IMG/VR virus record: IMGVR_UViG_2061766007_000524
DNA length: 27,336 nt
Reading direction: 5' to 3' (one strand)
Source: an uncultured virus (IMG/VR IMGVR_UViG_2061766007_000524)
Taxonomy: Duplodnaviria; Heunggongvirae; Uroviricota; Caudoviricetes
A model generated the notes under the pieces. It was not told where the DNA came from and made no database searches. It saw only the letters and a program-made list of their open reading frames with translations. A program made the position numbers and the translations under genes. Shown piece after piece: positions 1-27,336 of this stretch (position 1 is its first letter; each line of letters opens with the position of its first letter).

Positions 1-1306
1 TCGGGTCATTGGTACTTGGGATAAGTGCTGCCAGTCCACTCTTTTGAATCTGGTCTGAAACAGCCGTAGTCGCAATGTCCGTGTTGGAGACGGTATCGCT
101 TATCGTTTGGAGCTTCATGTTTTTGAACGGTGCTGCGTACAGGCCGATACCGCTTGTATTGTTGCGGTTGAGCATGTTGTACCAGAAGCGTTCAAACAGT
201 TCCCTTTGTGACGGTGAGATTGCTACGGGGTCAGCGTTCGGAATGTTCTTCGTTTCGTAGACCGGAATCTCGCCAGTCATGATACTGGTTAACGGATTCA
301 GAATAATTTCCATCTGAGCCGCTTCGTAGTTCGGAATCGACAGCATGGAAACCATCAGCCCGGTGTTCGGCGGTACAACTGCTTCCGTTCTATCTGATAT
401 CTCAAACGTGATAACTTTATTGGCGGGAAGGTTAACCCAATAGTAATAGGTGTTGCCCGTCACATACCATTTCGGATTACCGATTGTCTTGGCAGCATTG
501 AGCTTGTTGAACAAATCCGGATTGATTGAATATCCTCTTGCTGCTCCGTTGTAGACGTATCTGCCTTTGTCCTCTACAACCTCGCTAAATATCTGGACGT
601 ATGGTTCAAACAAATCTCCGAACTGCCGCCAGTCTGTACCCGGTTGCAGGAAATACATCATGTTAAACGCAACAGTGTATTTCCCCGGCCCGTTGTTGTA
701 ACCGATAATCTTGCACCAGTCTTGCGGTAACTGTTGGAGAAAAGCGTAGTTAACTTTGTTATGGCTCTTGTCTATGGAGTAACGTGGCGTATAGAACATC
801 TTTCCATACTCTACGCACTTCCCGACAATCTCATGCCCTATCCGTTTCGGATTGATTGTCTTAACCAGCTTTTCGACAAGGAACAAATCTCTCTTTTGAG
901 TTTCTACATCCGCTTTGTTTGGTGAATAAGTCGGATGTACATACCAATCGTATGTCAATATGTCCTGATATGTTTGGAGTATCAGGTCATAGGTTTTAGT
1001 TGTAGATGCGAGGGAAGAAGATACGCTGCGAAGTTCCTGCTCGTGGTTGTTCGGGTCTTTCACCATTTCCACAAGGTCGTTCTTCGTAACGTCCTTTGGG
1101 AGCGTGTCATACGCCTTTACACGCCTGTTTTGCACGAACGGTTCAAGCAGCATTGCCGCATAACCGCCAGCTCCTACAAACGCCTTATACGCTTCCTCAA
1201 CGGGAATATCCGCAAAGTCATTAGGAAGATTCATCATTCCCCTTGCAAGGGTCGAATAAGAATCGGAAGTTCTAACTTGTGCGTTATCTTTAACTGTTTC
1301 TTCCAT
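1..1306 (-). CDS. Probable portal protein (runs off the left edge of the window; >435 aa)
   Basis: Absent from the ORF track. Hand translation from ATG at 1306 (SD GGAGGGG upstream) gives MEETVKDNAQVRTSDSYSTLARG... with no stop to the window edge. The portal call rests on size and position after the terminase. Confidence 0.65.
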   Translation of the reverse strand, partial: MEETVKDNAQVRTSDSYSTLARGMMNLPNDFADIPVEEAYKAFVGAGGYAAMLLEPFVQNRRVKAYDTLPKDVTKNDLVEMVKDPNNHEQELRSVSSSLASTTKTYDLILQTYQDILTYDWYVHPTYSPNKADVETQKRDLFLVEKLVKTINPKRIGHEIVGKCVEYGKMFYTPRYSIDKSHNKVNYAFLQQLPQDWCKIIGYNNGPGKYTVAFNMMYFLQPGTDWRQFGDLFEPYVQIFSEVVEDKGRYVYNGAARGYSINPDLFNKLNAAKTIGNPKWYVTGNTYYYWVNLPANKVITFEISDRTEAVVPPNTGLMVSMLSIPNYEAAQMEIILNPLTSIMTGEIPVYETKNIPNADPVAISPSQRELFERFWYNMLNRNNTSGIGLYAAPFKNMKLQTISDTVSNTDIATTAVSDQIQKSGLAALIPSTNDP

Positions 1307-1616
1307 TCTCACCCCTCCGCTTCATCAGTTCTGTTCTGAATCTTTCCAAAAATTCTTTATCCTGCTGTTCACGCTTTTTAGCTTCTTCCGGATGTTCTTC
1401 CATCTGTTTCCGTTGCACTTCCGGAATAACACGATTCAGCCAACTCCAATCGTCCTCTTTGAACAGATGAATAAAATCGTCTGTCATTTCGACGGTTCCT
1501 TTAGGCTGTTCTTCCGCTATCACAAGGCAATGGTCGTTATTGGCAAAGAAGAACGGATAGCGTATCAATCTTTCAACTGACTTTGAAGTTGTAACGCAGC
1601 CCCACAGTTTATTCAT
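1290..1616 (-). CDS. Hypothetical protein (108 aa) between terminase and putative portal
   Basis: ATGA overlap with the terminase stop; overlaps the next start by 17 nt. Confidence 0.7.
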   Translation of the reverse strand: MNKLWGCVTTSKSVERLIRYPFFFANNDHCLVIAEEQPKGTVEMTDDFIHLFKEDDWSWLNRVIPEVQRKQMEEHPEEAKKREQQDKEFLERFRTELMKRRGENGRNS

Positions 1617-3451
1617 CTTGATAATGCTCCTCTGCCAAGCCGCTTAACGCTTCTTGTCCTAATCGGTATGTCACTCAGTCCTGTTCCTGTATAGCTTTCA
1701 GCGTATCGTTCCCATATATTACTTTTGCGGTTCTCGTAGTAGAGTTCTTCTTTCTCAAACCGCTGTGCAAGTCTTGAAGCATACAATAGCGCCGACCATT
1801 CGTCTTTCGGGATTCTTTCGGAAATTTCTTTTTCCGTCCAACCAACGGAAGAGTATTTCTTTTGAAGGTTCGCTATCTGCTGGCAAAGCTTATTTGTTTT
1901 CAAATACGGATGCTGAATCAGTGCATCGTCTCCGTCATCCGTTATGTTGTGTTTCAACTTATAAGCTTTCGTAGCATCAACGATATTTGAAGTGAGAAGC
2001 TTTAGATTGCCGTTTTCAATCTCACGTTCTATGTAATCAAGCATTTCAGCGTTTGGGTCTCTGCCGCTCATGCCAGTTGCCTGTAGCGGATAGATGCAAG
2101 CTATTGAACCTTCCTGTTCCAATGCGTTGTACGGTTCTTCATGCGTTATCGTTGCCAGTGGTGGAAGTCCATCCCCTAAATCTCTGTGCAACTGTTCCAC
2201 AACTGATTGCCCGTAGGAACGTGCGTCCAGAATGATGAATGTTCCCTTGCAACCGTCCAGCATGTAGTCACGCCATCTGGACTTGATTATTCTTGCGTGT
2301 TCTTCTGCTGACTTCGGCGGCGCTGCATCAGTTATGTAAACACATGACTTTCTGTACCTGTCCATTTTCTCAGCAGAGTATTGCCTTTCGCACTTCAAAA
2401 CAGCCATTGCCGTCAAAGCGTTTCCGGATATGTCACGGCTTGAAACGTCGTACCCAAGAATGTAGAAGCACTCTTTATCGCCACAGTGCTTATCTTCCAT
2501 TAGCATTACTTTTCTGGAAGCTCGTAAATCGCTGTCTTTGATAATCGGGTTTGTAACCGACCCTGTGCATCGGCTTTCGCACTCTCTCATGAACTGTTCT
2601 GCCGTGAGTTGGCGTTTCAAGTTCCTGTAGTAGGCGAATGATTTCATTCTGCATAGCACGACGGTTTCCCATGGTATGCAACAGGCAAAAGCGCTCAGTC
2701 CGTTTCTCATATCATCCCGTATCGCTGAGTACACGTTAAACGCCGTGTTCTCTTTTCGTGATGCTGATGTGATGTAATGGACTTGTAGATTAACCGCTCC
2801 CCTTGTCGTGTTTCCAGCGACCTTGTATTCTTTCCGGTTAGTCGGTAAAACAATCTGGTTGAAGTTTTCCCAATCGAACACGGGGTTTTCTTCTTGTCCG
2901 CATTCTTCCGCTACCAAAGAAGATGTGTCAATTCCTCTCGGTACTCGCATTGTGAATCTTGAACCGTTTTTGTTTTCCAATACGAAACTGTTCTGCGCGT
3001 CGCTTCTTACGCTCCACAGGTTCGCCAGTATCGGCGTATTGCGGAGATATGTTGCATACGCTTTTGAAGCGATAGGCGCTGCTTGTTTCTCTGCTGGCGC
3101 GTAGTAACCTACGATTTCTCCCGGAAACAGGATGCCTTTGTTGCATCTGTCAGATACAACGCACGTTGTTTTACCAGTTCCACGGCTGGCATAGAAGAAC
3201 GTCCGTTCATTCCTTGCCATTGCTCTTTTCATCATCCGGTTGATGATTGAATTTGAAAACTCAGGGTTATCCCCTTCGCAAATGTCTTCAAGAATATCGG
3301 GATAGTATCTGAATCATTTTCAGAAAAAGGCAACTAATATCGCCCATTGGCGTGTTGCGTACTTGTCATAGTTGATTTTTTCACGGGTACTCTTGATTCT
3401 GTAGTGTCCAGTCCGCTTATCAAATATGAACTTGTTTATATTGGTTGCCAT
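1613..3451 (-). CDS. terL: Terminase large subunit; frame starts at ATG 3451 and has two in-frame UGA codons (3320-3322, 3314-3316)
   Basis: Walker A YASRGTGKT, Walker B-like LVAEECG, coupling motif ITSA, nuclease motif ILGYDVS, C-terminal KDEWSAL. The 72 codons upstream of the track's start (3235) are in frame and read MATNINKF...WAILVAFF*K*FRYYPDILEDIC. Confidence 0.9.
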
Positions 3452-3499
3452 CTTCTAATTCATCACCACCCACATTACAATCAATCTTTTGTGTTCGGT

Positions 3500-4513
3500 T
3501 TATTTCATTGGAATTAGTTGCAATTCCTTGTAATTTTGTTTTTCCTGCTTGTCCTGTTTCGGAGAAAACTCATTCATTTCATCCGTCACACGGAATCTTT
3601 TTGGTAGCCTGTCAAATTCAGCCTGTCCTTCGTTCCATCGTGTCGCGTTAATAATCTGCATCAGCATTTGGTCGGCAGCGTCACGGCACATTGGATATTT
3701 CTTGTGAAATGAATGGTTTGCAAGCATCGTTAGAAGTTCTTCTTCGTCCGGTATATTCAGTCCTGCTCTTTCAACTGCGAGGACGATATCATCCAAACGA
3801 ACAACATCATCAATCTGCTGGTCTTTCTTTCTCAGGGCTTCCGCTTCCATTTCGACCTTGATAAGGTTTCCAAGCTTTTGTGCATCAGCGTATTCTTTCT
3901 GCTGAATACATCTGTCCTGTTCCAAAGTCCATTTACAGATTTTTTGTATAGCAAGCTCTGCCTGTAGGTTCCTGTTTGGTCTTTCATCAGTCAGAGCAAT
4001 ATAAGTCTTTTCCAGAGCGGCGTAGTCATCATCGGTGTAGGGTGTGTCTTTCGGACCTCTCCCCCACATTTGAATCCTCTGTTCTTCCGGAGTAAGTTCT
4101 TCTTCTTCCTCGATGTTTTCTTCATCGACTTCCAAAGTGTGATACTCTCCGGAAAACGCTTGCTTGATGTTCGTAATCCCATCAGCAAACCCGCGCTTCT
4201 GGTATCTATCTTTATCGGCTTTTTTAGCCGCTAACACGTAACCGACCCATGGACCTCTTTTGTTTCCCGCAAGTTCCCTCGCTTCGCCAAACAAAGACGG
4301 AACGTAAGGTAGGTTCGTGATGATGCAGCAGATATACATTGCCAGCTTGTAGCCAACTATCTCGCCTATCCACATGAATATCTTCGACTGGCATTTCACA
4401 CAGTACGGTACATATCCGCTGCCAAGCTTATCCGGTAACAGCCAACTGTTATTCTCAGTCAGTTCAGTCCCGCATATAGCGCAATAACATTTTTTCTTCC
4501 CGTTGTCTGCCAT
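3500..4513 (-). CDS. Zn-finger phage protein directly upstream of terL (candidate small terminase or packaging partner)
   Basis: N-terminal CAIC...CVKC motifs, helical C-terminus, SD AAAGGA; function inferred from position only. Confidence 0.55.
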   Translation of the reverse strand: MADNGKKKCYCAICGTELTENNSWLLPDKLGSGYVPYCVKCQSKIFMWIGEIVGYKLAMYICCIITNLPYVPSLFGEARELAGNKRGPWVGYVLAAKKADKDRYQKRGFADGITNIKQAFSGEYHTLEVDEENIEEEEELTPEEQRIQMWGRGPKDTPYTDDDYAALEKTYIALTDERPNRNLQAELAIQKICKWTLEQDRCIQQKEYADAQKLGNLIKVEMEAEALRKKDQQIDDVVRLDDIVLAVERAGLNIPDEEELLTMLANHSFHKKYPMCRDAADQMLMQIINATRWNEGQAEFDRLPKRFRVTDEMNEFSPKQDKQEKQNYKELQLIPMK

Positions 4514-4590
4514 AAAATCATCCTTTTTCGGCTTGAACGTTTATAGTTATTTTTTACAATCTCGGTTCTTCATACCACATATTTTTGGAT

Positions 4591-4671
4591 AAAAAAAGGC
4601 TCATGTAATCAAAGTTTCGGGGCAAATTCGTCATTTACCGCCATATTTTGAAACACTTTGATTACATGAAC
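4591..4671 (-). terminator. Long-stem intrinsic terminator/attenuator in front of the packaging genes
   Basis: Perfect 15-bp inverted repeat TCATGTAATCAAAGT (4601-4615) / ACTTTGATTACATGA (4655-4669), an internal hairpin in the loop, then U7 on the minus strand. Confidence 0.7.
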
Positions 4672-4676
4672 ACATT

Positions 4677-5051
4677 TTACAGTGATAACTTCCAGCCAGT
4701 TACTTTTTCAAGTCTCTCTGAAATATCGTTAACACCGCTTTCGCCGATATGTGGTATCTTGATAAGGTCATACGCTCTCATGTGGCTCAGTTCGTACATC
4801 GTCCTGATTCCTGCCGCATACAGAGCTTCGTATGTTTTCGGCTTTAGTTCCAGTATGTCAATTGAAAAACCTTCCCATTCTTCCGGTTGCTTCTTGTTTT
4901 CTTCCGACAGCCACGCTTCTATTCGTTCCTTGCAGATAATGCCCTTGATGCTGACTTTATCATCCTGCCGTTCACACATTCGGCGAAACTCCATCAGAAA
5001 GTCAGCAAGTTTATCTTTGGACATTATCTGAATCATATTATATATCGTCAA
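4677..5051 (-). CDS. Protein with a C-terminal RNA polymerase alpha-CTD-like (HhH) domain
   Basis: SIDILELKPKTYEALYAAGIRTMYEL...LIKIPHIGESGVNDISERL follows the alpha-CTD pattern (IEELELSVRSYNCL..AGI.T..DL...LLK..NLG.KS..EI...L). Start uncertain; TTG at 5051 chosen. Confidence 0.75.
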   Translation of the reverse strand: MTIYNMIQIMSKDKLADFLMEFRRMCERQDDKVSIKGIICKERIEAWLSEENKKQPEEWEGFSIDILELKPKTYEALYAAGIRTMYELSHMRAYDLIKIPHIGESGVNDISERLEKVTGWKLSL

Positions 5052-6315
5052 ACCCGTCACTCCGTTCCCGTCTTGATGGAGTGTATTCAATATCTTCCGA
5101 CCTCTCTATAAACCTCTGGTATTCACCTTCAAAGTTAAGTTGAACAGTTCCAAGTTTTCCCCTTCTGTTCTTTGCCACTTTACAACCTCTCACTCCGGTT
5201 TCATTGTCCAACTTCCAAAGAAAAAGAACCTTCGATGCGTTCTGTTCCAGTTCACCGGAATCTCTCAGGTCATTCAGTTGCGGTTCCTGCGTTTCTTCCT
5301 TTCCACGGTTTAACTGTGCCAGTACAACAATTGGGATTCTCAATTCAGTCGCAAGGTTTTTCAGTTCCCTTGATATAGCTCCAAGTTCAAGATTCCTGTT
5401 CTGATATTTTCCAGCGGCTTTCAAAAGTCCTATATGGTCTACGAAGATGATTTCTGCATCCGGTATAATTCTTGCTTCTGCTCGTATCTGCTGGACTGTG
5501 ACGTTCGGTGAATCGTTTATGATGATTGGCAATCTTGACAGTTCCGCACACGCTTTTGAATATCTCGTTATCTCGTCGTTGTCCATCGTCTTGTCAATTA
5601 TATGGTCGAGTGGTATGTTTCCCCTGTTGCAGATGTATCTTTCCCCAAGCTCGTCTCTCAGCATTTCAAGTGAGAAGTAAATAGCTTTGTGACCTTTTCT
5701 TGCTGCACTTGCGGCGAAGTCTAATCCTAAAGCCGACTTGCCGACTCCCGGCCTTGCACCTATGATAATTAGATTCCCGCCGTACATTCCCTTCAAGATT
5801 CCGTCTAATCTTGGGAATCCCGTGTCAATTCTAAGCCCAAGACCTTCATTCAACTTTTCTGCTGCTTCAATCATCACGTCAAACATCGTCACGTTGTTTT
5901 TTATCTTATCGTCAAGAAAATCTTGGCACTTCTGGATGATTGACGTTGCGATAGTATCTTTCTCATAAGTGTTGAATATCTCATACACAGCATTTTGAAG
6001 TCTCCGCTCATTTGCAGCGTCGTGAATAACATGTGCATGGAGAACAACGTTATTTGACGTAGATGTTTCCAACATGCAATCAGCGACAAACTTTGTTGGA
6101 TTATCCATCATCGTCAACAGGCATTGCGGTAATAGAGCAACGTCAATCGGTTCATTGTGGATGAACTTGTCAAGCATGGTTTCGTAGAGCTTTTCACATG
6201 CGTTAATCTGAAAGTCATCAGCTTTTAGAAACGTTGCCACATCTTTCATTGCTTTAGGTTCTATGCACAAAGCTCCAATTACGTTTCTTTCCAAACTGGA
6301 ATCATAAAGCGTCAA
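5038..6315 (-). CDS. dnaB: Replicative DNA helicase, DnaB family
   Basis: GARPGVGKS, FSLEM, IFVDHIGL, LAQLNR, DLRDSGELEQNA and KNRRG motifs. Confidence 0.95.
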   Translation of the reverse strand: MTLYDSSLERNVIGALCIEPKAMKDVATFLKADDFQINACEKLYETMLDKFIHNEPIDVALLPQCLLTMMDNPTKFVADCMLETSTSNNVVLHAHVIHDAANERRLQNAVYEIFNTYEKDTIATSIIQKCQDFLDDKIKNNVTMFDVMIEAAEKLNEGLGLRIDTGFPRLDGILKGMYGGNLIIIGARPGVGKSALGLDFAASAARKGHKAIYFSLEMLRDELGERYICNRGNIPLDHIIDKTMDNDEITRYSKACAELSRLPIIINDSPNVTVQQIRAEARIIPDAEIIFVDHIGLLKAAGKYQNRNLELGAISRELKNLATELRIPIVVLAQLNRGKEETQEPQLNDLRDSGELEQNASKVLFLWKLDNETGVRGCKVAKNRRGKLGTVQLNFEGEYQRFIERSEDIEYTPSRRERSDGFDDI

Positions 6316-7433
6316 TTAAACCATCCCTCGCTTTCAGCTTTCATCATGATTTTTACATAGTGCTTTATCAGGTCTGACGGTGAAGAAATCTTTGACTTCC
6401 AAAAATCATCTTGAATTACGAAGTGCATTACTTCGGAAAGTTCTGATGGTTCGTGTCCATCTTTGATGAAGTTGTCAAACTCAGAAGCCCATTGCTGTAA
6501 TGTTTCATCGTTGACTTCCGGAATTGATGGGTACAACGAATGAATTTTATTTGACAACCATTTTGCAGCTTTCAACGGGATTTCGTTTTCACAGTAAGTT
6601 TTTTGTGAAGAGTTTGTCTCAGATGTTGATTTCTTTTTTCGATTGCGTTCCCAAGTTCTTACAGATGCTTGCCAGTCTTTCATCTTCTCCTTGCCGACTG
6701 TCCATCCCTTGCTTTGATAAAAGTCCCAAAATTCTTCCGGGTCAACACCATTATTTCTTTCAGTGCAATAATTAGCAACTTCTTCGATTGTTGGCGGGAT
6801 GTGGTTTCTCAATTTCGTTGTGCTGGAAGCTGGAACGGCAAGCTTATCTTCTCCCTGTACGTTTAATGTACTCTGTACGTTAGTAGGTTCTATAACTTCT
6901 ACACTGGTAGTTCTATTTATACTACCAGAGTTATCTGTAGATTCTGAAACAGAACTATCTACAGTAACAGAAACAGATACAGATGTCCCTATACCGTCGC
7001 CGACCGTCCATACAGGGTCGGTTTCGTCAATCATTTCTTCCCGTTTGAGTGCTTCAAAAATGTACTTTTTGAATTGAGGACATTTGATGTAAGGAAAGCT
7101 TTCTTTGATTCCCTTAATGAAATTTGGTGATTTTGTCCAGTTATATTTCGACCAGTTCAGAATCAAGATTTCTTTTGTGGCTTCACAATAAGAAATTACT
7201 TTATGAACTTCTGCCATACGCTTTATGAGCTTCTTTACTGTGTCAGCATCATATCCAAGGTCACTTGACATATTCTTGAAAGATACTTCGTAACACCCGC
7301 AGATTGTTGTTTTTGGATTTGTGAGAAGATAAAGATAGAAATACTTGTCCTCTGGTGAAAAATCATCGTTGATTTTGGAATCCGACCAGAATGTTGTATA
7401 TATAGACCGATATAACGCCATCTTTACCACCAT
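6312..7433 (-). CDS. Phage replication initiator (DnaD/replisome-organiser type)
   Basis: N-terminal FWSD...EDKYFYLYLLTNP wHTH-type domain, S/T/V-rich linker, and PPTIEEV...FWDFYQSKGW...MKDWQASVRTWE domain; coupled to dnaB. Confidence 0.85.
   Translation of the reverse strand: MVVKMALYRSIYTTFWSDSKINDDFSPEDKYFYLYLLTNPKTTICGCYEVSFKNMSSDLGYDADTVKKLIKRMAEVHKVISYCEATKEILILNWSKYNWTKSPNFIKGIKESFPYIKCPQFKKYIFEALKREEMIDETDPVWTVGDGIGTSVSVSVTVDSSVSESTDNSGSINRTTSVEVIEPTNVQSTLNVQGEDKLAVPASSTTKLRNHIPPTIEEVANYCTERNNGVDPEEFWDFYQSKGWTVGKEKMKDWQASVRTWERNRKKKSTSETNSSQKTYCENEIPLKAAKWLSNKIHSLYPSIPEVNDETLQQWASEFDNFIKDGHEPSELSEVMHFVIQDDFWKSKISSPSDLIKHYVKIMMKAESEGWFN
6857..6984. repeat. Putative replication origin inside the initiator gene
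   Basis: Clustered short repeats in the linker-coding region: CTGGTAG/CTACCAG, CTGTAGAT/ATCTACAG, tandem ACAG(A/T)(A/T). Lambda-type initiators carry ori internally. Confidence 0.35.
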
Positions 7434-7442
7434 TCCATTTCA

Positions 7443-8216
7443 TTATATGTCATAGTATGGACCGCATGAATCAAAAAACGCTTTAAGTTTATAGTCATCT
7501 ATACATTTCAGTGCTTCAATATCTAAATGATATTTTTTCATGCAAAACTCTCTGAATTGTTTATAATAATCTATATGGAAAACTACTGTACAGCACTCTG
7601 CTGATGTTATATCTTCTGGAAGGTCATCTATTGAAACAAATTTTTTGCTTTTATATATTTTGTTAATCCTGTTATAACAGATACCGCCAATTTTTTTCAA
7701 TGCGTTAAGCCAAGTTTCCCAATCCCCGCAATAATATTTGTCGAAACTTATAAAAGTAGCTTTTAGAACTTCTTCTACGCCAAATTGTTTTATTGCTTTA
7801 CGAATATGATTTTTGACTAATTCATCGTTCTCTTGAATTTCTTTTCTTGGATAATTCGAGTTAATATAATCCAAAACAGTATCAGATAATTCGTTTTCGT
7901 ATTTTATAAGTTCTTGTTTCCATTCCAAAAGCATTTCAAGTTGTTCGCGTTTCTCATTTATGATTTCAAGTTCTGCCATCTGTTTCTTTACGACAGCATT
8001 ATCGTCCAGCAACTTTTTACCTTTCCCTGAGTTGCATTCGCGGCATGATGTAACAAGATTCATGATATCATTCTCGCCACCTTCTGCTACCGGAACAATA
8101 TGGTCTACTTCCAAAACAACATCAGGTGCACTTCTTCCGCAATATTGGCATTTGAAACCGTCTCTTTTGAATACTTCAAATCTTGTCGAACGTGAAAGTG
8201 CTTTTCTGTTTCCCAT
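7443..8216 (-). CDS. HNH endonuclease-domain protein
   Basis: RFEVFKRDGFKCQYCG...LEVDHIVPVAEGGENDIMNLVTSCRECNSGKG. ATG 8216 has a GGGGG SD; the 3' half is visibly AT-rich. Confidence 0.85.
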   Translation of the reverse strand: MGNRKALSRSTRFEVFKRDGFKCQYCGRSAPDVVLEVDHIVPVAEGGENDIMNLVTSCRECNSGKGKKLLDDNAVVKKQMAELEIINEKREQLEMLLEWKQELIKYENELSDTVLDYINSNYPRKEIQENDELVKNHIRKAIKQFGVEEVLKATFISFDKYYCGDWETWLNALKKIGGICYNRINKIYKSKKFVSIDDLPEDITSAECCTVVFHIDYYKQFREFCMKKYHLDIEALKCIDDYKLKAFFDSCGPYYDI

Positions 8217-8240
8217 TTCTGTTTCCCCCATTAAAAGAAT

Positions 8241-8301
8241 AACGCAGAGTTAAGTCCCTAATTTCAGTATAAAGGTACTGTCAAGTACGAAACTCTGCGT
8301 T
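8241..8301 (-). promoter_or_regulatory. Hairpin (11-bp inverted repeat) enclosing a TTGACA-N7-TATACT motif
   Basis: AACGCAGAGTT (8241-8251) / AACTCTGCGTT (8291-8301); TTGACA at 8279-8284 and TATACT at 8266-8271 on the minus strand. Confidence 0.6.
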
Positions 8302-8312
8302 TTTAAGACTAC

Positions 8313-8714
8313 TTAAAAGATACTGTTCAGAAGTTCATCGTCTGAAACTTCGTCTGCGGTATCGTAACCGCTCCCGTTCTGCTGCTCGTTGTAGTCATCA
8401 AAGTACATCTGAGCTACTGCGAGATCGACGGTCATCTGTTCGGTGTCTTTGCCGTTCTTCTCCGTCCAATAATCGCTTTTGGTGAGAACTCCCATGACAA
8501 CAACCATGTCACCCTTCTCAAAGCGGCTCACGTACTCGGAAGACAGCTTGTTCCACGCCGTACAGCCAAGGTAAACAGCTTTGTTTTCTTCCTTGTCGAA
8601 GTCATAGGCCACGGCAAACGTTGTGTACTCTTTCCCGTTCTTCGTGTAACGGTTCTTTACGTTAGCTGCCTGACCCCATGCGATAGCCCATTTGCCAGTT
8701 CTGATAAGTCCCAT
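8313..8714 (-). CDS. ssb: Single-stranded DNA-binding protein
   Basis: OB-fold pattern (TTFAVA...CTAWNKL...KGDMVVVMG), acidic tail ending in F, follows the recombinase. Confidence 0.8.
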   Translation of the reverse strand: MGLIRTGKWAIAWGQAANVKNRYTKNGKEYTTFAVAYDFDKEENKAVYLGCTAWNKLSSEYVSRFEKGDMVVVMGVLTKSDYWTEKNGKDTEQMTVDLAVAQMYFDDYNEQQNGSGYDTADEVSDDELLNSIF

Positions 8715-8729
8715 ATATTATTCCACCTT

Positions 8730-9563
8730 TCAGTTAAAGAAGCTGTTCTGCATAGCTTCAAAGTCATCTTCCGTTTCTTCCGGTTCCTCAATCACTTCAC
8801 CAGTGGATTCATCCACTTCGGCATAGTGAGCATCATTCACAACAGAATCATCATAGCGAGGTTTCTCCGGTGTAGGAGCTGCTGTCGGCATATCAATAAC
8901 GTCTTTCACTTCGGAAGAAAGAGTTTCTTCGGCTTCTCCAAATTCTTCCGCAGCATACGTGCCTTGAAATTCTTCCGTCATTGCTTCCTTCAATGCTCTG
9001 ACGATTGCGACCTTCTCAATCATGATACATGTCTTGCTTTTCCAAGTGGATTGCAGATTTCCGTCTTTGTCTTTCTTGGCATATTCGTCAAGTGCGGCAG
9101 TTACAGTCACAGGGTATTTGAGATTCGCCATGTAGACCTTGCACCAGCCGCCAAGAAGTTCTTCGTCTTTCAGCTTAATTGTGCCAGTACGCATTTCAAC
9201 TTTACCTTCACGGTTCAGCACGACAATGCCGTTCTCCTTGCCAAGATAGTTGGGGTTCTTGTTGGCACGTTTGGTATAGTAATCCTTGCTGATAATGACT
9301 TGCGGTGTGCCATCGTACTTGATGAAAAAGCAATCTTTCGCAATCGGGTTCAATCCTCTTGCCATGCTGAGATTCATCAAAGACCAGCATTCTTCCGGAG
9401 TGAAGTCCTGCTTCGGAGCAAGATAGTTGTTTACAATGTACGCAGACAGTTTGACGGGCTTCCCGTCAATGTCATTGTACGACACGTCTTGAATCGCATC
9501 CTGCTTCCGGACGGCAATCCCCTGTTTGTTTGCAGAAGGTCTCTGCGGTGCTGTAGCTCTCAT
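8730..9563 (-). CDS. bet: Single-strand annealing recombinase, Bet/RecT family
   Basis: GLNPIAKDCFFIKY, LLGGWCKVY, W....CIMIEKVAIVRALKEA, GTYAAEE motifs. Confidence 0.9.
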   Translation of the reverse strand: MRATAPQRPSANKQGIAVRKQDAIQDVSYNDIDGKPVKLSAYIVNNYLAPKQDFTPEECWSLMNLSMARGLNPIAKDCFFIKYDGTPQVIISKDYYTKRANKNPNYLGKENGIVVLNREGKVEMRTGTIKLKDEELLGGWCKVYMANLKYPVTVTAALDEYAKKDKDGNLQSTWKSKTCIMIEKVAIVRALKEAMTEEFQGTYAAEEFGEAEETLSSEVKDVIDMPTAAPTPEKPRYDDSVVNDAHYAEVDESTGEVIEEPEETEDDFEAMQNSFFN

Positions 9564-9578
9564 GTTCTATTTCCCCTT

Positions 9579-10436
9579 TCAAGAAATTTTAGAATAGGCG
9601 ATATTGTGACTTTCAAAGAAATCTTTCAGTTCAAACATCTGCGATTTCGTCATCTTCACTTCAAAGCGCAAAGTCCAAACTTTTTCTGTTTTCTTTGCTG
9701 TCGGCTCGTTGTGACGCTGTACAGGCTTTTCCGGCGCTTTCTGCGGTATAGGTGGGTCAAACATATCGCCTTGGGTTCCGGGCGCTCTATTGCGCCTTAA
9801 TTCAGCTTCACGCATCTGAGTTTCTTTCAGCGCTCTGTCTTTCGTAAGGATGGAACGAAGGTCATGCGTTTTCTTGTATTCTTCAAGAAGCGCTGGCTCA
9901 AACTCAGAGCCAAGATTGCGGATGGTGTGAAGGTCATCCAAGATGTTCATGAGGATTCCACGAATCTCACCCATTGCAATGTCCTGTTTGCATGTTGCGT
10001 TCAACCACTTCGGATTAAAGATTTGGTCGAACTCCACATAAGGGCCAATCCCCAATCCGCTGCACTGACCGTTGAAGTAAACTTTCAAGGCATTCAGCTT
10101 TTCCTCTTTGGCATCGTTTTCGAACTTCTTAACCTGAGAGTCAATACCCTTTGCGGTTTCATCACACATGCTGACAAGCTCTTTAACCTGTTCTTCCCAC
10201 TTCATGTATGGTTCAAGCCACTGTTTCTTTACAGCCTTGCGCTTGTCTTCCAGAGCGTCCTTGACCTTGTTGATTTCGGCCCGTTTCGTCTTTGCTTCTG
10301 CAATGGCATCTTCCGTGACTACCATGCCCTGATAGGGTGCAAGTGCCTGTTGCAGCCACTCTTTCGTCTCTTTGAAGTTGGATTCAATAGACTGTGGCTG
10401 AATGACCGACAAATCAGTTGTGACTTTAAATTCCAT
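9579..10436 (-). CDS. DUF1351-like coiled-coil protein
   Basis: AKTKRAEINKVKDALEDKRKAVKKQWLEPY and NPKWLNAT; usual position between YqaJ and Bet. Confidence 0.8.
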   Translation of the reverse strand: MEFKVTTDLSVIQPQSIESNFKETKEWLQQALAPYQGMVVTEDAIAEAKTKRAEINKVKDALEDKRKAVKKQWLEPYMKWEEQVKELVSMCDETAKGIDSQVKKFENDAKEEKLNALKVYFNGQCSGLGIGPYVEFDQIFNPKWLNATCKQDIAMGEIRGILMNILDDLHTIRNLGSEFEPALLEEYKKTHDLRSILTKDRALKETQMREAELRRNRAPGTQGDMFDPPIPQKAPEKPVQRHNEPTAKKTEKVWTLRFEVKMTKSQMFELKDFFESHNIAYSKIS

Positions 10437-10447
10437 ATCTGTCTCCT

Positions 10448-11092
10448 TTATAGTGTAAGTTTTACATTTGGGCTGTTTCCGGATTCTACGCTTTTCCAGA
10501 ATTGTTCTTCTTCATGCAAAAGCCAATCCATATCTTCCGAAAGGTCATCTTTCAGAAAGTAATATGTTCGGATTTGCGAATCAAAGTTCTGGAAAATCAA
10601 CTCTGCCGTGAGATAGGCAAAGTCAAAGTCAGTTGCCAAAAATTGATGAGCTATCTGGACAAGATACTGGTCTGGTATTCTGTCATTCCATTTGGCAAGG
10701 TCATTCTTGCTCTTGATGAAACTGGTCTTGATTTCCAGAATACCTTTAGCACCTTCTTCATCTTCCAGTTCACCGTCCAGCGTTGCCCGTAACCATGGGC
10801 GCTCTTTCTGGAATACAAAGTCATAGGGTCGATATGTCAGTTTCAATTCTTCATGTTTCAGCATGAACAGTTGACGAACGTGTTCTTCTGCTGATTGACC
10901 GTATCTGACATATTCGTTATCGGATAAGTCTTTCGGTTTCTTCTGCCCCGTCTTTATCTGCCAGAGTTCCGTGGCTGTCATCCAACTTGTAGCTCCGACA
11001 ATGGCGGCTGCTTCCGATGCCCCTATGCCGTTGTACTTCTCACGGCCCTTTAACCATGCTTCCCTGTCTTTAAAGTGGCGGTATGCTATCAT
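10448..11092 (-). CDS. YqaJ-like (lambda-type) exonuclease
   Basis: REAWLKGR..GIGASEAAAIVG, RATLDGEL, ILEIKT, IPDQYLVQIAH. Confidence 0.92.
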   Translation of the reverse strand: MIAYRHFKDREAWLKGREKYNGIGASEAAAIVGATSWMTATELWQIKTGQKKPKDLSDNEYVRYGQSAEEHVRQLFMLKHEELKLTYRPYDFVFQKERPWLRATLDGELEDEEGAKGILEIKTSFIKSKNDLAKWNDRIPDQYLVQIAHQFLATDFDFAYLTAELIFQNFDSQIRTYYFLKDDLSEDMDWLLHEEEQFWKSVESGNSPNVKLTL

Positions 11093-11283
11093 GTAGGAAT
11101 CACCATGTCATAGTCTCGGTTCGTATATTTCAGAAACTTCTTGTCTCCGTTTTTTAACGCCGCAACTCTGATTTCAGCTACTATTGGATTCCAACCACAC
11201 TTCTCGCATTTGCGACCATTTAGAGGGCATTCAATTCCTTCGCTGAATACGCAAAGCTCTACATCTTCTTTCTTCTTCATCAC
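11089..11283 (-). CDS. Small Cys-rich hypothetical protein
   Basis: C...C...CEKCGWNP; overlapping start/stop with both neighbours. Confidence 0.65.
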   Translation of the reverse strand: MMKKKEDVELCVFSEGIECPLNGRKCEKCGWNPIVAEIRVAALKNGDKKFLKYTNRDYDMVIPT

Positions 11284-11549
11284 ATCTCCATAATTTCCAT
11301 TATCTCGAAGCTTATCTGTCCGCTCAGTACCTTGACGGTTTTCTTCCTGCCGTTATTCTCGCAAAGACAATTCGTGCATTTCAGTCTTGTGCATGACAAA
11401 CATTTGTCAATCTGCTCCTGTGTGTCTCCGCTATCGAAAGTGCCTTTAAGAATAACTTTGCCAAATGAGTAACTACCGGAAGCGTCTACGGTTCTCCACG
11501 GCAGTTTGGCATCATACGTCGAAGCCAAAAGGCTGTTAATGTCATCCAT
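11280..11549 (-). CDS. Hypothetical protein with C-terminal Cys cluster
   Basis: Start moved to ATG 11549 (SD GGTGAGG); IDKCLSCTRLKCTNCL. Confidence 0.65.
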   Translation of the reverse strand: MDDINSLLASTYDAKLPWRTVDASGSYSFGKVILKGTFDSGDTQEQIDKCLSCTRLKCTNCLCENNGRKKTVKVLSGQISFEIMEIMEM

Positions 11550-11691
11550 GAACCTCACCGTTTTCAACCATGTTAGTAAGCTCTATCGTTTCTGCAAACG
11601 TCAGATGCTCACCAATCTTTTTCCCGTCAACATACACTGAAAAGATGTTTGTATCAGGCTCCCGCTTGATTTCAATTTTCTTGTAGGACAT
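11542..11691 (-). CDS. Hypothetical protein (49 aa; not in the ORF track)
   Basis: MSYKKIEIKREPDTNIFSVYVDGKKIGEHLTFAETIELTNMVENGEVHG; SD GAAAGGA; fills the gap between neighbours. Confidence 0.65.
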   Translation of the reverse strand: MSYKKIEIKREPDTNIFSVYVDGKKIGEHLTFAETIELTNMVENGEVHG

Positions 11692-12196
11692 TTCTGATTC
11701 CTTTCGTTTTCAGCTCAATATACTGGTTGATTACGAACTCTTTTGTGTTGTGGAACCTTGCTATTGCTACAATGGAATAACCTTCATCAATCATCTGGTC
11801 TACATCGTTCCAGTCGATGTGACTGAGTTTTTCTTTCTTCATCAAGAGACTGTGCTTGTGCCGCCATGCGCTTACTGCCTGTATCGAAACGCCAAAGACC
11901 ATTGCCATATCAGTATCACTCAGGTTCGCGTCGTAGAAGTCAACAGCGTTTTCAAACTGTTCGATTCTGGCAACTCCGTTCTTTGTCGTTGTGGTATTTG
12001 GCGTAACAGTAGGATTTACCTTTGGTGGATTGATTTTCCTTCCCGGCTCATAGAACTGGCACTTCCGAACATCATATTTCTGCCCCTTCGGTATCTGAGC
12101 TAACTTTGACGTTCCAGTGATAAACAGATAGTTGCATGAGCCGTTCTCAAACTTGTTGCTTCCACGGTATTTACAATCAGTCTTCGTGCAAGGCAC
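11672..12196 (-). CDS. Cys-rich N-terminus plus HTH-like domains
   Basis: CTKTDCKY...C; LSDTDMAMVFGVSIQAVSAWRHK; GYSIVAIARFH. Confidence 0.65.
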   Translation of the reverse strand: MPCTKTDCKYRGSNKFENGSCNYLFITGTSKLAQIPKGQKYDVRKCQFYEPGRKINPPKVNPTVTPNTTTTKNGVARIEQFENAVDFYDANLSDTDMAMVFGVSIQAVSAWRHKHSLLMKKEKLSHIDWNDVDQMIDEGYSIVAIARFHNTKEFVINQYIELKTKGIRNVLQEN

Positions 12197-12197
12197 T

Positions 12198-12704
12198 TTA
12201 TCCTTCTCTCCCTTCGTTGTACATTTTCAGATAGATGCAGATGTATTCGTTGCACTCCTCAATTTCCTGTAGAGCCATATATGCAACTTCCGCATCAAGT
12301 ATAGGACGCATGATTTCATTCATATGGTCTACTCCGAAGTCCAACAGATGTGTTGCATAACCCTTGATGCAAGGGCCGTATTTGCCATCTTCACTATCGG
12401 TAAAAATTGCTACTTCCCTATCGTCATCTTCCGATTCGGCAATCAGCTTCAAAATGTCACGAAGGGTAATTTTGCTTTCTGGAATCATCGGTGAATCAAA
12501 CTGCCGCAGAAGAACACCATTCACGACATTTCTCACAAGCTCAATAGCAGAGTCAATGCCTTTGGCTTGAATATACGGTTCCAGCGTGTTCATTAGCTTG
12601 TACATATTGTTTGTGGATATGCCGTACCTTTGGCAGATGTGTTTCACATGACTGGTTTCAACTTCTGCAAATGTCACTTCGTTTATAGGTTCGTTGCTTT
12701 CCAT
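12198..12704 (-). CDS. Hypothetical protein
   Basis: 168-aa ORF tightly packed in the operon. Confidence 0.65.
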   Translation of the reverse strand: MESNEPINEVTFAEVETSHVKHICQRYGISTNNMYKLMNTLEPYIQAKGIDSAIELVRNVVNGVLLRQFDSPMIPESKITLRDILKLIAESEDDDREVAIFTDSEDGKYGPCIKGYATHLLDFGVDHMNEIMRPILDAEVAYMALQEIEECNEYICIYLKMYNEGREG

Positions 12705-12919
12705 TTCTCATACACCATCCATTCTTCATCGTATTTGTCGAAGTCGCTCATTCTGTTGTTGAAAGCCTCCAACTTTTCAATCAACCAGTTCAACTTGCGA
12801 ATCATCCACAACTGAATGAGCGGTACGTTCACATACAGGATTCCCGTGATGATTGCCAGTGCGAAGATGATAAACGCTATAATCAGAACCTTATCCCAAA
12901 ACAGCATTCCCGTTATCAT
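12683..12919 (-). CDS. Small membrane protein
   Basis: Hydrophobic segment VLIIAFIIFALAIITGILYV; SD AAAGGAG before ATG 12919. Confidence 0.6.
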   Translation of the reverse strand: MITGMLFWDKVLIIAFIIFALAIITGILYVNVPLIQLWMIRKLNWLIEKLEAFNNRMSDFDKYDEEWMVYEKWKATNL

Positions 12920-13109
12920 TCTGTCTCCTTTTTTCCATACGTCTGGCATACAGGCCAGCGTTCAAATTGCTTTTACGCCTTTCGGCATCTTCCAATCTGG
13001 TGTATATTGTGCCATCGTGTACAGTCGTAATCACCTTGTCGAACATCTGTTCACGAACCAGATAGTAACCTTTCGCTCTTTTGGATTCCTTTATGTTCCA
13101 GATTTGCAT
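12891..13109 (-). CDS. Hypothetical protein
   Basis: 72-aa ORF overlapping both neighbours; SD-like GGGAAAG. Confidence 0.55.
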   Translation of the reverse strand: MQIWNIKESKRAKGYYLVREQMFDKVITTVHDGTIYTRLEDAERRKSNLNAGLYARRMEKRRQNDNGNAVLG

Positions 13110-13312
13110 AGGTCTTTCCCTTCAATGTAGTTTATAAACGGGATTCTCGGTATCTTTACCCTGTTCCCAATGCAGACAACAGGGAACCCCAACATTTCCG
13201 GCTTCTGCTGTGCTTGCATGTGAAGCGTCTGTTCGCTGCACTTCAATACGCTTGCTACTTGTTTACATGTCAACACCGCTGAATCAAGCGCTTTCAGTTC
13301 CGACATATTCAT
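13091..13312 (-). CDS. Excisionase-like HTH DNA-binding protein
   Basis: LTCKQVASVLKCSEQTL...LGFPVVCIGNRVKIPRIPF, a Xis/MerR-type wHTH pattern. Confidence 0.65.
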   Translation of the reverse strand: MNMSELKALDSAVLTCKQVASVLKCSEQTLHMQAQQKPEMLGFPVVCIGNRVKIPRIPFINYIEGKDLCKSGT

Positions 13313-13529
13313 TTTTCTCAATCCAGTATTCTTTCCACCTTGTCGGCGTACCATCTGAACGTTTGGAGTAAACCATTCTCCCGTTAATCGGAACTCCCAT
13401 TGCTTTCAAGTCGAAAATCCTTGCTCCCAACCTCGTGATGTTCAACTGGTAAATTGCAATGGTCGTTGTAATAACAGGATGGTTCAGCATGTATTTGAGA
13501 ACCTTTTTATTTTGCGCTTCGTGGCTCAT
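13284..13529 (-). CDS. Winged-HTH protein (HTH_39-like)
   Basis: QNKKVLKYM...ITTTIAIYQLNITRLGARIFDLKAMGVPI...EY. Confidence 0.75.
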   Translation of the reverse strand: MSHEAQNKKVLKYMLNHPVITTTIAIYQLNITRLGARIFDLKAMGVPINGRMVYSKRSDGTPTRWKEYWIEKNEYVGTESA

Positions 13530-13653
13530 TTCTTTCCATCGCTTCCTTCATCAGTTTTCTTTGAAGTCTCATAATTTGGAACTGTGCATTTTTACTGAGT
13601 GCCGGAGTTCTGGCAGACTGTTTTCCACCCGTGAATGTTCTGTTCTTAGCCAT
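13507..13653 (-). CDS. Hypothetical protein (48 aa; not in the ORF track)
   Basis: MAKNRTFTGGKQSARTPALSKNAQFQIMRLQRKLMKEAMERDEPRSAK; SD GAGGA. Confidence 0.55.
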   Translation of the reverse strand: MAKNRTFTGGKQSARTPALSKNAQFQIMRLQRKLMKEAMERNEPRSAK

Positions 13654-13654
13654 A

Positions 13655-13894
13655 TCAAAGTTCCTCTAACTGTTCTTCTCTGCGAAGGTCATACAGCATA
13701 TCTTCAAGATTTGCTTTTCGGTTTATTTCTTCTTCTTCCCAACGCATCTGCCAATATTCTTCGGCATCTTCGTGGCACATGCAGCAGGAACAACCAATCC
13801 ATTTGTCGGAAATGAAAACTTCTTCATAGTCTCTACTGCCGCAGGATGGACAAGGTGGATATTCTGGCGGGTCTGGCGGGTCAAGCCAACTCAT
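13655..13894 (-). CDS. Small Zn-ribbon phage protein
   Basis: MSWLDPPD..CPSCGS...IGCSCC; SD AAAGGAG. Confidence 0.65.
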   Translation of the reverse strand: MSWLDPPDPPEYPPCPSCGSRDYEEVFISDKWIGCSCCMCHEDAEEYWQMRWEEEEINRKANLEDMLYDLRREEQLEEL

Positions 13895-13907
13895 TTTCTG
13901 TTCTCCT

Positions 13908-14228
13908 TTATTCAAACATCGTGTACTGCCCTTCTAACGGTATTGGCGGTAAGTCTTCTACGTGGCAGCTTATCTTTCCCAACTTCTTCTGGTCGAGTAT
14001 CGTAAGTTCCTGCGTATAAGGCATGTTGTACATTCCACACGCCTTGTACATCAATCGCCAGTCAGACGCTTTACTATTCGTCACTCCGTAGACTTTGCAC
14101 TTGTAAATCATTCTGTGCGTTCTATAACCACGGAAGTGAATACAGTCCTTGCACATCTTCCCGTCACACCGTCCGAACAGCGAGTACATCAAATCAATCC
14201 GATTTACTTCCTGCTGCTTCATCATCAA
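13908..14228 (-). CDS. Cys-rich hypothetical phage protein
   Basis: CKDCIHF...YKCKVYG...SDWR...ACG. Confidence 0.65.
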   Translation of the reverse strand: MMMKQQEVNRIDLMYSLFGRCDGKMCKDCIHFRGYRTHRMIYKCKVYGVTNSKASDWRLMYKACGMYNMPYTQELTILDQKKLGKISCHVEDLPPIPLEGQYTMFE

Positions 14229-15156
14229 ACAGCGACGTTGGCTGTAGCTCTTTCTGCGCTTCTGCCGCTTGCAGATTCTTCACCGACAGATTGTAATAGG
14301 ATTCTTTCAGCTCAATTCCGATGTACCTTCGGCCCATCAGAATAGATTGATAACCAGTAGAGCCGATTCCTGAGAACGGGTCGAGGACAATATCGTTGGG
14401 GTTAGTCCAAAGTTCTACGCAACGTTCAATAACACTAAGCTGCAAAGGGCAAATATGCCGTTCGTCTGAATCTTCTCTTGCCAACTTTCCATTTAGCGTG
14501 TCACTTGGGTTTATATCCCACCATACTGGACTTGCGTATTCTTCCCAAATCGGTGAAGCAACTTCCTGCCAATGGCTGACCGGATAAGTCTCGTTTGTAT
14601 GTGTTACACGTTCCGGATTATCACCCGGCTTTCTGAATGTAACGACATAATCCGGTATTCCCATGCGGCTCATGCAAGAGTCTTTCTTAATCTGCTTATG
14701 CAAAAGGCCAAGCGCTTTTGTACGCTGCATGGCAGATACAGGGTTTTTCCAGATACAAACCTCACTGTGATAGATGAAACCAAGCTGCTGCATCCATCTG
14801 ATAAGCTGACCTCTGAAATCGACTATGCCAATCTGACCGTCTCTTTCCTTGCTCATAGGTAAGTTCATGCAATGGACAGATACGCACCGTCCGGGCATCA
14901 TCACCCTGTACCATTCTTTTCCAAGGAACATGTACTGCTCCCAAAATTCATCGTGGCTTTTGCAGTTGCCCATATCTCTTTCGCTGTTACTATATGTATA
15001 AAGCGAAGCAAACGGTATGGATGTCATGCAATAATGAATGCTGTTGTCCGGTATGCCTTGCAGCACTACAGTTGAATCTCCGTTGTAGACGAAGAAGTTC
15101 TTGCCGCTTTCCTGTGCTAACACTTTTACTTTTTTCTTCATGCACTCACCAACCAA
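14194..15156 (-). CDS. DNA amino-methyltransferase (N4-C/N6-A, beta class)
   Basis: Motif IV variant TSIPF near the N-terminus, HICPLQ, motif I VLDPFSGIGSTG, YIGIELK. Confidence 0.9.
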   Translation of the reverse strand: MVGECMKKKVKVLAQESGKNFFVYNGDSTVVLQGIPDNSIHYCMTSIPFASLYTYSNSERDMGNCKSHDEFWEQYMFLGKEWYRVMMPGRCVSVHCMNLPMSKERDGQIGIVDFRGQLIRWMQQLGFIYHSEVCIWKNPVSAMQRTKALGLLHKQIKKDSCMSRMGIPDYVVTFRKPGDNPERVTHTNETYPVSHWQEVASPIWEEYASPVWWDINPSDTLNGKLAREDSDERHICPLQLSVIERCVELWTNPNDIVLDPFSGIGSTGYQSILMGRRYIGIELKESYYNLSVKNLQAAEAQKELQPTSLFDDEAAGSKSD

Positions 15157-16541
15157 TCCGGTATTTTCATAATGACTTGTGGGTTATATGGAATACTGAT
15201 TCTTGCCGTTCCTCTGATTTCATGTTCCAGAATATCTTTTGTGTGCTTCACCATTTCCTGCACCATCTGAGCCGCCTGTTTCTCTTTCCGTTCAATATTG
15301 TCCTTTACGGCTCCTTCCGCTTCGGAAGTGATGATATGAACGTCAACCGGATATTCCTGCCCGAAACGCCAGCAGCGTCTTATTGACTGGTACATCAATT
15401 CAAAGGAATCACTTAAACCTACGAATATCTCATTGTGGCAGTTCTGCCAGTTAAGACCCATCCCAGCGATTGTGCCTTTGGTGATAAGGTATCTGACTTT
15501 CCCAAGAGCAAAGTTGTTTAGTGTTGTAATCTTATATTCCGGGTCATCTGAACCTCTGACTTCCATTGCATCCGGAATCAGTCTTTGCAGTTCATCAGCT
15601 TCACTGTTCAAATCACACCACAGAACCCATTGCTCATTTGGTTTCTCAGCTATCAAGTCTGCTGCCAACTGGCATCTGTCTGTGAGACTGTTTCGCCTTG
15701 CCGACCGTCTGTCATTCAAAGTTTCGGCAATACCCGCGAACATCGAATAGTTATCTCCGATAAGATTTTCTTCGTACTTGACCGTATGCTGAATCGTGTT
15801 CAACGGTGGAAGAACATAAGCCGAACCGTCATATCCTAAATCAGATGGATTCGTTAAAACACAGGCCCATGTTGCCATCCATTCCCAAAACTTATCTTGT
15901 GCGTGTCCTTTCAATCTCCACTTTGATGTTTCACCACCGTCATGGATAAAGTATGTTGCCAGCATTTCGGTTCTGCTCATTACGCCTAAGAACTCACATT
16001 GATTTCCAAGTTCCATGAAATCGTTTGGAGCTGGTGTTGCGGTGCATGATAGCTTGTACGGCGTTCTCTGAAACATTTCAATGATTTCAGTCCGTATCTT
16101 TCCAGTAAAGGATTTCAAGATGCTCGATTCGTCGAGTACAACACCGCTGTATGCTGTCGCTTCGAAATGGGAAAGCATTTCATAGTTCGTAATGTTTACG
16201 CCGTTGATGATTTGTTTCTGGTCTCTTACAACCTTCACATTCTCATATCCGAACTTCTCTGCTTCACGTTTTGTCTGCTCTGCAACTGAAAGAGGGCAAA
16301 CATAAAGGACTGGCTTTCCGGTATGTTCAACAACGCTTGTACTCCATTCGAGACTTTGGATTGCTTTACCAAGTCCGCAATCTTCAAACAGTGCTGCGCG
16401 TCCTTTTTTTAGCGCCCAAGAAACAACGTCCTTCTGCCACAGGAACAGGTTCTTGTTCATCTGGTCTTTCGGCTTCTCGAACCCGCAGCTCTGAGCCACC
16501 ATCTTCTTGCTTTCCAGAAACTCTTCGTATGTTTTGCTCAT
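15138..16541 (-). CDS. SNF2-like SF2 helicase/ATPase
   Basis: DCGLGKA (Walker A variant), VLDESS, TATPAPND, GMGLNWQ, QSIRRCWRFGQ. Confidence 0.9.
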   Translation of the reverse strand: MSKTYEEFLESKKMVAQSCGFEKPKDQMNKNLFLWQKDVVSWALKKGRAALFEDCGLGKAIQSLEWSTSVVEHTGKPVLYVCPLSVAEQTKREAEKFGYENVKVVRDQKQIINGVNITNYEMLSHFEATAYSGVVLDESSILKSFTGKIRTEIIEMFQRTPYKLSCTATPAPNDFMELGNQCEFLGVMSRTEMLATYFIHDGGETSKWRLKGHAQDKFWEWMATWACVLTNPSDLGYDGSAYVLPPLNTIQHTVKYEENLIGDNYSMFAGIAETLNDRRSARRNSLTDRCQLAADLIAEKPNEQWVLWCDLNSEADELQRLIPDAMEVRGSDDPEYKITTLNNFALGKVRYLITKGTIAGMGLNWQNCHNEIFVGLSDSFELMYQSIRRCWRFGQEYPVDVHIITSEAEGAVKDNIERKEKQAAQMVQEMVKHTKDILEHEIRGTARISIPYNPQVIMKIPDWLVSA

Positions 16542-16813
16542 GGTGTCATCCTCTGAAAGTTCAATCGCTTCAGACCAGTGTAGAGAACCCCGTTTATCTC
16601 CATGATTCCGTCACTTGTGAACCATCCGTCTTTGAATCGCCGTTCCTGCTCAGTCGGGTTGAAACCGCACTTGTAGCATTTCTGTGAGCATGGTCTTGGC
16701 GTTTCGGTGATTTCCGGTTCTCCAAAGTCGTTCGTTATCAATCGTGTACACGGCTTGATAATGTTCGTGTTTACCATCACTGTTCCTTTCTTGTTTGACA
16801 CGTTATGTGTCAT
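16538..16813 (-). CDS. Hypothetical protein
   Basis: CYKCGFNP motif similar to that in 11089-11283; follows cro. Confidence 0.6.
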   Translation of the reverse strand: MTHNVSNKKGTVMVNTNIIKPCTRLITNDFGEPEITETPRPCSQKCYKCGFNPTEQERRFKDGWFTSDGIMEINGVLYTGLKRLNFQRMTP

Positions 16814-17009
16814 TTTCTGGCAAATAAAAAAGTTCCTCTATTTTCTTGTGATAAAAAGAAGCAAGTTTTACCTTAATAGAATCTCGTGGAACTCTTTCGC
16901 CGTTTTCGTACATCATGAGCGCAGAAAGTGATATACCAACGTTTTCGCACACTTCTTTACGTGGAATATCCCCTCTGGCTTCTCTCAACCTTTTGCCAAG
17001 CTCAGTCAT
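16803..17009 (-). CDS. Cro-like XRE HTH regulator
   Basis: LREARG...EVCENVGISLSALMMYENGERVP; divergent from the CI-like gene. Confidence 0.9.
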   Translation of the reverse strand: MTELGKRLREARGDIPRKEVCENVGISLSALMMYENGERVPRDSIKVKLASFYHKKIEELFYLPENDT

Positions 17010-17026
17010 TTAATCACCTTCTTTCT

Positions 17027-17153
17027 TGGCACGTTCTGTGCCTGTTTGAGCATATATTACCACCTGACACTTATCGTGTCAACGACTTTGTTTTGTAACT
17101 TTTGCTTGCTTTGTGACACGTTTCGTGTTATCATAATGGCACGAAGGGGGTCA
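17027..17153. promoter_or_regulatory. Lysis/lysogeny switch: divergent sigma-A promoters and four operators TG(A/G)CAC-N5-GTGTCA
   Basis: Leftward TTGACA(17077-17082)-N17-TAATAT; rightward TTGCTT(17106-17111)-N17-TATCAT. Palindromes at 17027-17043, 17065-17081, 17114-17130 and 17137-17153; a fifth copy at 16796-16812. Confidence 0.85.
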
Positions 17154-17158
17154 CAAAA

Positions 17159-17506
17159 ATGCCTGATTATAGCGACGTTTTGAAATATCTACGCAAGCGT
17201 GAAGGGCTTTCGCAAGAACAGCTTGCGAAGAAGCTCGGAATCAGTAGAAGTAGATTGAACAATTATGAACAAGGAATCAGAGAGCCAGATTTTGAAACGG
17301 CTGAGTTATTCTGCGATTTCTTCAATGTTGATATGGACACGCTTCTTGCAAGGCAAAACGTAGAGCCGCACATTGTGTCTTATCCAAATGATGTTGGTGA
17401 GTTGTCAGATGCAACACAAGTTCTGTTTCAAACATTGAAAGGTGCTACTGAGGAAGAAATTCTCCAAGCCGTAAAAATCATTGAGGCTTTGAAGAAAAAT
17501 GTCTGA
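17159..17506 (+). CDS. CI/ImmR-like repressor (XRE HTH)
   Basis: LKYLRKREGLSQEQLAKKLGISRSRLNNYEQGIREP; no S24 autocleavage domain. Confidence 0.92.
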   Translation: MPDYSDVLKYLRKREGLSQEQLAKKLGISRSRLNNYEQGIREPDFETAELFCDFFNVDMDTLLARQNVEPHIVSYPNDVGELSDATQVLFQTLKGATEEEILQAVKIIEALKKNV

Positions 17507-17765
17507 TTTAGTTTGGGGAAGGGATTATTTCGTCAGATATATCAAACTTCCTTATCATATCGGCGGCGCGTCAACGGTTAATGATGATGGAACTTATAAC
17601 ATCTATATTAACTCTCGTCTTTATGCCGATAAACAATGGGATGCTTTTGAACACGAACTGATTCATTGCGAAGCTGGACATCTTGATGAATTTAAGGATT
17701 TGCCTTTAGAAATCAAAGAGTGGGAAGCTGAACATTTAAAACCAATAATGAGAGAAGTAATATAA
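17499..17765 (+). CDS. ImmA/IrrE-like metallopeptidase (anti-repressor)
   Basis: YNIYINSRL...FEHELIH (HExxH); coupled to the repressor gene. Confidence 0.85.
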   Translation: MSDLVWGRDYFVRYIKLPYHIGGASTVNDDGTYNIYINSRLYADKQWDAFEHELIHCEAGHLDEFKDLPLEIKEWEAEHLKPIMREVI

Positions 17766-17791
17766 AAACCGCCCATCCGAAGATAGGCGGC
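17764..17791 (-). terminator. Intrinsic terminator for the minus-strand transcript of 18011-18532
   Basis: GCCGCCTATC-TTCG-GATGGGCGGT followed by TTTT on the minus strand. Confidence 0.8.
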
Positions 17792-17835
17792 AAACAGCTT
17801 GTAACCGAACCTCTACTGTTTAAGTAAGGTTTTCT

Positions 17836-17996
17836 CCCGTGGAACATGATTTGTACTGTAGAAAGAATTTAATCCCCTTACTTGCACCAATGAACCTTCA
17901 CGCATAACTGCTCGTATAACAGAAATAATAACGGAAATCTTTTACACTTAGAACATTAGGCCCAAAGTAGACTACAATATTCTTCGGTTCCACAGG
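17836..17996 (-). ncRNA. Candidate structured RNA downstream of the coiled-coil gene
   Basis: Nested long-range stems CCUGUGGAAC/GUUCCACGGG and UAUUGUAG/CUACAGUA; the G-U pairs work only on the minus strand. Confidence 0.55.
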
Positions 17997-18010
17997 ACGG
18001 CGGTTTTGTT

Positions 18011-18532
18011 TTACAGGTTAATTTCTAATTCTATCTCTCTTAAATCGTTGTTGACCTTATCAAGCCAGAGCTGTGCTTTAACAAGGCGGTCTGAGACTTC
18101 TTCATAGAGTTTCTTCGCCGCTTCAATATCATAGTTGGCATACTCGTACTCAATGAAGTTGCTGGCTTTCTCTCCATACCCGTGACCCTTCCGGTTCTTC
18201 GGAAGCCTTTTGAACATGCGGTCAAGTTTATCTTTCTGGCGTTTCAACTGCGGAAGGTAAACAAGCATTTCGTCAATCTTCATCTCAAACTCCGGAACGG
18301 TTGTTGTCGTGTTGAAACGATTGATTGCGTGTTTCACTTTCCGGATTGAGGCATCGTATTCGTCAATCTTTTTCTGCGTTGCTGCAAAATCATATACAGG
18401 ACGAACATCTTCTATGTTCTCCACCGTTGCAGCAATAAACGTGTCTCTCATGCTCTCTTGCTGGATAAGGGCGTATTCTTCATCCATCAACCTTTTAAGA
18501 AGCTTGTTCGCTTCTGCTGACGTGTATTTCAT
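18011..18532 (-). CDS. Helical coiled-coil protein resembling the DIP1984/DUF6847-like family
   Basis: MKYTSAEANKLLKRL...IRKVKHAINRFN.TT.V...AQLWLDKVN; strong SD AAGGAG. Family assignment is from recall only. Confidence 0.6.
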   Translation of the reverse strand: MKYTSAEANKLLKRLMDEEYALIQQESMRDTFIAATVENIEDVRPVYDFAATQKKIDEYDASIRKVKHAINRFNTTTTVPEFEMKIDEMLVYLPQLKRQKDKLDRMFKRLPKNRKGHGYGEKASNFIEYEYANYDIEAAKKLYEEVSDRLVKAQLWLDKVNNDLREIELEINL

Positions 18533-18606
18533 TTAACCATCTCCTTCTATCTTCATTATAACCCCTGTGTCAAGAATCAACTTCACTTACTTCACGGTGA
18601 ACTTCA

Positions 18607-19752
18607 ATGCCACTTCAATGTATCAAATGCCAAAAGTTAATACAGGAAGATTTTACCTACTGCCCGTACTGCGGTAAGAAACAGGTCAAAGAAAAACGTG
18701 CAAGAACTCGCGGTAACGGTCAAGGCACTGTTTATAAGGTCGGAAACAAGTATCGTGCTGTCGTGACTGTCGGTTACTATCTGGACGATAAAGGCAAGAG
18801 AAAGCGCAAAACGAAGTCAGAACGTTTCGATACGAAGCGTGAAGCAGTACAAGCTCTCTCACGCCTTGCCAACGAACCAATAAAGAAAAAACCACGGCAG
18901 GACATTACGTTCAAAGCACTTTACGATAAGTGGCTCCCAACGCACAAGGCCGGAAAGAGTACCATTGACTGTTATAAGGCAGCAATGAAATACTTTGAGT
19001 CTGTTTGGTTCACCAAAATGCAGTACATCGACATTGATGACTTGCAAGAGTGCCTTGATGAATGCGGTAAAGGAAAAAGGACACAGCAGAACATGAAAGC
19101 TCTCTGTGGCCTTATCTATAAGTTTGGAATACCACGCATGGCGATTCCGGACAATCTCAATCTGGCTCAGTTCCTAAAGGTAAACGGTGATGACCCGTCA
19201 CATCGTTCTTCTTTTTCTGATGATGAAATAGAGAAGATAAGAAATGCAATCGGCACAGTAGAATACGCTGACTGGATTTACTGCATGATATACCTCGGCT
19301 TCCGGCCTACGGAGTTTCTGTCTCTTACTATACAGGACTATGACCCGAAAGAGAAAGCTTTTAAAGGCGGTGCTAAAACCGAAGCTGGAACAAACAGAAC
19401 CGTCACAGTCTCGCCGAAGATACAGCCATACATAGATGCCATCATAGGGAAAAGAACTGGTGGCCCTCTCATACGTTCTCCAAAAGGCGTTGCATGGGAC
19501 TATTCCAATTTCAGACAAGACGTGTTCTATCCAACTCTTGAAGCCATCGGCATAGACAATCCAAAAGGTGAAAACGGAGTGCACAAGTATTCCCCGCACT
19601 CATGCCGTCACACCTTCGCCACGCTGATGAAACGTGTTTCCGGTTCAGATAAAGACAAGCTTGAACTCATAGGCCACACGTCAACTGAAATGCTCCGGTA
19701 CTATCAGGACGTGAACATTTCCGACTTGAAAGCCATCACAGACAAGATATAA
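18607..19752 (+). CDS. int: Tyrosine integrase with N-terminal Zn-ribbon
   Basis: CIKC..CPYCG; RGNGQGTVYK arm-binding-type domain; catalytic LGFRPTE, KT, HSCRH, IGH and YY motifs. Confidence 0.95.
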   Translation: MPLQCIKCQKLIQEDFTYCPYCGKKQVKEKRARTRGNGQGTVYKVGNKYRAVVTVGYYLDDKGKRKRKTKSERFDTKREAVQALSRLANEPIKKKPRQDITFKALYDKWLPTHKAGKSTIDCYKAAMKYFESVWFTKMQYIDIDDLQECLDECGKGKRTQQNMKALCGLIYKFGIPRMAIPDNLNLAQFLKVNGDDPSHRSSFSDDEIEKIRNAIGTVEYADWIYCMIYLGFRPTEFLSLTIQDYDPKEKAFKGGAKTEAGTNRTVTVSPKIQPYIDAIIGKRTGGPLIRSPKGVAWDYSNFRQDVFYPTLEAIGIDNPKGENGVHKYSPHSCRHTFATLMKRVSGSDKDKLELIGHTSTEMLRYYQDVNISDLKAITDKI

Positions 19753-19885
19753 AAACGATTTCTACTACAACCACGTTGCAACCAGCCATTTTTATTTTTT
19801 CTCAAAAACGTGCTAAAAATTGATGTTTTTGCCTGTTTTAGTCTGTTTTTCGACCGATTTTGTGCACTTTTTAAAAAGCTCCCGA

Positions 19886-19933
19886 TGAATGGCATTCAAG
19901 AGGTCAGCGGTTCGATCCCGCTTATCTCCACCA
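19886..19933 (+). mobile_element. attP core: 3' portion of tRNA-Ala(GGC)
   Basis: TGAATGGCATTCAAGAGGTCAGCGGTTCGATCCCGCTTATCTCCACCA (anticodon arm, T arm, CCA) with no 5' half; directly downstream of int with phage genes on both sides. Arm-like repeats at 19764-19785 and 20089-20110. Confidence 0.9.
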
Positions 19934-19940
19934 AAACATG

Positions 19941-19973
19941 AACCTCGAAATCACTTCGATTTCGGGGTTTTTT
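19941..19973 (+). terminator. Terminator supplied for the host tRNA after integration
   Basis: AACCTCGAAATC-ACTTC-GATTTCGGGGTT followed by TTTT. Confidence 0.85.
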
Positions 19974-20115
19974 GTTGTTTTTTTGGCGTTTTTGCCCTGT
20001 TTTTGGCCTATTTTCGTGCATTTTTGTTTGAACGCTTTCATACAAATTTTCCGTAGAATGAAGGTAAATTAAAATAAATCAGTCTCCTGTTGCAACCACT
20101 GTTGCAGCCAACATA

Positions 20116-20232
20116 TTGACAAATCGCCTTGAATATGGTAATCTTACGGTAACGACGCTGAGTCGTGTCCATTTCTGTTTCCTTTCAAGTTTTTGCAGCG
20201 AAAGCCCTCATGAGAATATCATGAGGGCTTTT
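20116..20232 (+). ncRNA. Candidate ~80-nt sRNA with its promoter and terminator
   Basis: TTGACA(20116)-N17-TAATCT with an extended TG; anti-SD tract TCCATTTCTGTTTCCTTTC (20168-20186); 13-bp hairpin 20201-20232. Confidence 0.6.
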
Positions 20233-20461
20233 GTGCGTCTCCGAACAGGAAGTCCGGTATCATCTGTTTTTTCTTTGTGAGACACGCCAGTTTAATGTCA
20301 TAAACGCTTTTGAACATTCCAGTTTGAAGAAGAACGCCTATCGCTTCCTTGAAGTACGGGATGTTTCTCGGCAGTTGTTCCCCGCTCTCTAAATGGATGT
20401 ATTCGTCAAGAAACTCTCCAATGTTATCCCGTACTTCGTCATTTGCCAAATAGTTTGTCAA
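20219..20461 (-). CDS. Hypothetical protein
   Basis: 80-aa ORF with TTG start overlapping the upstream stop; ends inside the bidirectional hairpin. Confidence 0.6.
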   Translation of the reverse strand: MTNYLANDEVRDNIGEFLDEYIHLESGEQLPRNIPYFKEAIGVLLQTGMFKSVYDIKLACLTKKKQMIPDFLFGDAQKPS

Positions 20462-20643
20462 TCAGAATCATCTTCCTCTTTTTCCCGCTTCCTGCGCTCT
20501 CTCCTGCTACGCCGTATTTGCTCTTTGTGCGTTAGATAATACTGGCGGTNNNNNNNNNNNNNNNNNNNNNNNNNNNNNNNNNNNNNNNAAACCTGTTTCC
20601 TTCGTCTCTTGTCTCTGTATTCCTTCGGCGAAATGTATTCCAT
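20458..20643 (-). CDS. Small basic protein interrupted by an assembly gap (Ns at 20550-20588)
   Basis: RQYYLTHKEQIRR motif; true length unknown because of the gap. Confidence 0.5.
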   Translation of the reverse strand: MEYISPKEYRDKRRRKQVXXXXXXXXXXXXXXRQYYLTHKEQIRRSRRERRKREKEEDDSD

Positions 20644-20651
20644 TGTATTCC

Positions 20652-20963
20652 TTACAAATCAATGTGGAGACTGTTGATTAACTTGTTTAAGCAGACTTCA
20701 ATCAACTGTCCACAGAACTTATCCGCTTGCCACCATTCCAGAGATTCTTGGTATTCTGCTATCCAATTATTACCTTCCATGCTGCAAGCTATGTTGAAAG
20801 CTTTCGTCCAAATCGTTCCCGTGGGGCAATATGTATAGATGAAGATTACCCCACGCTTTTCCATTGCATTCAGAATACGGAGAAACGCTTTTGCAAAGTC
20901 CAGACTTATTTTGTCGGCAATATCTTCTGGAATTTCATAATCGTAACGGTCTACGCTTTGCAT
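20652..20963 (-). CDS. Hypothetical protein
   Basis: 103-aa ORF with SD GGGGA. Confidence 0.65.
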   Translation of the reverse strand: MQSVDRYDYEIPEDIADKISLDFAKAFLRILNAMEKRGVIFIYTYCPTGTIWTKAFNIACSMEGNNWIAEYQESLEWWQADKFCGQLIEVCLNKLINSLHIDL

Positions 20964-21595
20964 AGTTCTTCCCCTGTGATAAGCTCACTGTACGGCAACA
21001 TACGAATGACTTTTCTGAAATCTTCCCACTCTGAAAGCTTGTGGCCTTTTCTGGCATGGTACATGTGCTTCAACACCTGATAGTTCCCGTACCATGTTCT
21101 CAGTTGGTTATAGCCTGACGGAAGAAACTGGATGATGGTTTTCCACAACTGCTTTTTCACAAACGGGTCTGTTTCTTGCAGATAGTCAATTCTAATATCG
21201 TTAAGGTCAGTTACAACAGCGTCCAATAGATTCTGGTCATCAATGCTGAAATCTTCCTTGGTAAACGGCCTATTGGTAATCGTGTGCATTGTGCTGCAAC
21301 TGTTTGTGACCGTTCCTACCTTATACGTTTCAAACTGTTTAAAAAAGTACAGCGGTGCTGTAATGTCCACGTAGACTGGAAGCATCCGCATGAACTTCCC
21401 ATGGTCATCACCAGCGTTCGCCAGCTTCATCATCAGAGCATGGTCAGCTTCGCCAATGTTGAATATGCTCACAGGCCCCGTGTATTCCCACTTGCTATCT
21501 GACTTATCCCAACTGTCATACGGATTACGACAGCCCCGGACAACTGCTTCCCATTGGCTTCCGCTTGGTACTATGATGTTTTCCACCTTTAACAT
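20951..21595 (-). CDS. ThyX-like phage protein
   Basis: GCRNPYDSWDKSDS...HGKFMR...DITAPLYFFKQFETYKVGT..NSCSTMH...LPSGYNQLRT...RKGHKLSEW; lacks the canonical RHR motif, so activity is uncertain. Confidence 0.6.
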   Translation of the reverse strand: MLKVENIIVPSGSQWEAVVRGCRNPYDSWDKSDSKWEYTGPVSIFNIGEADHALMMKLANAGDDHGKFMRMLPVYVDITAPLYFFKQFETYKVGTVTNSCSTMHTITNRPFTKEDFSIDDQNLLDAVVTDLNDIRIDYLQETDPFVKKQLWKTIIQFLPSGYNQLRTWYGNYQVLKHMYHARKGHKLSEWEDFRKVIRMLPYSELITGEELCKA

Positions 21596-21971
21596 AATGT
21601 GCTTCTCCCTCTGTCATTAAATTGTATTTCCGTCTCTGGCTCATTTCCGCTGCATCAATGTACTTCGTCGGCACGTTCAGCACCGTAATCAGCACGTTAT
21701 CCATAAACACATAGACATAGTGGTTATACGCTCTGATATTGTTTGCCGTACCGTATGCTCCGTACAGCCCATCCAGATAGTTCCTAAACGGCCCATAGGT
21801 ATCGTGCCACGTCACGCCGTATTTCATTGCTCTCTCAATGTTCTTCTTTACGGCTGACCTCGGAATCCCCAAACGTTCCCTTGCACGTCTTTCCCCGTGG
21901 TACGTTATTCTGACTTCTTCCTTCTTATAATATGTATTCTGTCGCTTAGTTCCTTTCTTCTTATCTCCCAT
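21525..21971 (-). CDS. Hypothetical phage protein
   Basis: ITYHGERRARERLG...YVFMDNVLITVL; start placed at ATG 21971 (SD AAGGTGG). Confidence 0.6.
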   Translation of the reverse strand: MGDKKKGTKRQNTYYKKEEVRITYHGERRARERLGIPRSAVKKNIERAMKYGVTWHDTYGPFRNYLDGLYGAYGTANNIRAYNHYVYVFMDNVLITVLNVPTKYIDAAEMSQRRKYNLMTEGEAHYVKGGKHHSTKRKPMGSSCPGLS

Positions 21972-21981
21972 GACTTCCACC

Positions 21982-22236
21982 TTACATATTAGCTGTTCGC
22001 ACGTAGTTAGGCGCTCCGTCTTCGTAATGCTCAATCAGCCGCCTGTACTTCACAATGTCCATCATCTGCAACTTGTTCTCGTACCACTGTTCTTCGTACT
22101 TTTTCTTTTCTCTTTCGAGCTGGCAAGTCAGATTCTTGCACTCCGCTTTGAGACGGTTTATCTCGTCCATGTTCTTTTGGACGTATGCCAGCAAATCGCT
22201 GTAGGACATTTTCTCGATGCTCTTTGTCTTAGCCAT
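21982..22236 (-). CDS. Coiled-coil hypothetical protein
   Basis: Start placed at ATG 22236 (MAKTKSIEK), overlapping the HNH gene stop. Confidence 0.6.
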   Translation of the reverse strand: MAKTKSIEKMSYSDLLAYVQKNMDEINRLKAECKNLTCQLEREKKKYEEQWYENKLQMMDIVKYRRLIEHYEDGAPNYVRTANM

Positions 22237-22591
22237 CACTTTTTCCCTTTCCGTACATTCCTGTTCTTTTATAGATTTCAGCAGCAAATTGCACATCCCG
22301 TATTTGATTGGTAAGATTATCAACCCATTCAAGATTCGTCACTGAGTTGTTTTGCTTGTTACCGTCTATGTGGTTTACTTGCGGTAATCCTTCCGGGTTA
22401 GGTATGAACGCTTTGGCTACAAGTCTGTGAACACGATGCTTTTCACATTTCCCGTTACGCGACAGTCCGATTTTTAAATAACCTTTTTTGTTCTCATACG
22501 GCTTCAATATCCCGTTTACACTTTTCACTCTACCCCATGTGCTAACGGCATATCTTCCATCGTACCCTTCAATTTCTCTCCATATCTCCAT
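22229..22591 (-). CDS. NUMOD4/HNH homing endonuclease-type protein
   Basis: EIWREIEGYDGRYAVSTWGRVKS; VHRLVAKAFIPNP..LPQVNHIDGNKQNNSVTNLEW. Confidence 0.92.
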   Translation of the reverse strand: MEIWREIEGYDGRYAVSTWGRVKSVNGILKPYENKKGYLKIGLSRNGKCEKHRVHRLVAKAFIPNPEGLPQVNHIDGNKQNNSVTNLEWVDNLTNQIRDVQFAAEIYKRTGMYGKGKSDG

Positions 22592-22814
22592 CGTTTTCTC
22601 TTACCTCTGTGCTTTCCAAAACTTTCAATACAATCTTGTCCAACAAATAACTTACTGTGTCGGGCCAAAAGAATATATTTGGTTCAATTAAGAGCAATTG
22701 TTTTTGTACGTACTCAATCTCTTTAACAAAATCTTCGACACGGATGTATTCAGTCTTCGTTCTCAAACAGTTCTTCTTCGTCTCCGGACTTTTCTCTGAA
22801 TCTATCTTCATCAA
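22569..22814 (-). CDS. Hypothetical protein
   Basis: 81-aa ORF packed in the operon; start uncertain. Confidence 0.5.
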   Translation of the reverse strand: MMKIDSEKSPETKKNCLRTKTEYIRVEDFVKEIEYVQKQLLLIEPNIFFWPDTVSYLLDKIVLKVLESTEVRENDGDMERN

Positions 22815-23094
22815 TCTTCACCCGCAAATCATCGAATATCGACTTGATGTAGTCTGTCGCTTCCTTCATCAGCATAAGAACATCTTTCACGGTCTTAGTG
22901 TTCTCGTCCATGATTGCATCACGCCCAACCTGTTCCAGCAGCCTGTTAAACAGGAAGTCCAGTCTCGTGAAGTAACCGATTACGATAAAGTAATCGCTTC
23001 CCGCATTTTCTCCGCTCTCTCTGACTTTCTTTCTTTCCAGAGTGTACTGCAATGGGTCAGCATCAATGTAATAGTCCTTGTAAACTTGTACCAC
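22750..23094 (-). CDS. Hypothetical phage protein
   Basis: YYIDADPLQYTL...IGYFTRL pattern; SD GAAAGGA. Confidence 0.65.
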   Translation of the reverse strand: MVQVYKDYYIDADPLQYTLERKKVRESGENAGSDYFIVIGYFTRLDFLFNRLLEQVGRDAIMDENTKTVKDVLMLMKEATDYIKSIFDDLRVKIDEDRFREKSGDEEELFENED

Positions 23095-23111
23095 GTTGTT
23101 TCACTTCCTTT

Positions 23112-23336
23112 CTAACTTAGGATGTACGTTATAGCCGGAAGGATGAACAGCCAAACCAGCCGTTCATTCCCTGTCTGGTAAATCGTCCACGTTATCGCCG
23201 CTGTCATGCAAAGGCACAGCACCATTGTGAACATCGTAGACAGAATGTTGAAGATTATATAAAGCCTGTAGCCGTAGATACCAAGCTCGTTTTTCACTTC
23301 TTCGGATTCAAAATCGTCGTAATCTCTCTCAGGCAT
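23112..23336 (-). CDS. Small two-TM membrane protein
   Basis: Two hydrophobic segments; SD GAGGT. Confidence 0.6.
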   Translation of the reverse strand: MPERDYDDFESEEVKNELGIYGYRLYIIFNILSTMFTMVLCLCMTAAITWTIYQTGNERLVWLFILPAITYILS

Positions 23337-23787
23337 TTTTTACCTCTTGATATTCCAGATTGTTGTACACAAACTTTTTCAGACGTGAGTTGCTTCCGAA
23401 CAGTTTTTTTGCCAGTGCTGCCGTGAAAGCGTCCACTGGAGAATCTTCTTCGCTTTCCATTTTCTTTACAATGGTCTTTGTCCCATCCGACCAGAACACA
23501 ATCGTCCTGTCCCCCGATTTCAGAATCCGATTAACTGATAGTTCCACAACCTTCGGCTTTTCTTCCGGCTGCTCCATGTATTTTTTCTGCTCGGCATCCC
23601 ATTCTTCAATGCACTGGTCGAAGAACTCAGCCATGTCATGAAAGCAATCCATTGTCTTGTTCAGTTCTTTCGCATTGACAAAATAAATTGCTCCATCATC
23701 TGTTGCTGCGTAAATATTCTCACCAAGAGATTTCTCGTTTGCTTTGTACAAGTCCATGAATGTTTCCATCTTAATTTCTGCTTTCAT
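23329..23787 (-). CDS. Hypothetical phage protein
   Basis: C-terminal RTIVFWSDGTKTIVK...AFTAALAKKLFG pattern. Confidence 0.7.
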   Translation of the reverse strand: MKAEIKMETFMDLYKANEKSLGENIYAATDDGAIYFVNAKELNKTMDCFHDMAEFFDQCIEEWDAEQKKYMEQPEEKPKVVELSVNRILKSGDRTIVFWSDGTKTIVKKMESEEDSPVDAFTAALAKKLFGSNSRLKKFVYNNLEYQEVKNA

Positions 23788-24059
23788 TCCACAATCACCT
23801 TATTATCAAATTTTGCGTAGGCATCAAGATACCATTCTTTTTTATCGCCGTTGTATGTCAACTCAAACATCATTCCTTCCCTAATCAGCGGCACAGTCGA
23901 AATGATGTACTTCCAGTTTTGAAGCGTCTTGCACTTCCAGACAATAACAAACGCAAGTGAACCTAACGCCATATTTCGGTAAGTTAGATGGTCGAAAGTT
24001 AAAAGCTCTTTCACATAATTCTTAGCTATATCCAACGCCATCTTGTCCATATCTTTCAT
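23784..24059 (-). CDS. DUF6275-like protein
   Basis: VWKCKTLQNWK...ELTYNGDKKEWYLDAY. Confidence 0.8.
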   Translation of the reverse strand: MKDMDKMALDIAKNYVKELLTFDHLTYRNMALGSLAFVIVWKCKTLQNWKYIISTVPLIREGMMFELTYNGDKKEWYLDAYAKFDNKVIVE

Positions 24060-24060
24060 T

Positions 24061-24522
24061 TCATGCCCCCGTTGAACCAAATCCGTTTTCGCCGCGCTCT
24101 GTTTCTTCCAGCTCGTCTACAACTTGCAGTGCATCACACAAACAAGGCTGAATGATAATCTGACAGATTTTATCGCCCTTATGTACAATGTACGGTTCTG
24201 AGCCAAAGTTATACAGCTTCACCTTGATGCTCCCCGTATAACCGGAATCAATCACACCGCCACAGCTCACCACATGATGCTTCACGTTGAGACCGCTCCG
24301 GCTTTCCAACTTGCCGAAGTACCCCTTCGGAATCTCCATGTGCACACCAGTGTCAAACGTCTCCCCCATCGGCAGCAGCTTCGCCTTGCCAGATTGCAGC
24401 TCCGTATAACTGATGTGTCTCGGCATGATTGTCTTTTCTTCCATAGAATACAAATCAAGTCCTGCATCAGTGTAGTGCGCTCTTGTCGGCAAGGTCGCTC
24501 CGGGGTCTAACTTAATCTTCAT
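24061..24522 (-). CDS. dut: Trimeric dUTPase
   Basis: AGLDL, SRSGL, GVIDSGYTG, KICQ and RGENGFGSTG motifs; start at ATG 24522. Confidence 0.95.
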   Translation of the reverse strand: MKIKLDPGATLPTRAHYTDAGLDLYSMEEKTIMPRHISYTELQSGKAKLLPMGETFDTGVHMEIPKGYFGKLESRSGLNVKHHVVSCGGVIDSGYTGSIKVKLYNFGSEPYIVHKGDKICQIIIQPCLCDALQVVDELEETERGENGFGSTGA

Positions 24523-24868
24523 TCTCCATTTCCTCTCTTTCTTCTTTTTCCCTGTCCAAAATCCATTTCTCAAACTGGTCTAACACGTTATCCATCTTCT
24601 TCCCTTTAAACGTGTAATGTCTGTTTGGCCCTACGCAATAACAGTGCAACGTCATTGCAATGATATAAGGTTCGTCTCTGTAGTCTTTCGACGAAAAGTA
24701 ATCGTCATACTCAAAGCTGATTTCAATTGCACCTTCATAGCTCTTGCAGCAGTTATCTCTTTCTAACTGCCGCTGTATCAATCCGAACAGCCGACCTCTC
24801 AAATCAAAGAATCTGTTTCTCACACAACCGTCATTCACAGTCTGAACGTTTCCCCCTTCCCCTTCCAA
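24512..24868 (-). CDS. Hypothetical protein
   Basis: ORF of up to 118 aa in the operon; start uncertain. Confidence 0.6.
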   Translation of the reverse strand: MEGEGGNVQTVNDGCVRNRFFDLRGRLFGLIQRQLERDNCCKSYEGAIEISFEYDDYFSSKDYRDEPYIIAMTLHCYCVGPNRHYTFKGKKMDNVLDQFEKWILDREKEEREEMENED

Positions 24869-25190
24869 GTGTTTGTTTCTTCAAAGGATATTTCAACAAG
24901 TTCTCTATTGCCAACTCCTGCGGTATATTCGGTGCTACCACCACAAGCAAGTCACCAAAGAACGTGCTATTGAAGAACTTCTTCATTTCTGCCCTGTACA
25001 GAACGTAGGTCTCTGCCGTTGCAACGTATCTCTTTACGCCGCCCCTGTTCAACTTCTCCCAATCCTGCACAGCTTGAAACACAACAGCATATGCCAGCTT
25101 CTTTACGACCTTATCATCAAAGTGTATTGCGGCTTCCTTCATCGGAATTTTCTCTAACGGAACTCCGTTAACATTTATCTCCTTATCCAA
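24831..25190 (-). CDS. Hypothetical phage protein
   Basis: LAYAVVFQAVQDW...MKKFFNSTFF pattern. Confidence 0.65.
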   Translation of the reverse strand: MDKEINVNGVPLEKIPMKEAAIHFDDKVVKKLAYAVVFQAVQDWEKLNRGGVKRYVATAETYVLYRAEMKKFFNSTFFGDLLVVVAPNIPQELAIENLLKYPLKKQTLGRGRGKRSDCE

Positions 25191-25230
25191 AAACCTGTTC
25201 TTCGTGTTTCCACCGTGTAGATTTCCCGTA

Positions 25231-25398
25231 TCACTTATCCCTCTCTTTCATAATGTCTCCCACCGTCCTTTCAATGTCCTTCTGCATTTCTTCCGAATCA
25301 TTCTGGAACTCCATGTCCTGCATCTTCAAACACATGATGCAAAACACCACCATCCCTATCAGGCTCAGACACAACAGCCCAACACAAACAAAAGTCAT
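25231..25398 (-). CDS. Small membrane protein (55 aa; not in the ORF track)
   Basis: MTFVCVGLLCLSLIGMVVFCIMCLKMQDMEF...; SD GAGGA; ATGA overlap with the upstream ORF. Confidence 0.6.
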   Translation of the reverse strand: MTFVCVGLLCLSLIGMVVFCIMCLKMQDMEFQNDSEEMQKDIERTVGDIMKERDK

Positions 25399-25571
25399 CT
25401 TTTCCTCTTTCCTTTCCCGTTCTCGGCACTAAGCACCGATGAAACAACATCATTCACTTTAATCTCCAACTGCAACGCTGACATACACGCTTCAAAAAAC
25501 TTCCGTTCTTCCACCGTCTTCGCTTTCGTGTACATCACATTCGCAATCCTATAAGCTTCTTCCGCTGTCAC
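25395..25571 (-). CDS. Hypothetical protein (58 aa), first gene of the accessory operon
   Basis: GTG start giving MTAEEAYRIANVMY...; the track's longer 137-aa version runs through a terminator and repeats. Confidence 0.55.
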   Translation of the reverse strand: MTAEEAYRIANVMYTKAKTVEERKFFEACMSALQLEIKVNDVVSSVLSAENGKGKRKR

Positions 25572-25675
25572 ATTATGTCTACCATCCTTCCGTCTGTTTT
25601 CGCGGCTCTCTACTTTTAGCATAAACCATGTGTCAAGTACGAAACTTTCAATTATTAAGGCTATTTCCCTCACTT

Positions 25676-25735
25676 CGTTACAACCAGTGCTGCAACCAAC
25701 CTGACAACCACACGTCAACCATCTGGCAACCACTT
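25676..25735 (+). repeat. Five phased CAACCA direct repeats
   Basis: CAACCA at 25681, 25693, 25705, 25716 and 25727. Confidence 0.8.
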
Positions 25736-25748
25736 GACCGCACAACGC

Positions 25749-25786
25749 AAAAGACCCGCAGCCCAACCGGACTACAGGTCTTTTTT
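25749..25786 (-). terminator. Intrinsic terminator closing the RNA cluster
   Basis: GACCUGUAGUCC-GGUU-GGGCUGCGGGUC-UUUU on the minus strand. Confidence 0.75.
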
Positions 25787-25937
25787 CACTATACGAATTA
25801 TTATACAAATATACAATAACCGTGTAGACTGGAAAGGGGCGTCTACACGGTTATCTCGAAAAAAGGACCACATGAAGCCAAAGTAACATGGCGCGGGATG
25901 GTAAACCATCAGGCCGTCTCGCAGCTCTCCGCGCCAC

Positions 25938-26011
25938 TGGCACTGATTTATGGTGCTGACCCACATCTTACAGGTTCAAAGCCTGTCGTGCTACCGTTAC
26001 ACCAAACCAGT
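25938..26011 (-). tRNA. tRNA-Gln(UUG) with an atypical T loop
   Basis: Acceptor ACUGGUU/AAUCAGU + G-CCA; D arm GUG-UAACGGUAG-CAC; anticodon arm ACAGG-CUUUGAA-CCUGU; T arm UGUGG-GUCAGCA-CCAUA. Confidence 0.7.
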
Positions 26012-26187
26012 ATAAAGAGAATCCAAGCTTTTCATTGTAGCCACAATTCTCCGGGGATTAACCTCTCCCGTTTTCAAGCCACTGCCGCCGCCTCGCGCTT
26101 ATAAGCGACTTTCCCAAAGGTGTTCTTTTCGTGCCAGCAACGTATGGCGGTCACGTTACTGTCTCAACACAACGTCAGAACCATTCG

Positions 26188-26265
26188 TTACACTTCGCCA
26201 GACTCGAACTGGCCCACTCCACCCATCCTTATGAGTGTGTAGCTTTTCCACAAGCTTCAAGTGTA
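26188..26265 (-). tRNA. tRNA-like element / pseudo-tRNA
   Basis: Acceptor UACACUU/AAGUGUA, D arm AGCU/AGCU, canonical T arm GCCAG-UUCGAGU-CUGGC; the anticodon arm is non-canonical and no CCA is encoded. Confidence 0.5.
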
Positions 26266-26581
26266 TATAAAGGGGATTTCCACCCCGCAGCTTCCGACTA
26301 ACACGCTACTGGACGCAGCCGCCTTTGTAGTCTTTCGGAGGGGACACCGCACTGCCTAATACAATGTCCCGCGCATCCTAACATTGCCAGCTATTAAGAC
26401 ACGCTTCAATGCCAATGATCGTGAAAAGAAAACTTCTCGTCACCATCCTGTCTGTTCGCAACCCACAGACCGTTAAAACCATGACTACTTAGGGAAAGTT
26501 CAGCTTCACCGTAAACTCCACTAAACTTTTCAAGAGCTTCCTGCACAAGCTCTCGTTCCCCACCCCTTTCGTCGGCCCCGG

Positions 26582-26610
26582 ACTTTACCACACAAATTTC
26601 CATTTGTCAA
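26582..26610 (-). promoter_or_regulatory. Sigma-A-type promoter driving the RNA cluster
   Basis: TTGACA(26605-26610)-N17-TAAAGT(26582-26587) with an extended TG. Confidence 0.65.
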
Positions 26611-27336
26611 CAACTTTTCCCGCATTTCTCATTATGACTACTTTAAGCCAGCTTCCCTACTCCATTCCATGCTTCCACTCCGTTTCCTACATTATTAAAT
26701 TCCTCTTTTCTTTCGTCTCCAGACGTTTGGTGACGTTTGGAGCCATTTTTATTTTTAAGATGTAAATTTACTCTCCCAAATGCTAAGTCCTCTCCAAACT
26801 CACACAATACATTACTTTTGAGCAAATCACCCCGCAAACGTCACGGAACCATCCAAACGACTCCCCTAAAACGATTTCCTATCCCAGATTTTGAAACTAC
26901 CCAACCACACCTCGCCTCACTTCTTTGTTCCGTATTTTATTTTTTCTGGACGCGACGGGTAAAGTAGTTGGTTTGGAGGGTAGCAGCGGGGTATGGTCTC
27001 AAAATAGTCTTTATTACCGTTCTGAAATACGGGTATCCGGTTTAAATAGTCATTATTTCACATTAAGACTATTTTAACCCGTTTCGGCAGTCATGGTCAG
27101 AGATTGCCAACTTTTCATCTTTTTGTGGTTAATATAAGTGAACAAGAGTTAATTGTGCTTTTTTTCTTTTATCTATTACATTTTATCATATATAATAACA
27201 TTTTGTCATGTTAATGTATTATGTATTACAATCTTTCATATATAATCATGAGCTTATAACATAATCTTTTGTTTATCTCTCTTGTATGATATAGGTATAT
27301 ACATATATGACCGTTTGAGATAATATAGATAAATAA

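Follow-up and report, generated by a model that had tools for sequence, protein, structure and literature searches.

Variable stop-led gaps at one site of a phage large terminase gene as candidate natural stop-hops

The large terminase gene (terL) of a temperate rumen phage is broken after its 43rd codon by nine nucleotides that open with a stop codon and lie between two identical phenylalanine codons. Since tiny stop-led inserts at this same spot differ among relatives, ribosomes most likely hop the gap, and we consider it probable that terL is expressed by a natural short translational bypass, or stop-hop, mediated by peptidyl-tRNA-Phe. The phage is known from one DNA stretch of 27,336 nucleotides (IMG/VR record IMGVR_UViG_2061766007_000524), which we analysed as a whole and call the window; integrase and repressor-like genes within it mark the phage as temperate.

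Layout and identity of the interrupted gene

On the minus strand, the ATG at 3451-3449 opens a frame reading MATNINK...RQWAILVAFF, whose last Phe codon (TTC, 3325-3323) is followed by TGA (3322-3320), AAA (3319-3317), TGA (3316-3314), TTC (3313-3311) and then AGA TAC TAT. The whole stretch after this ATG stays in the frame of a 540-aa ORF at 1613..3235 (minus strand); read through, the gene has 612 codons, and with four codons removed it encodes 608 aa. The first-pass annotation had described this frame, a 608-aa product after removal of 12 nt, identical UUC codons at both edges of the gap, and a downstream Met (3235) that lacks a Shine-Dalgarno sequence, and all of this holds on re-inspection. 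The features of the locus are as follows.

3500..4513, minus strand: conserved upstream neighbour of 337 aa with a Cys-rich N-terminus (phrog_3314, function unknown)
3464..3470, minus strand: Shine-Dalgarno-like GGTGGTG upstream of ATG 3451, read from the sequence
3323..3451, minus strand: terL ORF1 (MATNINK...QWAILVAFF), 43 codons, beginning at ATG 3451 and ending with the take-off Phe codon
3323..3325, minus strand: proposed take-off codon UUC (Phe43); the preceding codon UUU (Phe42) would be in the E site
3314..3322, minus strand: coding gap UGA AAA UGA, 9 nt, led by a stop that would occupy the A site; present in no homologue
3311..3313, minus strand: proposed landing codon UUC, after which decoding would restart at AGA (Arg)
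1613..3313, minus strand: terL ORF2, from the landing codon to the TGA stop (1615-1613); YPD, Walker A (GTGKTT), the ATPase domain and the nuclease domain all fall in this part
1290-1616: conserved 108-aa ORF between terL and the portal gene
2..1312, minus strand: portal gene (phrog_2739, E 9e-29), downstream of terL and running off the window

ORF1 aligns with the N-termini of 26 full-length homologues (alignment A1), and the match of the gene to PHROG 15503, covering residues 6-168, crosses the break. From YYPD to the stop, 564 codons are open. The gap falls in a predicted helix immediately ahead of an invariant P-D motif. In whatever register the sequence past take-off is read, no UU. triplet precedes the landing UUC, whose offset of 12 is the expected one. 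A scan of the whole window for hop-like patterns found the terL site as the only one joining frames of 43 and 565 codons; four further matches, with short upstream frames (35-41 codons), look like chance.

In tblastn searches, terL matched, at 22-26% identity, genes annotated as the large terminase subunit in Bacillus, Lactococcus and Brevibacillus phages (SPbeta YonF-like). No Pfam family matched at E<=0.01, and the PHROG matches were only to families 15503 and 24618, both of unknown function. The model of a homologue, P0003 (89% identical; mean pLDDT 71.6), had T4 gp17 as its top Foldseek match (E 2.9e-15), with Sf6 gp2, HK97 TerL and D6E TerL also among 46 matches at E<=0.001. By this modelled structure, the gene is a large terminase with a predicted ASCE ATPase and an RNase H-like nuclease fold. 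The Walker A motif SRGTGKTT is conserved, with G91, K94 and T95 invariant in A1. The 337-aa neighbour, in which we found no Pfam family, occupies the place expected for the small terminase subunit, an assignment that we offer as a guess from position.

Presence of the gap in independent data

The first-pass annotation had asked whether sequencing reads support the 12 nt. The 12 nt are present without indels in contigs from three other studies (runs X3, X4 and X6), each of which covers window positions 3000-3600 in one piece with 2-4 substitutions; all four substitutions among independent copies of the window allele are synonymous and at third positions. The stretch occurs in 20 runs from 10 studies, none of them on record as RNA; one run, X19 (marked 'RNA?', probably DNA), covers 3362-3550 only, short of the gap. 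The exact 26-nt pattern of the gap region had no match in viral_contigs.

These contigs bear on the idea that the gap is removed before translation, either from the RNA, by cutting and ligation or editing, or from the DNA of a sub-population. Such removal would also restore the junction, and the gap of the window sits in a small hairpin, but no structure is conserved across the alleles described below and the gap-less form is absent from the spanning contigs of the three runs, bearing in mind that contigs drop rare variants. All self-splicing elements known to us are far larger than gaps of 3-12 nt. We regard removal before translation as extremely unlikely.

Gaps at the same site in relatives

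Every one of the 26 full-length A1 homologues has AF----FRYYPD at the site, with no sense residues inserted. In the close family, 46 loci showing the site yielded 29 distinct 110-nt sequences, seven of which carry a gap. The alleles, given as take-off codon/gap/landing codon, are:

Window: TTC/TGAAAATGA/TTC, 12-nt hop
L002/L003: TTC/TAACGGGCTGAG/TTC, 15-nt hop, in frame (L002)
L029: TTC/TGACCGCAG/TTC, 12-nt hop, in frame
L033: TTC/TGAC/TTC, 7-nt hop, out of frame
L045: TTT/TAG/TTC, 6-nt hop, in frame
L046: TTC/TGACGGAAA/TTC, 12-nt hop, in frame
L024: TGG/TAGCCGC/TGA, then TAC, 10-nt hop, out of frame

The hops thus measure 6, 7, 10, 12, 12, 12 and 15 nt, two of the seven being out of frame, and the gaps between matched codons 3-12 nt. 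A stop codon stands directly 3' of the take-off codon in every allele (TGA in four, TAA in one, TAG in two). Matched Phe/Phe codons flank six of the gaps; the seventh, in L024, has the near match UGG/UGA and needs a near-cognate landing (UGG to UGA). In six alleles, the required landing triplet is the first one that shares the first two bases of the take-off codon, and L045 has a competing +1 slip triplet. Uninterrupted homologues, together with relatives whose variable inserts keep the stop (7/7) and the matched Phe codons (6/7), are the comparative result that the first-pass annotation had named beforehand as support for a hop, and its interpretation gains accordingly.

An eighth interrupted sequence, L026, has TAA in place of a Tyr codon. 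All eight interrupted sequences among the 29 are broken inside the same four codons, no second break was seen anywhere in the roughly 600 codons of any copy, and in every complete interrupted copy the downstream frame is open for 557-566 codons. Judged from these alignments, the clustering of breaks at the site is more than chance. As a hop cannot repair the TAA of L026, some broken copies may simply be dead.

The protein database holds mini-ORFs that end exactly at ..SFF (P0046, P0047, P0048, P0050, P0052 and P0053; on up to 15 contigs, the longest of 76 kb); of other mini-ORFs, two stop at ..FFRW and one at ..FFRWYP (19 contigs). These alleles are known here from protein entries, and searching for loci with the mini-ORF alignment (A3) led to 13, none of them on a new contig. 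The cluster P0039 comprises 30 sequences, is 99.4% identical to the gapped allele of L002 and begins at the internal Met. In the three cultured relatives that we checked, Bacillus phage vB_BanS-Thrax3, Lactococcus phage phiL47 and Brevibacillus phage Sundance, terL is annotated as a single ORF beginning about 25 codons ahead of the match, and no gapped example turned up among cultured phages.

Were the stops read through or reassigned, both UGA codons of the window would be decoded as sense and TerL would carry four extra residues (F-x-K-x-F). The gaps of the window, L002, L029, L045 and L046 are in frame, and UGA is the leakiest stop. However, because those of L033 (7 nt) and L024 (10 nt) are out of frame, readthrough is excluded as a common mechanism; moreover, gap starts use all three stop codons. 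In the window, two events would be needed, and the extra residues, found at this site in none of the 26 homologues, would enter the predicted helix just ahead of the P-D motif. Reassignment of TGA (codes 4 or 25) was rejected: under code 11 the window is densely filled with long genes, terL ends in TGA where its homologues end, and the sole tRNA in the window is Gln(UUG), so that a suppressor tRNA is missing there. We thus judge readthrough or reassignment very unlikely for the window.

A split gene would do without any recoding: translation would stop at the UGA, the enzyme would be re-initiated downstream, for example at Met 3235, and the 43-aa peptide would be either trans-acting or unnecessary. 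Gene callers do report truncated proteins (P0028, P0030, P0034, P0035, P0038, P0039), and L029 and L033 carry an in-frame ATG eight codons past the landing codon. The window, in contrast, has no ATG, GTG or TTG for 27 codons past the gap, and upstream of Met 3235 its sequence has no purine-rich, Shine-Dalgarno-like stretch. The part that re-initiation would skip, FRYYPDILEDICEGDN, is among the best conserved of the family, with P48 and D49 invariant (alignment A4), and it is still conserved in gapped alleles (pN 0.015, see below). Further, a split gene predicts neither matched codons nor exact restoration of the junction, both of which are observed. We judge this explanation very unlikely.

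Descent and selection

In the tree, nine interrupted rows require eight changes, at least six of which are forced by well-supported branches. A frame-changing indel of 5 nt distinguishes the gaps of L029 and L033. For this pair of loci, we obtained pS 0.29 and pN 0.02 upstream of the gap, pS 0.67 and pN 0.015 over the first 27 codons past landing, and pS 0.53 and pN 0.055 over the remainder of the gene. Provided that the two gaps share descent, which this test presumes, the sequences point to strong purifying selection before and after the gap.

These values weigh against the view that the site is a hot spot of inactivating mutations, by which the gapped copies would be non-functional terL genes, from variants that are not viable or from defective prophages, and TTC would match as a by-product of insertion (through duplication of a 3-bp target or the footprint left by an excision). 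The phage being temperate, a common host could carry a dead copy along, and a defective prophage in such a host could explain the occurrence in many samples. L026 is a plain nonsense substitution at the same place, a 3-nt direct repeat flanks the inserts as a footprint would, and the scatter of the interrupted rows over the tree also fits recurrent recent mutation. Yet the seven inserts are all different, all led by a stop and all within two codons of each other, and they do not resemble local duplications. Decay would account poorly for the lack of sense inserts in the 26 full-length homologues and of breaks elsewhere in the gene, for the synonymous nature of all four differences among independent copies of the window allele, and for the 30-member cluster of the L002-type gapped allele. 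We consider inactivation unlikely, although less so than the explanations discussed above.

Possible stimulatory signals

The gap of the window is enclosed by the hairpin UCUGAA-AAUGA-UUCAGA (3324-3308, minus strand; 6 bp with a 5-nt loop). The first-pass annotation had pointed to this 6-bp hairpin, which is indeed the fold of minimum free energy, though of low stability (-4.8 kcal/mol, z = -1.46, with 21 of 200 shuffles at least as stable), and which the other alleles do not share. Across the seven gapped alleles z ranges from -1.46 to +0.85, the six other than the window spanning -0.76 to +0.85, and no structure is common to all seven. Most of the hairpin arises automatically from the arrangement TTC-TGA...TTC-AGA. 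As a signal common to the alleles it was rejected.

A Shine-Dalgarno-like element in the gap was likewise rejected, as none of the seven alleles has such a motif (GGAG, GAGG, AGGA, GGGG or AAGG) between -15 and the landing codon. From the sequence we also discounted slippage by -1 on the U-run, given a non-canonical heptamer and an early stop in the -1 frame. We also rejected a homing endonuclease adjoining terL: the 337-aa and 108-aa neighbours show no nuclease domain, and in tblastn searches the same two neighbours flank terL at gapped and ungapped loci. HNH genes lie elsewhere in the window, at 7443-8231 and 22229-22591.

The nascent peptide ..ATxxWALLISFF is conserved (alignment A2), equally so in ungapped genes, and any signal in it is thus inseparable from protein function; that it contributes to hopping is speculation.

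A stop-hop as the best explanation

The stop-hop that we favour would proceed as follows. A ribosome reaching UUC 3325-3323 would have peptidyl-tRNA-Phe in its P site and UGA in its A site, and slow termination would let the P-site tRNA unpair in a fraction of ribosomes. The mRNA would then slide by 12 nt, the tRNA would re-pair with the next UUC (3313-3311) and decoding would restart at AGA, yielding the 608-aa TerL with the junction ...LVAFFRYYPD... that is normal for the family, whereas terminating ribosomes would release only the 43-aa peptide. Unstimulated stop-hops are inefficient in E. coli. The first-pass annotation had suggested that hopping limits or times the supply of terminase, and such a throttle is one possible role of the gap. 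It might instead be selfish or merely tolerated, perhaps destroying the target of a nuclease, as happens in T4 gene 60.

The codons for F-F-R-W/Y-Y-P are a hot spot, at which relatives carry stop-led micro-gaps with hops of 6-15 nt, in and out of frame, and this variety suggests a context that is permissive for hopping. A broader and decidedly more tentative proposal is that the stretch could be intrinsically hop-prone, perhaps primed by ..WALLISFF with about 43 residues in the tunnel, such that gaps of 3-12 nt could be gained, resized (by frame-changing 5-nt indels) and lost harmlessly; the family would then provide the first series of natural stop-hops, in frame and out of frame. The gaps might also be selected, as dosage regulators of a late protein or as shields of conserved DNA targets from site-specific nucleases.

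A ready allelic series at a single site exists in this family, with hops of 6, 7, 10, 12 and 15 nt and all three stops, and its in-frame and out-of-frame gaps, which lack strong RNA structure, make the minimal requirements of hopping directly testable. There is a practical side as well: gene callers split or truncate such terL genes, into the truncated proteins listed above and the mini-ORFs P0044-P0053, and annotation and completeness tools consequently mislabel viable phages as terminase-broken.

Comparison with known systems

Translational bypassing is among the rarest recoding events, and its textbook natural cases are T4 gene 60 and byp of yeast mitochondria. The gap of T4 gene 60, at codon 46, resembles the one described here in lying about 45 codons into the gene (codon 43 here) and in restoring a conserved protein sequence at the junction. 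Byp elements are many short inserts that are skipped in translation between matched codons and are often gained and lost; they are mitochondrial, mobile-looking and 27-55 nt long and occur in many genes, whereas the gaps of terL measure 3-12 nt and occupy one site in one gene family. Those of Magnusiomyces capitatus mitochondria are named in a review (PMC5009743).

The bypass of 50 nt in T4 gene 60 and the gene's homologues in the MobA element are treated in the same review and in a preprint (Manning and Atkins, 10.1101/2022.08.31.505936). The features of gene 60 also found here are a landing codon that matches the take-off codon (Phe/Phe in 6/7 alleles) and a stop 3' of the take-off codon (7/7). 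Gene 60 differs in the length of its gap (47-50 nt, against 9 nt here), in its strong take-off stem-loop, in the Shine-Dalgarno-like motif within the gap and in the homing-endonuclease gene next to it, none of which has a counterpart at terL, and the two genes share no sequence homology.

The first-pass annotation had cited a precedent in Streptomyces terminases, which does exist, with gaps that open with the rare codon UUA. Bypass candidates in terL of Streptomyces phage phiHau3, prophage StrepC.1 and a prophage of S. catenulae were proposed by Smith et al. (2013) and taken up by Antonov et al. (2023, PMC10732093), whose account gives gaps of 10, 10, 7 and 7 nt, with 3 of 100 ter genes gapped, and reports the junction peptide of the short terL gaps of phage Hau3 by mass spectrometry in E. 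coli. On this account, both systems have very short blocks in an essential terL whose flanks are adjacent in uninterrupted homologues, a slow-to-decode A-site codon that opens the gap, and temperate phages. The first gap codon there is, however, a sense codon that depends on the host bldA tRNA, where here it is a stop (TGA, TAA or TAG). The Streptomyces gaps shift the frame, whereas most here are in frame, and stem-loops and a Shine-Dalgarno-like element were proposed there, whereas here none is common to the alleles. Against 3 of 100 ter genes, we find seven gap alleles in 29 distinct sequences, at one hot spot. The terL families themselves look different, ours having no Pfam terminase match.

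As PMC5009743 relates for Weiss et al. (1987), synthetic stop-hops between matched codons work in E. coli; L045 (UUU UAG UUC) has exactly their form. This 2016 review gives natural in-frame stop hops as not known. The synthetic hops were engineered and, by its description, inefficient, whereas the candidate hops of terL occur in nature, recur and reach 15 nt.

A stop-interrupted frame in the large terminase gene

The large terminase gene (terL) of the window lies on the minus strand and is broken by stop codons. Read from the window sequence, its elements at the break are:

3451, minus strand: ATG opening a frame of 43 codons that ends ...QWAILVAFF
3325-3323, minus strand: proposed take-off codon UUC
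3322-3314, minus strand: UGA AAA UGA
3313-3311, minus strand: proposed landing codon UUC, followed by AGA UAC UAU

The series UUC-UGA-AAA-UGA-UUC-AGA shares its frame with the 540-aa ORF 1613..3235, and omission of 12 nt yields a 608-residue product with the junction LVAFFRYYPD. This confirms the first-pass annotation, which had described a stop-interrupted terminase frame with UUC on both sides. The hairpin it had also placed here is present at 3324-3308, but it is weak (−4.8 kcal/mol, z = −1.46, with 21 of 200 shuffles equally stable) and largely forced by any UUC-UGA...UUC-AGA layout; folding found no hairpin that was significant or common among the gap alleles.

The 12 nt recur in independent data. 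Ten studies of gut samples, ruminant and other, with dates from 2011 to 2025, contributed 20 runs that contain the stretch 2800-3800. In contigs from X3, X4 and X6, three runs of three studies distinct from the possible source, 3000-3600 is covered unbroken and the 12 nt are retained; each contig differs from the window by 2-4 substitutions and shows no indels. Substitutions occur at four positions in all (3098, 3107, 3164 and 3443), one of them in the part of terL before the gap, and each alters the third base of a terL codon without changing the amino acid.

The terL protein had no Pfam match. PHROG 15503 (function unknown) aligned across the break (residues 6-168), and in tblastn the protein shared 22-26% identity with phage proteins from Bacillus, Lactococcus and Brevibacillus that are annotated as large terminases or are YonF-like. 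The structure model of an 89%-identical homologue, P0003 (mean pLDDT 71.6), matches T4 gp17 (E 2.9e-15), Sf6 gp2 and HK97 TerL. A portal gene lies downstream of terL. Elsewhere, the window encodes an integrase, a repressor-like protein, RecT, RecE, SSB, a DnaD-like loader, DnaB, a methyltransferase, a helicase, a dUTPase and two HNH endonucleases, a gene content that marks it as part of a temperate phage. A Clostridiaceae MAG contains one relative (L001). The endonuclease genes (HNH/HNH_5, 7443-8231, and NUMOD4+HNH_3, 22229-22591, both minus strand) are free-standing, belong to the replication and early regions, and are candidate homing nucleases; no link between them and the terL gap was found. 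The sole tRNA of the window, tRNA-Gln(UUG) at 25938-26011 (minus strand), is not a suppressor. The gene upstream of terL is separated from DnaB by a 137-aa ORF at 4677-5090 (minus strand), part of which resembles the C-terminal domain of RNA polymerase alpha (PF03118, E 3.6e-9).

Homologues and gap alleles

A protein search with terL residues 1-160 returned 41 proteins, 36 of which (omitting P0025, P0032, P0037, P0040 and P0042) were aligned with the window's read-through. In this alignment all 26 full-length homologues (587-630 aa) read ..(L/I)(A/S)F----FR.YPD.. and lack residues at the positions of the window's F-stop-K-stop. The remaining rows (P0028, P0030, P0034, P0035, P0036, P0038, P0039, P0041) are truncated calls beginning at an internal Met; P0028 and P0030 are the window's own ORF, and P0039 is a cluster of 30 sequences with 99.4% identity to the gapped L002 allele. 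P0030 (536 aa), a database version of the truncated terL in the window, has ..LSRG as its C-terminus, the terminal TGA apparently read as Gly by some gene caller; as TGA is the true terL stop here, this seems to be an annotation oddity.

When aligned N-terminal peptides served as the query against the protein database, 10 short proteins were returned. Six of these (P0046, P0047, P0048, P0050, P0052, P0053), on 1-15 contigs, the longest of 76 kb, stop exactly at ..SFF, and two stop at ..FFRW: P0044, of the L024 type (4 contigs), and P0045, the counterpart of L026. P0049 (44 aa, 8 members, 19 contigs) ends ..SFFRWYP, two to four codons past the other breaks, which points to an additional site of take-off, perhaps at a Pro codon; P0051 is a fragment from an ungapped gene.

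At the DNA level, we read the terL site in 60 related loci. The close family comprises 46 loci showing the site, window included, with 29 distinct 110-nt sequences, 8 of which are interrupted; none of the 11 distant family loci showing the site (about 35% identity) is.

Interrupted terL sequences in the close family (take-off / gap / landing and following codon)
Window: TTC / TGAAAATGA / TTC AGA; hop 12 nt, in frame
L002 = L003 (two metagenomes): TTC / TAACGGGCTGAG / TTC AGA; hop 15 nt, in frame
L029: TTC / TGACCGCAG / TTC AGA; hop 12 nt, in frame
L033: TTC / TGAC / TTC AGG; hop 7 nt, frame-changing
L045: TTT / TAG / TTC CGC; hop 6 nt, in frame
L046: TTC / TGACGGAAA / TTC CGC; hop 12 nt, in frame
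L024: CGC TGG / TAGCCGC / TGA TAC; hop 10 nt, frame-changing
L026: TAA replacing Tyr codon; substitution, no gap

The candidate programmed ribosomal bypass of 12 nt proposed in the first-pass annotation passes the comparison asked for there: the 26 full-length homologues have an uninterrupted junction, none carries sense residues at it, and the stop-led inserts differ among relatives.

In all seven gap alleles a stop directly follows the take-off codon (TGA in four, TAG in two, TAA in one), and six have Phe at both take-off and landing. If all registers are considered, the first triplet downstream of the take-off codon to match its first two bases is in six of seven also the required landing triplet, the exception being L045 with a competing +1 UUU. 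For L024, landing would mean that tRNA-Trp re-pairs with UGA. A Shine-Dalgarno-like motif near the gap was found in none of the seven. L026 (1201-1340, JAEIGA010025036.1) reads TGG TAA CCG, with TAA at the relatives' Tyr codon (FFRW-stop-PD) and no insert. It is beyond repair by a hop; the copy may be dead, may depend on readthrough or may reflect an assembly error. Its downstream frame is intact for 560 codons.

Some further features were noted at the site. The gaps of L029, L033 and L046 begin TGAC, complementary to GTCA (Leu-Ser codons TTG TCA) 6 nt upstream, a pairing that on folding would place both Phe codons in the loop; UGA-C counts as the weakest termination context in E. coli. The Arg codon after landing (window 3310-3308) is AGA/AGG in four of the six Phe-hop alleles, which may share ancestry, versus CGN in most ungapped relatives, and together with UGA allows a UCUGA/UCAGA pairing.

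Recurrence and selection

The downstream frame is open for 557-566 codons in every complete interrupted copy, and no breaks at other positions were seen in any locus examined. If breaks were distributed uniformly over about 600 codons, seven further ones would fall only a few codons away from the first with a probability, by our own arithmetic, of <1e-10. Gapped and ungapped loci share the two genes flanking terL, neither of which is a recognisable nuclease.

A tree of the terL sequence 3' of the site was built from 86 rows (74 different), 9 of them interrupted. Accounting for these 9 takes 8 changes on the tree, at least 6 of which are imposed by branches with SH-aLRT ≥95. Interrupted rows cluster no more than shuffled labels (129 of 500 shuffles as low), and ungapped close relatives adjoin gapped ones (L021/L033, L017/L045, P0003/window). 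The gaps of L029 and L033 differ by a 5-nt indel, TGAC[CGCAG]TTC.

Divergence between L029 and L033
Upstream of gap: pS 0.29, pN 0.02
First 27 codons past landing: pS 0.67, pN 0.015
Rest of gene: pS 0.53, pN 0.055

If these two gaps share descent, strong purifying selection would have persisted while the gap changed frame, in which case only frame-independent skipping would fit; alternatively, the two gaps may have arisen independently.

The sequences show how the gap is built, that it is present in independent data and recurs at one site, and that the gapped genes are intact and under selection. From them we infer that the gap is crossed by a hop of peptidyl-tRNA-Phe, which would leave UUC with the stop codon waiting in the A site and re-pair with the next UUC, 12 nt downstream, decoding restarting at AGA. 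In P0003, residues 35-46 form a predicted helix (pLDDT about 84), and the site falls close to its end, immediately ahead of the invariant P48-D49. Residues added by readthrough would probably do harm here, which fits the lack of sense inserts in homologues.

Comparison with known systems

In full-text searches of the literature outside subscription journals, we found no account of micro-gaps opened by a stop in the terminases of gut or rumen phages. A 2016 review covers synthetic stop-hops; for in-frame stop hopping in nature, it states that 'no occurrences are known' (PMC5009743). T4 gene 60 resembles terL in its matched codons, adjacent stop and location about 45 codons into the gene. It is set apart by its gap of 50 nt, its take-off stem-loop, its Shine-Dalgarno-like element and the MobA cassette (PMC5009743; preprint 10.1101/2022.08.31.505936). 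The closest known case is that of Streptomyces phage phiHau3 and two prophages, in whose terL genes blocks of 10 nt and 7 nt are candidates for bypass; for phiHau3, a junction peptide was detected by mass spectrometry in E. coli (PMC10732093). The gaps in that system start with the rare UUA codon (PMC10732093), whereas the terL gaps found here start with a stop.
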